Assembly: GCA_017964025.1 (NCBI GenBank)
Contig: JAGCST010000003.1
Span: 1 to 60,364, forward strand
DNA from: Candidatus Saccharimonadota bacterium
Lineage (GTDB): Bacteria > Patescibacteriota > Saccharimonadia > Saccharimonadales > Saccharimonadaceae
Direction: 5' to 3'
DNA length: 60,364 nt
The position numbers were made by a program, and so were the translations under genes. The notes below the pieces were generated by a model that was not told the DNA's origin, made no database searches, and saw only the letters and a list, made by a program, of their open reading frames with translations. Positions within the stretch are counted from its first letter, which is position 1; every line of letters starts with the position of its first letter. Of the stretch, positions 1 through 60,364 are shown piece after piece.

Positions 1-1698
1 ATCTACCACTGGATATCCAGCAATCACGCCACCAGCGAGAGTATCTTCGATACCTTTTTGTACTGGTTTGCGGTATTCTTGTGGCACCACACCACCCTTA
101 ATCTGGTCGATGAATTCAAAACCCTTCCCTGGTTCATTTGGCTCAAATTTAATCCAGACATCACCGTATTGACCACGGCCACCAGACTGTTTAATATGTT
201 TACCTTGTGCTTCTGCAGTACCACGAATGGTTTCACGATAGGCAACCTGAGGAGCACCAGTGTTGGCTTCGACATTATGTTCACGTTTCAAACGATCAAT
301 AATAATTTCAAGATGCAACTCGCCCATACCAGAAATAATGGTTTGGCCGGTTTCATCATCGGTATGTACACGGAAAGTTGGATCTTCTTCTGCCATCTTC
401 GAAAGACCAATACCCATCTTCTCTTGGTCAGCTTTAGTTTTTGGTTCTACCGCAATTGATACTGGTGGATCTGGGAATTCAATAGACTCTAGTAAGATAG
501 GATGAGCTGGTGCACATAGAGTTGTACCAGTTGTACAATTTTTGAGACCAACTACTGCCGCGATATCACCCGCACCAATTTCTGAAATATCTTTTCGGTC
601 ATTAGCATGCATACGCACTAAACGTCCAATTCTCTCTTTATCTCCAGTTGAAGCATTGAGAACCGTATCGCCAGATTTTAACTTACCAGCATAAACACGA
701 AGGAAGATTAATTTACCCACAAATGGATCAGTTGCAATCTTGAATGCAAGAGCAGTGAGAGGCTCTGAATTATCAGCCTTGCGTACAACCTGATCACCAG
801 TCTTAGGATCGGTGCCTACAGTTTGACCTTGATCACGATCGAGAGGCGATGGCAAATAATCAGTCATAAGATCAAGCACTTTTTCGACAATCACACCACG
901 ACCATCACCACCAGTTACCAAGAAGAAGTCACCATCAAGTACTCTTTTACGAAGCGCTGCTTTAAGTTCATCAACCGTAATAGCATCTTCACCTTCATTG
1001 AAATATTTATCCATCAAAGCCTCATCAGCTTGGACAGCTTCTTCTACCAACATTGAACGAGCATTTTTGGCTTTTTCTTTCATATCTTCAGGAATTTCAC
1101 CGACGGTAAGTTCATGATCAGCATAATCTTTGTAGGTATAAGCTTTCATGTCAATCAAATCAACTACACCGCAAATATCTTTTTCAAACCCAATCGGGAG
1201 ATGGATTGCTACTGCATTTTTCGACAAACGTTTATGAATCGACTCAAGAGATTTATAAAAATCGCCACCAATTTGATTAATTTTATTCACAAAACAAATA
1301 CGAGGTACACCATATTTAGTTGCTTGGCGCCACACCGTTTCGGATTGTGCTTCCACACCCATTTTCCCATCAAATACTACAACTGCGCCATCAAGCACAC
1401 GCAATGAACGTTCTACCTCTGCGGTAAAATCAATGTGTCCTGGGGTATCGATAATGTTGATTTGATGATTTTTCCAATAGACTGTCACTGCAGCAGAAGT
1501 AATCGTAATACCACGTTCTTTTTCCTGTTCCATCCAGTCAGTATCAGCACCACCAGTGCCACCTTTTACAAGGTCAATTTTATGCTTAAGCCCTGTACGA
1601 TATAGAATTGCTTCTGAGGTCGTCGTCTTACCTGCATCAATATGAGCAATAATCCCAATATTGCGAAGCTTGCTTAAATCTTTAATTTCAGTAGCCAT
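1..1698 (-). CDS. fusA: Elongation factor G, 3' end beyond window start
   Basis: Absent from ORF track (no stop in window). Manual translation from ATG at 1698: MATEIKDLSKLRNIGIIAHIDAGKTTT...DWMEQEKERGITITSAA...NIIDTPGHIDF; SD AAGGAG upstream. Confidence 0.97.
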   Translation of the reverse strand, partial: MATEIKDLSKLRNIGIIAHIDAGKTTTSEAILYRTGLKHKIDLVKGGTGGADTDWMEQEKERGITITSAAVTVYWKNHQINIIDTPGHIDFTAEVERSLRVLDGAVVVFDGKMGVEAQSETVWRQATKYGVPRICFVNKINQIGGDFYKSLESIHKRLSKNAVAIHLPIGFEKDICGVVDLIDMKAYTYKDYADHELTVGEIPEDMKEKAKNARSMLVEEAVQADEALMDKYFNEGEDAITVDELKAALRKRVLDGDFFLVTGGDGRGVIVEKVLDLMTDYLPSPLDRDQGQTVGTDPKTGDQVVRKADNSEPLTALAFKIATDPFVGKLIFLRVYAGKLKSGDTVLNASTGDKERIGRLVRMHANDRKDISEIGAGDIAAVVGLKNCTTGTTLCAPAHPILLESIEFPDPPVSIAVEPKTKADQEKMGIGLSKMAEEDPTFRVHTDDETGQTIISGMGELHLEIIIDRLKREHNVEANTGAPQVAYRETIRGTAEAQGKHIKQSGGRGQYGDVWIKFEPNEPGKGFEFIDQIKGGVVPQEYRKPVQKGIEDTLAGGVIAGYPVVD

Positions 1699-1823
1699 AT
1701 GCTCCTTTATTTTATAATATTATATTAATCCAACTTCTTAAGTTATTCACTCAAAAAGAAAGTACACTGGGATAATTATATCATAAAAATAAAAAATAAA
1801 ATAGATTTTACCCCCAATATCTT

Positions 1824-1852
1824 AAAAAATGCCGGCGCAAATGGGCGCCGGC
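1824..1852 (-). terminator. Intrinsic terminator of the ncRNA candidate
   Basis: Minus strand GCCGGCGC-CCATTT-GCGCCGGC followed by ATTTTTT. Confidence 0.85.
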
Positions 1853-1858
1853 AAATAT

Positions 1859-2039
1859 ATAGAAAAGAAAGACATTGCGTGGGCAATACTAGAGGATTTG
1901 TGAATAATTACAAACGAGCTTTATAAACATGGATATGAATAAAATAAATTAGGTTGCTGCTTGTTAAACGGAACCCGTCGGTTCGCTCTCCTAACGTTAT
2001 TATTATTTGTATCACCCCGCGGCGTCTTTTCTGTTCTAT
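1859..2039 (-). ncRNA. 6S RNA-like structured ncRNA (candidate)
   Basis: 181-nt rod: ATAGAACAGAAAAGAC pairs with GTCTTTCTTTTCTAT, GGGTGATAC pairs with GTATTGCCC, then an A-rich bubble (AAATAATAATAAC). Lies between a consensus promoter and a terminator; no credible ORF. Confidence 0.5.
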
Positions 2040-2127
2040 CCTATTAAGGAGCATGCCCACGACTGTCCTAGACAGTCATGGGCAAATCACATGACAACTC
2101 ACCCCAGTCCAATGAATCGTCTTCCAA

Positions 2128-2156
2128 ATTGTAGCATAAAGATAAAATGTTGTCAA
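2128..2156 (-). promoter_or_regulatory. Sigma70-type promoter driving the ncRNA candidate
   Basis: TTGACA-17 nt-TACAAT with TGn extension. Confidence 0.8.
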
Positions 2157-2270
2157 TGTTATATATTTTTTGAATACACTAGTAGACATTTTCCCCAATA
2201 AAGAAAGAACAATTTTCCTATCATTTTTATTAAACTTATGCTAAAATTAAATTAAGAAAATAGGAGGCAA

Positions 2271-2930
2271 ATGTTTTACCCTAGTCGCCAAGTTCTTGGT
2301 GATCAACTAGCCATGAAACTGACAGAATATCGCAATAACGATACAATTATTTTTTGTCTTAAGCGTAGTTCTCTACTTAGTTGTATTGAGCTTGCAACAC
2401 GTCTCCATGCCTATATTTACATTTTACAATATTCCGAGGTAGATGATCCTTATGATATCACTCGTCAACTTGGAGCAATTAAAACCGATGGCGGCTTTGT
2501 TTTAAATCCTGACATTACCAGAAATGAATACGAGTTTATTTGTGGCGATTTTTTAAATGTAGTTGAGCAACGCAAACAGGCTGCCTTTTCTAAAATCAAC
2601 GCCGAAAAAAATCTTAACCCTAGCTTTGACCCACGAGTTATCAATAATCGCAACATCATTATTTTTGCCGACATTTTAAAAACTACTTTTCCATTACAAA
2701 TCGCCATGGATATTTTAAAACCTTATTCTCCTGCCACTATCTATGGCGCTTTCGGAAACATTACAGTACCAGTGTCTGACAAAATGCAGCTTGAAACTGA
2801 CGGTTTAACTTATATGGACATTTTGCCGCACGCCCTTTTCGATGATAATCATTATTTTGATCAACCTGATACATATACCGAGGAGCAAAAAATTCAAATT
2901 GCTAATAATATTAGCCTCTATTGGGCTTAA
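2271..2930 (+). CDS. Degenerate phosphoribosyltransferase-like protein
   Basis: N-terminus MFYPSRQVLGDQLA and PRPP-loop-like RNIIIFADILKTT; SD AGGAGG. Confidence 0.6.
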   Translation: MFYPSRQVLGDQLAMKLTEYRNNDTIIFCLKRSSLLSCIELATRLHAYIYILQYSEVDDPYDITRQLGAIKTDGGFVLNPDITRNEYEFICGDFLNVVEQRKQAAFSKINAEKNLNPSFDPRVINNRNIIIFADILKTTFPLQIAMDILKPYSPATIYGAFGNITVPVSDKMQLETDGLTYMDILPHALFDDNHYFDQPDTYTEEQKIQIANNISLYWA

Positions 2931-2941
2931 GAAAGGAGAAG

Positions 2942-3895
2942 ATGGAAACTATTAACAAACTTATGAATGCCTATCAAACCAAAGTGGTTGGACAGGAAGA
3001 GCTTAGGCTGGCGCTTGTCGTAGCCCTTATTGCTGAAGGGCATGTACTCCTAGAATCTTTGCCAGGTCTTGCTAAGACCCTCGCAGCTAAAACTTTGGCC
3101 GAAGCTACTAATGGTAGTTTTTCACGTATTCAGTGTACGCCAGATTTATTGCCATCCGACATTATTGGCACGCAAATCTATAATTACAGTAAAGGCACTT
3201 TTGATACCAAAATTGGTCCAGTTTCCGCCAATTTTGTACTTCATGACGAAATTAACCGTTCTAGCGCCAAGACACAAAGCGCTATGCTAGAAGCAATGCA
3301 AGAGCGTCAAGTTTCAGTGGGTGGCGTTATGTTCCACATGCCAGACCCATTTATTGTTTTCGCAACCCAAAACCCAATCGAACAAGAAGGTACTTATGAA
3401 CTCCCTGAAGCTCAGCTTGATCGCTTCCTGCTCAAGGTGTTAGTCCCCTATCCTAAGCGTGATGAAGAACTTAAAATTTTGGATTATACTTTGTCAGGCC
3501 AAACTACTGAACCACTTCCCGACTCCGCAAAAGTATCTCTTGAAGAAATCAAACAACTCCAGAACGCTGCCAAATCAGTCAAAGTGGATGATTCCATTAA
3601 GAATTATATTACCAATATAGTGGCGGCCACCCGTGATGCGAAAACAGTTATCGGACCAGAACTTGCTAAATATGTCGACTATGGAGTATCACCTCGCGGA
3701 GCTATCGCATTACTCCGTGTCGCTCAAGTTTTAGCCTTGCTTCATAATCGTAATTATGTCACACCAGATGATGTTAAAGAATTACGCTATCCAGTTCTTC
3801 GTCATCGTATTATGTTGAATTTCGAAGCAGCTGCTGATGAAGTTCATTCAGAAGCTATCATTGATGCGATTTTTTCCAAGATTATAGCGCCGTAG
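2942..3895 (+). CDS. MoxR-family AAA+ ATPase
   Basis: GHVLLESLPGLAKT (Walker A), RIQCTPDLLPSDI, DEINR, ATQNPIEQEGTYELPEAQLDRF. Start moved to ATG at 2942 after SD AAGGAG. Confidence 0.95.
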   Translation: METINKLMNAYQTKVVGQEELRLALVVALIAEGHVLLESLPGLAKTLAAKTLAEATNGSFSRIQCTPDLLPSDIIGTQIYNYSKGTFDTKIGPVSANFVLHDEINRSSAKTQSAMLEAMQERQVSVGGVMFHMPDPFIVFATQNPIEQEGTYELPEAQLDRFLLKVLVPYPKRDEELKILDYTLSGQTTEPLPDSAKVSLEEIKQLQNAAKSVKVDDSIKNYITNIVAATRDAKTVIGPELAKYVDYGVSPRGAIALLRVAQVLALLHNRNYVTPDDVKELRYPVLRHRIMLNFEAAADEVHSEAIIDAIFSKIIAP

Positions 3896-3911
3896 CACCC
3901 ACATTCTGTAT

Positions 3912-3940
3912 ATTATAGCACAAAATAACATAAAAGTCAA
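3912..3940 (-). promoter_or_regulatory. Near-consensus promoter oriented antisense into moxR
   Basis: Minus strand TTGACT-17 nt-TATAAT with TGn extension, in the moxR/DUF58 spacer. Confidence 0.6.
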
Positions 3941-3955
3941 TTTTACAGGGAGAAA

Positions 3956-4843
3956 ATGTCAAGCCATCTCGTCAAAGTTAAAAAGAAAATGAGCATTTAC
4001 GCCAAACGACGCGTGCGTAATGTGCTCACTGGTAACTATGGCTCAGTATTTAAAGGCCGTGGTATGGATTTTGACGATTTACGTCCTTATGAATATGGTG
4101 ACGACGTCAAAGATATTGATTGGAAGGCTTCAGCACGCTCTCGTACGCCTATGATTAGAAGATATGTGGCAGTTCGCAAACATAACATTATGATCGTTGC
4201 AGATGCTGGTCGTAATATGGCCGCACTTTCTCCTTCTGGTGAAACTAAAGGCGCCATTGCAACTTTAGCTGCTGGCGTTATTGCGTATATTGCACAAAAA
4301 AATGACGATCTTGTTGGTATGGTGTTTGGGAATAGTAATGGCAACACTAAGTTTGCACTTAAAGAAGGCACTGCCCACATTGAAAACTTTCTCACTAAAT
4401 ACGAAAAATCTATTAATATCAAAGCAGACCAAGCAGATCTTAATGCTTTACTCAGTTATATTTCCAAAAATTTTCGTGAACGTATGTTTTTAATTATTAT
4501 CACCGATGTGTTCGGTGCCGCTAACATTTATCAAGATATTATTAGGCGCCTTCGCACTCGTCACGAACAAATGATCATTATGGTTGAAGATTCTGAGTTA
4601 ACCAACTCAAATTTTGTTAATTTTGAAGCTCGTGATATCACGGAAGATTTGCGTTTACCAGCTTTTATGCGCAAAGACCGTAATCTTAAAAAAGCCGAAA
4701 CCAATATGCGTCAATCACTCAAAACTACTACTCAACACGATTTGAAACGTTTAGGAGTCTGTAGTTGTAGTATTGATAGTTCTGATAATGTTATTCCAGC
4801 TATTTTTAAAATGCTAGAGGAGCAAAAACATGTTCGCCGTTAA
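3956..4843 (+). CDS. DUF58 domain protein (MoxR partner)
   Basis: FKGRGMDFDDLRPYEYGDDVKDIDWKASAR signature; directly follows moxR. Confidence 0.92.
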   Translation: MSSHLVKVKKKMSIYAKRRVRNVLTGNYGSVFKGRGMDFDDLRPYEYGDDVKDIDWKASARSRTPMIRRYVAVRKHNIMIVADAGRNMAALSPSGETKGAIATLAAGVIAYIAQKNDDLVGMVFGNSNGNTKFALKEGTAHIENFLTKYEKSINIKADQADLNALLSYISKNFRERMFLIIITDVFGAANIYQDIIRRLRTRHEQMIIMVEDSELTNSNFVNFEARDITEDLRLPAFMRKDRNLKKAETNMRQSLKTTTQHDLKRLGVCSCSIDSSDNVIPAIFKMLEEQKHVRR

Positions 4844-5405
4844 AATGTTTAGTGCTGCCCTTGCTAGCCCTAGCCTTATGCATGAACCAATGTATTATTC
4901 TATTGTCTGGTTCTTTTTTGGCATTCTATTTCTTGGCCTAATTTTATTAATTATTTTCTTTATCCTCTATACTACACGTAAAAAACCTATCAAATCACTT
5001 TCTAATCTTAAACCAGCTAAGCCTCAAATTAAAGATATTGCAGCTATCAGACAAAAATATTTACAAATGGTTGACGAAGTTGAACAGAGATTTGGCACAC
5101 GTAAGATTCGCGCCGCTAGAGCACACCAAGAATTGAGCTTAGTAGTACGCTTGTTTTATACAGAAGTAAGTGGTTTTCACGCTGAAGTATTAACATTAAG
5201 CGATATAAAACGTTCAAAAAATATTAAGCTCGCTAATTTAATAAATAAATATTACCCAGATGAATTTGATTGTCTGGAACATGGTTCGGTTCTTGATTCC
5301 GCTCGCAAGGCTCGTGAGTTGATTATGGATTCCGAAGCAGTTGCTAAACTTTCGTCTGTCAACAACCCAAATATTTCCCTACCGAATCAAGGAGGCAAAC
5401 AATGA
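4830..5405 (+). CDS. Single-pass membrane protein of the MoxR/vWA operon
   Basis: One hydrophobic helix, TLSDI motif, overlaps both neighbours; SD GAGGAG. Confidence 0.75.
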   Translation: MFAVKMFSAALASPSLMHEPMYYSIVWFFFGILFLGLILLIIFFILYTTRKKPIKSLSNLKPAKPQIKDIAAIRQKYLQMVDEVEQRFGTRKIRAARAHQELSLVVRLFYTEVSGFHAEVLTLSDIKRSKNIKLANLINKYYPDEFDCLEHGSVLDSARKARELIMDSEAVAKLSSVNNPNISLPNQGGKQ

Positions 5406-6430
5406 GACAATCATGGATTCTATTAGTAGCTTTATTTGGATTTATCGCAATTATTGGGATTGCTTTTTGGCAACAACGACAAAAAGCTCAACGTAAAATT
5501 TCTACTAAAAACGATTGCAAACCTTTAGCTAATACTAATAAAGTCAGAGCTTTACCAGAGTATAAAGCTGCCCTCAAAAAGTATCATCTCCTACTTATGG
5601 CTGCAGGCCTTTTGTTTATTGTAGTGTTTAGCTCTGTCGCAATTATTGCCGCACGACCAGTTTCGGTTACAGTTTCTAAACCAGAGTATGACAACCGTGA
5701 TATTATGCTCTGTCTTGATGTTAGCGGTTCGATGAATGAATATGTTAAGGAGCTTGTTGAATATTTCGCTGATCTCCTCGATGATTTTAAAGGTCAGCGT
5801 GTTGGCTTGACTCTATTTGATAGCGTTTATCTAACTGTTGCACCACTCAGTGATGACTATGATTTATTAGCAGATTTACTGAAAGACTTTAAAGACGACC
5901 CATTCGCTTATTCTTATGCTCTTTATAGCAGCAAAGTTGACGGTACATCAGCCATCGGGCGTGGCGTAGTCGGTTGTGTCAATGGTTTTGACAAATTAGA
6001 AGAGCAAGAACGTTCTCGTTCTATTATCCTAGCAACAGATAATGAGGATGCTGCCGGTAGAGTTGTTACTCTTACACAAGCCGCTAATTATGCTAAACGT
6101 TATAATATTGCCATCTATGGATTGTCCACCGGTGAATATCGTAGTCAAGAGCAAATAAATAACCCGACATCCACATACGGAGCAGATTATCTTGAAGAAT
6201 TCCGTGAAGCCACTCTAAATACTGGTGGTGCTTACTATGCTTTTTCTTCATGGAGTAACAATAATAACGTTGTCGTATCTGAAATCGTCGATCAGATCTT
6301 AGAACAAGAAGCTGCTCGCTATGAAGGGGCAGAAACACTAGTACGCAATGATTCACCTACTATTCCAATAATCATAGCAACAATATCTGCAATTTTATTC
6401 TTTATTGTAATCTGGAGGCTTAGTCTATGA
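5402..6430 (+). CDS. vWA domain membrane protein (BatA-like)
   Basis: MIDAS CLDVSGSM, GTSAIG, ILATDNE; N- and C-terminal TM helices. Confidence 0.9.
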   Translation: MRQSWILLVALFGFIAIIGIAFWQQRQKAQRKISTKNDCKPLANTNKVRALPEYKAALKKYHLLLMAAGLLFIVVFSSVAIIAARPVSVTVSKPEYDNRDIMLCLDVSGSMNEYVKELVEYFADLLDDFKGQRVGLTLFDSVYLTVAPLSDDYDLLADLLKDFKDDPFAYSYALYSSKVDGTSAIGRGVVGCVNGFDKLEEQERSRSIILATDNEDAAGRVVTLTQAANYAKRYNIAIYGLSTGEYRSQEQINNPTSTYGADYLEEFREATLNTGGAYYAFSSWSNNNNVVVSEIVDQILEQEAARYEGAETLVRNDSPTIPIIIATISAILFFIVIWRLSL

Positions 6431-7404
6431 AAAAGTTGATAAAATCTTTTGTTTTTCTGAAATCTCCAACCTTTTATCGTCGTTTAGGAATGCTAATTTT
6501 AACATTACTCATGCTCTTTCGTTTTACTATTTCTAGTGAAATATCAGAACGCGAAACATCCAACTTGAATGTTTGGTTTGTAGTAGATGCTACCGGCTCT
6601 ATGGTAGCTAAAGATGTAAAAAATGGTGATAAGCGCCGTTTCGAACAGGCACAAGATGATGCAGCCTATATTGTATCCAAACTTCCTGGCGCCAAATATA
6701 GTATTATAGTTCAAGATTTTTCAACTTATTCTGCTGTACCGATGACGTTTAATGCCGATGCAATAGTAGCAGCTGCTCCATATTTCAAACCAAAAGATTC
6801 ATATTATACTAAACCTTCTGATTTCACAGAAGTATTTGCATATACTGCTCAGCGATTGGTTAAATATAAAGAACGTTATCCAGAACGTAATAATGTCATA
6901 GTATTTATGAGCGATGGTGAAGACGTGTCAGGTAAATCTATTCAATTACCACAGAATTTACCAGGTTTACTAGATAAGGCAATTGTATTTGGATATGGTT
7001 CTACTAGTGGTAGTCTTATAGAAATGGTTGGCATTGTAGGAGAAAATGGGTCAGATTTCACTGCCATAACAAATGAATATGTAACATATTTTGGAGATGA
7101 TTCGAATATCTCTGTCGATGACAAACACCGCGTAATTTCTAAAATAAATGAAACGAATTTAAAACAGATTGCTAGTACGCTTCATGGCGATTATTATCAT
7201 CGTGAAGATAATAATATGCCGAATGCTGTTATTTCGGCGCTTGCTTCTGCTGCTAGTATTCAACACGACCCATCAGGCACTACAACTAATACTGGCGCTG
7301 AGACGTACTGGGTTTTCGCTATTCTTTTACTTATTTTACTGGCTTGGGAAGGTGAAGATGTTTTAGCGCGAGTATTATCAGAAAGGAGTAAGAAAGATGT
7401 CTGA
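6427..7404 (+). CDS. vWA domain membrane protein (BatB-like)
   Basis: VVDATGSMVAKD, FMSDGED, FGYGSTSG, INETNLKQIA; flanking TM helices. Confidence 0.88.
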   Translation: MKKLIKSFVFLKSPTFYRRLGMLILTLLMLFRFTISSEISERETSNLNVWFVVDATGSMVAKDVKNGDKRRFEQAQDDAAYIVSKLPGAKYSIIVQDFSTYSAVPMTFNADAIVAAAPYFKPKDSYYTKPSDFTEVFAYTAQRLVKYKERYPERNNVIVFMSDGEDVSGKSIQLPQNLPGLLDKAIVFGYGSTSGSLIEMVGIVGENGSDFTAITNEYVTYFGDDSNISVDDKHRVISKINETNLKQIASTLHGDYYHREDNNMPNAVISALASAASIQHDPSGTTTNTGAETYWVFAILLLILLAWEGEDVLARVLSERSKKDV

Positions 7405-8173
7405 ATTTAATTTGGATTTATTAAATCAAGATAAAATTCGTTTTAAAAAACGTCGTAGACTATTTCTTTACACTTTAGTGCCACTTATAATTCTAATACT
7501 TTCTACAATATTTTTCCTCCGCACTGGTATCTATAATATTATCTATTCAACTGGCATTGCAGGTGAAAGTTATGGATTGCCAGCTGTTGCAACCAAACTC
7601 CAGATGGTTGGAAATTTAATTGAACCGTATTTACCATATTATAATAATGGCTATCTTAAGCTTATTCAAGCCGAATCGCGTGAAGATTTGGTAGCAGCTG
7701 AGACGGAATTTCGTGAAAGTCTCAAACATAATCCGCCCGAAGAGCGTCTTTGCGCTATTTATGGCAATTTATCGTATTCGATTGAGCTGCAAGCTGATCT
7801 ATTATTTAATAATCAACAATATAATGACGCTCTAGTTTCTTATAATCAGGCAGAATCATTACTTTTTGAAAATAATTGTGCTAGCAAAGATGACAATCAG
7901 ACTGGTAAAGACGAACAATCAGAAGCAGCTAAGGATCGCATTGAAGAGAAGCGTCGCGAAGCTGTTGATGCAGCAAACAACAATAGTGATCCCAGCAATA
8001 ACAATGGTAATGGCAATCAAGGCGGTGATCAAGAAATATCTGAAAGCCAGTTGCAAGAAATCCAAGATCAACAGGAAGAAATCAATAACCAAGCCGCCGG
8101 CAATCCATACCAAAGCCATGGACCGAACACAGGTGGTGGCGGTAGTAGTAATTTTGGCGAACCTAATTTTTAA
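7397..8173 (+). CDS. Membrane-anchored TPR-like protein with Gln/Asn/Gly-rich tail (BatC-like)
   Basis: N-terminal TM, helical repeats (YYNNG, YNDALVSYNQA), low-complexity C-terminus; last gene of the operon. Confidence 0.65.
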   Translation: MSEFNLDLLNQDKIRFKKRRRLFLYTLVPLIILILSTIFFLRTGIYNIIYSTGIAGESYGLPAVATKLQMVGNLIEPYLPYYNNGYLKLIQAESREDLVAAETEFRESLKHNPPEERLCAIYGNLSYSIELQADLLFNNQQYNDALVSYNQAESLLFENNCASKDDNQTGKDEQSEAAKDRIEEKRREAVDAANNNSDPSNNNGNGNQGGDQEISESQLQEIQDQQEEINNQAAGNPYQSHGPNTGGGGSSNFGEPNF

Positions 8174-8225
8174 ACACTAATAACACCACTATATTTATAT
8201 TTTGTATAAAATTAGCACAAGTTAA

Positions 8226-9641
8226 TTATTTAGTTAATTTTTTACGCAAAATATCTTGGACGGCAGACGGATTAGCTTTTCCGTGTGATTCTTTCATAAC
8301 TTGCCCCACCAAGAACCCAATTGCTTTTTCTTCTCCTGCTCGAAAATCATCTTGAGCCTTCTTTGTCTCCGGCTTAGCTAATACTGTATCAACTATTTTT
8401 TTAAGTGCGTCTAAATCATTTTCCTGGATTAATCCCAATTCTTTTGCAATTTGTTTAGCGCCTCGCTCTGTCATTTGTGGGTCGAATAAACGTAGGAACA
8501 CTTCTTTAGTTGCGGTAGAAGACAATTCTTTTTTATTATTCATCTCTGCCAGTTCATTTAAATCTTTAGCGCTTGGCAAATCGTTTAAATATTCCGCTGC
8601 CTTTTCTTCCGCCAATAAGACTGACGCAAACAAATTTGAAATACTTTTTACATATTTTTTATCAATCTCATTCAACTTTTTCATTAAATCTGGATAATCC
8701 AATAAAATTTCTAAAATATCATTTGAAATAATTCCATTAAATTTTTCACGATAATCTGAAGGCATTAAAGGTAATTTATCTACTTCAGTTTTAATGAATT
8801 CAGGTGTCAAATTAACTGGAGGGATATCCGGTTCTGGCATATAACGATAATCTTTTGCCTCTTCTTTAGAACGCTGCGGTGAAGTTTTTCCAGTAGCATC
8901 ATTCCAACCTCGCGTTTCCTGCTTGATTTTTTTACCAGATTCTAACATTTTAGTCTGTCTAGCAATCTCATATTCTGTTGCCCTTTCAGCTGAGCGGAAA
9001 GAATTAAGGTTTTTGACTTCTGTCCGTGTTCCTAATTCTTTAGCGCCTTCTGGGGCTAATGAAATATTTACATCAAACCGCATATTACCATTATATAAAT
9101 CACCATAGGTTACTCCAGCGTAGCACATCAGACGCCACAATTCTTTACAATAATCATGTACGTCTTTAGCTGAATGGATATCAGGCATTGAGACAATTTC
9201 AATCAATGGTGTATCTACTCTATTCAAATCTACCAAACTGTAAGTATCAAAATGGGTCAACTTTCCCGCATCGCCTTCAAGATGGGCATGTTCAATTCGT
9301 ACGCGTGTACCAGAAGGTAGCTCTACATATCCCTCACCAATAATTGGATGATAAAATTGTGTAATCTGATATCCTTTTGGTGAATCTGGATAAAAATAGT
9401 GTTTACGATCAAATCTAGAAGAAGCGTTGATTTTGCAATTCATCGCACGACCGGCGCGAATTGCAAATTTGATTGCCTCACCATTTAAGCGTGGCAACAT
9501 ACCAGGTAAAGCATAGTCTACTGGTGAAACACAAGAATTCGGTTCTTTCCCGCGAGCATCATTATCTACTTCTGAAAATAGTTTTGTCTTAGTACAAAGT
9601 TGAACATGGCATTCTATACCGATAGTTGGAATATATTTCAT
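8226..9641 (-). CDS. gatB: Asp/Glu-tRNA amidotransferase subunit B
   Basis: IGIECHVQL, FDRKHYFYPD, RTEVKNLNS, DYRYMPEPDIPP. Confidence 0.97.
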   Translation of the reverse strand: MKYIPTIGIECHVQLCTKTKLFSEVDNDARGKEPNSCVSPVDYALPGMLPRLNGEAIKFAIRAGRAMNCKINASSRFDRKHYFYPDSPKGYQITQFYHPIIGEGYVELPSGTRVRIEHAHLEGDAGKLTHFDTYSLVDLNRVDTPLIEIVSMPDIHSAKDVHDYCKELWRLMCYAGVTYGDLYNGNMRFDVNISLAPEGAKELGTRTEVKNLNSFRSAERATEYEIARQTKMLESGKKIKQETRGWNDATGKTSPQRSKEEAKDYRYMPEPDIPPVNLTPEFIKTEVDKLPLMPSDYREKFNGIISNDILEILLDYPDLMKKLNEIDKKYVKSISNLFASVLLAEEKAAEYLNDLPSAKDLNELAEMNNKKELSSTATKEVFLRLFDPQMTERGAKQIAKELGLIQENDLDALKKIVDTVLAKPETKKAQDDFRAGEEKAIGFLVGQVMKESHGKANPSAVQDILRKKLTK

Positions 9642-10060
9642 TAGATAGCTCCTAAATCTTTAAGTGCTTGTTTATAAATTTGCAAGGCATTATAAGCTTG
9701 TTTATAGCTAATTTCTAAGTCAGATTCGTGGGCTAAAGCGTTACGTAATTTATGAGCTCGCCACACCGCATTAAGATTCGAGAATCTTTCACCACATTTT
9801 TTCAACCTTTCTCCCATGGTTTTTCCTGGCACACCCATCTCGATTAAAGCTTTATCAAGTAATTTATCTGCCTCGATCACTGTAGTCATAAAAGTTGCCG
9901 CATTATGCTGATTTAATTTATTTTCAATCGCTAGGAATTTTGTTTGGTAAGTTTGCTTATTAAAAGTATATCCACGCTTGCCAGTTAGCAAAATTGCTAA
10001 AAAGACCAAGACCGCTACAATTAAAATTGAAATAATAAAAGTTACAACCCCACCATCCAT
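9641..10060 (-). CDS. Membrane-anchored hypothetical protein with HEPN-like RxxxxH motif
   Basis: N-terminal TM, IEADKLLD, RNALAH; 1-nt overlaps with gatA and gatB. Confidence 0.7.
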   Translation of the reverse strand: MDGGVVTFIISILIVAVLVFLAILLTGKRGYTFNKQTYQTKFLAIENKLNQHNAATFMTTVIEADKLLDKALIEMGVPGKTMGERLKKCGERFSNLNAVWRAHKLRNALAHESDLEISYKQAYNALQIYKQALKDLGAI

Positions 10061-11436
10061 TATTGAATCTCCTTTGCGAATTCAACTAAGTTTTTGTCAC
10101 TTCGCCTTGGCCCAACCAATTGTAAACCAAGCGATAATCCATCTTTGGTTTCTCCTGCTGGTATTGCCAAACCAGGTACACCGGCAAGATTTAGAGATAC
10201 GCTCATCACGTCTTCAAGATACATTGCTACTGGGTCATCAACTTTCTCGCCCAACTTAAAAGCAGGGTTTGGCGATACTGGCGTTAGAATAAAATCACAT
10301 TTCTTAAAAGCTTTTTCATATTCCTTTAAAATCAAAGTTCGTGCCTTAGCTGCTTTTAAGAAGTAAGCATCATAAAATCCAGAAGACAGCACAAAGTTAC
10401 CAATCATAATACGACGTTTATTTTCAGACATAAAACCTTCGTTACGAGTATTTTCATATAAAGAATCCAAATCCTTTGAGTCTTTTGAACGGAAACCATA
10501 TCTCACGCCATCATGTCGTGACAAATTTGAACAAAGCTCTGCTGGGACCAGAATGTAATATGCAGCTAACCCATATTTAAGTGCTGGCATTTTTAACTCT
10601 ACAATTTCATGACCTTTAGATTTTAAAAGCTCTACTTTTTTAGCGAGTGCTTTACGTAGTTCTGGATGGACTGAATTATTATCAAAGTCTTTGATAATAC
10701 CAATACGAGCCTTGGACACATTCATTTTTTTAGTGTCATTATAATAATCTGGTAATGTGGTCATATCTTTAGGATCTTGTCCTGAAGCAATCGACATCAA
10801 TAAATCCATATCTTCTGGAGTTTTAGTAAAGAAACCAATACAATCTGTCGACGAGGCCATTGCTACCACACCATAACGCGAAATTGTTCCATAGGTTGGT
10901 TTTAATCCGTAAATACCATTAAACGACGCCGGTTGGCGAATTGAGCCACCAGTATCCGTACCAGTTGCAAATTCCACAATATTAAGTGCTACAGCCACGG
11001 CAGATCCACCTGAAGAACCGCCCGCTACACGTGTTTTATCATGTGAATTTAAAGTTGGTCCATAATAGGAGTTTTCTGTCGACGAACCATGTGCAAATGC
11101 ATCTAAATTAGTGCGCCCAATCATGATCGCTCCTTCAGCTTCCAACTTAGCTACCGATGTTGCTGTAACTGGAGAATTAAAACCTTCTAAAATCAAAGCC
11201 GAAGCCGTTGTTTCACCCTCTGGGCTGAGAAAATTATCTTTCAAGGCGTATGGTACACCCGCTAAGCGCCCCACTTTTTCTCCTCGTTTAATTTTGGCGT
11301 CGATTTCGCGGGCTTTTTTAATCGCACCCTCTTCGTTTAGAAAAGTAAAAATATGGTAATCGGAAAAATGCTTCGCTTTATCAAGCGCATCTCGAACCAA
11401 TCTTTCAGCTGTAACTTTTTTATTGGCAATTTTCAT
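10060..11436 (-). CDS. gatA: Asp/Glu-tRNA amidotransferase subunit A
   Basis: Amidase signature GGSSGGSA and GTDTGGSIRQPAS. Confidence 0.97.
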   Translation of the reverse strand: MKIANKKVTAERLVRDALDKAKHFSDYHIFTFLNEEGAIKKAREIDAKIKRGEKVGRLAGVPYALKDNFLSPEGETTASALILEGFNSPVTATSVAKLEAEGAIMIGRTNLDAFAHGSSTENSYYGPTLNSHDKTRVAGGSSGGSAVAVALNIVEFATGTDTGGSIRQPASFNGIYGLKPTYGTISRYGVVAMASSTDCIGFFTKTPEDMDLLMSIASGQDPKDMTTLPDYYNDTKKMNVSKARIGIIKDFDNNSVHPELRKALAKKVELLKSKGHEIVELKMPALKYGLAAYYILVPAELCSNLSRHDGVRYGFRSKDSKDLDSLYENTRNEGFMSENKRRIMIGNFVLSSGFYDAYFLKAAKARTLILKEYEKAFKKCDFILTPVSPNPAFKLGEKVDDPVAMYLEDVMSVSLNLAGVPGLAIPAGETKDGLSLGLQLVGPRRSDKNLVEFAKEIQ

Positions 11437-11720
11437 AATACTTTAGGTACCTTTATTTGATTATCTTTTGCTTCTTTGGTTAAATCTAGTAATGCTTCCC
11501 TATCCGCTTCCTGTGGTAAAATTTCATCATCTCGCCAAACATTTTCCATTTCAAATACTTGATAAGTTGGTTCAACATCATCAGCTTTCAACTCATCAAG
11601 TTGCGAAATATATTTAATAATGTCTTGTAAATCATGTCCTAATGAGTCAATCTCTGATTCATTTAACCGGAAATTTGACAAAGATGCCAAATGTATAATA
11701 TCCTCGCGTTTTATATTCAT
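11433..11720 (-). CDS. gatC: Asp/Glu-tRNA amidotransferase subunit C
   Basis: 95 aa, HLASLS...IKVPKVL, upstream of gatA; leaderless (TGTTATAAT-6 nt-ATG). Confidence 0.93.
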   Translation of the reverse strand: MNIKREDIIHLASLSNFRLNESEIDSLGHDLQDIIKYISQLDELKADDVEPTYQVFEMENVWRDDEILPQEADREALLDLTKEAKDNQIKVPKVL

Positions 11721-11737
11721 ACAGACATTATAACACT

Positions 11738-13378
11738 TTATTTTATGTTTCTAAAGAGAATTTTCTTAAAATATTGAAAAATCGGCAAAGCTTCTTTTAG
11801 ATTCAAAAAATAACTTGCTAAAAGATATGATGTACCTGAAATCGCTGTGATTAATAAGAATTTCGGTATCGTGATAACGAGAGATGTATCAGTTACCATC
11901 AAAGGTATAAATTTGGTCATCGAAAAAGCTACACATCCAGTCACAATCGTTGCGAATATCATCCTAAATATTGCGCGCCAAAATGCCTTATCAAGCAACT
12001 CACCACGAGAACGTTTTTGTAGTATATATAACAATATAATAATTTCTACAATTGCGCCAATCGACTGGGACATACCTAACCCATCTACTCCCCAACCTAG
12101 GTGATAAAACCAAACCGACATTGCAATCGTCAGACCAATTGCAAAAATTGAAACAACAAATGGTGTCTTTGTATCTTGATAAGCGTAGAAACCTCGTGAA
12201 GCAATATGAAAAATTGAACGAGCAAAAATCGCAATACAGAGAGTTCCAAGAATTGACGCAATGGTGCCGTTACTATCATTGTTGCCGATGTTTGAAATAA
12301 AGCTAGTAACATAACCACGTCCAAAGAACGCAATTATGGATACAGGTAAAGAAATCCAAGTGATTGTGCGTAAAGCTTGGCGGAAAGTATTATTAAATTC
12401 CTTCTTATCGCCATTTCCTAATTCCTCGGTTAATTTAGGAAAAAATGCCGTTGAAATTGCTACGCCAATTAAATTTACTGGCATTTGATGTAAAGCCGAA
12501 GCCTGATTAAACGAACGTACAGCTCCAACTCCCATACGCGACGACAAATTGGTATTTACTATACCATTAATATAATCAATTCCCTGATCTAACGATCTTG
12601 CTGGCAGAAGTTTTAATATTGAGCGAAATCCCTGATTGCGCCAATAAATTTTAAATTCATAATCCATACCTAGACCAAACAACCCAATCAGGGAGACAAT
12701 TAATTGCATAATAGCACCCAATATCACGCCAAGCGCTACTCCCATAATCCCGCCTTCGAAAATTTGGATACCAAACAAATTAATTCCGCCTGTAAACCAA
12801 GTAATACCAATAATAATACCTATATTATATATAGCTGGTGCGAAAGCATAAAATACGAATCTTCCAACCGCCTGCTGAATTGAAGTAATTACTGTTGCGA
12901 TTGAAAACAAGAAAGGGTTCATCGCAATTACACGAGTCATATTAATGGCTAGTACCATGCCAGATTCATCTAGCCCTGGGCTCACTACATAGCGAATCAA
13001 TGGATCTGCAAAAATCATAATTAATACGCTAGAAATTAATGTTAAAATCGCCAACAAATTAATCAATGATGAGGAAAGTTCCCATGCAGATTTTTTATTA
13101 CCAGAGGCTAATCTTTGGTTAAAAACTGGGATAAAAGAAACCGCTAGTGCCCCACTAGTTAAGATAAAAAACATAAAATCCGGAATTGTGAAAGCTGCCG
13201 TGTAAGCATCAATCCCAGTTGGATAAGTACCCAGATAATAAGAATTTAATAAACGATCTCGAAATAACCCCAGTAGAGCTGAAATCAAAGTTGAAGAAGC
13301 TAATACAATCGCCGCTGATTTTACTGACAACTTAATATTTGCCAGTGCTACAACTGATTTAAATTTAAACTTCCGCAT
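11738..13378 (-). CDS. murJ: Lipid II flippase MurJ
   Basis: LGLFRDRLL, DAYTAAFTIPD, FYAYQDTKTP, many TM helices. Start moved to ATG at 13378. Confidence 0.92.
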   Translation of the reverse strand: MRKFKFKSVVALANIKLSVKSAAIVLASSTLISALLGLFRDRLLNSYYLGTYPTGIDAYTAAFTIPDFMFFILTSGALAVSFIPVFNQRLASGNKKSAWELSSSLINLLAILTLISSVLIMIFADPLIRYVVSPGLDESGMVLAINMTRVIAMNPFLFSIATVITSIQQAVGRFVFYAFAPAIYNIGIIIGITWFTGGINLFGIQIFEGGIMGVALGVILGAIMQLIVSLIGLFGLGMDYEFKIYWRNQGFRSILKLLPARSLDQGIDYINGIVNTNLSSRMGVGAVRSFNQASALHQMPVNLIGVAISTAFFPKLTEELGNGDKKEFNNTFRQALRTITWISLPVSIIAFFGRGYVTSFISNIGNNDSNGTIASILGTLCIAIFARSIFHIASRGFYAYQDTKTPFVVSIFAIGLTIAMSVWFYHLGWGVDGLGMSQSIGAIVEIIILLYILQKRSRGELLDKAFWRAIFRMIFATIVTGCVAFSMTKFIPLMVTDTSLVITIPKFLLITAISGTSYLLASYFLNLKEALPIFQYFKKILFRNIK

Positions 13379-13495
13379 ATATATAATAATAACACATAAA
13401 ATATTTTTTTCGTGCCAACGAATGTTCATTATATTAGCAAAAATCATCAAAACGAAATTTTTATGTTTTTCAAAAAATTAGTGTATAATAAATAC

Positions 13496-16213
13496 ATGAC
13501 TAAGAAAAAATCGGAGGTGATTTTGCCGTCTAAGAAGAAAAAAGTAAAATCATCGAAAAAAACTGCGAAATCTAATATGAATTTATATTCGAGCTTAAGC
13601 TATAAGCATCGATCTAAGAAGGAGGCCAATTCTAGGCGTCGTGCTGAAGAACTTGCCAAACTTCCAAAGGAACCAGTTAAACGTTTCTTTGCTCGACTTC
13701 ATCCAAAACGGGTTTTTAAATGGTGGTTTTCTTGGCGTGGGCAAAAGGCTATTCTCAAATTCTTTGCAGCTTGTTTCCTTATATTGGTCATATTTATTGG
13801 TGGACTATTTCTCTATTATAAAAAAGATCTTGATGAAATTCGTCTTGATGAAATGTCTATTTCCGAAACCGTTAACACCTACCTTGATCGCAATGGCGAG
13901 TTACTTTGGAAGGATACTGGCAACGAAGACTATCGCTTGGTAGTCGATGCGGAAGATATTTCGGAATATATGTACAAAGCTACCGTAGCCATTGAGGATA
14001 AAAATTTCTATAATCATGCTGGTGTTGATTTTGGTGCCCTGGTTCGTGCCACTTTTTCTACTCTAGGTGGTCATGGTGTTCAAGGCGGTTCAACATTGAC
14101 TCAACAATTAATTAAACAAGTTTACTTCTCTGATGAAGCTGCTAGCGCAAACCGTGGTGGTCTAACTCGTAAAATTAAGGAGTTGATTTTAGCTATTGAG
14201 CTTGAAAAAATGTATAGCAAGGATCAAATTCTTACTATGTACCTCAATCAGTCACCTTATGGTGGTCGTCGTAATGGCGTAGAATCTGCTGCGCAAACTT
14301 ATTTTGGTAAACATGCTAAAGAACTTAATCTCGCCGAATCGGCTTTGTTGGCTGCCATACCAAATAACCCAGGTGTCCTTAACCCATATAATACTTACGG
14401 CAACGAAATGTTGATTAGCCGACAGCATAAAGTATTAGATGATATGGTCACAATGCAATATATTACTGAGGATGAAGCTAAAGAAGCTAAAGAAGTAGCC
14501 ATTCTTGATACTATTAAGCCGGAATCTAGCCAATATGCTGATATGCTTGCTCCGCATTTTGTACTTGAAGTTAAAAAACAACTTGAAGACAAATATGGCA
14601 TTCAAACTATGCGTGCCGGTGGTTGGACTATTAAAACTACGCTAGATTTACGTGCACAAAAGATTGCTGAAGACGCCGTAGCAGTCGGTGCCAGTCACAC
14701 TTACAAAAATCACAGTGATGATATAGCATTAGTTTCAGTAGATGTTGAAACATCACAAGTTGTAGCTATGGTTGGTTCCATTGACTTCTTTAACGAAACT
14801 TATGGTGAGCTTAATGCCACTACAGATTCTGTCATTGAACCAGGCTCATCTATTAAGCCAATTTTAGACTACGCTCCATTATTTATGCAACGTGATGGCA
14901 TTAATTATGGGCCAGGTTCCGTCTTAAAAGATGAAAACATCAATCGTTTATATTGTGCTGGTTATTCTGGTAGTTGTTCTCTTACTAATGCTACTGGCTC
15001 GTTTTATGGTAATGTAACAATTCGTTTCTCACTGGGACATTCCCTAAACATTGCTGCAGTTAAAGCTCTATATATTAATGGTATCGATAATTCTCTTGAG
15101 ATTGCCCATGCTCTTGGCGATAAAGCTTACTGTGAAGGTCGCGATAGCTATGGTCTCTCCATTGCGATTGGTTCTGGTTGTGGTGTTAAAATGGTTGAAC
15201 ATGCCAACGCATACGCTTCAATCGCTCGTGGCGGTGCGTATAAAGATTTGGCCTATGTTCTAGAACTTAAAAATTCTTCAGGCAATGTAATTGAATCATG
15301 GGACGACAAAGAAGGCAAACAAGTGGTTGATGAGCAAGTGGCCTATATGATTTCAAATATCCTTAGTGACGGTAGCGCTCGTTTCGGTATTTATGCCCCA
15401 GGTGGTTCACAAAGTGCTGGTTATGCCATTCCTGGTGTTTGGACCGCTACAAAGACCGGTACTACTACTACAGCTAACTCTGCTGTTACTAAAGACTCTC
15501 TCATGGAAAGCTACTCTACTGCCGTTTCAACTTTAGTTTGGAATGGTAACCATGACGGTAGTGGTCTAACTTCCAATACTCATGATATTGCTCGTTATAC
15601 TATTGCTGAGTATATGGGACGTGTTCATGGTGAAGTTTATGAACCAGATGGTCGCTGGCATCCAGGTGATCAACCAGCCAGACCATCAGGCATTCAGACA
15701 CTTACAGTTAATGGTAAGACTGATATTTGGCCAAGTTGGTTTAACGCTTCTAAGAACTCCGGAGTTTCAAAAGAAACACTTACCTTTAATCGTTATAATC
15801 ATTTATTAGCTGCAGATTGTACACCTGAAGATCAAAAGATTCAAGTCGAAGTTACTAAAGTTATTGATCCGATGACTGGGAATTCTGTCTACAATGTACC
15901 AGAACCATACAATCGTGACACTAAGGACACATGCGATTATAAACCGCCTCAGCTTTCACTTTCAACTAGTGGTAATAATATTATTGCTACTATCCGTCGT
16001 GGTAGTTACGATATTGCAGGATACACTTTATATGTAAATGGCGTTGAACAAAGTGGCATTTCACTTAGCGGAAATGGCGTGATTAGAGGATACACTCTGA
16101 AGCCATCTGACAAGAGCGTTAAGTTTGTCATCACTGATACAGCTGGTTATTCTGCTACTAGCGAAATTACGGTTTCAGTTAAACCGACAGTAGATGACAA
16201 CGAAGAAGAATAA
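13496..16213 (+). CDS. Class A penicillin-binding protein (transglycosylase + transpeptidase)
   Basis: AIEDKNFY, QGGSTLTQQLIK, RKIKE; SxxK (SSIK), SLN, KTG. Start moved to ATG at 13496 (TATAAT-6 nt-ATG). Confidence 0.95.
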   Translation: MTKKKSEVILPSKKKKVKSSKKTAKSNMNLYSSLSYKHRSKKEANSRRRAEELAKLPKEPVKRFFARLHPKRVFKWWFSWRGQKAILKFFAACFLILVIFIGGLFLYYKKDLDEIRLDEMSISETVNTYLDRNGELLWKDTGNEDYRLVVDAEDISEYMYKATVAIEDKNFYNHAGVDFGALVRATFSTLGGHGVQGGSTLTQQLIKQVYFSDEAASANRGGLTRKIKELILAIELEKMYSKDQILTMYLNQSPYGGRRNGVESAAQTYFGKHAKELNLAESALLAAIPNNPGVLNPYNTYGNEMLISRQHKVLDDMVTMQYITEDEAKEAKEVAILDTIKPESSQYADMLAPHFVLEVKKQLEDKYGIQTMRAGGWTIKTTLDLRAQKIAEDAVAVGASHTYKNHSDDIALVSVDVETSQVVAMVGSIDFFNETYGELNATTDSVIEPGSSIKPILDYAPLFMQRDGINYGPGSVLKDENINRLYCAGYSGSCSLTNATGSFYGNVTIRFSLGHSLNIAAVKALYINGIDNSLEIAHALGDKAYCEGRDSYGLSIAIGSGCGVKMVEHANAYASIARGGAYKDLAYVLELKNSSGNVIESWDDKEGKQVVDEQVAYMISNILSDGSARFGIYAPGGSQSAGYAIPGVWTATKTGTTTTANSAVTKDSLMESYSTAVSTLVWNGNHDGSGLTSNTHDIARYTIAEYMGRVHGEVYEPDGRWHPGDQPARPSGIQTLTVNGKTDIWPSWFNASKNSGVSKETLTFNRYNHLLAADCTPEDQKIQVEVTKVIDPMTGNSVYNVPEPYNRDTKDTCDYKPPQLSLSTSGNNIIATIRRGSYDIAGYTLYVNGVEQSGISLSGNGVIRGYTLKPSDKSVKFVITDTAGYSATSEITVSVKPTVDDNEEE

Positions 16214-16897
16214 TTATTTACGCACAATTTTGGCAAAGATCATTTTACCAGATGAAGTTTCATGAAATCTTACGAATTCTACGGTTAATTCTTTGCCAAT
16301 TTTGTTAGCAGCTTTTTCTACTACTACCATGGTACCATTTTGCAAATGTCCTATACCTTGTCCACGGTTAGAGCCTTTTTCGGTAATTTTTAACTTCATT
16401 TTCTCACCAGGCAGAAATTCAGTTCTCACTGCCAGTGCTAATTCATTCACATTTAAAGCTATAATTTTTTCTGCCTCAGCTACTTTTATTAAATTATAAT
16501 CAATTGTCAAAATAGCACCTTTGTTAATTTTTGCATATTTCAGCAATTGCTCATCAACTTTTTTATTTCCTTCTCCGTCATCGATTATTTCAGTGTTTAC
16601 TTCTACTACTCTTTCTAATTCTGCTACATTATTGAGCCCAATACGCGCTCGGTTACGCTTTTCGTTATCTTTACCGTCAGCCAGTAATTGCAATTCCTTT
16701 AATACACTTTTTAAAATAATTAAATCTCCATCTATAAAACCAGTTCTAGCGATATTTAAAATTCTCCCATCAATTAAAACAGAAGTATCTACATAAATTT
16801 TGCGAGCAGTACTACGTAGCGGCTTATATTTATGTATCACCAAAAAACTGGTTTCCGCCAAAATCATTAACGCTACTATTAAAATAAATAATTCCAT
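16214..16897 (-). CDS. Membrane-anchored PIN/TRAM domain protein (YacL-like)
   Basis: YVDTSVLIDGRI, LKELQLLAD, QGIGHLQNGTMVVVE. Confidence 0.9.
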   Translation of the reverse strand: MELFILIVALMILAETSFLVIHKYKPLRSTARKIYVDTSVLIDGRILNIARTGFIDGDLIILKSVLKELQLLADGKDNEKRNRARIGLNNVAELERVVEVNTEIIDDGEGNKKVDEQLLKYAKINKGAILTIDYNLIKVAEAEKIIALNVNELALAVRTEFLPGEKMKLKITEKGSNRGQGIGHLQNGTMVVVEKAANKIGKELTVEFVRFHETSSGKMIFAKIVRK

Positions 16898-16904
16898 AAC
16901 ATAG

Positions 16905-18077
16905 CTATTTTATCAAATCTTCACCATATTGAATAGCATGTAAATGATTTTGTGAGAGTACAGCCTCATATTTTGACACTAAATCGTCTCGCCCGTAGAC
17001 TTTAGCAACATCAATTGCAATGTCATATCTCGATGCTGCATTCCTACGTAACATTTCAAATGGAGTTGTCGTTGAACCTTCTTCATTAAAACCATGCACG
17101 CGTAACCTACGTCTTTCAGTATAATTTTCCAAAATAGTCTCCAATGTTTCAGGATAACCATGAAAATTCGCCAAAATTGGCTTATCTTTAGTGAATATTT
17201 CATCAAATTTTTCTTGGGACAATTTGTTATTTACAGCTCCAATTGCACGATAAGACAATATATTAATATTTGCAAATCTTAACTTAATTTCAGGTATATC
17301 ACGTTGGATAATCTTTATTGCTTCAATTGTTTCATATGCCACAATATCACCAGCTGCTACTAATACAAAATCCGGATTTTCATCCGAAATAGAATCAAAT
17401 ATTGAAACTCCACCATTCTCAAACTGAAACTTCGCATGCTCTGCATCTATATAACGAGGACGATAATTTTTATCAAATGTTGTAATATTTACAACATTTT
17501 GAGAATTTATCATAAAATTATATGCTTCTTCTGCCGCTATATCATCAATTGGAAAAATACAATTTGTTAGATTGGACGGTACCGCAAGAAGTTGTGAAAT
17601 TAAAGCTGGCGATTGGTGTGTGAAACCATTATGATCTTGTCGCCAACAAGTTGAAGTTGATAGTAAATTTACTGCTGGCAAAGGTTCTCGCCATGATACC
17701 GACTGAGATTGTTTTATAAATTTTATCTGTTGCAATAATTGTGAGGTAATCACCGAGAAAAATGCTTCATAACTCCCCATTATAGCTTTTTCCCCATTCG
17801 AGAGATGACCAGTCATGAGTGAAAATAACACATTCTCTGACAACATTTCTATTATACGTCCGTTAGCTGATTCCGGTAAATCCCAAGGCTTAATAGGCAT
17901 ATCACCCCAAGCTCGTTTTTCAACTTCAAATATCTCATCAAATTTGTTTGAAGTGGTCTCGTCCGGTGAGAAGAAATAAAAATGAGGATCTTTTTTGAAT
18001 TCAGCAGCTAACAGATTGCCGATTTTTTCAGCAGATGAATATAATTCCGTATCCGGGTTCTTCACTTTATTGAACAT
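16905..18077 (-). CDS. Phosphoketolase, C-terminal subunit
   Basis: FSPDETTSN, EMLSE, SYEAF, WRQDHNGFTHQSP, FHGYP, EEGSTTTPF. ATG at 18077 with SD AAAGGA. Confidence 0.88.
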   Translation of the reverse strand: MFNKVKNPDTELYSSAEKIGNLLAAEFKKDPHFYFFSPDETTSNKFDEIFEVEKRAWGDMPIKPWDLPESANGRIIEMLSENVLFSLMTGHLSNGEKAIMGSYEAFFSVITSQLLQQIKFIKQSQSVSWREPLPAVNLLSTSTCWRQDHNGFTHQSPALISQLLAVPSNLTNCIFPIDDIAAEEAYNFMINSQNVVNITTFDKNYRPRYIDAEHAKFQFENGGVSIFDSISDENPDFVLVAAGDIVAYETIEAIKIIQRDIPEIKLRFANINILSYRAIGAVNNKLSQEKFDEIFTKDKPILANFHGYPETLETILENYTERRRLRVHGFNEEGSTTTPFEMLRRNAASRYDIAIDVAKVYGRDDLVSKYEAVLSQNHLHAIQYGEDLIK

Positions 18078-19011
18078 TTTCTTGTTCCTTTCCAAAAAGT
18101 ACAGCTAGAAATTCTTCTGGTCGGTAACTTCGCAACCACTCCTCCAAAATTTTTAGTTCGTTCGTATCAGTCTTAGGATTTTTTAACGGTATTTGATGTG
18201 CCATATGATAACGGTTCGGTCCACCATATCCTTTTTCAGTTTTTAAAATATAAAACGGTGTAATCTCTTCTGTGTTGAGAGCCTTTCTAAAATCTTCTGC
18301 ATTACCTCCATTAATCCAAATAGGAGTAAACCCAAATCCACGTATCAATTCATTTAATTCCCGTTCTGATTTACGACCATAAATAGTAGGTCCCGAAATT
18401 TTGTAGCCATTTAAATGTAAAATCGGCAAAACTTTACCATTGTTATTTCCGTTTAACAGATTTTTTAAGTTCAAGGAATCAATCGCAGTGGCAGTTTCCA
18501 ATTCCCCATCACCAATTAAAACTGCAATAGTTTTTTCAGGATGACCTAAACATTTTCCGTAAGCATTAGCTAGAGCATAACCAAGTTCACCACCTTCAGT
18601 AATTACGCCCGGAGTAATTGGACTAGCATGGCTCGGAAAGCCATCTGGCCAAGAAAAATTTCGACAAATATAATTAAGCCCTTCTTCATCTACAGTAGCC
18701 TTTGGGTCAATCTTAGCTAACTCGCCATCTAACCACAAATTAGCGTTCAACGCTGGGAAACCATGCCCTGGACCCAATACAAAACTAAAATCCGTATCAT
18801 TCTTAAAATAATTTTTTAAATTTGCATATGCTACATTGATACCATGGCAAGTCCCCCAGTGACCTAATAACCTCGGCTTAATATCATCATACGTTAATTC
18901 TCTCTTTAACAAAAAATTATCCTGCAAAAACAATTGCGCTACAACCAAAAAATCACAAATTCGTATACGTCTTTTTATTTCTTCAATTTCCGCAATTCCC
19001 ACCGCGCTCAT
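18067..19011 (-). CDS. Phosphoketolase, N-terminal (TPP-binding) subunit
   Basis: RLLGHWGT, GPGHG, FPSH, EGGELGYAL, GDGELET, LPILHLNGYKI, HQIP. Confidence 0.9.
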   Translation of the reverse strand: MSAVGIAEIEEIKRRIRICDFLVVAQLFLQDNFLLKRELTYDDIKPRLLGHWGTCHGINVAYANLKNYFKNDTDFSFVLGPGHGFPALNANLWLDGELAKIDPKATVDEEGLNYICRNFSWPDGFPSHASPITPGVITEGGELGYALANAYGKCLGHPEKTIAVLIGDGELETATAIDSLNLKNLLNGNNNGKVLPILHLNGYKISGPTIYGRKSERELNELIRGFGFTPIWINGGNAEDFRKALNTEEITPFYILKTEKGYGGPNRYHMAHQIPLKNPKTDTNELKILEEWLRSYRPEEFLAVLFGKEQENVQ

Positions 19012-19117
19012 ACTATTATATTACCATAATCATTATAGAAAAACAAAGCTACTCTTTTGTTATAATTTTTACCATATTCATTATACATCTATATTGAATG
19101 TGCTATAATATGCAAAT

Positions 19118-20116
19118 ATGTTGGTGTCAGATTATAATTATAATTTACCAGAGGAACGTATTGCTAAATACCCACCCAAGGAGCGTGGTTCCACGCGCTT
19201 ATTAGCCCTGGATCGTCAAACTGGTGAAATTACAGATTCTTATTATCGTGATTTAGCAGATTTTTTAAATCCTGGTGACGTGTTAGTTTTAAATGATACT
19301 CGCGTTATGCAGTCTCGTTTATTTTGTGAACTTTCCGATGGCCGCAAACGCGAACTTGTAGTACTAGAAAAACATGGTAACGAACCTCAACGTGTGATGT
19401 ACCGTGGTAAACTCCATGATGGCGATATTTTGTTTATTAAAAATAACAAAATTACTATTACCAAAATTCTAGGCAATGGTATTGCTGAAGTAAAATCTGA
19501 AATAAATTTAAATAAACTAACTGAAAATTATGGCACAGTTCCTCTGCCTCCATATTTACATCGTGATGCTACTGAAGCTGATAAAAAACGCTATCAGACA
19601 GTTTGGGCTAAGCACATGGGTTCTGCGGCGGCTCCTACCGCTAGCCTTAATATGACAGACGTATTACTAGAGAAACTTCATCAAAAAGGTATAATTATTA
19701 AATATCTCACTCTTCATGTTGGTTTAGGTACATTTCTCCCGATTCGTAGTGACAATGTCGAAGATCATAAGATGCATTCGGAATGGTTCCATATTCCAGA
19801 AGAGACCATTGATGCTATTGAACTTGCTAAAAAATCTAATCATAGAGTCATATCTCTTGGTACTACCGTTGCAAGAACTTTAGAATACTATGGTAAAACT
19901 GGCAAAACTGAAGGCGAGGACGACATCTTTATTTATCCAGGATTTAAGTTTAGAGTTATTGATGCTCTACTCACCAATTATCATGCTCCTAAATCAACAG
20001 TGTTAATGCTTACAGCCGCTTTTGCCGGCTGGGATCATTTAAAAATTGCCTATGATCATGCCGTTGAATCAAAATACAATTTTCTAAGCTACGGCGACTC
20101 GATGTTTATATATTAA
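19118..20116 (+). CDS. queA: SAM:tRNA ribosyltransferase-isomerase
   Basis: [40 protein letters not shown]. Confidence 0.95.
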
Positions 20117-22092
20117 TTTTTCTTACCTTCTAAAAATTTTTTAATTCTTTCAATCTCATCTCGCAAGGCTGCTGCTTTTTCAAATTCCAAATTCGCTGCA
20201 GCCAATTGCATTCCAGAGGACAATTGTTTAATTAATGCTGGCAACTCATCCCTTGGCACACGTTTAATATCGAGTTTATTCTCCTTTTCTTTTTCTGGAA
20301 TAATAGCACGGAGGCCTTTAGATATTTCTTTTTGTACTGAATGTGGCGTAATACCATGTTTTTCGTTATATTCTTTCTGGATTTCACGTCTTCTATTAGT
20401 CTCCGAAATTGCTTTTTCCATACTTTCAGTAATAAAATCAGCATACATAATTACTTTTCCTTCTTCATGGCGAGCTGCACGACCAATGGTTTGAATTAGA
20501 GCTGATTCAGAACGAAGAAAGCCTTCTTTATCAGCATCTAGTATTGCTACCAAAGATACCTCCGGCAAATCTAGGCCTTCACGTAGAAGGTTAATCCCCA
20601 CTAATACATCATATACACCTTTACGTAAATCTCTTAATATATCTCCACGTTCCAACGTATCAATATCCGAATGAATATAAGCTGTTTTGATACCTCGTTC
20701 CTTTAAATGGTCAGAAAGATCTTCTGCCATTCGTTTTGTCAATGTCGTAATCAAAGTACGCTGTCCTTTAGCAATACGACGATCAATTTCTTCCATTAAG
20801 TCATCAATTTGACCTTTTGAACCACGCACTTCAATTTCTGGGTCCAATAGCCCAGTCGGACGAATCACTTGTTCAGCTGGTTTTGGTGACACTTCTACTT
20901 CGTATTCTCCAGGTGTTGCTGAAACATAGATTGCCTGATTAATATGATTTTGAAATTCACCATAAGTTAACGGTCTATTGTCTAGTGCCGATGGTAAACG
21001 AAAACCATAATCCACTAACGCTAACTTTCTAGCGTGGTCACCATTGTACATCCCTCTTACTTGTGGAAGAGTCATGTGAGATTCATCCACAATTAAAAGA
21101 AAATCATCTGGAAAGAAATCAAGCAGTGTTGATGGCGGCTCTCCTGGTTTTCTACCGTCAAGATGGCGCGAATAATTTTCAATACCCTTAACAAAACCAG
21201 TTTCTTTCAACATTTCAAGGTCATATTTGGTTCTTTGTGATAATCTTTGTGCCTCTAAATATTTTTGATTTTTTTCAAAATATTTTAATCTATCATTATA
21301 TTCCGCTCGAATCGTAATGAGAGCTCTTTCTAATTGATCCATCGGTGTAGCATAATGTGTATTAGGAAAAATATGTATATGTTTTGGCTTTTCGCGCACG
21401 TCGAAAGTCAGAGGATCTACGATTTTTATCTCTTCAAGTGTGTCAAAACCAAACTCAAAACGATAAGCAAATTCACCATTAGCTGGATATAAATCAATTG
21501 TATCGCCCATTACTCGGAAATTTCCACGCTCAAACGCTAAATCATTTCGATGATACTGAATATTCACTAACTTCCTAATAAAATCTGATTGCGATAAACT
21601 ATTGTTTTTAGATATATCAAAAGACATTTCTAAATAATTTGCTGGCGAGCCAATACCATAAATACATGAAACTGAAGCTACTACAATTACATCACGTCGT
21701 GTCAGTAATGCCTCCGTCGCTCCATGCCGCAACCTATCAATTTCGTCATTAATTGCTGAATCTTTTTCAATATAAGTATCAGTTGAAGCTATATATGCCT
21801 CTGGTTGGTAGTAATCAAAATAAGATACGAAATAATGTACTTCATTTTTTGGAAAAAATTCACGAAATTCTGAATAAAGTTGCGCGGCTAAAGTTTTATT
21901 ATGAGCTAAAACTAGCGTTGGCCGCTGAGTTTGTTCGATAATATTAGCCATAGTGAATGTTTTACCAGAACCGGTTACTCCAAGTAGAGTCTGTTCATGT
22001 ACACCACGATTAATCCCTCCCACTAATTGTTTGATTGCGGAGGGTTGATCGCCGGTTGGCTGATATTTTGACACCAGTTTAAATTTAGCCAT
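20113..22092 (-). CDS. uvrB: Excinuclease ABC subunit B
   Basis: [39 protein letters not shown]. Confidence 0.98.
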
Positions 22093-22133
22093 ATCTATTA
22101 TTATAGCATGGCGAATTATTATATAATATAGCT

Positions 22134-22349
22134 ATGAAATATACTATTATTGTTAAACCTGGCACTAGCCAAGAAAAAATCGTTGAGACTGGTGATCATG
22201 AATTAACTGTCTATCTCCGTGCTAAACCTCACGATGGCGAAGCTAATGAAGCTCTCATTAAAATTCTTTCTAAATATTTTAATATTCCAAAAACCTCCTT
22301 AAAAATTTCTCGAGGCACTCATTCTCGTATCAAAGTTATTGATTTTTAA
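22134..22349 (+). CDS. DUF167 (YggU-like) protein
   Basis: VKPG...AKPHDGEANEALIKILSKYF...GTHSRIK; leaderless promoter. Confidence 0.88.
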   Translation: MKYTIIVKPGTSQEKIVETGDHELTVYLRAKPHDGEANEALIKILSKYFNIPKTSLKISRGTHSRIKVIDF

Positions 22350-23797
22350 TCATCTTTAGATTTCATCGTTGGAAATGGTACAGCTTCCCTGCCTGGCACT
22401 CCTTCGAGTAGCCAAAAATTGCGCTCCGAATTACCCCAGCCACAAGCTGGCGGCATACCATATTCCAGCATTTCTACAAAATCCATATCGAGCATTTGTG
22501 CTTCGGCATCACCTGCATCTCGTGCCGCTTGCTGTTCCTGAAATCGTTCTAATTGATCTAACGGATCATTCAATTCTGAAAAACCATTCCCCATTTCACT
22601 GCCAGCGATAATTGGGTGGAATCTTTCAGTAACTAGTGGATTTTCAACAGATTTTTTCGCTAATGGCGATAAGCTTAATGGTTCTTCGATTAACCAATAA
22701 GGTCCTGCCGAGGTTCTACGAATTAATTTCCAAACATGATCTATTAATCTAGCCTCCGATACATCAAAATTCGTTTCTACGTTATTTTCTTTTAAGATCG
22801 AGATTAGCTGTTCGCGATCAGGATGAAATACATCTACATTATATTTTTCTTTCAATAAATCCGCATATTTAATACGTGGCCACTCACAATCAAGATCTAC
22901 GTCAAACTCACCAACGTGAAACTTCAAAGTTCCCCAAGTTTCTTTGGCCACATATTTAATCATCTCTTCATATAACTTCATGCCATCTTCATAATCTTGA
23001 TAGGCCGCATATGATTCAAACGCAATATGTTCTGGTAAATGTTCGTCATCTACCCCTTCATTACGAAAACGCGGGCCAATATCATATACCTTTTCAAATC
23101 CACCGCCAAGCAAACGTTTTAGGGGCAATTCGTGCGAAATACGCAGATAGAAGTCTTCATCTAGAGCATTCATATGTGTTACAAAAGGTTCTGCATCTGC
23201 TCCACCAGTCGTATGTTCCAAAACCGGAATATTTATTTCAATAAATCCATGTTTATTCATAAAATCTCGTGTTGCTTGCCAGAACTTTGATCTTCTTACT
23301 AATCTTTCACGTACTTCAGGGTTAACATTCATATCTACATAACGTCTACGGTAGCGTTCTTCCTTATTGGTAAATTTTTCTGGCAAAGGTCGTAGACTTT
23401 TTGTTAGTAATTTTACGAAATTAGAAAATACTGAAATTTCGCCAGTTTGTGATTTATCAACTACACCAGTCGCCTCAATAAAATCACCAATATCAAGTAA
23501 TTTTATATCTTTAGCACCCAAAAAACCATCTGGCCCAGATTCATTTACACCTTTCATAAAAATTTGCACTTCGCCTGTGTAATCGCGCAATTTCAAAAAT
23601 ATTAATTTACCAAATGAACGAATTGCCACGATTCGCCCCACTATAGATACTTCTTGGCCTTGCTTTTCGTCAAAATGTTCCACTATCTCAGCAATTTTAG
23701 CTGTACGGTGGCTTTTTGCTGGATAAGGATCAATCCCACGTTTGCGAATTTCTTCTAATTTTCTAATTCGTTCATTTCGATAATCTTCAAGTAACAT
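22346..23797 (-). CDS. lysS: Lysine--tRNA ligase (class II)
   Basis: GGADAEPFVTH, LRISHELPLKRL, FRNEG, NGFSELNDP, LEYGMPP. Confidence 0.97.
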   Translation of the reverse strand: MLLEDYRNERIRKLEEIRKRGIDPYPAKSHRTAKIAEIVEHFDEKQGQEVSIVGRIVAIRSFGKLIFLKLRDYTGEVQIFMKGVNESGPDGFLGAKDIKLLDIGDFIEATGVVDKSQTGEISVFSNFVKLLTKSLRPLPEKFTNKEERYRRRYVDMNVNPEVRERLVRRSKFWQATRDFMNKHGFIEINIPVLEHTTGGADAEPFVTHMNALDEDFYLRISHELPLKRLLGGGFEKVYDIGPRFRNEGVDDEHLPEHIAFESYAAYQDYEDGMKLYEEMIKYVAKETWGTLKFHVGEFDVDLDCEWPRIKYADLLKEKYNVDVFHPDREQLISILKENNVETNFDVSEARLIDHVWKLIRRTSAGPYWLIEEPLSLSPLAKKSVENPLVTERFHPIIAGSEMGNGFSELNDPLDQLERFQEQQAARDAGDAEAQMLDMDFVEMLEYGMPPACGWGNSERNFWLLEGVPGREAVPFPTMKSKDD

Positions 23798-23874
23798 AAA
23801 GACATTATAGCATATATCTATTTAAAAAGCTCCTTAAGAGATTAAATCGCTATTCTCCACTAAAGGAGCTAATA

Positions 23875-24321
23875 TTATTGGATTTCTATAACTTTAATTT
23901 TTTTACCGTTAAAGTCAAATGATTCACCAGCTTTGTGACCTAATAATGCTTTGCCAATCGGAGATTCATTAGAAATTTTACCTTCAAGTGGGTTAGCTTC
24001 AGTTGCCCCTACTAAAGTATAAGTAACCTTACGCCCGCCCATATCAAGCGAAACTGTAGCGCCAAGGTCAACTTTTGTCTTTTTACCACCACGAATTACC
24101 TTGGCATTCTTCAATATATCTTGTATTTCCAAAATTCTACCTTCAGCTACTTTTTGTTCATTACGTGCTGAACTATATTCTTCATTTTCAGACAAATCAC
24201 CAAAAGAGCGTGCTATAGCAATTCGCTCTGCAATTGCTGGGCGTTCTTTAATTAATTCAGCCAGCTCTTTTTCTAGTTCTTTTTTTCCTTCTGCTGTCAA
24301 ACTGATGCTCTTTTTTATCAT
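23875..24321 (-). CDS. greA: Transcription elongation factor GreA
   Basis: GDLSENEEY, ISNESPIGKALLG. Confidence 0.96.
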   Translation of the reverse strand: MIKKSISLTAEGKKELEKELAELIKERPAIAERIAIARSFGDLSENEEYSSARNEQKVAEGRILEIQDILKNAKVIRGGKKTKVDLGATVSLDMGGRKVTYTLVGATEANPLEGKISNESPIGKALLGHKAGESFDFNGKKIKVIEIQ

Positions 24322-24385
24322 AATCGGAACTCCAAATTAAACACCCTCTAGTTTACACGAAAATACTTTGCCTGTCAACAGATTT

Positions 24386-25228
24386 TTAGCCAATTCCGAA
24401 CACAAATAAATAATAGAAAGCAAGTCCATTTTTTATTATATGCAGAAGAATTCCAGCATAAATAGTGCCAGTATATTCACGCATCGCACAGGCTACCACT
24501 GACATCGCAAAAACATTTATACCTACATTCCATTGTCCATGAATAATTCCAAAAGCCAAGGATACTAAAAACGTTGAGATTAATAATGATGCTAATTGTG
24601 TAGTAACTAGTGAAAATTTTTCGCGCATTTTACCATATAACCATCCACGAAAAATTAATTCCTCTATGATTGGAGCTAGAACTACTAGGGTTAAAAATGC
24701 TACTATCCGTTCTGTACCATAAATATTAGTGTTAAATCCAATATTCTGGACCTCATCCGCATTAAACCAAGCAAAATTCTGGAATATCGCGATTAAAATC
24801 GTCGCTATTACAAAATACAATATAAATCCTACGATTGATAATCCGATATCTGTCCAAGTCGGTAAGCCACTAACACCAAGAGTTTTTAATTTAACAAACT
24901 GAGGTTTTTCGGTTTTATTTTTTTCAACATTTCGCCACCTAGTAATAATTATAGATGGTACAAAAGCTATTAGAATAAAAGATAATATATAAGACAACAC
25001 CGAAAAAATCGCAGTTGGCACCGGCTCAAAAAACGCTTCTCTACCGATCATTAATATTATTATATTACCAACAATCAGTTCTGCGAGCACGATAGATGCA
25101 AATACCCAGCCCAAAGCTGCCACTGCCCAAATAGCAACTCCTATAATATCATTTTTACCATTTTTTTTCGGCAAAAACTCCTGCGCTTGCTTAGTAGTTT
25201 TCCGATGGTTAGATTTTCTGTTTATCAT
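24386..25228 (-). CDS. CPBP (CAAX/Abi) intramembrane metalloprotease
   Basis: EELIFRG, FGIIH, HIIKN motifs with multiple TM helices. Confidence 0.88.
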   Translation of the reverse strand: MINRKSNHRKTTKQAQEFLPKKNGKNDIIGVAIWAVAALGWVFASIVLAELIVGNIIILMIGREAFFEPVPTAIFSVLSYILSFILIAFVPSIIITRWRNVEKNKTEKPQFVKLKTLGVSGLPTWTDIGLSIVGFILYFVIATILIAIFQNFAWFNADEVQNIGFNTNIYGTERIVAFLTLVVLAPIIEELIFRGWLYGKMREKFSLVTTQLASLLISTFLVSLAFGIIHGQWNVGINVFAMSVVACAMREYTGTIYAGILLHIIKNGLAFYYLFVFGIG

Positions 25229-26529
25229 TTAACTATCCTCACTATATCAAGAATCGTTACGATAGCAATCAACGCCAAAAGTACTACAAAAGCCCTTGAG
25301 ACTATCCTTTCTTCAATTTCTTTGGTCAATTTTTTCCTACGTATTTTATAAATAGTAATTAATAACCACCTGCCACCATCTAATGCCGGAATTGGTAACA
25401 CATTCATACAGGCCAACGAAACAGAAATTAAGGCTGCAAGAAATGCCAAATTTGTCGGTCCAGCCGAAGTGAAAGCTGGGAACAATACACCAATAATTCC
25501 TACTGGTCCAGAAACAGAATCCCCGACTGCCGAAATTGACTCTTGTCCACTTTGGCGTACATTGGCGTCTAGGCTAAATTGTGAGCCAAGCCCAGTAATT
25601 AAATTCCATAACATTATCCCAATTCCTTTGAAAGTTTCACCAGTGAGCTGTGTGGTCAGACCGATTCCCACTATCGGGGCCGACCAAGTCGAATATGAGA
25701 GGGCTTGCGACGTAGCCATCGTCACCCCTAGTAAATATTCTGAACCAGATGGATTTAAGGTTACATAAGTATCGAAAATCGTTTCCTCATCATCCAATAT
25801 AACGCAATTACATTCTGTACCTTCTGGACAATTACAGGATGGTTTTCGTTGTATAGTATAAGTTACAGTTTCACCAGCATGAGATTGGTTATAATCACTA
25901 ATATCGCTACCATGTGTAAATTCATTTCCATCAATTGCTACTATATAATCACCTTCAACAATTCCAGCATGAGCCGCTGGTGAGTCTTTTGCCACAGTAG
26001 TAATCTTTACTGGTATTGATTCTGTACGTGTATCATTCGCTACTGTAAATTGGCCTTCCAGAAATTCCGGCATACCAGTCCAGGCTAAAATTGTAAAAAT
26101 GATAATAGCAATGATCCAATTAGCAGCTACGCCTCCAAATAAAATTTTAGTCTTAGACCAATAGTTAGCCTTACCGAAAGTTCCTTCTCTAGTATCCGCA
26201 TCTGATTCACCATCCATCTGACAAAAACCGCCAATTGGTAACCAGTTCAAGCTAAAAATCATTCCTTTCTGAGTTAAATGTTTGTCCTTACTATTCGAAT
26301 AGACTACTTTGTTAGCTTTTTCTTTTTTCCATTCTTTACGTGGCAGTTTTTTCCATTTCCCCGTGTCTTTATCTTTAATCCATGCCACCGCCCGTGGTGG
26401 AAACCCAATTCCGAATTCTAATACATTAACGCCATTTCGTCGCGCCATAATAAAATGCCCGAACTCATGTGCCGTCACTAGAAACATTAAAACCAATAAA
26501 CCAACAATAACACCTATAAATATATCCAT
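25225..26529 (-). CDS. rseP: Site-2 protease RseP with PDZ domain
   Basis: HEFGH, FGIGFPP, LPIGGF, NVLPIPALDGG. Confidence 0.92.
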   Translation of the reverse strand: MDIFIGVIVGLLVLMFLVTAHEFGHFIMARRNGVNVLEFGIGFPPRAVAWIKDKDTGKWKKLPRKEWKKEKANKVVYSNSKDKHLTQKGMIFSLNWLPIGGFCQMDGESDADTREGTFGKANYWSKTKILFGGVAANWIIAIIIFTILAWTGMPEFLEGQFTVANDTRTESIPVKITTVAKDSPAAHAGIVEGDYIVAIDGNEFTHGSDISDYNQSHAGETVTYTIQRKPSCNCPEGTECNCVILDDEETIFDTYVTLNPSGSEYLLGVTMATSQALSYSTWSAPIVGIGLTTQLTGETFKGIGIMLWNLITGLGSQFSLDANVRQSGQESISAVGDSVSGPVGIIGVLFPAFTSAGPTNLAFLAALISVSLACMNVLPIPALDGGRWLLITIYKIRRKKLTKEIEERIVSRAFVVLLALIAIVTILDIVRIVK

Positions 26530-26544
26530 AAGTATATTATACCA

Positions 26545-27213
26545 TTATTTACCGAATCTACGTGAACGAGAATCGTATTCTTTTATAATTTTATCAATAT
26601 CTTTTTCAGACATTTCAGGGAAATATTTTTCAATAAACATAAATTCTGCGTATGATGCTCTCCACAACATAAATCCAGATATGCGTTCTTCTCCAGAAGT
26701 TCTTACTACCATATCAATATCTGGAATTTCTGGATGATATAAATGTTTACGGATTGTTTCAGGAGAAATCTCGCCATCCGCCTCAAGAGCGATATTAGCA
26801 GCATCAGCAATCTCTAATTCTCCACCATAATTAAAACAGAATCCCACTGTTATGCCATCGCAATCCTCGGTTATCTTCTCCGCTTGCTCAATTGTACTAG
26901 CCAATTTTGGTGAGATACGTTTTTTAGAACCAAGTACCATCAAACGACCATTTTTTTTCTGCATTTTTTCTGCATATTTCAAAATTCGGCTTTCGGCTAA
27001 TTTCATAATATATGAAACTTCTGCATCACTCCTCCCCCAGTTTTCAGTACTAAACACATAAAAAGTAATATATTTAATACCTGCCTTAGCAGCACCATCA
27101 ACTAGTTTTTCGATAGCTTCCAAACCTTTTTTATGACCTTCAATCGTCGGTAACCCTTGTTTCTTAGCCCAACGTCGGTTCCCGTCAGCTATAATTCCTA
27201 AATGATTAATCAT
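26545..27213 (-). CDS. uppS: Polyprenyl diphosphate synthase
   Basis: IADGNRRWA, FSTENWGR, RTSGEERISGF. Confidence 0.95.
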   Translation of the reverse strand: MINHLGIIADGNRRWAKKQGLPTIEGHKKGLEAIEKLVDGAAKAGIKYITFYVFSTENWGRSDAEVSYIMKLAESRILKYAEKMQKKNGRLMVLGSKKRISPKLASTIEQAEKITEDCDGITVGFCFNYGGELEIADAANIALEADGEISPETIRKHLYHPEIPDIDMVVRTSGEERISGFMLWRASYAEFMFIEKYFPEMSEKDIDKIIKEYDSRSRRFGK

Positions 27214-27755
27214 AATTTCATTATTTCTTCAGATTTAGCTTTAAATTCTGCATCAATTTTGTCATTAAATTCTTTAGTTAATTCGTCGATATCTTTTTCA
27301 GCACGTTTTTTTACGTCCTCGCCCATTTCAACCGCAATCTTAACGGCTTTGCGAGCATCTTCACGTACGTTGCGTAATGCAACTTTTGCTTCTTCAACTT
27401 TGGTTGAAGCATTCTTTACGATCTCTTTGCGTCGCTCTTCAGTCAGTGACGGAATTGGTACTCTAATAATTCTACCATCATCTGCTGGGTTAAGCCCTAA
27501 TGATTGGTCTGCGCGAATTGCAGCTGCAATAGATTGAATGTTTGTTGGATCAAAAGGTGTGATTACGAGCAACGTAGCGTCCGCCGCTGTTACATTGGCG
27601 ACTTGATTAAGCGGCATGAATTGTCCGTAGGCTTCAACTTTTATACCAGACAACATATCTGGGTGAGCCCGTCCTGTACGAACTTTTTTCATTTCGTCTT
27701 TGAATCTCGCAATAACCCCCTCCATTTTTTTGCGATCTTCTTCTATGTCAAACAT
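27210..27755 (-). CDS. frr: Ribosome recycling factor
   Basis: VRTGRA, GLNP, LTEERRKE; SD AAGGAG. Confidence 0.96.
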   Translation of the reverse strand: MFDIEEDRKKMEGVIARFKDEMKKVRTGRAHPDMLSGIKVEAYGQFMPLNQVANVTAADATLLVITPFDPTNIQSIAAAIRADQSLGLNPADDGRIIRVPIPSLTEERRKEIVKNASTKVEEAKVALRNVREDARKAVKIAVEMGEDVKKRAEKDIDELTKEFNDKIDAEFKAKSEEIMKL

Positions 27756-27792
27756 AATAACTCCTTTTTTATATATATAATTATATCACAAC

Positions 27793-27822
27793 AAAAATCC
27801 GACCCTAGAGAGTCGGATTTTT
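27793..27822. terminator. Intrinsic terminator after rpmE2
   Basis: AAAAATCCGAC...GTCGGATTTTT. Confidence 0.8.
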
Positions 27823-27823
27823 A

Positions 27824-28174
27824 TTATTCTGCTTTAGTTTCGATAGCGTCTTCAGATTTAGCTTTTTTAGCTGCCTCTTTGGCTGCTTTTTTAGCTTTAT
27901 TCTCAAGCGCAGTCTTCATTTTAGCTGCTTTAGCAGCACGGGCTTTAAAGCGGTCTACACGACCTTCAGTATCGATAATCTTTTCTTCACCAGTAAAGAA
28001 TGGGTGTGAAGCGGAAGAAATCTGTACTTTTACTAAAGGATATTCTTTACCATCTTTCCACTTGATGGTCTCTTCACTTTTCGCCGTAGATTTAGTCAAA
28101 AACGAAAAGCCAGCCGCCTCATCAGAAAAGACGACAAAACGATAATCTTTAGGATGTAATTCTTTTTTACTCAT
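27824..28174 (-). CDS. rpmE2: 50S ribosomal protein L31 type B with Lys/Ala-rich C-terminal tail
   Basis: LHPKDYRFVVFSD, ISSASHPFFTG, EGRVDRF; no zinc-binding cysteines. Start moved to ATG at 28174 because the -10 box abuts the upstream GTG. Confidence 0.9.
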   Translation of the reverse strand: MSKKELHPKDYRFVVFSDEAAGFSFLTKSTAKSEETIKWKDGKEYPLVKVQISSASHPFFTGEEKIIDTEGRVDRFKARAAKAAKMKTALENKAKKAAKEAAKKAKSEDAIETKAE

Positions 28175-28215
28175 AATTGCCACTAATTATATCAGAGATT
28201 TGAAAAAAAGTAAAG

Positions 28216-28240
28216 AAAAAGAGCGGACAGTAGTCCGCCC
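28216..28240 (-). terminator. Terminator of the clpP-like gene
   Basis: GGGCGGAC-TACT-GTCCGCTC-TTTTT. Confidence 0.8.
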
Positions 28241-28252
28241 CAAGGCAGTTAT

Positions 28253-28909
28253 CTAGAAAATAGCATCAAGTTCAGCGATTACTTCATCAATGAAGCCATA
28301 TTCTAAGGCATCTTTCGCTAACATATAAAACTCTTTACGATCTAATTTGTCGTATTCCTCCTCGCTCATTCTACTGTGTTCTAATACAAACGGTTTGACT
28401 ACTTCATCTTCTACTCGGTTTTCAAATTCAACTCTATCTTTGACCTTATTGGCAGTACCATACAGAAAAATCGAACCATCATGCATTAAGAATGAAGCCT
28501 TTGGCAATGAAAAACGTTTATGCCCAGCGATACCAATTAAAAAAGCCATTGAGCTCCACTGACCCATATTAACAGTGTAAATCGGGGTCTTGCTAAGCTC
28601 CATTGCCGAAATTAGTGCAAAGCCTTCTGTTACATCTCCACCTGGTGAATTGATATATAACCTAATTGGTTCACGTTCTGTTGGATCCATTCCTTCATCA
28701 ATACGATTGCAATTAATAATCTGCTCTACGATAAATGATGCGATTGATGCATCAGCATAAAAACTATCATCACTATCCAATGGCAAGATTTCTCCATAAA
28801 GATATACTCGTCTATCTTCTAGTTCCCTTGCTCTTCTGAAGTCCCAAATATCGCAATTAACGTTTGTATTTAATATGCTCGGAGCACTTTCTAAAGTATG
28901 CTTATTCAT
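28253..28909 (-). CDS. Divergent ClpP-family protease subunit
   Basis: IRLYINSPGGDV, SSMA (Ser), LMHDG (His), ALEYGFIDEV; own promoter TTGCAG-17-TATAAT and SD AGGAGG. Confidence 0.85.
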   Translation of the reverse strand: MNKHTLESAPSILNTNVNCDIWDFRRARELEDRRVYLYGEILPLDSDDSFYADASIASFIVEQIINCNRIDEGMDPTEREPIRLYINSPGGDVTEGFALISAMELSKTPIYTVNMGQWSSMAFLIGIAGHKRFSLPKASFLMHDGSIFLYGTANKVKDRVEFENRVEDEVVKPFVLEHSRMSEEEYDKLDRKEFYMLAKDALEYGFIDEVIAELDAIF

Positions 28910-29020
28910 CTCGCCCTCCTTTTAATGTACAACTCTAGGCAACTGTCTTAACTGATTATACTGAATGCGCTTTGCCTCTGCAAGCATAGCCATTAATGCT
29001 TATTTATTCGGCTAACCATC

Positions 29021-29143
29021 TTGCATATCTAATTAATCTATGCTATAATAACTTGCGTATATTAATTTAACGAAACAGTTTTTGGGAGATTTCCTGGCAA
29101 TAATATTTGCAAGGCCCAAAAACAAAGAGGAAGGAAATCATAT
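29021..29143 (+). promoter_or_regulatory. rpsB promoter and structured leader (probable S2 autogenous operator)
   Basis: TTGCAT-17-TATAAT; stem GTTTTTGGG/CCCAAAAAC (29078-29123); GATTTCCT (29088-29095) complements AGGAAATC (29132-29139) at the RBS. Confidence 0.65.
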
Positions 29144-29830
29144 ATGGCAGTAGATGTCGATATGAAAGCTTTGTTGGAAGCAGGTGCTCATTTTGGGCAC
29201 AAAACCAGTCGTTGGCACCCTAAAATGGCGCCATACATCCATAGTAAACGCCAAAGTGCGCATATTATCAATTTAGAAAAAACCGTCGACGGTTTAGAAA
29301 AAGCTTTACCAAAAATTACCGATTTAGTTAAATCTGGTAAGAAAATTCTTTTCGTTGGCACCAAAAAACAAATGAACAGCGTCGTCAAAGAAGCTGCTGA
29401 AAGCGTCGATATGCCCTATGTCACAGTGCGTTGGATTGGTGGTACTTTAACTAACGTAGAAACAGTTAATCGTCAAATTAAAAAGCTTAAAGATTTAGAG
29501 CGTCGTATGGCTTCGGGCGAATTAGAAAATCGTTATTCTAAACTCGAAGTTCAACGTTTCCAAGAAGAGATTGATTTCTTGAACGAGCGTTATGGTGGTA
29601 TCAAAGAAATGACTGATCAACCATCTGCTATCATCGTTGTTGATGCAATTGAAGATAAAAATGCCATCAAAGAAGCGAATGTTTTGAATATCCCAGTATT
29701 TGCAATCACTGATACTAATGTTGATCCATCCAATATTGACTATGTAATTCCAGCTAACGATGACTCAATTAAGGCGACTAAGCTTATTCTCAATTATTTC
29801 GTTGAGGCTATCAAAGAAGGTAAAAAATAA
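29144..29830 (+). CDS. rpsB: 30S ribosomal protein S2
   Basis: LLEAGAHFGH, WHPKMAPYI, IPANDDS. Confidence 0.98.
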   Translation: MAVDVDMKALLEAGAHFGHKTSRWHPKMAPYIHSKRQSAHIINLEKTVDGLEKALPKITDLVKSGKKILFVGTKKQMNSVVKEAAESVDMPYVTVRWIGGTLTNVETVNRQIKKLKDLERRMASGELENRYSKLEVQRFQEEIDFLNERYGGIKEMTDQPSAIIVVDAIEDKNAIKEANVLNIPVFAITDTNVDPSNIDYVIPANDDSIKATKLILNYFVEAIKEGKK

Positions 29831-29862
29831 TTGCGTAAATTAAATTTAAGGAGGCATAAATT

Positions 29863-30453
29863 ATGGCTGAAATTTCAGTTGAACAAATTAAAAAACTAAA
29901 AGAACTTTCTGGTGCTGGTCTTACCGACGCCAAAAAGGCTCTGGTTGAAGCAAAAGGTGATTTTGACAAAGCCCTTGAAGCAATGCGTAAAAAAGGTTTA
30001 ACCAAAGCTGAGAAACGTGGTGATCGCGAGACTCGTGAAGGTTTGGTTGAAGCCTATATTCACGATGGTCGTCTCGGTGCTATAGTTGAAGTAAATTGTG
30101 AAACTAGTTTTGTTGCTAAAACCGACGAATTCAAAACTTTAGCACATCAGATTGCTATGCAAATTGCTTCAATGAATCCACTCTATGTCAGCGAAGAAGA
30201 TATTCCAGAAGCTGATCGTAAGACTAAGATTAAGGAGTTAGAGAGTAACTTCAAAGGTCCTGAAAATATGAAAGATAAGATTCTTGAAGGTCAGGTCAAA
30301 AAAGCTTTCCAAGATAAGGTTTTAATGAATCAACCATACATTTTAGATGATTCTAAAACAGTAGAGCAATTTATCAAGGAGGCTATTGCTAAAACTGGCG
30401 AGAATATCACCATTCGTCAATTCAAGCGTATCGAACTTGGTGTAACCGAATAA
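29863..30453 (+). CDS. tsf: Elongation factor Ts (short form)
   Basis: SGAGLTDAKKAL, EVNCETSFVA; follows rpsB. Confidence 0.96.
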   Translation: MAEISVEQIKKLKELSGAGLTDAKKALVEAKGDFDKALEAMRKKGLTKAEKRGDRETREGLVEAYIHDGRLGAIVEVNCETSFVAKTDEFKTLAHQIAMQIASMNPLYVSEEDIPEADRKTKIKELESNFKGPENMKDKILEGQVKKAFQDKVLMNQPYILDDSKTVEQFIKEAIAKTGENITIRQFKRIELGVTE

Positions 30454-30460
30454 TTTTATA

Positions 30461-30538
30461 AAAAATGAACTGGAACTTATTTTCAGTTCATTTTTTAATG
30501 CAAGCTTGGGCACCCTCGCAGTTATGAGTGCCCAAGCT
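30461..30538. terminator. Two hairpins between convergent genes
   Basis: AAAAATGAACTG...CAGTTCATTTTTT and AGCTTGGGCAC...GTGCCCAAGCT. Confidence 0.7.
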
Positions 30539-30568
30539 CTGTGCAGAGCATAATTATTTAATTATTTT

Positions 30569-31513
30569 TTAGCGTCGTTTTGACGATTTCTTATCTTTTT
30601 TAAGAATAGCTATAGTTCCACCAATTCCTACTACCGAAAAGACTAATAAACCAGTAATCAAATAATCTGACTTTGAAATATTCAATCCTTCAAGAAGCCC
30701 ACCAGTATCTGGTACCGCAGGCTCAACTTCGCCTGAGTCTGGTATCACAGTTCCATTATCATAATCAAAATCCGTTACATATTCTCTATATAATAATTCT
30801 CCATCTCGGCCAAACGCTTTAATTTCCACTACATAATCGCCGGATGATAAATCATAATCTTCAAGTGGCAACAATACTTTATCGTCCGGTGCATCTACTG
30901 AAATTGGCGAAAGTGGTGTTAATAAATTACCATCATGATCATAAATATTAATTTCTAAGCTAGCTACTTTACCCTCATCCTCAGCACTGCCACTATCTGG
31001 TTCATAATTCAAATTTAGATAAGCCTTGCCAGTTTCCTCGTCAGGTTCTACTACGCCAGTAACTGGAATATAAGTAAAAGTGATAATATCTTCGTCGTAA
31101 TCACTGCTATCAACCCCCTCTCCTCGTGCCGTGATTGTATATTCACCGAAACCATAATTATGTAAATTAAGATTTATCGGGTAATCACCAGAACTAGAAT
31201 CGTAAGTTTCATCTGCCAAAATATATTCGTGTTCAATTCCATCTTTATCGACATGCTTTAATACAATTGTTAAATGGTTAACTGATGCATAATCAACATT
31301 AACATCATGTTCTGAATCGACGAATATACTTCCCGATTCAATACCATTAATTGTAATATCACCAACGGGTGAAATTACTCTTACAGTCACCGTGTCGGTG
31401 ACACTTGATGCTGCTGAGGCAGCGGGGTTTGGTAAATAGGCGGCAAAAATAGTCGTCACTATCACCAAAAAGAGCCCGAATAACCCCAAGAGATTTTTTT
31501 GTGTTTTTTTCAT
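30569..31513 (-). CDS. Secreted acidic surface protein with LPXTG-like (VPDTG) sorting signal
   Basis: Signal peptide, beta-rich acidic body, VPDTG, TM helix, basic tail KKDKKSSKRR. Confidence 0.75.
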   Translation of the reverse strand: MKKTQKNLLGLFGLFLVIVTTIFAAYLPNPAASAASSVTDTVTVRVISPVGDITINGIESGSIFVDSEHDVNVDYASVNHLTIVLKHVDKDGIEHEYILADETYDSSSGDYPINLNLHNYGFGEYTITARGEGVDSSDYDEDIITFTYIPVTGVVEPDEETGKAYLNLNYEPDSGSAEDEGKVASLEINIYDHDGNLLTPLSPISVDAPDDKVLLPLEDYDLSSGDYVVEIKAFGRDGELLYREYVTDFDYDNGTVIPDSGEVEPAVPDTGGLLEGLNISKSDYLITGLLVFSVVGIGGTIAILKKDKKSSKRR

Positions 31514-31588
31514 ACTCTACACTCTCTTTTTATATTTAATTTTTATTTTGGTTTTGTAAGGTTTACCTGCTCGCAACAGGTAGCCTCT

Positions 31589-32593
31589 CTAGATAGCCAA
31601 TCTAGATCGGCGCTCCTTACGCCTCCTAACCATGATTATAATTCCTATTATAATAAATGTCAATAGCAAAAGCGCAATAATTATTAGAGGAAGTGGGTTT
31701 ACAAATACTATTTTTTCAATTGTTTCTGTAGATTCTGCTGCACTAACTGTCCAACTGACTTTATATATCCCAAAACTCGGTGGCTCTTCCCACACATCAG
31801 ATATAGTCAATTCAGTCTCAGGAATTACAGAAACTCTACCTCTCCCATCACTAGTTTCATAACCACTAAAACCAATGATAGGACTGACCTTAAGTGTACC
31901 GACGGCACTAAAGTCTATATTACCAGCGTTTTTGACTTTGGCAGAAGCATAAAAATCGCTTTCAATGGCCGCATTTTCATCTACGTGGCGCTCAATTTTC
32001 ATATCGGAAATCTCAGCTTTTGTTACTACTTCTCCTTCGTTACAACGACCATAGATTACCAAACCAGGGCTTGCCTCAGTTTTAATGCCACTAGCTGAAA
32101 TAGTACCAGTTAAAGTATGTGCAAATATCACCGCATATTGACCACCAGCCGGTATATTATCTGGAGTAGAAATTCTATATTCAATTTCAAGAGAATCCTT
32201 AGCAGCAATAGTAAAAGTTGGACGACCTGAAACCCAGTTACCACCACTATCTTTGAATTTAATCCATCGCGTAATTTGAGTGAAACTATTCTCATTAGAA
32301 AAACCTAATTTATAGGCATCTTCCTGTTCTGAATAGACATAAGAATACGGCGCAGCATAAACTTCAATCTCCATGTTATTATCACCATCATTCTTCACTT
32401 CAAACTTACTATTATAAGTAGAATTAGAAGTAAGTGCCAAGACATTACTTACTGGCGAAAGACTAATACTGGTTCCGCCAATCGCAGCGTTTTCTGACTC
32501 CTCTTCAGCGAAAGAAGGATTCACTAAACAAAAACTTACCCCAAAACCCACTAATAATGTGAATACTAAAAATTTATTTAATATTCTTTTCAC
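31589..32593 (-). CDS. DUF916/WxL-interacting-like surface protein
   Basis: Signal peptide, ITRWIKF, PAGGQYAVIF, VKNAGNID, C-terminal TM and basic tail; GTG start with SD AGGAGG. Confidence 0.6.
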   Translation of the reverse strand: MKRILNKFLVFTLLVGFGVSFCLVNPSFAEEESENAAIGGTSISLSPVSNVLALTSNSTYNSKFEVKNDGDNNMEIEVYAAPYSYVYSEQEDAYKLGFSNENSFTQITRWIKFKDSGGNWVSGRPTFTIAAKDSLEIEYRISTPDNIPAGGQYAVIFAHTLTGTISASGIKTEASPGLVIYGRCNEGEVVTKAEISDMKIERHVDENAAIESDFYASAKVKNAGNIDFSAVGTLKVSPIIGFSGYETSDGRGRVSVIPETELTISDVWEEPPSFGIYKVSWTVSAAESTETIEKIVFVNPLPLIIIALLLLTFIIIGIIIMVRRRKERRSRLAI

Positions 32594-32634
32594 TTTACCT
32601 CCTTTGATACACCCAATTATATACCAATAACATT

Positions 32635-32656
32635 TGGTGCGCCTGGCTAGACTCGA
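32635..32656 (-). repeat. Duplicate of the tRNA-Leu 3' end (att-like)
   Basis: 21/22 nt identical to 32703-32724. Confidence 0.85.
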
Positions 32657-32702
32657 TTCGTAAGAACGATGTCTTACTTTTTCAAGTGCATCGTCAGATG
32701 CA

Positions 32703-32793
32703 TGGTGCGCCTGACTAGACTCGAACTAGCACAGCCGTGAATATGGCCACTACCACCTCAAGGTAGCGTGTCTACCAATTCCACCACAGGCGC
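32703..32793 (-). tRNA. tRNA-Leu(GAG)
   Basis: Acceptor GCGCCTG/CAGGCGC-ACCA, anticodon loop TTGAGGT, long variable arm, TTCGAGT T-loop. Confidence 0.96.
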
Positions 32794-32822
32794 ATAGCTA
32801 AATTATACCACAGATATTGTAT

Positions 32823-34565
32823 TTACGGAGTTTTATTTTTTGTAGCTTTGGTTGCTGCCCAAGAATTAATATCTGAAAAACGGTCTAAAGCCGTTACCAA
32901 TTTTATATCGTTACTAAAAGTTCGTACATTTTTATTGTAATAATATGTCAAATTCGGTTGATATAAGGCAATCGCCGGCACGCCAGTAACCCAGTATTCC
33001 AAAAATGACTCATACTTTTTAATTCTTAATTCCTCATTCATAGTATCACGTGCCCCTAATAATAAATCATCTGCTAATGCATTACGATAGTTAGAAAGAT
33101 TTAGTCCAGACATGTTAGCCTGAGAAGAATGATAATAAGGTAAAAGGTCTGGGTCAGCACCTAGCTCAATCTCATAAATTAAAATATCATAACTTCGTTT
33201 GGAAATTATATTATTAATAAAGTCTTGATTTTCTTCATAGGCAGAGATAATTACTTCAAATCCAAGTTTTTCTAACTCAGTTTTTACAGCTTCCGCCACA
33301 TTTATTAAATAGCCAGAGTTAATAGTGGCAATATCGATATGTAAAGATTCTCCATTACTGAGCTCAGCAATTTTTTCTTTTGCTGCCACAAAATTATATT
33401 CAGGAATAGCTGGATAATTAGTGAGTTTAATTTGGCTTTCTAGCAAAGGGTAATCAAGTTTAGCGGTATCCGGTGCTGCCTCACGAACTCTATTAATATT
33501 GATCCCCTGCCTAATTGCTGTCCGCATATCATTTTTCTTTACTACATCTCGTGATGTGTTAAAAAAGATAAATGCACCCGAATTCAAACTTGAATTTTTT
33601 AGAATAAATTGTGAACTGGCAATTTTATCGACTTCAGCCTCTGACAATTCCGCCGTTGCCGAAGTTAAACCAGCATTGAGCGAATTAATTATGTCCTCTT
33701 TTGTATTATAAGTATGAATGGCGAAACTATTCAACATTGTTTTTCCCTTATAATAGTCTGGATTAGCCGAAAGATAAAAAATCTTTTCACCATCAGCTGA
33801 ACTTGAATTAGTTTGCATTGCATTGAAAACAAAAGCTCCGGAAGTTACTGGTGCATTAGAAAAATTGTTTTCAAGTAAAGTTTGTGGATCAGTTTCACCC
33901 AAGATATGTTGTGGCACTATCGGAAAATTTAGAGCCGTAATAAAATCTGAATAGGCCGTAGGCAAATTAAAAATAATTTCATCTTTCTCATTTTTTTCTA
34001 CTTTTACCTTAGCAAGATTTGATCCGTAAATTGACCCTACAGCTGGATTTTTAATTAATTCTGTCGTGAAAATCACATCGTCACTAGTAATCGGCTCGCC
34101 ATCAGACCATTTTAACCCATCTCGAAGTTTGACTGTCCAAATTTTACCATCCTCATTAGGTTTAATAGATTCAGCTAGGCCAATACTAGAATGACCAGAA
34201 TAATCAATCGTAGATAAAGTAGCGAACATTAAACGACTAAGAGTTTTTTCGCTACTAGTTGAAGCAAATAACGGGTTGAGCGAATTGACATCACCTAGTG
34301 TTGCCTCGGTATAAGTGCCACCATCTACAAAAACATTTTCGGCATAAGAATTACCAAACCAAAAAGCCTGAGTTATTGCTAGCATCAATAAAGCAATTAC
34401 TAATAGGCTCCATTCCAATATTAATAATCGAATATTAGCAATATGGGAAAATCTTCCAATCAAATTTTCTTTGATATGTTCTTTACCTTCTTCACTTGCC
34501 TTAATTGAAGCTCGCGAAAACTTCTTTAAGAATTTTTGCCCACGCTTTTTTGTTATATCTTTCAT
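32823..34565 (-). CDS. Family 5 (OppA-like) ABC substrate-binding protein
   Basis: GGTYTEA, SLNPLF, LRDGLKWSDGEPITSDDVIFT, DPDLLPYYHSSQ, NLSNY. Confidence 0.88.
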   Translation of the reverse strand: MKDITKKRGQKFLKKFSRASIKASEEGKEHIKENLIGRFSHIANIRLLILEWSLLVIALLMLAITQAFWFGNSYAENVFVDGGTYTEATLGDVNSLNPLFASTSSEKTLSRLMFATLSTIDYSGHSSIGLAESIKPNEDGKIWTVKLRDGLKWSDGEPITSDDVIFTTELIKNPAVGSIYGSNLAKVKVEKNEKDEIIFNLPTAYSDFITALNFPIVPQHILGETDPQTLLENNFSNAPVTSGAFVFNAMQTNSSSADGEKIFYLSANPDYYKGKTMLNSFAIHTYNTKEDIINSLNAGLTSATAELSEAEVDKIASSQFILKNSSLNSGAFIFFNTSRDVVKKNDMRTAIRQGININRVREAAPDTAKLDYPLLESQIKLTNYPAIPEYNFVAAKEKIAELSNGESLHIDIATINSGYLINVAEAVKTELEKLGFEVIISAYEENQDFINNIISKRSYDILIYEIELGADPDLLPYYHSSQANMSGLNLSNYRNALADDLLLGARDTMNEELRIKKYESFLEYWVTGVPAIALYQPNLTYYYNKNVRTFSNDIKLVTALDRFSDINSWAATKATKNKTP

Positions 34566-34566
34566 A

Positions 34567-34791
34567 CTATGGTATTAATAATAATCCTAAAATTGATAAT
34601 ACGAAAATGACTGCAAATATTATAGTCGTAATAAAGAGTGATTTTTCCAAACCACGACGAGTAGTATATAGTTCACCTGAGCTACCAAAACCTGCCCCGA
34701 GCGAGGCTCCCCGCTGTTGTAATAAAATCAAAACTATGACCAAGATAGCTGAGATAAAGGTTAAAACTTCTAGAAAATTTCCAATCTGCAT
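34567..34791 (-). CDS. secG: Preprotein translocase subunit SecG
   Basis: ILLQQRGASLGAGFG, RRGLEK; two TM helices. Confidence 0.92.
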   Translation of the reverse strand: MQIGNFLEVLTFISAILVIVLILLQQRGASLGAGFGSSGELYTTRRGLEKSLFITTIIFAVIFVLSILGLLLIP

Positions 34792-34888
34792 ACAATAACT
34801 CCTAGTACATTAATTATAGCTAAAATTAGCTAAAAAGTAAAGTACCACCGAATTATACCATAATGGTCGTATAAGACATTCAGATATT

Positions 34889-36148
34889 CTATCGTAACAT
34901 TTTTTTTCGTTTGAGTAATGTATGATAAGTAATAGCGAATCTATGCGCCTCTTCGTCGATGCGAGCAATTAATCTTGCAATATGTGAACCTTCCATTAGT
35001 CTAATACATTCAGAATGTCCAGGGATTATCAATTTCACATCTGCAGATTTTGTGTGGTCTCCAGACTTATCTCGTCCAATTACTGGTATATTATATGGTT
35101 CAACTAACGGTAACACAGTGTTTACTTGTGTAATTCCACCATCTAAGATAATTAAATCCGGATAATCCCATTCTTGATGTTTCAACCTTCTAGCTAAAAC
35201 TTCTTTCATACTTTTTAAATCGTCGTTAGTGGAAGTACGGATTTTAAATTTCCGATATTCACTCCTTGCTGAGGTTCCGTTAATAAATACCACCATACTT
35301 CCAACGGTATTTTCACCAGATTGATGTGAGATATCATATCCTTCAATTCTGCGAGGTGGCATCTCAAGATTTAACAATTCTTGTAGCTGCTTTAAAGCTT
35401 GGTCTGAAGATATGTCTAAAAATTCTTTGTCGGAAAAAACTATCTTTTTTTTCAATTCTTTCAATCCCATTAATTGATCGCGTGCCTCAGCGGCTAATTC
35501 ATAATTCCCCTTCGCTGCCTCATCATACATATTTTTTTCTAGTTTTTTAATCAATTTTTCTCGATCACCTTCAAGATAGCAGATCAATTTACGTAAATTT
35601 CGTTTATAATCTTTTGGTGTACTATGCCCTACTTCAATACCGGGTGTAAGTCCTAAATCAGTATTCAAAGTCTTGTGTCCGTTATAAGGTTTAGTATAAT
35701 ACGGGAAAATCTTTCGTAGACTTCGCACGGCTTTTTCTATTGCCGATTTACCATAAAATGGCCCAATATAAGTTGCTTTATCATCAACTGGGTTCCGAGT
35801 AAAAGATACGTAAGGAATTGGTTCATTCATAGTGATTCGCACATATGATACTGTTTTATCATCGCGTAGTAGGATGTTCCATTTTGGCTTATAGCGCTTA
35901 ATCATTTCAGACTCCAAAAACAATGCGTCCATTTCAGTATCCACTACAATCCAATCAATATCCGCAATTTCCTGTACTAAAGCCTCAGTTTTGGGATCTT
36001 TTTGACTCTTCTGAAAATATTGTTTCACCCGATTTTTTAAGACCGCAGCCTTTCCTACATAAATAATTTCACCGCCCGCATTTTTATGAAAATATACTCC
36101 CGGTGAAATCGGGAGCTGTTTCAATTTTTGTTTCAATATAACATCCAT
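34889..36148 (-). CDS. uvrC: Excinuclease ABC subunit C (short, no C-terminal HhH)
   Basis: GIY-YIG (PGVY, IIYVGKA), RIEGYDISH, LIILDGG, EAHRFAITYH. Confidence 0.92.
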   Translation of the reverse strand: MDVILKQKLKQLPISPGVYFHKNAGGEIIYVGKAAVLKNRVKQYFQKSQKDPKTEALVQEIADIDWIVVDTEMDALFLESEMIKRYKPKWNILLRDDKTVSYVRITMNEPIPYVSFTRNPVDDKATYIGPFYGKSAIEKAVRSLRKIFPYYTKPYNGHKTLNTDLGLTPGIEVGHSTPKDYKRNLRKLICYLEGDREKLIKKLEKNMYDEAAKGNYELAAEARDQLMGLKELKKKIVFSDKEFLDISSDQALKQLQELLNLEMPPRRIEGYDISHQSGENTVGSMVVFINGTSARSEYRKFKIRTSTNDDLKSMKEVLARRLKHQEWDYPDLIILDGGITQVNTVLPLVEPYNIPVIGRDKSGDHTKSADVKLIIPGHSECIRLMEGSHIARLIARIDEEAHRFAITYHTLLKRKKMLR

Positions 36149-36192
36149 AATACAATTATATCACACTTATGGCAAAAAGTCAAGGTAAACAC

Positions 36193-36218
36193 AAAAAAGG
36201 CGGTTGAACCGCCTTTTT
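36193..36218. terminator. Intrinsic terminator
   Basis: AAAAAAGGCGGT-TGA-ACCGCCTTTTT. Confidence 0.85.
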
Positions 36219-36235
36219 CTCCCTATTACCGAGAA

Positions 36236-37693
36236 TTATGATTGATCTGGTAAAATATTAGAATTTGAAGTGAATAATTGTTGTAATAAGGTCGTTAAAT
36301 CTTGATATTCAACTGGCTCCGCGACATTAATGGTGCTAGGATAGGTGAAATTTAAATCAAGTGTCATCGTCCCTATTGCTTCCTTTTCTTCTGGACAAGG
36401 AGCGCATACTACATCTTCATCTTCTGGGCAATAACAAGTTTCATCAGCAGCAATTTCATCACTGAAGTAGATTCTGCTAAAGTTATTATCCTTGTCAATT
36501 TCTGCATAGAAAGTTGGCATTTCAGAAATTTTTTCAGCAACATCTGTATCATCAGTGCTATTTCCACCAAGACAAGAAGAAGCTTTCTTTACCCAATCCG
36601 AGTTCTGGATAGAGTCACTAAATCCTTTCATCTTTTCTTGATCAAAAGTTACTTTATACACAGTACTATTTTTGCTTGCCACCGTTACACCTTCAGTGGT
36701 TGAAATAACAAACGGATTTCGATTATAAATTTCAGCAATACTATTTCTATTATTTCTTGCATCGTTTACGAAATCAGTTAAACATTTCACAGAATTTTCG
36801 TCATCAAGAGTACTAGTTAATTGACTAATTAATTCAGACGAAACCTTCAACCAAACACCATCAAGGCTTTCTGCTATGCTCATATATGGCGCCAATTCGC
36901 CAGTAATCGAAGTGGTTGGGCTAATACAATCTTCCTCGTCCAAACAATCAACAGTTAAGGCTTCATCGCCACAATTAGTTAATCCGCTTTCATCATCAAC
37001 ACAATTTGTCATATCAGTATCGTTCAAACTTGTGTTATTCATCATCGTTGTGATATCTTCAAGTGCTTTTTTAGCGCCATCAATCTTAAAGTAGAAATTC
37101 CCACTTTCTGCATATATTTCACTAAATTGTAAAGTGATATCGCCCAGATCGCGCATTGAGACAGTGACATTAGCATTAGTAAAATTAATAAATGAATTGC
37201 TCGTGGCTTCAGAAGAAAGATCCACTTTTACATTAGTAATACCCGAAGTTGTATCACTTGGTTGAAATTCAATTGTGCCACCCACAGATATATTTGTAGG
37301 AGTTTCTCCAGCCATTATTTTAGCAACGGCCTTAGCGACCGGATCGCCTTGGTTCCTTAACAATAAGGCGGCTGCTATACCGCCACCAATCAATAAAACA
37401 ACAGCAACTACAATACCAATAATAAGTCCTGTTTTTTTCTTTTTAGGCTCTGCTACTGGTGCCGCTGCAGGTGCTTGCTCCATTGGTCTTGACAATGGGT
37501 CTGTACCTTGATCAGTAATTCCTGCTGTCGCCTGCATCAAAGGATCAACTTGTTGAGCTTCAGTAGCTGGCGTTTCGTTGGCAACTCCTGATGCACCCAT
37601 CGACCCAGAAGGATTCGAAGGATTATTTGTTTCCGAGCCTACACCCGGATTTGGGTTGAGGGGATTTGGTGTTTCCCCCGGGTTTTCATTCAT
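36236..37693 (-). CDS. Membrane-anchored hypothetical protein, Pro/Asn-rich N-terminus and Cys-rich ectodomain loops
   Basis: 485-aa ORF, KKKK followed by a TM helix, SD AAGGAG. Confidence 0.8.
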   Translation of the reverse strand: MNENPGETPNPLNPNPGVGSETNNPSNPSGSMGASGVANETPATEAQQVDPLMQATAGITDQGTDPLSRPMEQAPAAAPVAEPKKKKTGLIIGIVVAVVLLIGGGIAAALLLRNQGDPVAKAVAKIMAGETPTNISVGGTIEFQPSDTTSGITNVKVDLSSEATSNSFINFTNANVTVSMRDLGDITLQFSEIYAESGNFYFKIDGAKKALEDITTMMNNTSLNDTDMTNCVDDESGLTNCGDEALTVDCLDEEDCISPTTSITGELAPYMSIAESLDGVWLKVSSELISQLTSTLDDENSVKCLTDFVNDARNNRNSIAEIYNRNPFVISTTEGVTVASKNSTVYKVTFDQEKMKGFSDSIQNSDWVKKASSCLGGNSTDDTDVAEKISEMPTFYAEIDKDNNFSRIYFSDEIAADETCYCPEDEDVVCAPCPEEKEAIGTMTLDLNFTYPSTINVAEPVEYQDLTTLLQQLFTSNSNILPDQS

Positions 37694-37778
37694 AAAAAAC
37701 TCCTTATTGTTAATAACTCTTATGTTTATTATAGCATAAAAATATGGCTAGTAAATAGTCTTGTGGTATAATATGCTT

Positions 37779-39065
37779 ATGGATAATTTTGTAATAAGCG
37801 AGATAAAAGCGAGACAAGTTTTAGACTCACGTGGTAATCCCACAGTCGAAGCTGAAGTTTATTTAAAAAATGGTGGTTATGGTCGGGCCATCGTGCCGTC
37901 CGGTGCTTCAACCGGCGCTAGCGAAGCTTTAGAGCTTCGTGACGGAGACCCCAAACGTTATGATGGTAAAGGTACTCTCAAGGCAGTTTGGAATGTTAAT
38001 TCTAAAATTCGTGATGTTCTAGTAGATAATTCTGCTGAACCAAATACCGTTGATCAACTTATGCTCGAATTAGATGGTACAGAAAACAAATCTAATCTTG
38101 GTGCTAATGCTATTCTGGCCGTGTCACTTGCCAACGCTAAAGCCAACGCCAAAGCACGTAAATTACCATTCTATCGATATGTTGCCGATTTAGCAGGTAC
38201 TGCTGACCAAATGTCTATCCCGATGCCGATGATGAACGTTATGAATGGTGGTGAACACGCTTCTTGGGCGACAGATTTTCAAGAATATATGATTATACCA
38301 CGTTCTGCTGGCAATATTGCCGATGCCGTACGTATGGGGGCCGAAGTCTTTCATACACTAAAAGATGTCTTAAAAGAACGTAATTATCCTACAACCGTTG
38401 GTGATGAAGGCGGTTATGCTCCTAAAGTACGTGATGGTGATAATGAACCTCTCGAATGTATTAGGCTTGCTACCTTGAAAGCTGGCTATTCTTTCGGTGA
38501 AGATATCTCTATTGCTATGGATATTGCCGCTAGCGAATTTTTCAACGAAGACCATTACGTTCTTAAAACTAATGGCGATTGGAAATTCGCCGAAGATATG
38601 ATTAACTGGTACGACTGGATTATCGATAATTATCCGGTGGTTTCTATTGAAGACGGTTTGGACGAAAATGACTGGGCAAATTGGCGTATTATGACTGATC
38701 GCATGGGTTCTCGCGTTCAATTGGTTGGTGACGATTTGTTTGTTACTAATACCAAATTACTTGAAAAAGGTATAAAAGAAAAATGTGCTAATGCTATTTT
38801 AATTAAACCAAACCAAATCGGTAGCCTCACCGAAACTATTAATGCTGTAATGTTAGCTAAAAAATCAGGTTATAAAACTATTATGTCGCATCGTTCCGGT
38901 GAAACTGAAGATGTCTCTATCGCTCACTTAGCAGTTGGTCTTGGTACAGGGCAAATCAAGACTGGTTCTCTCTCTCGTAGTGAACGCATCGCCAAATATA
39001 ACGAACTCATTCGTATTGCTGATACTAACTCCCAGCTTGGCTTGGTTGACCCGTTTCGTAAATAG
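37779..39065 (+). CDS. eno: Enolase
   Basis: LDSRGNPTVE, VPSGASTG, GDEGG, SHRSGET. Start moved to 37779 (TGGTATAAT-6 nt-ATG). Confidence 0.98.
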   Translation: MDNFVISEIKARQVLDSRGNPTVEAEVYLKNGGYGRAIVPSGASTGASEALELRDGDPKRYDGKGTLKAVWNVNSKIRDVLVDNSAEPNTVDQLMLELDGTENKSNLGANAILAVSLANAKANAKARKLPFYRYVADLAGTADQMSIPMPMMNVMNGGEHASWATDFQEYMIIPRSAGNIADAVRMGAEVFHTLKDVLKERNYPTTVGDEGGYAPKVRDGDNEPLECIRLATLKAGYSFGEDISIAMDIAASEFFNEDHYVLKTNGDWKFAEDMINWYDWIIDNYPVVSIEDGLDENDWANWRIMTDRMGSRVQLVGDDLFVTNTKLLEKGIKEKCANAILIKPNQIGSLTETINAVMLAKKSGYKTIMSHRSGETEDVSIAHLAVGLGTGQIKTGSLSRSERIAKYNELIRIADTNSQLGLVDPFRK

Positions 39066-39067
39066 AA

Positions 39068-39787
39068 TTATTCTTTATTATTTTTACGTGCCGACAACGC
39101 AGTTGCTTCTTTAAAGCCATCATAATAATTTTCTGAAATTCTTGGATGGCCAATCTTATTAGCGGCTTGTACAACTTTATTAATATCATCAGTGATTTCA
39201 AATATTGCTGTGTCTTCTTCTTTAATCAACTCCATTTCAACCATTTTTCTAATCACGCGTTCAAAAGTTTTCTAATAATCAACACCAATCAAAAATACTG
39301 GCATTTTTGGCATTTTATTTTCTTGCATCAAACATAAAATTTCTGAAATTTCGTCCATAGTACCAAATCCACCTGGAAAAAATACAAACACTTTTGCCGC
39401 CAACGCTAATGAAACTTTTCTAGCAAAGAAATACTCGAAAGTTAGACTATCAGTCAAAAATGGATTTGGGAATTGTTCATGTAACAATGTGATATTTAAA
39501 CCAATCACTCGCCCACCAATCTCATATGCCCCATGCGAAGCCGCCTCCATAATGCCAGGACCACCACCAGTAATTACGGCATGACCGTTCTCAGCTAAAG
39601 CGTGGCCAAGGTCAAACGCCATTTTACAGTATCTTGAATCTTGCGGTAAACGTGCGGAACCAAAAATCGTTACTCCTTGCGGGAAAGAACGGATAATTTG
39701 TAATCCACGTCCTAAATCTTTAGCATAAGCGTTTGCACGTTCTAAATCCTCAATTGATAATTTTTTTAATAATTCATCTTGCAACAT
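39068..39787 (-). pseudogene. LOG-family (TIGR00730-like) protein interrupted by an in-frame TAG
   Basis: VTIFGSAR, TGGGPGIMEAA, YFFARK, PGGFGTMDE. TAG at 39272-39274 where DYW is expected; the frame continues to 39068. Confidence 0.8.
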
Positions 39788-39796
39788 AGGCCTCCT

Positions 39797-40759
39797 TTAC
39801 AATTTTTGTATTGGCATTGGGTGTAATTTTTCGCGCCCCGTAAGCAATCCTTTATTGGCTCCTAGTTTAGATACTACAGCTGTGGAATTTGCCGAAGCAA
39901 ACACTAAAGAACTCCTAAACGATTTACCAGCTGTGATGCTTGCCAAAAATCCTGATCCGAATGCGTCACCGGCACCAGTAGCATCTTTAATTTTTGCATC
40001 TTCATAAATACCAAAACGATAAATTTCATCAGCATTTCCAGCGATACCGCCCATTGCTCCATCTGTAATAATAATCGTTTCAACATAGCCACCCAGATGA
40101 TATAATAATTCAACCAATGTTACTCCTGGTACCAATTGTGAGGCTTCAACCTTATTTATATTTAATACATCAACATACTGTAATAATTTTAAAACTTCTT
40201 GAGGATGAGCCAGTTCTCTAGCCCCAGGGTTAAACATAACTTTAACCCCCAATTCCTTAGCGTGTTTAAAAAATCGTGTTAAAGTGTCCAAATCACCACG
40301 CAAGGTAGTTACATATAACCAATCAGGATTAATTAAATCTAAATCTTTTTCAGAAAAATTACCAAATTGTTCTGAAGCTCCACGACAAGTTAGAATTGTT
40401 CTTTCGCCACTTTTTGAATCCAAAAGTACAACTGAGGTTCCAGTACTCTTGCGTTCCAAAAAATTCACATAACTACTATCTACACCTTCTCGATCTAGTG
40501 TTCGAATAATCGCCGCTCCAGCTGAATCACGTGCAATATTACCCATAAAAATTGCTTCATGGCCATGACGCGCAAAACTAATTGCCGAATTTACACCACC
40601 GCCTCCGACTTCATAAGAAATTTGGTCAATATCGACTTTAGCACCTACCAATACTTTACCAAAAATTGCTGCATCACCAATTTCAGTAGGGGTTAAATCA
40701 TCATGGTCAATGAGATAAATATCTTGCAAAGCACTACCAAGCGATACGATTCGTGCCAT
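39797..40759 (-). CDS. PfkB-family carbohydrate kinase
   Basis: GGGGVNSAISFARHG, FNPG, DATGAGDAFGSGF. Confidence 0.92.
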   Translation of the reverse strand: MARIVSLGSALQDIYLIDHDDLTPTEIGDAAIFGKVLVGAKVDIDQISYEVGGGGVNSAISFARHGHEAIFMGNIARDSAGAAIIRTLDREGVDSSYVNFLERKSTGTSVVLLDSKSGERTILTCRGASEQFGNFSEKDLDLINPDWLYVTTLRGDLDTLTRFFKHAKELGVKVMFNPGARELAHPQEVLKLLQYVDVLNINKVEASQLVPGVTLVELLYHLGGYVETIIITDGAMGGIAGNADEIYRFGIYEDAKIKDATGAGDAFGSGFLASITAGKSFRSSLVFASANSTAVVSKLGANKGLLTGREKLHPMPIQKL

Positions 40760-41415
40760 TACAATACTACTCCACTCTTATCAATTTCTGCTACTAAATC
40801 TTGGAAAACCTGTGCAGGATTTTCAGCCTGTGAAATCGCCGAACCTACATTTATTACATCGATATCAGCATGAGCTAGTGCTCTAATATTACTCATATTG
40901 GCTCCACCATCCCAACCAATTTCCACCTCTGGCTTCATATTACGAATTAAAGGAACTTTTTCCATTTGCATTAAATCCGCAGGAGCACCTTGTACTCCAA
41001 GCTGACCAGCAAAAATTAATACATGGTCAGCGGCATCAATATAATGTTTAACATTGCCCGGAAAAGTGGATGGTAATAGTGCTACGCCAGTTTTTATATC
41101 AGCATTTTTTAGTACATCAAAGATCGGTAACAAATCTTCGCTTGCCTCAGCATGTAGAATACAAAGTGAGGGGCTTAGCTTCAAGATAGTATCAAGATTT
41201 TCAGATGGTTTTGCAGCCATCAAATGCAAATCTGTTTCCCAATTCTTTGGCCACCAAATATTGGTCATATCCAAAGTTTCACCTTGGGCGAAGATTCCAT
41301 CAGTAACATCGATTTGTACACGCCTAGTAAAAACATTAATTCGTTCTACTTGCATACGATATTCTTGTTTGTTACCAGATAAAACTGTCGGTACAATTGA
41401 AACAGTCCTAATCAT
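40759..41415 (-). CDS. rpe: Ribulose-phosphate 3-epimerase (divergent)
   Basis: QIDVTDG, DLHLM, WDGG, VGSAI; adjacent to rpiB. Confidence 0.85.
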   Translation of the reverse strand: MIRTVSIVPTVLSGNKQEYRMQVERINVFTRRVQIDVTDGIFAQGETLDMTNIWWPKNWETDLHLMAAKPSENLDTILKLSPSLCILHAEASEDLLPIFDVLKNADIKTGVALLPSTFPGNVKHYIDAADHVLIFAGQLGVQGAPADLMQMEKVPLIRNMKPEVEIGWDGGANMSNIRALAHADIDVINVGSAISQAENPAQVFQDLVAEIDKSGVVL

Positions 41416-41857
41416 AATCTTCCCTTTCGTCCAAGCGATTGATGCGCCTTACTCGGCGTTCTAAACTATCAAAATTAGTTTCAATAAATGCATTAATTAT
41501 TTCACGTATTTTTTCGTCATCCATAAAATGAGCGGACAAACAAAGCACATTAGCATCATCATGTTCACGAGCCAATTTAGCTGATTCTGCATTGTCACAA
41601 TGTGCTGCCCGAATTCCTTTAAAGCGATTAGCTTGAATAGTTACACCGTGTGCTGAATCACAAATCAAAATTCCATAAGATCCCAGATCTTCGCGCACAG
41701 CCTTAGCTACAGCTACAGCCGGATCATTAAAATCATCGCCTTCTACATATTCGAACGCTCCCATATCTTCAAACGTAAAACCTTTTTCAATTAAGAATCC
41801 TTTGATAAATTCTTTTTTCTCAAACCCCCGATAGTCGGCTCCAAGATAAAATTTCAT
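41408..41857 (-). CDS. rpiB: Ribose-5-phosphate isomerase B
   Basis: LGAD, GILIC, ANRFKGIRAA, AREHDDANVLCL. Confidence 0.9.
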   Translation of the reverse strand: MKFYLGADYRGFEKKEFIKGFLIEKGFTFEDMGAFEYVEGDDFNDPAVAVAKAVREDLGSYGILICDSAHGVTIQANRFKGIRAAHCDNAESAKLAREHDDANVLCLSAHFMDDEKIREIINAFIETNFDSLERRVRRINRLDEREDYD

Positions 41858-42861
41858 TATTGGCCCTTTCCAAAATCAATCGCTAATTCGACTAGACGGT
41901 TAGAATAACCCCACTCATTATCATACCAAGCTACAACTTTAATCATATTCCCACCAACCACATCTATAAGTGGTAAATCTACTACGCACGAATGAGGATC
42001 TCCGATAAAATCAGACGATACTAATTCTTCCTCAGTTACGCCAAGAATACCTTCATAATATGGTTGTTTTGCGGCCTTCTTGAAGACATTTACTAATTCC
42101 TCTTTTGTAGTATCGCGTGATATGATTGCGGTAATATCTGACAGAGAAACCACTGGAGTAGGAACGCGTACTGAAAGCCCGTTAAATTTGCCTTGTAAAC
42201 TTGGAATGGTTAATGCAGCAGCCTTAGATGCCCCAGTTGTTGTAGGGACTATATTTTCTGCCGCGCTACGAGCTTCGCGTAAATCCTTAGCTGGTGCATC
42301 AAGAATTCTCTGTGAACCAGTATAGGAATGCACTGTCGTCATCATAGCTTTTTCAATACCAAATTCATTTTCCAAAACTTTCATAATTGGAGCGATACAG
42401 TTTGTTGTACATGAAGCATTCGAAAGAATTTCATCACTTTCTTCTACTACATCTTCATTTACACCAAGTACTACAGTCTTTGCGCCTTCGCCCTTAGCTG
42501 GGGCAGAAATTACAACTTTTTTAGCACCAGCTTTGATATGTGCACGTGCGTCTTCCGGATTAGTAAAGAAACCAGTAGATTCAATTACCACATCGACACC
42601 TAATTTACCCCATGGCAAAGCAGCTGGATCCTTTTCGGCGAAAACTGGAATTTCGCGAGTATTTACTACGATAGCATTTTCGGTTGAGTAAACTTTTTTG
42701 TCATAAACGCCATAAGAAGAATCGTGTTTCAAAAGGTGTGCTAAAGTTTTAGCATCCGTGATATCGTTAATACCCACAACTTGTACGTCATGTCGTTCTA
42801 ATAATATTTTTAACGCATTACGGCCAATTCTACCAAAACCGTTAATTGCTACTTTGATCAT
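41857..42861 (-). CDS. gap: Glyceraldehyde-3-phosphate dehydrogenase
   Basis: INGFGRIGR, SNASCTTNC, WYDNEWGYS. Confidence 0.98.
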   Translation of the reverse strand: MIKVAINGFGRIGRNALKILLERHDVQVVGINDITDAKTLAHLLKHDSSYGVYDKKVYSTENAIVVNTREIPVFAEKDPAALPWGKLGVDVVIESTGFFTNPEDARAHIKAGAKKVVISAPAKGEGAKTVVLGVNEDVVEESDEILSNASCTTNCIAPIMKVLENEFGIEKAMMTTVHSYTGSQRILDAPAKDLREARSAAENIVPTTTGASKAAALTIPSLQGKFNGLSVRVPTPVVSLSDITAIISRDTTKEELVNVFKKAAKQPYYEGILGVTEEELVSSDFIGDPHSCVVDLPLIDVVGGNMIKVVAWYDNEWGYSNRLVELAIDFGKGQ

Positions 42862-42928
42862 TTTTGCCTCCTAAAAAATCTACTTATGCCAATTATAGCA
42901 TAAGTAGATTAAAAATTGTAGACGATTT

Positions 42929-43405
42929 TTAGCGCGCAAAATGTGCAAATGCGCGGTTGGCTTCTGCCATACGGTGACAATCTTCTTTCTTTTTGAAAGC
43001 AGCACCAGTTTCGTTGTAAGCATCTACGATTTCGGCTTCTAGGCGCTTAGTATAAGGCATACCTTTACGAGCACGTGCAGCTTGTACTAACCATGAAAAT
43101 GCAAAATGTAGTTGACGATGTCCAGAAATCGGGAAAGGAATCTGGTAATTAGCACCACCAACACGGCGAGATTTTACTTCAAAATCTGGCGAAACATTAG
43201 CAATGGCTTTCTCTAATACTTCTACTGGGTTCTCTGATTTTAATTTTTTAGCAGCACCTTCAATTGCAGAATAAACTGCTCGTTCAGCTACTTGGCGCTT
43301 ACCGTTCAGCATGGATTTGTTGATTAAACGTTGCACCAAAATGGATTGATATTTGCGATCTGGATTAACTTTTCGCACTAATGATTTAGTAGTTTTACGT
43401 GGCAT
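42929..43405 (-). CDS. rpsG: 30S ribosomal protein S7
   Basis: EVKSRRVGGANYQ, HRMAEANRAFAH. Confidence 0.98.
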   Translation of the reverse strand: MPRKTTKSLVRKVNPDRKYQSILVQRLINKSMLNGKRQVAERAVYSAIEGAAKKLKSENPVEVLEKAIANVSPDFEVKSRRVGGANYQIPFPISGHRQLHFAFSWLVQAARARKGMPYTKRLEAEIVDAYNETGAAFKKKEDCHRMAEANRAFAHFAR

Positions 43406-43407
43406 AA

Positions 43408-43821
43408 TTACTTATCCTCCTTTTTGGCGCCATATTTAGAGCGACCTTGTTTGCGACCTTGCACGCCTTGGAGATCAAGCGTTCCACGTACGACATGATA
43501 ACGCACACCAGGAAGATCCGGCACACGACCACCGCGTACTAAAACCACAGCGTGTTCCTGTAAATTATGTCCTTCACCACCAATATAAGCCCAAACTTCC
43601 TGACCATTAGTAAGACGCACACGTGCAACCTTACGCATAGCTGAGTTAGGTTTCTTTGGAGTTTTGGTAGTAACTTTAATACAAACACCACGCTTGAGTG
43701 GAGCTGCTCTATCATACTTCTTGGTCTTCAAAGTATTCACAATGGAACCAAGAGCCGGAGACTTTGATTTTTTCGCAGCCTTTTTTCTAGGCTTACGAAT
43801 CAACTGATTAATAGTTGGCAT
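43408..43821 (-). CDS. rpsL: 30S ribosomal protein S12
   Basis: [31 protein letters not shown]. Confidence 0.98.
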
Positions 43822-43854
43822 TAAAAATTCCTCTTTAACTTATTATTATATGGT

Positions 43855-43886
43855 GCTTGTTTATTTTACAGCAATCATAAACAAGC
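43855..43886 (-). promoter_or_regulatory. Hairpin in the rpsL 5' leader
   Basis: Perfect 10-bp stem GCTTGTTTAT/ATAAACAAGC downstream of TAGACA-17-TATAAT. Confidence 0.55.
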
Positions 43887-43939
43887 TGAAACTCATATTC
43901 CTATTATATCATGCTTCTACTAAAATGTCTACAATATCT

Positions 43940-44104
43940 TTATTCAACAATCCATGGATCGGTAGCTATTCCAGAGCCTCCGAGAATAACAATATCATGT
44001 ATGAGAGAAATTACCGGGCGGATTCCACGTCCATAATCTATATTTAATTAACTAATACGACTATTAGAGTCCAATATAAAACCACCAGCCTGACCAGAGC
44101 TATT
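43940..44104 (-). pseudogene. C-terminal remnant of a GxRP-motif surface-protein gene
   Basis: NSSGQAGGFILDSNSRIS*LNIDYGRGIRPVISLIHDIVILGGSGIATDPWIVE*; no start codon; in-frame TAA at 44048-44050. Confidence 0.6.
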
Positions 44105-44114
44105 TTTAAAAATC

Positions 44115-45392
44115 TCAACCGTTGGCTTTTACTAAATAATCTAAAGTCGCTTCAATAATCATTCGGTTTTTAATATCCATTTTGACATTTGGATCTTTCA
44201 ATGATTTCAAGGCATCTGGCGATTTTTTATAAACATCTTTAAGCTCGGCAATTTTCGCTGCGACTAATTCATCCGATATGGCAATCTTTTGCTCTACAGC
44301 AAGCGTTTGCAAAACCAAAGATGCTTTTACACGGGTCTCAGCGATTTTACGTGCTTCCTTCTCCCAGTTTTCCAAAGTTTCATGGTTGGCATCTAAGAAT
44401 TCTTCAAAACTTAATCCTTGAGCTGCAGCGTTTCTAGTCATATCATCGCGAATCATACGCATTTGATCGTTAATTAAAATTTCTGGTGCCGATACTTTAG
44501 ATTTTTTTACCAAAGCATTTACTAAGTCATCTTTGAATTTCTCTTCAAGTTTATGAGCATTTTGTGCTTCCAAATTTTTCTTAATATCAGCTTTCAATTC
44601 GCTCAAATTTTTAAATGGTCCACATTTTTTGGCTAATTCATCATCTATTGGTACTTTTTTAATTTCGTTTACTTGTTTTACCAAGACTTCAAATACAGTT
44701 TTAGCGCCAGCTAAATCTTTTACGCCATAATCTTTTGGAAAAGTCAGCTTAAGATCGAATTTATCGCCAGGTTCATGTCCGACTATTCCGTCTTCAAAAC
44801 CAGGAATAAAAGTATTAGAACCAAGTGTTAATTTATAATCTTTAGCTGAACCACCTTTAAACGCTTCGCCATCTTTTTTACCCACAAAATCAATTAAAAC
44901 CTCATCACCTAGCGCAGCAGCTTTTTTAACTGCTTTTTTATCAGCATAAGAAGTGGCAATATTATCCAAAATTTCTTTAATTTCCTTTTCAGTAACCTTA
45001 GCTTCTGGTTTCTTAACACCTAGTTTTTTATAATCACCTAACTTAACTTCTGGCACGATATCGGCAATTGCGGTATATTCAATCATTTCATCAGGTACCA
45101 TTTTGGTAACAGTTACATTAGGCAATACCAAAGGCGACTTGGAGACTTCCTTAAAAGCTTCAATCACAGTTGTGCGCACTGCAAAATCTATAGTTTCCGC
45201 ATTTAAATCATTCTCTGGAATAAATTTCTTAGCAATTTCAGCTGGTACTTTGCCTTTACGAAATCCTTCAACTTTTAATTCTTTAGCTAGTTTTTCAAGT
45301 GCCTTCTCTTTGGCTGGCTTTAAATCCTTACTATCTAAGGTCACCGTTAATTCAACCTTAGAATCAGAAAGTTTCTTCAACTTTGTCTTCAT
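44115..45392 (-). CDS. tig: Trigger factor
   Basis: GFRKGKVP, LGSNTFIPGFEDGIVG, FPKDY. Confidence 0.96.
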   Translation of the reverse strand: MKTKLKKLSDSKVELTVTLDSKDLKPAKEKALEKLAKELKVEGFRKGKVPAEIAKKFIPENDLNAETIDFAVRTTVIEAFKEVSKSPLVLPNVTVTKMVPDEMIEYTAIADIVPEVKLGDYKKLGVKKPEAKVTEKEIKEILDNIATSYADKKAVKKAAALGDEVLIDFVGKKDGEAFKGGSAKDYKLTLGSNTFIPGFEDGIVGHEPGDKFDLKLTFPKDYGVKDLAGAKTVFEVLVKQVNEIKKVPIDDELAKKCGPFKNLSELKADIKKNLEAQNAHKLEEKFKDDLVNALVKKSKVSAPEILINDQMRMIRDDMTRNAAAQGLSFEEFLDANHETLENWEKEARKIAETRVKASLVLQTLAVEQKIAISDELVAAKIAELKDVYKKSPDALKSLKDPNVKMDIKNRMIIEATLDYLVKANG

Positions 45393-45416
45393 AATAACTC
45401 CTATAAATTTAATATA

Positions 45417-47003
45417 TTATACCATAATTTTTGAGAGATTGTCAGTCCGAAAATGCGTTCGAGTGAATTTTGAATGGGCGCCCAATTTAATATCAGGATT
45501 CAAAATCTCATTTCGGTCAAAAATTTCTTTTATTTTTCCATAGAAAATCTTTTCCGGTTCTAACATATTCGCATTAGTTACTACCGCTTTTAATCTACCT
45601 TCTGGTGCGCCACCCGCCAATTCTCCACCCTGACGATTGATAATAAAAGCTCCCGCACGTAAAAACATCGTAGCTTTTTTATTAAATTCTTTATCATCAA
45701 GTTTAAACTTTGGTCTCAAACTATAAATCGAAGAGCTAAGTGAACCGAAGAGTTCTAGTTCTAAGTCTAATTTCTTTTCTAAAACTTGCAAATCTTCCAA
45801 AAAATTCTTAATATTTTGTCGCGGCAGATAAAAATCCGTCAAAATCGGTACACGTTCACCATTTTTTACATGAGCCAAATAATTAGTTAAAGAATTTTCA
45901 AATTCATTTAACGTTGGCCTATCATTAACAGATTCAAAAATAAACTTAGAACTGCGCGGAAATTTACTACGCATATTCATAATTTTCTTCAAATTAATAT
46001 TCGGTCGCTCATCGAAATTCGCGAATACTACAAAACCATCTTCAAGCTTGCGGATTACACCATCCAAATTTTTACCAGCCTCGCGCGCTTCCATAATAAT
46101 TCTAAGGTCAAATAAATTCATTTTACGTGGTTTTAAAGGCTCAATGGCCTCAGCGTATTGAATCGCTTGATCGATTTCTTTAAATGTTGCGACTACTCGT
46201 TCAGGTCGTTTCTTTAGTGGTATTGCTCGTAAAATTACTTCCGAAATGATACCCAACGTTCCTTCAGCACCAAAGAATAGAGGCATCAGATCTAGAGTTT
46301 CACGTTTAGGAGCTTTCGCAATCATCGGATACCCAGCCATATCTTTGTGGTCTTTACCGATTTTTTCAATTAATTCCTTATTTTCTTTCAATAATTTAGA
46401 AATCTTTCGATAGATCTCTCCTTCAAAAGATTTTTCGGCTGCGCGTTTAGCCAGAGCGTATTTTTTAAATCTTTCAGTTTGCAAACATTCACCATTCGCC
46501 AAAACCACCTCTATTCTTTCAACATAAGCATAAATGCCGCCATATTTACCAGCACAATCACCTTTAGTATTTTTCGAAATCAATCCGCCAATAGTTTCTT
46601 CGTCATGTCCATCAATCGGAATTTGCAAACCAGACACTGATAATGCAGTATTTAATTCACGTAGAGTAATACCAGACTGTACACGTACTAAGCGCTCACG
46701 GCTATCAATTTCCAGCAATCGGTTTAATTTTTCAGTAGAAATCACTACACCATTAGTAAGGTCAGCCCCACCTTTATCCATACCAGAACCTCGTGCGGTC
46801 ACTGCGACCTTTATATCTTTTACAGCCAACTGATTAAAAAACCGCATCAATTTACGTATATCATCAGTCGATTCTGGAAAAGCTACAAATTTCGGTTTAA
46901 TTTTTAAAACCGAACGATCCGTAGAATATTCTTCTAATATTTCTGGAGTATCAAAAACATTTCCTACTGTCAATTGATTTAAGTACTTCGCAATTTTCCC
47001 CAT
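45417..47003 (-). CDS. FAD-binding oxidoreductase (GlcD/D-lactate dehydrogenase-like)
   Basis: YSTDRS, ARGSG, TIGG, GAEGTLGII, FDRNEILNP. Confidence 0.82.
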   Translation of the reverse strand: MGKIAKYLNQLTVGNVFDTPEILEEYSTDRSVLKIKPKFVAFPESTDDIRKLMRFFNQLAVKDIKVAVTARGSGMDKGGADLTNGVVISTEKLNRLLEIDSRERLVRVQSGITLRELNTALSVSGLQIPIDGHDEETIGGLISKNTKGDCAGKYGGIYAYVERIEVVLANGECLQTERFKKYALAKRAAEKSFEGEIYRKISKLLKENKELIEKIGKDHKDMAGYPMIAKAPKRETLDLMPLFFGAEGTLGIISEVILRAIPLKKRPERVVATFKEIDQAIQYAEAIEPLKPRKMNLFDLRIIMEAREAGKNLDGVIRKLEDGFVVFANFDERPNINLKKIMNMRSKFPRSSKFIFESVNDRPTLNEFENSLTNYLAHVKNGERVPILTDFYLPRQNIKNFLEDLQVLEKKLDLELELFGSLSSSIYSLRPKFKLDDKEFNKKATMFLRAGAFIINRQGGELAGGAPEGRLKAVVTNANMLEPEKIFYGKIKEIFDRNEILNPDIKLGAHSKFTRTHFRTDNLSKIMV

Positions 47004-47030
47004 GTTGCTTATGATTATAGCATAAAAAAA

Positions 47031-47243
47031 CTATTTTTTGGCGGGTTCAGTTTTATCTTCAGCTGGTTTTTTGAAAATCAAATCGATTTCCAATGTTTTT
47101 CCACTTGGTCCAAATAGTACTGGTATAAAACCGACGTATTCATAACCTTTCTTTTCGACATATTCTTCTATCACCTCACGATGTTCTTTAATGTCGGAAT
47201 TGATTAATTTGTTATTTGCATATTTTAGTCTTACAAACTCCAC
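47031..47243 (-). CDS. Small protein, DUF4177-like
   Basis: GTG start with SD AGGAGG; HREVIEEY...GYEYVGFIP...IDLIF. Confidence 0.65.
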   Translation of the reverse strand: MEFVRLKYANNKLINSDIKEHREVIEEYVEKKGYEYVGFIPVLFGPSGKTLEIDLIFKKPAEDKTEPAKK

Positions 47244-47302
47244 AAGACCTCCTTTTATATAATTTAAATTAATTATATCACTAAAATAAAATCGAATAAG
47301 TT

Positions 47303-48085
47303 TTAATCTAAAAGGCCACTTTCACGAATGATATCACTTTTACCAGCAATAATTGACGTTTTTTCTGCACCAAAAGTTAATGGTTTTCCGTTTAGCTGAC
47401 AAACTTCACCACCAGCTTCAGCTACGATTAATGCTCCAGCCGCAAAATCCCACAATGAAATTCGTTCCTCAAAGAATAAACTAAATCTACCTGCTGCCAA
47501 ATAGCATAAATCTAGCGCTGCCGCACCCATTCGCCGTACATCCGAACATTTAGCGAAAATTTGTTTTAATTTCAGCATTGTATTATCAAACACTTCCGGA
47601 AAATATGGTGCTGTTCCAAATGCTACTAATGATTTTTCTAACGGTTTATCCGATACATGAATTGGTACACCATTTAAAAATGCTCCACCGTTCAATACTG
47701 CCTTAAACATTTCATCATGGTAAGGATCATAAACTACGCCAATAAATGGTTTTCGGTTTTTAAAACAAGCAATAGATACACAACTAAAATGCATTTCTTT
47801 AGTAAAATTAGTAGTACCATCAATTGGGTCAATTACAAATACATATTCATTATCTGGGAGGATATCCCCGGCCGTTTCTTCCGAGTAAAATCCTACTTCA
47901 GGAAATTGCTCTGATAAATATTGAACAATTCTATTTTGGTTTTGTAAATCTACCTGTGTTACTAAATCTCGATTAGAAGATTTTTCGTTGACTATCAAAT
48001 CGTCCGTATGGCGTCGAATCATTGCTTCACCACAAATATGCGCGATTTTTTCCATCTCGCTTAATTTTTTCTTTTCATCTAACAT
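47303..48085 (-). CDS. Inositol monophosphatase family protein (SuhB-like)
   Basis: DLVTQVD, IDPIDGTTNF, GAAALDLC, WDFAAGALIVAEAGG. Confidence 0.92.
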   Translation of the reverse strand: MLDEKKKLSEMEKIAHICGEAMIRRHTDDLIVNEKSSNRDLVTQVDLQNQNRIVQYLSEQFPEVGFYSEETAGDILPDNEYVFVIDPIDGTTNFTKEMHFSCVSIACFKNRKPFIGVVYDPYHDEMFKAVLNGGAFLNGVPIHVSDKPLEKSLVAFGTAPYFPEVFDNTMLKLKQIFAKCSDVRRMGAAALDLCYLAAGRFSLFFEERISLWDFAAGALIVAEAGGEVCQLNGKPLTFGAEKTSIIAGKSDIIRESGLLD

Positions 48086-48089
48086 AATA

Positions 48090-48452
48090 CTATTCTTTAA
48101 TATCGTTTAATTTAGCAGTGTATTTATATAAACCCTGAATATGATTTTCCAAAAAATAATAATGTTTAACATAAAACCCAGTCAAAATAATCAGTAGAAT
48201 GGTTAAGACGTAAAGTGGCAACATTTCGTAATGTAATTTATACGATACGGTCGTCCATGCCGCAATAAACAAGAAAATTACCGAAATCAAAGTAAAAAAC
48301 AACATTACAATTAAATGGATTATTCTTTCGTGTTGGAAGCTTTCCATCATTTCAGAATGGTATTTAGCTAGATTAGCTTTTTCTTTTTCACTTAATTTTT
48401 CTCTAGTAGCTTTTTCGATGAATTTCTCGTATTCTTTAATTTTCTTTTCCAT
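48090..48452 (-). CDS. Small two-TM membrane protein
   Basis: FQHERIIHLIV...HYYFLEN. Start moved to 48452 (TATAAT-6 nt-ATG). Confidence 0.75.
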   Translation of the reverse strand: MEKKIKEYEKFIEKATREKLSEKEKANLAKYHSEMMESFQHERIIHLIVMLFFTLISVIFLFIAAWTTVSYKLHYEMLPLYVLTILLIILTGFYVKHYYFLENHIQGLYKYTAKLNDIKE

Positions 48453-48514
48453 AACCATATTATACAACTAAAATCAGAAAAAACCTAAAAATACCAGAAA
48501 ATATACCCCATATA

Positions 48515-48602
48515 TTGACAAACTATATATTTTGTGCTATAATAAAAAATATTCGAGAAGAACGTACTTTTACAGAGAAGAATCATAGAAGGGGGTGGTT
48601 TT
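48515..48602 (+). promoter_or_regulatory. Consensus promoter and conserved leader of an orphan gene
   Basis: TTGACA-17-TATAAT (TGn extended); leader 48564-48595 matches 55133-55102 at 26/32 positions. Confidence 0.8.
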
Positions 48603-48941
48603 ATGAATCAGACGCTCAACGGTTTTGTCCATGACTGGAACAAGACTCATAAATATCTGAATTTTTCGCTCAATGAAGCTCCTGTCACAGATCGTCCAAT
48701 CAACGTGGAAATTCGTTATCCAGCAGTAAAATATAAGGACGTTTTTTCCACCGAGACTTGGTATCAGTTAAATGATATCGTGGATGCTAAGTCTCATGGC
48801 ACTATGTTCATTGTGACCGACGAGCACCTCTTTGAGAAAGGTATCATTGAGGCGAAAATTGCTTCTCTAAATCATAACTACGAGGATCAGCGCATTGCTA
48901 GCGCTTTAACATGGATCGGCGAAGAGTTATTCTCTGAGTAG
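48603..48941 (+). CDS. Hypothetical protein (112 aa)
   Basis: Own promoter, G-rich SD and terminator. Confidence 0.8.
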   Translation: MNQTLNGFVHDWNKTHKYLNFSLNEAPVTDRPINVEIRYPAVKYKDVFSTETWYQLNDIVDAKSHGTMFIVTDEHLFEKGIIEAKIASLNHNYEDQRIASALTWIGEELFSE

Positions 48942-48963
48942 ACAAAACCATAAGAATCCTCAT

Positions 48964-48988
48964 AGCTCGCCATATTGGCGAGCTTTTT
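48964..48988 (+). terminator. Intrinsic terminator
   Basis: AGCTCGCCA-TAT-TGGCGAGCT-TTTT. Confidence 0.85.
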
Positions 48989-49027
48989 CATGTTATAATT
49001 ATAAGTAATAATTTTCGGAGGTGATTT

Positions 49028-50125
49028 ATGTCAAAATTTAATAATCCTAATACTTCTGACTACAAACGTTTAGAAAGAATATTAAATGCAATGATGCCTG
49101 ATCCTACAGAATTTGGCTATGTCTATCCAAAAGAAGAAATTTCAAGTGATAAAAAACAACTAGAGGCTTTTAAATATACACCAGAATACAAAAAAGGCCA
49201 AGAACGCTCCGATGCTAAACTTCTCGAAAAAACTTTTACCGATATGTTAGAAAGAGGCGATTGGTTTGGTGAATTTGATTTATATGGTGACGATGATGAT
49301 TTTTTTGCCCTAAAAACTTTTCCAACCGCCGAGATTGATGATGCATTTAATCACATTGATGTAATCTGCATGATTAACAATCCAATTACCAACCATGAAA
49401 CTTTACCTTTTGCAGTAGATTTAACCTATAACACAGACTCAGACAAAATGGCCCGAAAATTTAGATGGAAACATGTCTACGGCAAAAAAAAATCTGCTCC
49501 AGAAGGTGTCTCTGAGTTTGGCGAGAGCTACGTAACAAAGAATCATGACGGCGAAGAAGTTTTAAAAACACGACCATTACCGCTTAAATTCAGAAATGGA
49601 CTCAAAATTCCCGGCTTTGCCTCTGCCAAATATTTTGAAGATAAAGATGATATTTGGAATCCGGTACATGAAAAAGGTAGAATTCCAATTATGCCACGAT
49701 TTATCGTCGGATATTCCCCAGATATTGCAAGTGTACTCGCGAGTGGTATGCCAGACGAACAATTTAGGCAAAAATATGGCGAACAGGAATATCAAGCAAG
49801 ACGTCAAAGATTTCAGAGCGCCGAAAGAAGGGCGAAATGGTGTACCTTGCTGGAATGTTATGAACAAGCGTCTAACATTCGTTATATGCTAGAACATATG
49901 GATGAAGAAGAAACTAAATGGATGTCTCCAGAAGAACTCGAAGAGGCTAAAAAACAAATCATCATGATAGAAGAATACTTTACTAAAGCCATTAAACTTG
50001 CAACCGAAAAAGCTCAAACCGATCCCGATGAAATGTCTGCTATGCAATATGCTGACAGGGATGTTGTCCGACTTGCAATTATAGAACATAGCAGCAATAC
50101 GTATCTTGCAAAAGCATGGGAATAA
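49028..50125 (+). CDS. Hypothetical protein (365 aa)
   Basis: SD GGAGGTG; acidic motifs DDAFNHIDV and FAVDLT. Confidence 0.8.
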   Translation: MSKFNNPNTSDYKRLERILNAMMPDPTEFGYVYPKEEISSDKKQLEAFKYTPEYKKGQERSDAKLLEKTFTDMLERGDWFGEFDLYGDDDDFFALKTFPTAEIDDAFNHIDVICMINNPITNHETLPFAVDLTYNTDSDKMARKFRWKHVYGKKKSAPEGVSEFGESYVTKNHDGEEVLKTRPLPLKFRNGLKIPGFASAKYFEDKDDIWNPVHEKGRIPIMPRFIVGYSPDIASVLASGMPDEQFRQKYGEQEYQARRQRFQSAERRAKWCTLLECYEQASNIRYMLEHMDEEETKWMSPEELEEAKKQIIMIEEYFTKAIKLATEKAQTDPDEMSAMQYADRDVVRLAIIEHSSNTYLAKAWE

Positions 50126-50168
50126 AAAAACGCGCGTTCGCGCGAAGATTTTGAAAAAAGTCTGAATC

Positions 50169-50253
50169 TGGTGCCCGGAACAGGATTTGAACCTGCACAC
50201 CGAAAGGCATATGCTCCTAAGGCATACGTGTCTACCAATTCCACCATCCGGGC
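50169..50253 (-). tRNA. tRNA-Leu(TAG)
   Basis: Acceptor GCCCGGA/TCCGGGC-ACCA, anticodon loop CTTAGGA, long variable arm, TTCAAAT T-loop. Confidence 0.96.
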
Positions 50254-50297
50254 ACAGCATCTAAGATAGACTTATTCAATTATATCATAAAACCACC

Positions 50298-50324
50298 AAA
50301 AAGCGAGGTGAGGCCTCGCTTTTT
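50298..50324. terminator. Intrinsic terminator
   Basis: AAAAAGCGAGG-TGAGG-CCTCGCTTTTT. Confidence 0.8.
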
Positions 50325-50331
50325 AACTTAA

Positions 50332-50808
50332 TTAAGCTTCTCTTTTAGCTAAAACCGCTGAAGAAAGATACATCGTCAACATACCAAGAATCAATGCAAT
50401 TGGTATTACATCTTCTGGGCCAGTAGTTGGCATTGGTGAAGTGGTTGTCTCCGTTTTGCTTTCTGTCTTACTTTCGGTTTTACTGCTTTCAGTTTTGCTA
50501 GAATCGGTTGATAAAGTTCCTACAGTGTTTGAGTTACTATTAGATTGCTTGTTTTCGTCCGATTTAGATTTTTCGTCCGTATTAGTTTTGTTGTCAGAGC
50601 TAGTCTTCCCATTGGAATTAGCATTGGAATCAACTGTAGTTTGAGAAGTTTGTGTAGCCGTATTGTTATTAGAGCTAACTCTGGAACTCTTTTTAGTCGC
50701 AACTACGATAATAGCTACCACCAAAATCAAAATGATGATAACGGTAATTGTCGAAACCGCGATGATTTTACGACGTTCCTTCTTTTCTACATCTCCCTGA
50801 TAATACAT
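50332..50808 (-). CDS. Ser/Thr/Asn-rich membrane protein with LPXTG-like (MPTTG) motif
   Basis: N-terminal TM, low-complexity linker, MPTTG followed by TM and KREA; SD AAGGAG. Confidence 0.75.
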   Translation of the reverse strand: MYYQGDVEKKERRKIIAVSTITVIIILILVVAIIVVATKKSSRVSSNNNTATQTSQTTVDSNANSNGKTSSDNKTNTDEKSKSDENKQSNSNSNTVGTLSTDSSKTESSKTESKTESKTETTTSPMPTTGPEDVIPIALILGMLTMYLSSAVLAKREA

Positions 50809-50899
50809 ATAAAAAACTCCTTATTCTTTAATTATATCACACTTTATTGAAAAACGCAAGTATTTTTATATCATAAAATCAGCTAATATCAATTGGTAT

Positions 50900-51418
50900 T
50901 TATCTCTTGACATAAATAGAAATTGTGGCATTAGCATATTTACGCGTTTTTAATAGCTCTAATTTGGATAATTCTGCGGTATTTTGCGGATGAGACAAGA
51001 CTAATATGCCGCCTTGCTTTAAAAATTGTCCCAACTGCTCTATTTTCGATAAATCAAAATCATCATATGGTGGGTCCGCCAAAATTACATCAAATTTTAT
51101 AGATGTTGTAAAATTCACAACATCACCAGTGAAAATTTTTGCATCAATAGCTAATTTTTGTAAATTTTGACGGATAATTTGACAGGCTTTTTGACTTTTT
51201 TCAATAAACATCACTTGCTCTGCCCCTCTAGAAATTGCTTCAATTCCCAAGGCTCCCGATCCGGCAAAAGCATCCAGAACCAAAGCTCCCGGTAAAAAAT
51301 CCGCTATCATATTGAATAGTGCTAATTTTTCTCGTGCGCCCATCGGATGAGTTTTATTTCCAGGGGTAGAAAGCACCTGCCCCCGATATTTTCCAGATAT
51401 GACTTTTACTTCATTCAT
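50900..51418 (-). CDS. rsmD: 16S rRNA m2G966 methyltransferase
   Basis: VISGKYRG, LDAFAGSGALGIEAISRGA, DPPY. Confidence 0.9.
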   Translation of the reverse strand: MNEVKVISGKYRGQVLSTPGNKTHPMGAREKLALFNMIADFLPGALVLDAFAGSGALGIEAISRGAEQVMFIEKSQKACQIIRQNLQKLAIDAKIFTGDVVNFTTSIKFDVILADPPYDDFDLSKIEQLGQFLKQGGILVLSHPQNTAELSKLELLKTRKYANATISIYVKR

Positions 51419-51431
51419 ACAAAATTCCAAT

Positions 51432-53447
51432 TTAATTTAAGGTGGTAATTTGTTGATATTTCGAAATACCTGTCATCAACTCTTTATATTTTAACATATT
51501 TTCAGGATTTTTCAAGAAATCAACTGCATCCTTCTGGGCTTTGGCAATCAATTTTACATCCGATAATGAGGCAATTCGAAGGTCCAAAGCGCCGTGTTGT
51601 AAGGCTCCATAAATTTCACCAGGACCACGTAATTTTAGATCTACTTCCGCTAGATGAAAACCGTCCGACGATTTCTCAAGCTCTCTTAAACGTCTCGACG
51701 GTGGTATATCTCCAGAAGTTAACAAATAACAAAATGAAGCTACTGTTCCTCGTCCCACACGACCTCTCAATTGATGTAATTGCGCTAAACCATAAGCTTC
51801 GGCATTCTCGATAATCATTAGTGAGGCATTAGGCACGTCTACTCCCACCTCCACTACCGTAGTAGACACCAAAAGATCGATTTTACCAGCCGCAAATTTT
51901 TCCATTATGTTATCATTTTCCGCCGGTTTCATTCGCCCATGTAAAAAATTAATATTCATTTTAGGAAAATCACGCTTCAATTTAGCTAAACGTGATTTTA
52001 CAGAGGTAGTTTCTGCGCGCGAATCGCTATCAATTGCTTTGCAAATCCAATATATTTGCTGTCCAGATTTAAAAGTTTTATTAATCTCTGGATACAAACG
52101 TTCTTGTATTTCTACCTCTGTAAGTATAGAAGTAGTAATCGGCCGACGTCCCTTTGGTAGTTCATTTAATATCGATACTTCTAGATCACCAAATACCGTC
52201 AATTGCAAAGAACGTGGAATTGGGGTAGCAGTCATTGCCAAAAGATGTGGCGCCAATCCCTGAGGGGATTTTAAAGCTAATTTTTGTCTCTGTTCTACTC
52301 CGAAACGGTGTTGTTCATCGATTATTACTAAAGCCAAATCTTTAAATTCGGTATCATCTGTTAGTAATGCATGTGTACCGATTACGAAATCAATTTCACC
52401 ATCAGAAATTTGTCGTTTCAACTCAGCTTTATTTTTAGTCGCACCAGTTAATATAGCTATTTTTACCCCTAATGGCTCCAGAAGCCGCTTCAACCCTTCA
52501 TAATGCTGTGAAGCTAAAATCGCCGTTGGCGCTAATAGTGCCACTTGGTGTCCAGATAAAGTAACGCCATAAGCGGCCAGCGCTGCCACCATCGTCTTTC
52601 CCGAACCGACGTCCCCTTGCAAAAGCCGGTTCATCGGTATTTCACGTTCCATATCTTGAAAAATCTCCCACGCTGCTTTTCTTTGGGCTCCAGTTAAATT
52701 AAATGGGAGTTTAGCTACAAACTCTCGTATTTTTGCTAAATTAAAAGGTATAGCGACAGCTTTTAATTTTTCATTTTCACGACGATTAAGCCTAGCCGCC
52801 AAAATTAATTCAAATAGTTCTTCGTAGGCTAAATAATCGCGAGCCACAGCCACCGATTTTAGAGAATCTGGAAAATGAGCATTAAACAGTGCTTTTTTGC
52901 GCGTTCCCGGAGCTACCGAAGGTAACAAATCAGGGATAGAATTAAAAATATCACGAGAATTTTTCACCAAACGTCTAAAATCGCGTGACTTTAAAGCGCC
53001 ATGAGCTACATAAATAGGGCTAAGACCGGTTTCAGGATCAACATCGGCTACTTCCGCTACTGATGGTGAAACTAAGCTGTAACGTCCGTTTCGAAACTCA
53101 TAATTCCCTGTAAAAAAATACTCTTTATCTGGTGAAAATTGTTTTATTCGATATCTCTGGTTAAACCAGACTACTTTTATTGCTCCAGTTTCATCCCTAA
53201 TAATTCCTTCCGTCACCGACAAATTTCGACGTCTTGCCCGTCTAGTTGATAAAGAATCAATCTTTCCTCTAATCACAACTTTACCAGGATGTATTTCCTC
53301 TATAGAAGTCGGTGCCTCATAATTTTCATAATTTCTTGGCAAATTATAAAAAAAATCCCGCACGGTACGAATACCGTATTTTTTTAATATTTCCGCCGTC
53401 TTCGGCCCCACCCCCTTCAATTTTTCAACCGATGCGAAAAAATCCAT
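51432..53447 (-). CDS. recG: ATP-dependent DNA helicase RecG
   Basis: LLQGDVGSGKT, DEQHRFG, MTATPIPRSL, QLHQLRGRVGRG, DLKLRGPGE. Confidence 0.97.
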   Translation of the reverse strand: MDFFASVEKLKGVGPKTAEILKKYGIRTVRDFFYNLPRNYENYEAPTSIEEIHPGKVVIRGKIDSLSTRRARRRNLSVTEGIIRDETGAIKVVWFNQRYRIKQFSPDKEYFFTGNYEFRNGRYSLVSPSVAEVADVDPETGLSPIYVAHGALKSRDFRRLVKNSRDIFNSIPDLLPSVAPGTRKKALFNAHFPDSLKSVAVARDYLAYEELFELILAARLNRRENEKLKAVAIPFNLAKIREFVAKLPFNLTGAQRKAAWEIFQDMEREIPMNRLLQGDVGSGKTMVAALAAYGVTLSGHQVALLAPTAILASQHYEGLKRLLEPLGVKIAILTGATKNKAELKRQISDGEIDFVIGTHALLTDDTEFKDLALVIIDEQHRFGVEQRQKLALKSPQGLAPHLLAMTATPIPRSLQLTVFGDLEVSILNELPKGRRPITTSILTEVEIQERLYPEINKTFKSGQQIYWICKAIDSDSRAETTSVKSRLAKLKRDFPKMNINFLHGRMKPAENDNIMEKFAAGKIDLLVSTTVVEVGVDVPNASLMIIENAEAYGLAQLHQLRGRVGRGTVASFCYLLTSGDIPPSRRLRELEKSSDGFHLAEVDLKLRGPGEIYGALQHGALDLRIASLSDVKLIAKAQKDAVDFLKNPENMLKYKELMTGISKYQQITTLN

Positions 53448-53449
53448 AA

Positions 53450-53620
53450 CTATTGATGATTTAGAGGATTGCTAATATTGTCACTACCTAAATGCATGGC
53501 CTCATGAATCTTATCATGATCATGAATATCCTTATGAATTGTATCTGGATCCTTTGACAAATTTCTATGAATATCATTATGATCAACTATCCCAGATTTG
53601 TTTTTATCATCTCCTAACAT
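53450..53620 (-). CDS. His/Asp-rich 56-aa small protein (not in ORF track)
   Basis: SD AGGAGG, ATG at 53620; MLGDDKNKSGIVDHNDIHRNLSKDPDTIHKDIHDHDKIHEAMHLGSDNISNPLNHQ; stop 2 nt before the recG start. Confidence 0.75.
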   Translation of the reverse strand: MLGDDKNKSGIVDHNDIHRNLSKDPDTIHKDIHDHDKIHEAMHLGSDNISNPLNHQ

Positions 53621-53637
53621 TTTGCCTCCTTTATTAT

Positions 53638-54306
53638 TTACTCTATTATACCACTATGATCTTTGCGCCATTTAGCAATTTCACCGTGATTTCCAGACAA
53701 CAATACCTCTGGTACTTTCATCCCTCGAAAATCTTCCGCTCGCGTATATTGTGGGTATTCTAAATTATTTCCCTCAGAAAAAGACTCAATCTCGGCTGAT
53801 TTTTCTCCACCTAACACCCCAGGGATTAATCGCACTACAGAGTCAATTATAATTAGAGCTGGCAATTCCCCACCTGTTAATACGTATTTACCTAAGGAAA
53901 TTTTATAATCCACAATGCTAAGAATCCTTTCGTCATAACCTTCATAATGCGGACACAAAATAATATAATGAACCGTATCGTTAAAAGTCATATTCTCTAC
54001 CATTTCTCGTGCCATTTTTTGGTCCCAAATTTTACCTACTGGAGTCGGTAAAATCACCTTTGCCATAGAATCTTTAGCTTTTACTGATTCAATCGCTTCA
54101 AAAACTGGCTCACATCTCAGTAACATACCATCACCACCACCGTAAGGCGTATCATCCACAGACTTGTGTGGCCCTAATCCAAATTCTCTTAAATCTACAA
54201 AATCAAATTCCGCCAATCCTTTTTCAGTGGCTTTCCACATCATTGAAGTTTTGAGATACGGTTCAATTGCCTCCCGAAACAGCGTAATAATTGTAAATTT
54301 AATCAT
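53638..54306 (-). CDS. trmD: tRNA (guanine-N1)-methyltransferase
   Basis: VDDTPYGGGDGM, HYEGYDER, SLGKYVLTGGE, VPEVLLSGNH. Start moved to 54306. Confidence 0.96.
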   Translation of the reverse strand: MIKFTIITLFREAIEPYLKTSMMWKATEKGLAEFDFVDLREFGLGPHKSVDDTPYGGGDGMLLRCEPVFEAIESVKAKDSMAKVILPTPVGKIWDQKMAREMVENMTFNDTVHYIILCPHYEGYDERILSIVDYKISLGKYVLTGGELPALIIIDSVVRLIPGVLGGEKSAEIESFSEGNNLEYPQYTRAEDFRGMKVPEVLLSGNHGEIAKWRKDHSGIIE

Positions 54307-54322
54307 ACCTCTATTATACCAC

Positions 54323-54463
54323 AAAGAAAACCGGCCTTACGACCGGTTCCCCGCTGTTACGCGCCCACCCTTGGGGCACATTGTTTTGTTTTAATCCGCT
54401 GTTTGTTTTAATGAGTCTCCACACTCCACTTGTCAGTGGAACCCCTGTGAAGCGTACCAGCTT
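54323..54463 (-). ncRNA. About 140-nt structured RNA candidate (sRNA or attenuator) upstream of trmD
   Basis: Promoter TTGACA-17-TATTAT (54498-54470); nested stems; terminator AACCGGTC-GTAA-GGCCGGTT-TTCTTT. Confidence 0.55.
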
Positions 54464-54550
54464 ATATTTATAATAAAGCATAAGCGTTGGGCTGTCAAGC
54501 GATTTTGACCATAAAATTTGACAAAATTGCAAAAAATGACTTTTCCACAG

Positions 54551-54574
54551 AAAAGCCCTGGCTAATAGCCAGGG
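54551..54574 (-). terminator. Terminator of the orphan gene
   Basis: CCCTGGCT...AGCCAGGG-CTTTT. Confidence 0.8.
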
Positions 54575-54577
54575 ATT

Positions 54578-55096
54578 TCACATAACGTCTTCAGCGCAGT
54601 ATTCTGTAGGAACATAATGGTTTAGAGGTTCATCATATTTTAAATAACTGAAAAACTCCGCTGTGCAAGGGTGCAAATCATTTTTGACAAAGAAATATAA
54701 TTCACCATCATCAGTGTATAAACACATTTCGTCTCTATCTAGACGATTAATGCGATTAATTGAACCAGAACCAGGCTCACGATGGGACAATCTTTTTACC
54801 AAAACGACATGTGATGGCCGTTTTTTAGGTATGTCTCCGTTATGATGCCCATGGCATCCATATAGTTCACCGGTGAGAAAAAGTCTACCTCGGATTTCCA
54901 TTTCATTAATTGACGGATCATCCCAGATTTTATAAAAATCTCGTGCAGCCAAAGCCATATTATCGTATCCATCTTCCTTTAAGAAAAGTAAAACCCACTC
55001 ATGAAATTGCCATGTTGGATTGGCGTGTTTTATATTAGGAATTTTCCATCCAGGTCGAGAATGGTTACCTCCTCTACCATTTGTGATACTACTCAT
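54578..55096 (-). CDS. Hypothetical protein (172 aa)
   Basis: Own promoter TTGACT-17-TATAAT, SD AGGAGG and terminator. Confidence 0.75.
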   Translation of the reverse strand: MSSITNGRGGNHSRPGWKIPNIKHANPTWQFHEWVLLFLKEDGYDNMALAARDFYKIWDDPSINEMEIRGRLFLTGELYGCHGHHNGDIPKKRPSHVVLVKRLSHREPGSGSINRINRLDRDEMCLYTDDGELYFFVKNDLHPCTAEFFSYLKYDEPLNHYVPTEYCAEDVM

Positions 55097-55193
55097 TTAA
55101 CCCCCCTCCTTTTATACTACTCTGTAAAAATACTCACTTCCACAAGAGGAAGTGTAATACGTATATTATAGCACAAATTTTATGAAAAGTCAA
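55097..55193 (-). promoter_or_regulatory. Consensus promoter, hairpin and conserved leader of an orphan gene
   Basis: TTGACT-17-TATAAT; hairpin CACTTCC/GGAAGTG; GTATTTTTACAGAGTAGTATAAAAGGAGGGGG. Confidence 0.75.
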
Positions 55194-55224
55194 TATTATG
55201 CTTTAATTCATTATAGAAATATGA

Positions 55225-56619
<1,395 letters not shown>

Positions 56620-56628
56620 AATTAATAT

Positions 56629-57696
56629 TTAATGAATATAATTAAATCTTCCTACTTCACTAGCTGGGATAGTTGAGAACAATACACCATAACAACCAGC
56701 GTAATTTCGCTCGGAGACATTGATCGAACCATCACCATTTACAGACTCCACATATCCAACGTGTCCATACCAACCAGAATCTGTCTGGAAGATTGCGCCT
56801 GCTGCCGGGGTATGATTTACTAGAAGCCCAGCCGATCTAGCCACATCATCCCACCTGTTAGCGTTAGCCTTAATAAAACCAAGATCTGGTCGCTTCAACC
56901 AACCCCACGTAGTACACTGGCCTGCACCGAGGCTTCTATTACAAACAAGGTTAGTTCTAGAAGAAGCATTACCTAGATAAGTATAGGTATAATTAGTGTT
57001 TGTATAGGTAGGTCTTCTAACTGGTGCTACATACTCTGGGCGTTCAGTTTCAGGCAATGAACCATCTTTAATCACGATATTCATGCCTTCAGAAATACCA
57101 GAAATTTCCAAGTCATTTAAGGCAATAATTTCTTCAGCATTGGAACCGTATTTACTTACGATAGAATCGATAGTATCACCAGATTTTACAGTATAAACTA
57201 TACCAGGCGTGCTGGGGATTTTAATTATAGTACCAGCTGCTACATCTACAGTTTTTAATCCGTTAGACCAACGAATTTGATCAGCCGAAGCATCATATCT
57301 AGCAGCTATTATATCGATATTCTCACCTTCCTGAACTTCATACTCAATCACCCCACGTGAGGCATTCACATTAGTGATACTAGGTTTTTCTAACTTACCC
57401 GACGACGTCATACCAGAATTATAAATTGAAGTGGCTGCAACATAATTTGAAGCCACATCAGAGGCGCTAGCTAATCTCAAAGCGTTTGATACATCTGCTA
57501 CTACATATAATTCTGACATCTGATCAACAGATACACCATATTCACTATCTACAAAGGTATCTAAACTAAGGTTTATTTCTCTATTTTGCTTATCAATCGA
57601 GCCAACAAAAACTACGGTAAGTACAATTCCACCCGTCAAAATATAAGGTAAAAACTTACCAAACTTATCTAAAAATTTCTTTCTTTTTCTTGTCAT
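56629..57696 (-). CDS. LysM-LysM-CHAP peptidoglycan hydrolase
   Basis: Two LysM repeats (YEVQEGE, YTVKSGDT); CHAP GQCTTWG, YGHVGYVE, SERNY. Confidence 0.9.
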   Translation of the reverse strand: MTRKRKKFLDKFGKFLPYILTGGIVLTVVFVGSIDKQNREINLSLDTFVDSEYGVSVDQMSELYVVADVSNALRLASASDVASNYVAATSIYNSGMTSSGKLEKPSITNVNASRGVIEYEVQEGENIDIIAARYDASADQIRWSNGLKTVDVAAGTIIKIPSTPGIVYTVKSGDTIDSIVSKYGSNAEEIIALNDLEISGISEGMNIVIKDGSLPETERPEYVAPVRRPTYTNTNYTYTYLGNASSRTNLVCNRSLGAGQCTTWGWLKRPDLGFIKANANRWDDVARSAGLLVNHTPAAGAIFQTDSGWYGHVGYVESVNGDGSINVSERNYAGCYGVLFSTIPASEVGRFNYIH

Positions 57697-59321
57697 AATG
57701 ATGCATTACAGAGCCTTTGGCAATGGCTGTAAATATTTTGGTTATGCTCAGACTCTGTATAACTATAATACATCAAACCATCGTCTCCTGTCAAGAAATA
57801 TAGATAAGAAGTATCTGTTGGCTCAGCTACTGCAAGTAGTGCCGAAAGTCCAGGATTAGAGATTGGCCCACAAGGTAATCCTCCATGTAATCTCGTATTA
57901 TAGCAAGAGTCAATCGTTAAAGCCGCCTGATTATCACTATATGTTTGTCTGTCAGGATCTACTACATCAAGTGCATAAGATACCGTTACGTCGCTTCCAA
58001 GTGGTATTCCAAGCGAAAGGCGAGACAAAAATACCTGTGCCACCGTAGGCTGTTCAGAAGAAGAAGCCTCTTTTTGTACCACGGAGGCTAGTGTTACTCC
58101 TTCAAATAGAGATAATCCCCTCGCTTCGTATTTTGCCTTTAAATCGTTTTGGGTAATTACTTCGTTCATACCTTCCAAATACTTTTGTAGAATATCTTTT
58201 ACGGTTGCATCTTTAAAGAATTCGTGAGTTTCTCCATATAAAAAGCCTTCAATAGTAGCTCCACTTGGACGTCCATTTAAGAAATCAAAATCATAATTTG
58301 CTATTAAAGCTGCATCGATATCTTCTTCTAAGTAATTCAAAGCTAATAATTTTTTCTTAACGTCAAAAATCGTTTCCCCCGGTAAAATCGTAAAAGTAAA
58401 TGTATTCTCATCGTTTACGCCATTTGCGAGCCCATCAATAATTTCATCCGCTGACATACCTTTGTTAAACAAATAAATCCCGCTTTTGAAATTTACATCT
58501 GATCGAAAAACTTGCACATAAGCCTTAAAAACCAGAGAATTTTTAATTAAATTAGCTTGCTCTAAATTACTAGCAATAATCGATTTAGATTCTCCTTCGC
58601 TCACAACAAATTCCACTTCCTCACACGAAGAAGTTTCTGCACATTTCGTATCCACAGGTTCTAACATAGATTTTGCCCAGAAAAATCCACCTACACCACC
58701 AAGTATGATTAATATAAAAACTGGTAAAACCACAAAATTCATTAAAGTTTTTATTTTAGACTTAGCTTTTTTTGTGTTTAATTTCACTTTATCAGCTTCC
58801 TTTTTAGTTAAATTTGTTACATTATCACGTGCCTCATTTACTGCCACTTTAACTGTGTCAGTCGTCCCTGTGGTAGCTTTACTACCATTTTTTGGAATGG
58901 TTTCTTGCACCATATCACCAATGGTAAAATTTTCCAAGAAATCTTGTAAAATAATAGCAGCGGCTTCGGCATCAATTTCACCTTTTTCGTAGGATCTTTT
59001 ACGCATCCTCAATCGTTCTTCTGCTTCGACAGAAGTAAATGATTCATCTTGAAACTTGATGCGTGCCTCGGGAATTTTTTCACCCAATGTTTTAGCGAAA
59101 TTTCTGACGTAAACAGACTGTGCAGTTTCATTTCCTTCATTGCTACGTGGCAACCCCAATACGAAGAAATTAGTACTATTTAAACGTGCCAAACGAGCAA
59201 TTTCTTGCCACTCTGAACCATCTACGTTTAAAAACTTAACTGGTACCGCAATTCGCGTATTCGAATCCGCCTTGGCTACGCCAATGCGTTTTTCGCCCAC
59301 ATCTAAGCCTAAAACTCGCAT
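57693..59321 (-). CDS. YqgF/RuvX - MltG fusion protein
   Basis: N-terminal LGLDVGEKRIGVA, QDESFTS, IDAEAAAIILQ; TM helix; MltG EGFLYGET, ASVVQKE, YNTR...GLPCGPISNPG, YLYF. Confidence 0.9.
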   Translation of the reverse strand: MRVLGLDVGEKRIGVAKADSNTRIAVPVKFLNVDGSEWQEIARLARLNSTNFFVLGLPRSNEGNETAQSVYVRNFAKTLGEKIPEARIKFQDESFTSVEAEERLRMRKRSYEKGEIDAEAAAIILQDFLENFTIGDMVQETIPKNGSKATTGTTDTVKVAVNEARDNVTNLTKKEADKVKLNTKKAKSKIKTLMNFVVLPVFILIILGGVGGFFWAKSMLEPVDTKCAETSSCEEVEFVVSEGESKSIIASNLEQANLIKNSLVFKAYVQVFRSDVNFKSGIYLFNKGMSADEIIDGLANGVNDENTFTFTILPGETIFDVKKKLLALNYLEEDIDAALIANYDFDFLNGRPSGATIEGFLYGETHEFFKDATVKDILQKYLEGMNEVITQNDLKAKYEARGLSLFEGVTLASVVQKEASSSEQPTVAQVFLSRLSLGIPLGSDVTVSYALDVVDPDRQTYSDNQAALTIDSCYNTRLHGGLPCGPISNPGLSALLAVAEPTDTSYLYFLTGDDGLMYYSYTESEHNQNIYSHCQRLCNASL

Positions 59322-59352
59322 TTTTCTCCTCGCATTTTTAAACTATTGATTA

Positions 59353-60220
59353 CTATTCTTTTTTATCGTCAGATTCTTCTTTTTTCTCTTCACTGTCTTC
59401 TTCTTCAGTATTTTTTTGATCGTCGTTTTGTTCTATATTATTTCCGTCTTGGTCTTTAACTTCAAAACTAATTTTAATTTTACCAGAATTGGTTGGAACC
59501 ACCATTACCCATGGGTAAGATTTATCGATTTTCACATCCGACACGCCCTTAATATCTGAAATTTCACGATTAGCATCACCAAGACCTTTACCCTTAATTT
59601 TTTCAATCAATTCTTCTTTGGTTACTTTTGGACCAACAAAGTATTGAGCTTTCAATTTAGTAGTAACTCCAACAGCAATATGTGACATATTTTCAATATA
59701 AATATTTTCAATTTTATAGGTTTTTTGATCATCCCCAAGTTTAGCCTTATTATCAACATATTCTTCCAGTTTTATTTTATCAATCACATAAACCGTGGAA
59801 GTAGTTTTAACTTCAAGTGATGGTTGGACACCCTCACCTACTTTTTCATCTACCGTAGGAGTAATTACATCATCAGAAATCGACTGTTCGAAGCTTGATT
59901 CAATAATATAGTATTTATCACAACTTTCAATTTTAATTTTTTCGAAGAGCTTTTCTTTATTCTCTTCTTCCTTCGAAGACTTGATTTGATTTTGTGCGGC
60001 AATTACATCAGACTGTTGAACTACAGTAATAACATCATCAGTACCACCTTCCATTGCTTTGTCTGAATACGCGCCAACTGGAGCGACCGTATCCCAACCA
60101 GATTGTTGCATTGCAATATTATATTTAGCTCCAGCTTCTATAGCAGTTACATTGACACGTGCAGAGATTCGACAACCTGATTCAACCAAATCTTTGAAAT
60201 TATTCCCATTATCACAGCCT
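59353..60220 (-). CDS. C-terminal part of a baseplate-J-like hypothetical protein, 5' truncated
   Basis: EAGAKYN, MEGGTD, IKGKG, SYPWV. The frame is open upstream of 60189 until sequence of different origin; the 5' boundary is approximate. Confidence 0.55.
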
Positions 60221-60364
60221 TCTATTCCTCTTCCTTCATATAATAATGTGGTAGTTTTATCAGATAGTGGGAAACTAGTAATTTTTGAAGTTGATTTTGA
60301 TAAAAAGAAATTTGTGAGAATTAATCAGGAAATATATGGGAAAAGTGGATGTAGAAGAATTACC
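60221..60364 (+). other. Eukaryotic SF3B3/Rse1-like coding fragment (probable chimeric contig end)
   Basis: Translates as VVVLSDSGKLVIFEVDFDKKKFVRINQEIYGKSGCRRIT, resembling the SF3B3 N-terminal motifs SDSG and QETFGKSGCRRI. Confidence 0.75.

Follow-up and report, generated by a model that had tools for sequence, protein, structure and literature searches.

A clade-limited structured RNA family upstream of fusA in gut Saccharibacteria

The region upstream of fusA in a Saccharibacteria genome holds what is very probably a real, functional RNA gene, and likely a transcribed one that stands alone and specifies a structured small RNA of ~300 nt. The element stands for a new family of structured RNA, limited to one clade and of a general kind that is known, and it is neither the cell's 6S RNA nor a switch. 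It lies on the minus strand of the window (the whole 60,364-nt stretch analysed, contig C20 of host assembly G000, which comprises 705 kb in 51 contigs and is 91% complete), between fusA (1698-1) and a divergent ORF of 219 aa. The family counts 13 sequences, from 10 genomes of the genus and 3 metagenome contigs, and every copy is found directly upstream of the fusA promoter. A sequence-only reading of this DNA had proposed an independent structured non-coding unit, a view borne out by the element's own promoter and terminator, by covarying homologues upstream of fusA and by the lack of a conserved ORF, and for these reasons a new ncRNA family fits. Neither the element nor the compact 6S RNA considered below was described in the open-access literature searched; subscription papers and the supplementary tables of large ncRNA motif screens could hold either.

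Anatomy and conservation of the element

The promoter and the terminator stem with its U tail lie on the minus strand at 2156-2128 and 1853-1830, where the sequence-only reading had placed them (Table 1). Among the 7 sites in 1000-3500 that look like promoters this one is the best, and because shuffled sequence yields a mean of 8.4 such sites, the match carries little weight by itself. Between promoter and terminator the long closing stem anticipated for the core at 2039-1859 is clear: positions 2039-2012 pair with 1888-1859, with 26 expected end-to-end pairs as compared to 4.8 in shuffled sequences, and the fold of the core (z -3.7) and of the whole unit (z -7.0) is matched by 0/200 shuffles. 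The antisense folds equally well or better in 7/11 sequences, so whole-core folding energy cannot tell the strand; both the promoter and the U tail are on the minus strand.

Table 1. Features of the element and of the adjoining fusA leader, in window coordinates
Feature	Coordinates	Strand	Conservation among homologues
Sigma70-type promoter: -35 TTGACA (2156-2151), 17 nt, -10 TACAAT (2133-2128); predicted start ~2121	2128..2156	-	TTGAC[AT]-17-TAnnRT in 13/13
Leader hairpin 1	2093..2121	-	Sequence differs, fold kept
Leader hairpin 2, 14 bp	2054..2084	-	Sequence rewritten, fold kept; missing in G006
Linker GCUCCUUAA, mostly unpaired; complement of the fusA Shine-Dalgarno AAGGAGC	2044..2052	-	
Closing stem, purine-rich 5' strand	2012..2039	-	
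Palindrome UAACGUUA in 5' linker	1992..1999	-	AACGTT at this place in 9/13
Hairpin GAACC-GACG-GGUUC, GACG tetraloop closed by C-G	1971..1984	-	Stem 5-9 bp, length and pairs vary; 12/13
Motif UAAUUAUUC in 3' linker, partly unpaired	1902..1910	-	Conserved; exact in 9/13
Closing stem, pyrimidine-rich 3' strand	1859..1888	-	
Intrinsic terminator and U tail	1824..1853	-	Compensatory changes
Neighbour, outside the RNA: fusA extended -10 (1783-1775), leader motif (1757-1748), Shine-Dalgarno AAGGAGC (1707-1701)	1701..1783	-	

Across the family the sequence drifts, with promoter, closing stem and terminator preserved. The closing stem, of 16-29 bp in a core of 166-211 nt, beats all 40 shuffles in 13/13 sequences, including G261, G098, G215, G006, G192 and G063, where most of its sequence has changed. 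This support is counted per sequence and is not column covariation, which is uncountable for the closing stem because the divergent members align poorly. Covariation upstream of fusA, put forward as a check on the sequence-only reading, is present among the six closest homologues, where 16/76 predicted pairs differ in both partners, most of them in leader hairpin 2 and the terminator. Two leader hairpins are found in 11 sequences, including the first hairpin (2121-2093) that the sequence-only reading had overlooked; the leader of G192 is 173 nt long and that of G006 is absent.

Inside the closing stem, conservation is confined to short motifs, and the rest of the loop drifts with no conserved helix; a third helix within the loop was considered and is significant in G011 only. 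The GACG tetraloop hairpin is absent only from G063. The GCTCCTT sequence just ahead of the core is exact in 10/13 and degenerate in G006, G192 and G063, TAATTATTC is exact in 9/13, and neither the AACGTT palindrome nor the 3' motif is present in G215. The UAAUUAUUC motif contains the palindrome UAAUUA and overlaps a TATAAT-like hexamer (TGTAAT in G000). An A-rich bubble with a 3' side hairpin, TTTGT/ACAAA, had also been proposed; the hairpin appears in the G000 centroid structure, but its pairing is missing from the aligned homologues. Across homologues the interior is a large open loop with one short hairpin, not just a bubble with a second arm.

The proposal of two mutually exclusive folds does not survive. 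The 14-bp leader hairpin (2084-2054) exists, and its CGTGGGCA segment (2061-2054) is indeed complementary to TGCCCACG (1885-1878) near the 3' end of the core. Forcing these pairs costs +23 kcal/mol; their probability is ~0, and that of the leader hairpin 0.83-1.0. Of 200 shuffles, 21 give an 8-nt complement between leader and core, the other 10 homologues tested have complements at chance level only, and the CGTGGGCA complement, like the TTTGT/ACAAA hairpin, is specific to G000. A riboswitch or attenuator leader with mutually exclusive folds was rejected on the energy of the alternative helix and on its absence from those 10 homologues.

The sequence-only reading also saw no Shine-Dalgarno-led ORF. 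One 50-aa frame starting with GTG (2060-1908) does have a weak Shine-Dalgarno sequence and is not conserved, and no small ORF led by a Shine-Dalgarno sequence is shared, on either strand, by the 9 homologues scanned; a type I toxin mRNA or small-protein gene was discarded on this account. Rfam models give two tRNAs only in the window, nothing convincing at E<=10 in 1700-2270, and nothing at E<=5 on six homologue loci. Identity with tmRNA or RNase P RNA was ruled out, since both of these are found on contig C2 of G000. The tmRNA (G000:C2:25439-25791) scores 99.7 bits with Rfam, yet is missed by ARAGORN.

Contigs of a bovine gut metatranscriptome, the rumen run X20, offer a hint of expression, and a hint only, as they come from one study, carry no information on strand or ends, and could reflect DNA carry-over. 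A 160-nt contig of depth 10.8 covers 1946-2105 with one mismatch, and a second, of 153 nt, matches 2008-2046 with three mismatches, its loose end resembling a relative's AACGTT linker and hairpin start. Positions 2176-3099 and the 3' third of the element are uncovered, which contig data cannot turn into evidence.

A compact 6S RNA at another locus

Of the two identities offered by the sequence-only reading, a divergent 6S RNA or a new ncRNA class, the second fits and the first falls as far as the cell's own 6S is concerned. That the element is not the orthologous 6S is close to certain, because an orthologous 6S lies elsewhere in the genome and the lineage 6S model finds no match on the element. 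Sub-threshold matches to RF00013 (28.7-39.6 bits, cut-off 46.4) are present in 5/101 genomes of the order; they are 132-164 nt long, share GGGAG and CACCCACCUG with the Rfam consensus, and have an M50 protease gene, tRNA-Pro and RNase H nearby. The equivalent site in G000, C2:18482-18613 (L019 1483-1614), holds such an RNA of ~130 nt directly after a TATAAT. Model R1, built from the five sub-threshold sequences, scores 25.8 bits at that site and matches 58/121 genomes of the genus at E<=0.1. The best 30 R1 matches and G000 all lie within ~1.5 kb of the protease and/or the RNase H gene (28 and 30 of 31), and the locus holds an RNA other than the element in G000 and in 31/31 inspected matches.

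The compact 6S (L009-L013, L020-L049) is highly conserved in the genus, with CCUGAAUAAUC, GGGA, a CCGUGG loop and ACCCACC. It scores below the Rfam cut-off, so that Rfam misses the RNA on C2, and the stop-to-stop frame of the NUDIX/RNase H gene runs over it in G000, such that gene calls from the first Met would hide it. All 10 carriers of the element have an R1 match elsewhere in the genome; the 8 inspected all have the motifs, and the matches in G158 and G063 have E values of 0.24 and 0.064. On the element itself, R1 finds nothing in six loci (the element and five homologues) at E<=10 with filters off, the genus 6S HMM gives no significant match on either strand (best E 0.37), and the lineage 6S motifs CCUGAA, GGGA and ACCCACC are lacking. 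An Rfam search for 6S, another check proposed with the sequence-only reading, likewise returns no RF00013 match at E<=10 in 1700-2270 or at E<=5 on six homologue loci, which is weak evidence, the true 6S of this genome being invisible to Rfam as well.

A second, non-orthologous 6S-like decoy, in which the closing stem would mimic downstream DNA and a -10-like hexamer in the 3' linker would hold sigma-RNAP, is unlikely. It is retained because Rfam misses the C2 RNA, because of that hexamer, and because a cut-down 6S is active in vitro: Bacillus subtilis 6S-1 is reported to remain functional when truncated to its bubble with a pair of short arms (PMC8876501). The element resembles 6S/SsrS RNA (RF00013, including the compact Saccharibacteria form) in being an independent sigma70-type unit with a core of similar size, a long imperfect closing stem, AU-rich single-stranded linkers and a candidate -10-like hexamer on the 3' side. 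The hexamer preceding TATTC in 11 homologues is TATAAT in 5, CATAAT in 2, TGTAAT in 2, ATTAAT in 1 and none in 1, a pattern noticed post hoc in AU-rich sequence. Against a decoy stand the G at the key A(-11) position in G000 and G006, the separate 6S at another locus, with which the element coexists, the missing GGGA and ACCCACC motifs and the lack of a significant R1 or genus 6S HMM match on either strand. Moreover, the far side of the bubble has no conserved closing helix: an apical arm joining the two far sides beats shuffles in 1/10, and folds differ among homologues. Unlike 6S, the element also has 5' hairpins and a terminator, and is limited to one branch.

Two further relations to 6S were rejected. 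A plus-strand or circularly permuted 6S has no model match on either strand, the GACG hairpin outweighs the alternative pairing tested, and it is the minus strand that has the promoter and U tail. For an RNA antisense to the 6S bubble (UAAUUAUUCA against UGAAUAAUC), an 8-nt match occurs in 21-35/100 shuffles, and the duplexes are not consistently more stable than those of shuffled sequence.

Candidate modes of action

The RNA is likely to work in trans, by way of a small number of exposed motifs. The preferred reading, a tentative one that falls somewhat short of probable, is of a self-associating, Hfq-independent, trans-acting anti-Shine-Dalgarno small RNA. The 5' hairpins, closing stem and terminator would shield the RNA from nucleases, the GACG loop and the palindromes would let two copies pair, and the unpaired GCUCCUU linker would pair with Shine-Dalgarno sequences of the AAGGAG type, dampening translation initiation without Hfq; fusA, next door, would be a strong candidate target. 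All three loop motifs are self-complementary, with the linker palindromes not significant singly (four tests against shuffles gave p 0.05-0.59). The GCTCCTT segment, 49-97% unpaired, forms 7-9 nt of pairing with the fusA Shine-Dalgarno of its own genome in 8/10 tested; in G006 and G192 the anti-Shine-Dalgarno is degenerate and forms no useful duplex. For linker pairing in G000, fusA ranks 8/640 among start regions, seven of which pair better, and by a crude call from first-Met starts AAGGAGC stands ahead of 6/644 long ORFs and AAGGAG ahead of 100. A PF17209 search did not find Hfq in G000, a genome that is 91% complete.

Hfq-independent anti-Shine-Dalgarno sRNAs of Gram-positive bacteria, of the RsaE and RNAIII type, use C-rich unpaired seeds. 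The element is like them in having its own promoter and terminator, a structured body and a candidate unpaired CU-rich seed against the Shine-Dalgarno, and in that no Hfq was found; it differs in that its seed is lost in 3/13 and in that it adds a long end-to-end stem and the GACG hairpin. For self-association, PMC516450 describes GACG tetraloops as dimer-linkage elements of retroviral RNA, and the hairpins of alpha- and gammaretroviral leaders resemble the element in pairing a conserved GACG tetraloop hairpin with nearby palindromes. The resemblance is at the level of motifs only, the element being a bacterial chromosomal gene and its dimerisation a candidate property. ROOL, GOLLD and OLE are structured, self-assembling bacterial RNAs of unclear function that belong to the bacterial ncRNAs known to make homo-oligomers (PMC12286853); they serve as a model for the idea of self-association, although they are far larger and more ornate than the element, which has no Rfam match. 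Drawn together, these parallels give a candidate Hfq-free RNA with a retrovirus-like GACG kissing-loop dimer and palindromic linkers, acting as an anti-Shine-Dalgarno brake on EF-G and on further messages headed by AAGGAG, in an epibiont of reduced genome that has retained a minimal 6S of 130 nt as well; that so complete a picture holds in every part is quite unlikely.

Short invariant motifs inside an otherwise drifting loop could instead point to a protein decoy or scaffold working through the GACG hairpin and palindromes, or to palindromes that are operator sites in DNA, and of the 9 GACG-type stems in G000 the element's is the sole one outside a long ORF. Such a role is rather unlikely: no partner protein has been identified, and a closing stem and terminator with G-U pairs favour a role as RNA over a DNA site. 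A LexA-type box of the form GAAC-N4-GTTC was rejected as an explanation of the hairpin, as it fits just 5/11 hairpins.

The position of all copies directly upstream of fusA, on the same strand and with 109-183 nt from terminator to start in 10 measured, together with the 7-9 nt complement, would also suit a cis-acting attenuator or leader, in which terminator read-through puts GCUCCUU onto the fusA Shine-Dalgarno within one transcript. This arrangement is improbable, as both carriers and non-carriers have an extended -10 and a leader that belong to fusA itself, the folds show no conserved antiterminator, and the switch of the sequence-only reading fails. The fusA leader contains a conserved motif, TTTTG(T)AGYGTR (1757-1748, minus strand), that a loose pattern finds in 58/90 upstream regions (L054-L143) and 4 times in the G000 genome; it is possibly an autoregulatory or S7-type site. 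The EF-G encoded by fusA has NKIN instead of NKxD, and a TGGDGRG loop.

Distribution, setting and significance

Carriers number 10 of ~248 genus genomes examined sensitively, a lower bound because searches over >40 genomes ran with stricter filters. BLAST against 369 genomes of the genus found G011 and G250 besides G000, and L014-L016 came from a pattern scan of metagenomes. When 90 regions upstream of fusA, each ~1-1.5 kb long and a few of them truncated at a contig end, were searched with profiles, 7 carriers emerged: G000, G011 and the newly found G261, G098, G215, G006 and G192; model R2 was too narrow and missed G006. A sequence-only search model run over 160 entries (157 new) added G158 (E 2e-23) and G063 (E 4e-6), and weak matches to model R3 in G141, G143, G199 and G283 were dropped, as they lie away from fusA and either overlap ORFs or lack the features. 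A strict GTDB-wide pattern has 5 matches, 3 of them known homologues and 2 without a family-HMM match, and a family-level pattern has outside the genus one match (G727), without an HMM match, against 5 control matches. The family is limited to one branch of tiny gut Saccharibacteria; the sequencing runs that contain this stretch of the window are gut metagenomes, bovine or sheep where a host is stated. The eight carriers then known share 80-90% fusA DNA identity, and on a 50-genome fusA DNA tree they cluster, needing 2 changes as compared to a shuffled mean of 7.6 (0/500 as low). The element may have had one origin; fusA is physically linked to it.

The gap between gatB and fusA is variable, with many different inserts in relatives. 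In G000 an insert (2271-8173) separates gatB from the RNA; it consists of the 219-aa ORF, which has no Pfam match, and the MoxR/vWA-type cluster that this ORF precedes, with gatB farther on. The first gene of the MoxR-side insert also flanks the RNA in G261, G192 and L015, and gatB directly abuts the RNA in G011, G250, G098, G215, G006, G158, G063, L014 and L016. In a relative's contig from run X14 (record 2, aligned to 1724-2261), the fusA leader and the leader of the neighbouring gene are joined by 246 letters other than the element, and thus the gene order can exist without it. Other long, terminator-ended stretches without a convincing ORF lie upstream of fusA in L081 (G013), L061 (G168) and L070 (G001); by HMM they are unrelated to the family and may be other RNAs. 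A second perfect, AU-rich hairpin of varying sequence directly follows the terminator in L014, L015, L083, L085 and L192.

A repeat or mobile element was ruled out by the single copy in G000 and by 0 matches of two strict patterns to viral contigs, and a retron ncRNA (msr-msd) was rejected, as G000 has no RVT_1 match and the neighbours are fusA and a Pfam-less ORF followed by MoxR. A selfish or decayed insertion with no cellular role would accord with the few carriers and the many inserts of the gap, but is very improbable given the single copy in G000, the shared locus of all carriers, their clustering on the tree, a structure kept over deep sequence divergence, and the lack of viral-contig matches and of a reverse transcriptase in G000.

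Little is known about regulation in Saccharibacteria, whose genomes are very small. What the element means for them is limited by its narrow distribution, and its function is a prediction. That a 0.7-Mb genome retains, under selection, an RNA gene of 300 nt points to regulation by RNA in which Hfq plays no part. A conserved 6S of ~130 nt that Rfam misses makes the parking of RNA polymerase by a minimal 6S testable in these epibionts.

Follow-up and report, generated by a model that had tools for sequence, protein, structure and literature searches.

The window, a 60,364-nucleotide stretch of DNA, comes from a metagenome-assembled genome (91% complete) of a tiny bacterium of the ruminant gut. 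Two small genes within it, A and B, lie 6.5 kb apart as stand-alone units, each with its own promoter, leader and terminator, as an initial annotation of the sequence had proposed. That annotation had also seen a partial version of their leaders in a clpP-like unit, and the core described below is indeed present there. The features of the three units are as follows.

48515-48543, + strand: promoter of gene A, sigma-70-type, TTGACA-17-TATAAT with a TG extension (12/12 match; kept in A orthologues)
48564-48574, + strand: boxA-like leader motif of gene A, GTACTTTTACA (matrix score 10.1)
48577-48588, + strand: 12-nt insertion in the gene A leader, between box and Shine-Dalgarno (SD) sequence (absent in 7/7 aligned orthologues)
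48589-48597, + strand: SD sequence of gene A (read from sequence; anti-SD intact in congener 16S)
48603-48941, + strand: gene A (ORF A), 112 aa, genus-restricted, alpha/beta fold in the model
48964-48990, + strand: terminator-like hairpin of gene A, intrinsic type (hairpin 48964-48984 plus T run)
55165-55193, - strand: promoter of gene B, TTGACT-17-TATAAT with a TG extension (sequence match)
55135-55154, - strand: 7-bp hairpin in a boxB-like position, ending 1 nt before the B box
55123-55133, - strand: boxA-like leader motif of gene B, GTATTTTTACA, lacking the C at motif position 4 (C4; score 7.0)
55101-55111, - strand: SD sequence of gene B (read from sequence)
54578-55096, - strand: gene B (ORF B), 172 aa, genus-restricted
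54550-54574, - strand: terminator-like hairpin of gene B, intrinsic type (stem 54574-54556)
28983-28955, - strand: promoter of the second clpP-like gene, TTGCAG-17-TATAAT (read from sequence)
28920-28930, - strand: boxA-like motif of the second clpP-like gene, GTACATTAAAA, directly next to the SD sequence (score 11.0)
28253-28909, - strand: second clpP-like gene, a stand-alone paralogue (Pfam CLP_protease, E 5e-29)

Genes A and B have housekeeping-type genes and a tRNA as neighbors and are not within a prophage. Rfam returned only tRNAs in the window, and nothing beyond tRNA and the 23S start at 20 loci of this genome. Structure models of the A protein (pLDDT 90.6) and the B protein (pLDDT 75.2) gave no PDB fold match at E<=0.001, and neither protein had a significant Pfam match, a named homologue or a usable ESM Atlas match. 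As the initial annotation stated, the proteins show no relationship to each other (BLASTP E 34; profile-profile probability 0.3%), and neither method found the paralogy that it had named as a possible refutation. Its description of them as orphans holds only in part: they are lineage-specific, but they belong to genus-restricted families with relatives. Of 369 genomes of the genus, 36 have a family A member and 52 a family B member, and gene B has a paralogue on contig C37.

The starting observation was that the A and B leaders align ungapped at 26 of 32 positions. We confirmed this alignment, which begins at 48564 and 55133, and found that it runs on to 39 nt, at 77%. It is the best of 6786 pairs of SD-led upstream regions, followed by a smooth tail (25 matches in 4 pairs, 24 in 8, 23 in 17, 22 in 65), and it also ranks first among 1474 pairings of motif-bearing leaders that are not homologous (25, 23 and 23 come next). 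Among 54 pairs with a similar, longer box-SD spacing the next best is 21, so some excess of the A/B match remains. The full 32-mer does not recur. No copy other than those of A and B stands in the genome (next best 22/32), the exact pattern of the 32-mer occurs in 0 of 300 congeners, and orthologue leaders match the 32-mers at only 12–21 positions, with the exception of B's closest orthologue at 25. The equal box-to-SD length of A and B exists because of the 12-nt insertion, which is seen only in this genome's A leader and echoes GAGAAGAA, a sequence standing just upstream of the A box. The longer A/B match is a one-off. The shared promoter type is present, but it is common: TTTGTGCTATAAT occurs 10 times and TGTG(A/C)TATAAT 50 times in the genome.

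These results bear on the proposal that an integron- or retron-like mechanism captures genes and inserts them together with one uniform promoter-leader module of 32 nt. In its favor, each unit is self-contained, A-family genes adjoin several different core genes, the gene A slot is occupied by other genes in genome G011, and one untyped tyrosine recombinase is present. However, the leaders share only box and SD sequence, family members retain the box alone, the A/B register rests on the insertion in A, and B-family genes sit at trmD-obg in six genomes. We found no flanking repeats, no reverse transcriptase and no copied module in several places, and we consider such capture extremely improbable; the cassette idea was rejected. 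Integron gene cassettes are likewise dispersed, unrelated and often of unknown function, but here no shared terminal repeat was found and each unit has its own promoter and a non-homologous leader. For B there is no clean empty site, since obg is inverted relative to G083 and G039, and two strain-level runs whose contigs lack cover over most of the A region were not scored as empty.

What does recur is a shorter word. A de novo search of 53 SD-led leaders of this genome found a nine-letter core, G(T/C)AC(A/C/T)TT(A/T)A, with a log-likelihood of 75.9 versus 25.7–28.3 in six shuffles. At a score of at least 8 it is found in 9/46, 6/30 and 8/22 leaders of three held-out congeners (shuffle means 0.8, 0.5 and 0.3), or 23 of 98 leaders against about 2 expected; column-permuted matrices gave a mean of 1.7 (maximum 12), and the reverse complement gave none in all three. 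Across the genus, with start sites inferred, the motif stands in sense in 40 of 151 leaders and as the reverse complement in 1 of 151; in the outgroup-family genome G039 it is found in 0 of 21. A box-plus-SD pattern has 297 matches in 88 of 101 genus genomes, compared with 60 in 42 of 101 for a scrambled core. The suggestion of a shared element for dispersed lineage-specific genes therefore survives, but as a genus-wide element of 9–11 nt rather than one of 32 nt. We found no description of such a motif class in the literature. Within coding sequence, sense occurrences observed and expected were 28 and 37, 29 and 44, 17 and 22, and 15 and 19 in the genus and 39 and 43 in the outgroup, with antisense counts also low in two genomes.

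We estimate from the sequence that about 17–25 stand-alone non-core genes in this genome carry the motif, A and B among them. The enrichment before lineage-specific genes for which the initial annotation proposed a test is present: 39 of 40 motif genes have no homologue in the complete outgroup genome, versus 66 of 111 motif-less leaders (Fisher p 1.5e-6, with kin not independent), and the held-out congeners gave 23/23 versus 40/75. Core SD-led genes carry the motif in 1 of 46 cases and operon-internal SD genes in 2 of 302 (about 2.3 expected). Terminators follow 38/40 motif genes, 44/66 other non-core genes and 19/45 core genes; after removal of homologues the figure for motif genes is 33/34, versus 0–6 when shuffled, and the stop-to-terminator distance shows no difference from other genes (p 0.13). 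Leaderless genes are common, as had been noted, with 18 of 61 in the window and 205 of 672 in the genome leaderless-like by a rough gene caller. Pfam families were found in 12 of 41 motif-gene proteins and are of 11 unrelated kinds; with genes so mixed in function, it is doubtful that they form a ‘regulon’ answering to one stimulus. Phage morons, too, are single lineage-specific genes with a strong sigma-70 promoter, an SD sequence and an intrinsic terminator between conserved genes. The units described here share the promoter and terminator with morons but do not lie in a prophage, and a shared leader word is no part of the moron definition.

A word found on non-core genes could be a neutral relic, brought from donors such as gut Clostridia and phages or copied between leaders, and functionless here. 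A and B lie close together with their 39 nt in common, and the G083 dihydroorotase, a motif gene, is of the Lachnospiraceae type (55–59% identity). Yet only 1 of 57 donor-type homologues of this one tested gene has the motif, and the 43 different viral contigs that contain the exact box-SD 16-mer have it only once each. Moreover, the box core is retained in 26 of 30 A-family leaders, at protein identities of 27–58%, while the rest of the leader turns over. The B box is identical in contigs of three related-strain runs and reads GTACTTTAA in the G011 orthologue of B; the box of the second clpP-like gene is likewise retained in the G011 orthologue of that gene. The motif is missing at about 12 of 29 B-family loci; for seven near-identical ones (L368-L374) the chosen start is probably one ATG too far downstream, and it is missing too at the related loci L367, L375 and L381, which have the upstream start. 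This orthologue conservation largely refutes the relic explanation, which we regard as highly improbable.

The motif follows a sigma-70-type promoter in every case, and TACNTT fits TANNNT, as the GTAC variants do. It might accordingly be a DNA operator at which a single transcription factor binds, or a sigma-dependent pause site resembling a -10 element, acting a short way downstream of strong promoters. An HTH protein is the product of one motif gene in G011, and in one B-like subfamily the box is one arm of an 11-bp inverted repeat. On the other hand, the strict orientation without a dyad, the mixed targets, and a distance to the -10 element that varies from 9 to 100 nt while sites cluster at the SD sequence all speak against it. 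GCAC and GAAC variants (12/40 sites) break the -10 T, whereas the fixed positions are G1, C4 and A9, none of them read by sigma. We judge this explanation improbable.

The initial annotation had remarked on a loose resemblance to boxA, which our data support: 26 of 40 sites match at least 8 of 10 positions of the consensus GYTCTTTAANA (taken from PMC5725501), one of them perfectly, and a paralogue of the gene with the perfect match carries GAACCTTAAAA. NusB contacts G2, C5 and U8 of boxA (PMC3177189), the equivalents of motif G1, C4 and T7, which are kept in 40, 39 and 40 of 40 sites; the score cut-off partly dictates these counts. Known boxA differs from the motif at position 3, where 38/40 sites have A, and at position 5, where 19/40 do.

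The usual proof of boxA identity fails, since the full word is missing from the rRNA leaders of the genus itself. They retain only its 3′ half, TTAACAATTT; G1 and C4 occur together in 0 of 7 genus 16S leaders, the 16S and 23S sites of this genome score 4.2 and 0.2, and congener 23S leaders are likewise weak. The 16S leaders of 6 of 7 other families of the order have both G1 and C4, in nearly the same word (e.g. GAACTTTAAAA, GAACGTTAAAA). This comparison excludes loci with no 5′ leader and three contaminant-looking loci (L026, L134 and L135).

In rrn leaders of E. coli and Aquifex, boxB and boxA act with a NusB-S10-NusA-NusG complex (PMC3177189), and the B. subtilis rrn boxA, AUGAUCUUUGAAA, follows a hairpin (PMC13753749). 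A comparable order of promoter, small hairpin and box is suggested here, although our sites lie on short mRNAs, each closed by an intrinsic terminator of its own. Of 14 16S leaders, 12 have a hairpin that ends 0–4 nt ahead of the box. Of 26 non-homologous mRNA leaders, 11 have one directly ahead of the box, versus 21–22% at control positions (p 0.011–0.015); the excess is modest, and control leaders also fold better than their own shuffles. The short boxB-like hairpin noticed before the B box is confirmed at 55154-55135, and in the G270 orthologue the 7-bp stem is retained with changed pairs (read by eye).

The protein partners are largely in place. nusB is present in 66 of 66 high-quality genus genomes, with NusB helix 7 intact and Asn at E. 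coli D118; nusG is present in this genome and rpsJ was recognized by eye on C37. nusA is in 5 of 5 other genomes of relatives and was not found in this 91%-complete one. Rho domains were found in 0 of 61 genus genomes, so the classical purpose of boxA is missing. Taken together, we think that the motif is probably a boxA, with NusB-S10 the likelier ligand of its RNA.

The main competitor is a translation-initiation element with no Nus link, an S1/30S enhancer or a site of another RNA-binding protein, which would boost the translation of accessory mRNAs that have leaders, in a cell with many leaderless core mRNAs. The box ends 0–8 nt before the SD sequence in 28 of 40 sites (mode 2 nt), stands in sense only, and opens more easily than other leader segments (2.6 versus 4.3 kcal/mol, p 0.001, with no control for composition). 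The genome has an S1 gene of four domains, the genus's rRNA leaders lack the full word, and an enhancer suits strong promoters and SD sequences better than a repressor. With the box held open, the ribosome-binding site costs 3.7 rather than 4.4 kcal/mol to open (p 0.018), a difference confounded by adjacency. Against an enhancer, the word is absent before operon-internal SD sequences, though coding constraint could explain that, and seldom found on SD-led core genes whose expression must be high; five 16S sequences hold no conserved exact complement to it; and some sites lie 25–54 nt from the SD sequence (full range 0–54 nt). Fixed G1 and C4 are also not expected of S1. Altogether an enhancer seems rather unlikely.

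If the motif is boxA, NusB-S10, with NusG and NusA, would be loaded by the box onto the new accessory mRNA, its predicted ligand being GUACAUUAA-type leader RNA. Because most boxes end so near the SD sequence, the bound complex would keep the 30S subunit from binding for as long as RNA polymerase is transcribing the short gene, as happens at suhB in E. coli. With no Rho found, exclusion of the 30S subunit would not give premature termination. Translation of these strongly promoted genes would instead be delayed and damped until the complex leaves at the terminator, and output of accessory genes would be tied to free S10/NusB. We advance such gating of translation tentatively and with some doubt, as repressing the genes with the strongest promoters and SD sequences looks wasteful. 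That the complex instead gives faster, pause-resistant elongation and leaves translation unaffected is unlikely.

The closest known case is the boxA within the 5′ UTR of E. coli suhB, where Nus factors repress translation (Baniulyte et al., 2017, PMC5725501). There, too, the box is in sense a few nucleotides before the SD sequence (6 nt), with G1, C4 and T6-T7 kept. However, suhB-type sites number 0–7 per genome, most of them on genes of the Nus factors or of translation, and suhB repression ends in Rho-dependent termination. Here the carriers are unrelated non-core genes, the word departs from GYTCTTTAANA at positions 3 and 5, and no motif scoring at least 8 precedes the autoregulatory targets known elsewhere, rpsJ (5.3), rpmF-nusB or the neighboring suhB-like gene.

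NusB is known for blocking Rho on rRNA operons, with few mRNA exceptions. A question already raised for B. subtilis (PMC13753749), and still open, is what the Nus complex does in bacteria that lack Rho or can dispense with it; hundreds of natural boxA-like mRNA sites where no Rho was found make it directly testable. One broader scenario, which we offer as speculative, is that the genus moved its Nus complex from rRNA to mRNA: Rho was lost, the rRNA boxA decayed, and NusB-S10 came to serve a second expression class. Gained genes would then evolve promoter, hairpin, boxA, strong SD sequence and terminator after arrival and be expressed by Nus-loaded polymerase, apart from the leaderless and operon core genes. 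Should the word prove to be a translation enhancer, it would still be an undescribed cis-element, if a more ordinary one. In a large uncultured lineage of the gut, the word serves as a marker of genes that are acquired or lineage-specific, and it may show how a reduced genome equips foreign genes with expression signals.

Two stand-alone units, genes A and B, had been described as each possessing a promoter, leader, ORF and terminator, and all of these elements were found as claimed, together with the 26/32 identity between the two leaders. No relation between proteins A and B was detected, in agreement with the initial annotation. The features of the window discussed here are as follows.

47303–48085 (−), suhB-like inositol monophosphatase gene, two genes away from A
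48603–48941 (+), gene A, motif matrix score 10.1
49028–50125 (+), unknown 365-aa gene with its own −10 and Shine-Dalgarno sequence (SD), without box
54325–54498 (−), ORF-free transcription unit immediately downstream of gene B
54578–55096 (−), gene B, motif matrix score 7.0
56255–56350 (+), part of obg containing short inverted repeats

The window makes up contig C20 of a genome of 705 kb (51 contigs, 37.5% G+C, 91% complete), and its DNA is present in animal gut metagenomes (bovine, sheep and others). Genome size and gene content point to a Saccharibacteria (Saccharimonadales) genus, perhaps the large ruminant-gut genus Nanosyncoccus. Genes were called with a custom ORF and codon-bias script, and start sites therefore carry some error; trmD, obg, recG, suhB, rpsJ and nrdR were named by sequence recognition, while clpP and the Pfam-assigned genes are tool results. 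Proteins A and B are real families, found in 36 and 52 of 369 genus genomes, respectively, and in none of 24 other families searched; among the genomes searched, both are confined to the genus. Their promoter is of an ordinary strong extended −10 type, with 47 TTGAC-17-TANAAT sites and 50 copies of TGTG(A/C)TATAAT in the genome.

The 365-aa gene accompanies gene A at about half of the A-family loci. The suhB-like gene is absent from the equivalent slot in the genus genome G011; in one strain run, its sequence has 11 substitutions. In several runs, the obg stretch has indels and an elevated contig depth; it looks like an inserted repeat element. The ORF-free unit next to gene B has a TTGACA-17-TATTAT promoter and its own terminator; its RNA of ~115 nt, with a closing stem and A-rich loop (folding z −4.1), is 88–94% identical in 7 congeners and matched no Rfam family. 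Another ORF-free unit, of ~370 nt with a perfect promoter and terminator, lies in the genus genome G000 (contig C51, ~5700–6061 (−), locus L170) and had no Rfam match reaching the gathering score.

As a shared module, the 32-nt leader did not hold up. The second-best site in the genome matches at only 22/32 positions, and the exact pattern occurs in 0/300 congeners. The A/B pair ranks first among 6786 upstream-region pairs and among 1474 motif-bearing pairs, at the top of smooth distributions. A- and B-family leaders match the 32-mers at 12–21 of 32 positions, except for the closest orthologue of B at 25. The gene A leader of this genome contains 12 extra nt, a repeat of GAGAAGAA located immediately upstream, which bring the SDs of A and B into register. 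Because 8 of these 12 positions are identical to B, the insertion may have arisen by duplication in place or by a single copying event from B. The box itself lies near the SD in 7/7 aligned A orthologues. The proposed cassette system was rejected; judging from sequence, the shared element is real though shorter than 32 nt, and its function is one that we infer.

A blind motif search of the 53 SD-led leaders of this genome recovered nG(T/C)AC(A/T/C)TT(A/T)A de novo, with a log-likelihood of 75.9 compared to 25.7–28.3 in six shuffles. Seventeen of the 53 leaders score at least 8, and the clpP-like gene, the second clpP of the genome, scores 11.0; a looser leader definition yields 27 genes, some of them chance hits. 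When the unchanged matrix was applied to 514, 354 and 334 kb of three congeners (genomes of 700–800 kb), 9/46, 6/30 and 8/22 leaders carried the motif, well beyond the shuffle means of 0.8, 0.5 and 0.3 and in keeping with the shared element first proposed. The reverse strand of these congeners gave zero matches, and the motif was found in 0/21 leaders of a complete outgroup-family genome (G039). In a set of 101 genus genomes, there are 297 matches to the box-SD pattern versus 60 to a scrambled core. Outside the genus, 35/248 genomes have a match (34/247 without the unpublished G538, which underlies no other result here), never more than one each, and 7 of 20 fetched single sites are nrdR leaders from three families. 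In these (L179, L180, L182, L183, L185, L186 and L187), the motif follows apparent NrdR boxes and precedes the SD. With single sites outside the genus and many within it, the word occurs across the order, but of the genera sampled only this one uses it at many genes.

The anticipated enrichment before lineage-specific genes was borne out: 39/40 motif-bearing genes lack an outgroup-genome homologue, compared to 66/111 genes with SD-led leaders without the motif, a contrast whose p-value is inflated by kin and orthologues (34/40 motif genes are non-homologous). The sole exception is the second clpP. An own terminator follows 38/40 motif genes, versus 44/66 other non-core and 19/45 core genes. 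The motif genes have mixed functions (ClpP, nucleotidyltransferase, nucleosidase, PIN-PhoH, HD, GGDEF, small RelA/SpoT, cell-wall hydrolase, amidohydrolase, DegV, MYG1 and HTH), and 29/41 of them, a set that includes genes scoring 7–8, were assigned to no Pfam family.

Since 26/30 A-family leaders retain G(T/C)AC(A/C/T)T, within 14 different 9-mers and with 1 expected, the motif is under selection. In the B family, 17/29 scorable loci, many of them near-identical, score at least 7, with 1.5 expected. One B-like subfamily (L379, L380, L382–L386, L388 and L389) has a perfect 11-bp inverted repeat: the box forms one arm and the second arm lies directly before the SD, an arrangement resembling the rRNA leader-trailer helix. 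In the genus genome G083, a lone Lachnospiraceae-type dihydroorotase gene has a promoter, box and SD, whereas the motif occurs in 1/57 donor-type homologues (taken from the 62 best of 80 loci). This single gene suggests that the box was gained after the gene arrived.

The motif resembles boxA. Of 40 sites, 26 match the consensus GYTCTTTAANA at 8 or more of 10 positions, one of them perfectly, and a paralogue pair alternates between GTTCTTTAAAA and GAACCTTAAAA. In the Aquifex structure, NusB contacts fall at the fixed positions of the motif (PMC3177189). At sites chosen by eye, 16S leaders of 6/7 other families contain G..C.TT(A/G)A, and a hairpin ends 0–4 nt upstream of the site in 12/14 16S leaders; the B. 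subtilis rRNA leader is arranged likewise, with a box that binds NusB (PMC13753749). The mRNA boxes occupy this hairpin-adjacent register in 11/26 cases, a modest excess over chance; control leaders, too, fold better than their shuffles. All 66 high-quality genomes searched possess nusB. At the residue equivalent to E. coli D118, the NusB of G000 (L013:1354–1914, contig C50) carries Asn, as does that of Thermotoga; this corresponds to the higher-affinity D118N variant (PMC3177189).

In the genus itself, the 16S and 23S genes form separate transcription units, and their leaders retain only TTAACAATTT, a stretch that pairs with the trailer as well. These genes are unlinked with a promoter each (L019–L023, L137–L145; G000 C14:10687 and C6:5113), and a terminator-like hairpin follows the 16S gene. 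Rho was not found among 61 genomes searched, and no box precedes rpsJ, nusB or the suhB-like gene here, which are autoregulated in other bacteria. Weighing the likeness and the retention of nusB against the rRNA decay, the lack of Rho and the box-free autoregulated genes, we lean slightly towards the motif working like a boxA site, and it is not filed as a boxA member.

A 30S footprint would overlap a protein bound at the box. The box ends at most 8 nt from the SD in 28/40 leaders and at most 3 nt in 19/40, compared to 6 nt for the boxA of E. coli suhB, through which the Nus complex represses translation (PMC5725501). In the model that we favour, the emerging leader would be loaded with NusB-S10, which would keep ribosomes off while the short unit is transcribed and be released at the terminator. 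Strongly promoted genes would thus be damped, with their output tied to free S10. The shorter stop-to-terminator distance that this model predicts was not found, and the main rival holds that the motif is a translation enhancer, which we consider rather unlikely. Terminators at most 12 nt from the stop codon follow 35–39% of genes in four genus genomes (G000, G083, G103 and G011), compared to 12% in G039. Terminators near stop codons are a sign of uncoupled ‘runaway’ transcription.

No description of such a class was found in the boxA, NusB and leaderless-gene literature on Saccharibacteria, Patescibacteria and Clostridia, searched mostly in non-subscription papers, and the supplementary site list of PMC5725501 is limited to gamma-proteobacteria. 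This case contributes, beside the failure to find Rho and the decay of the rRNA box in the genus, a genus-wide held-out validation, conservation in orthologues and one apparent gain of the box after gene transfer.
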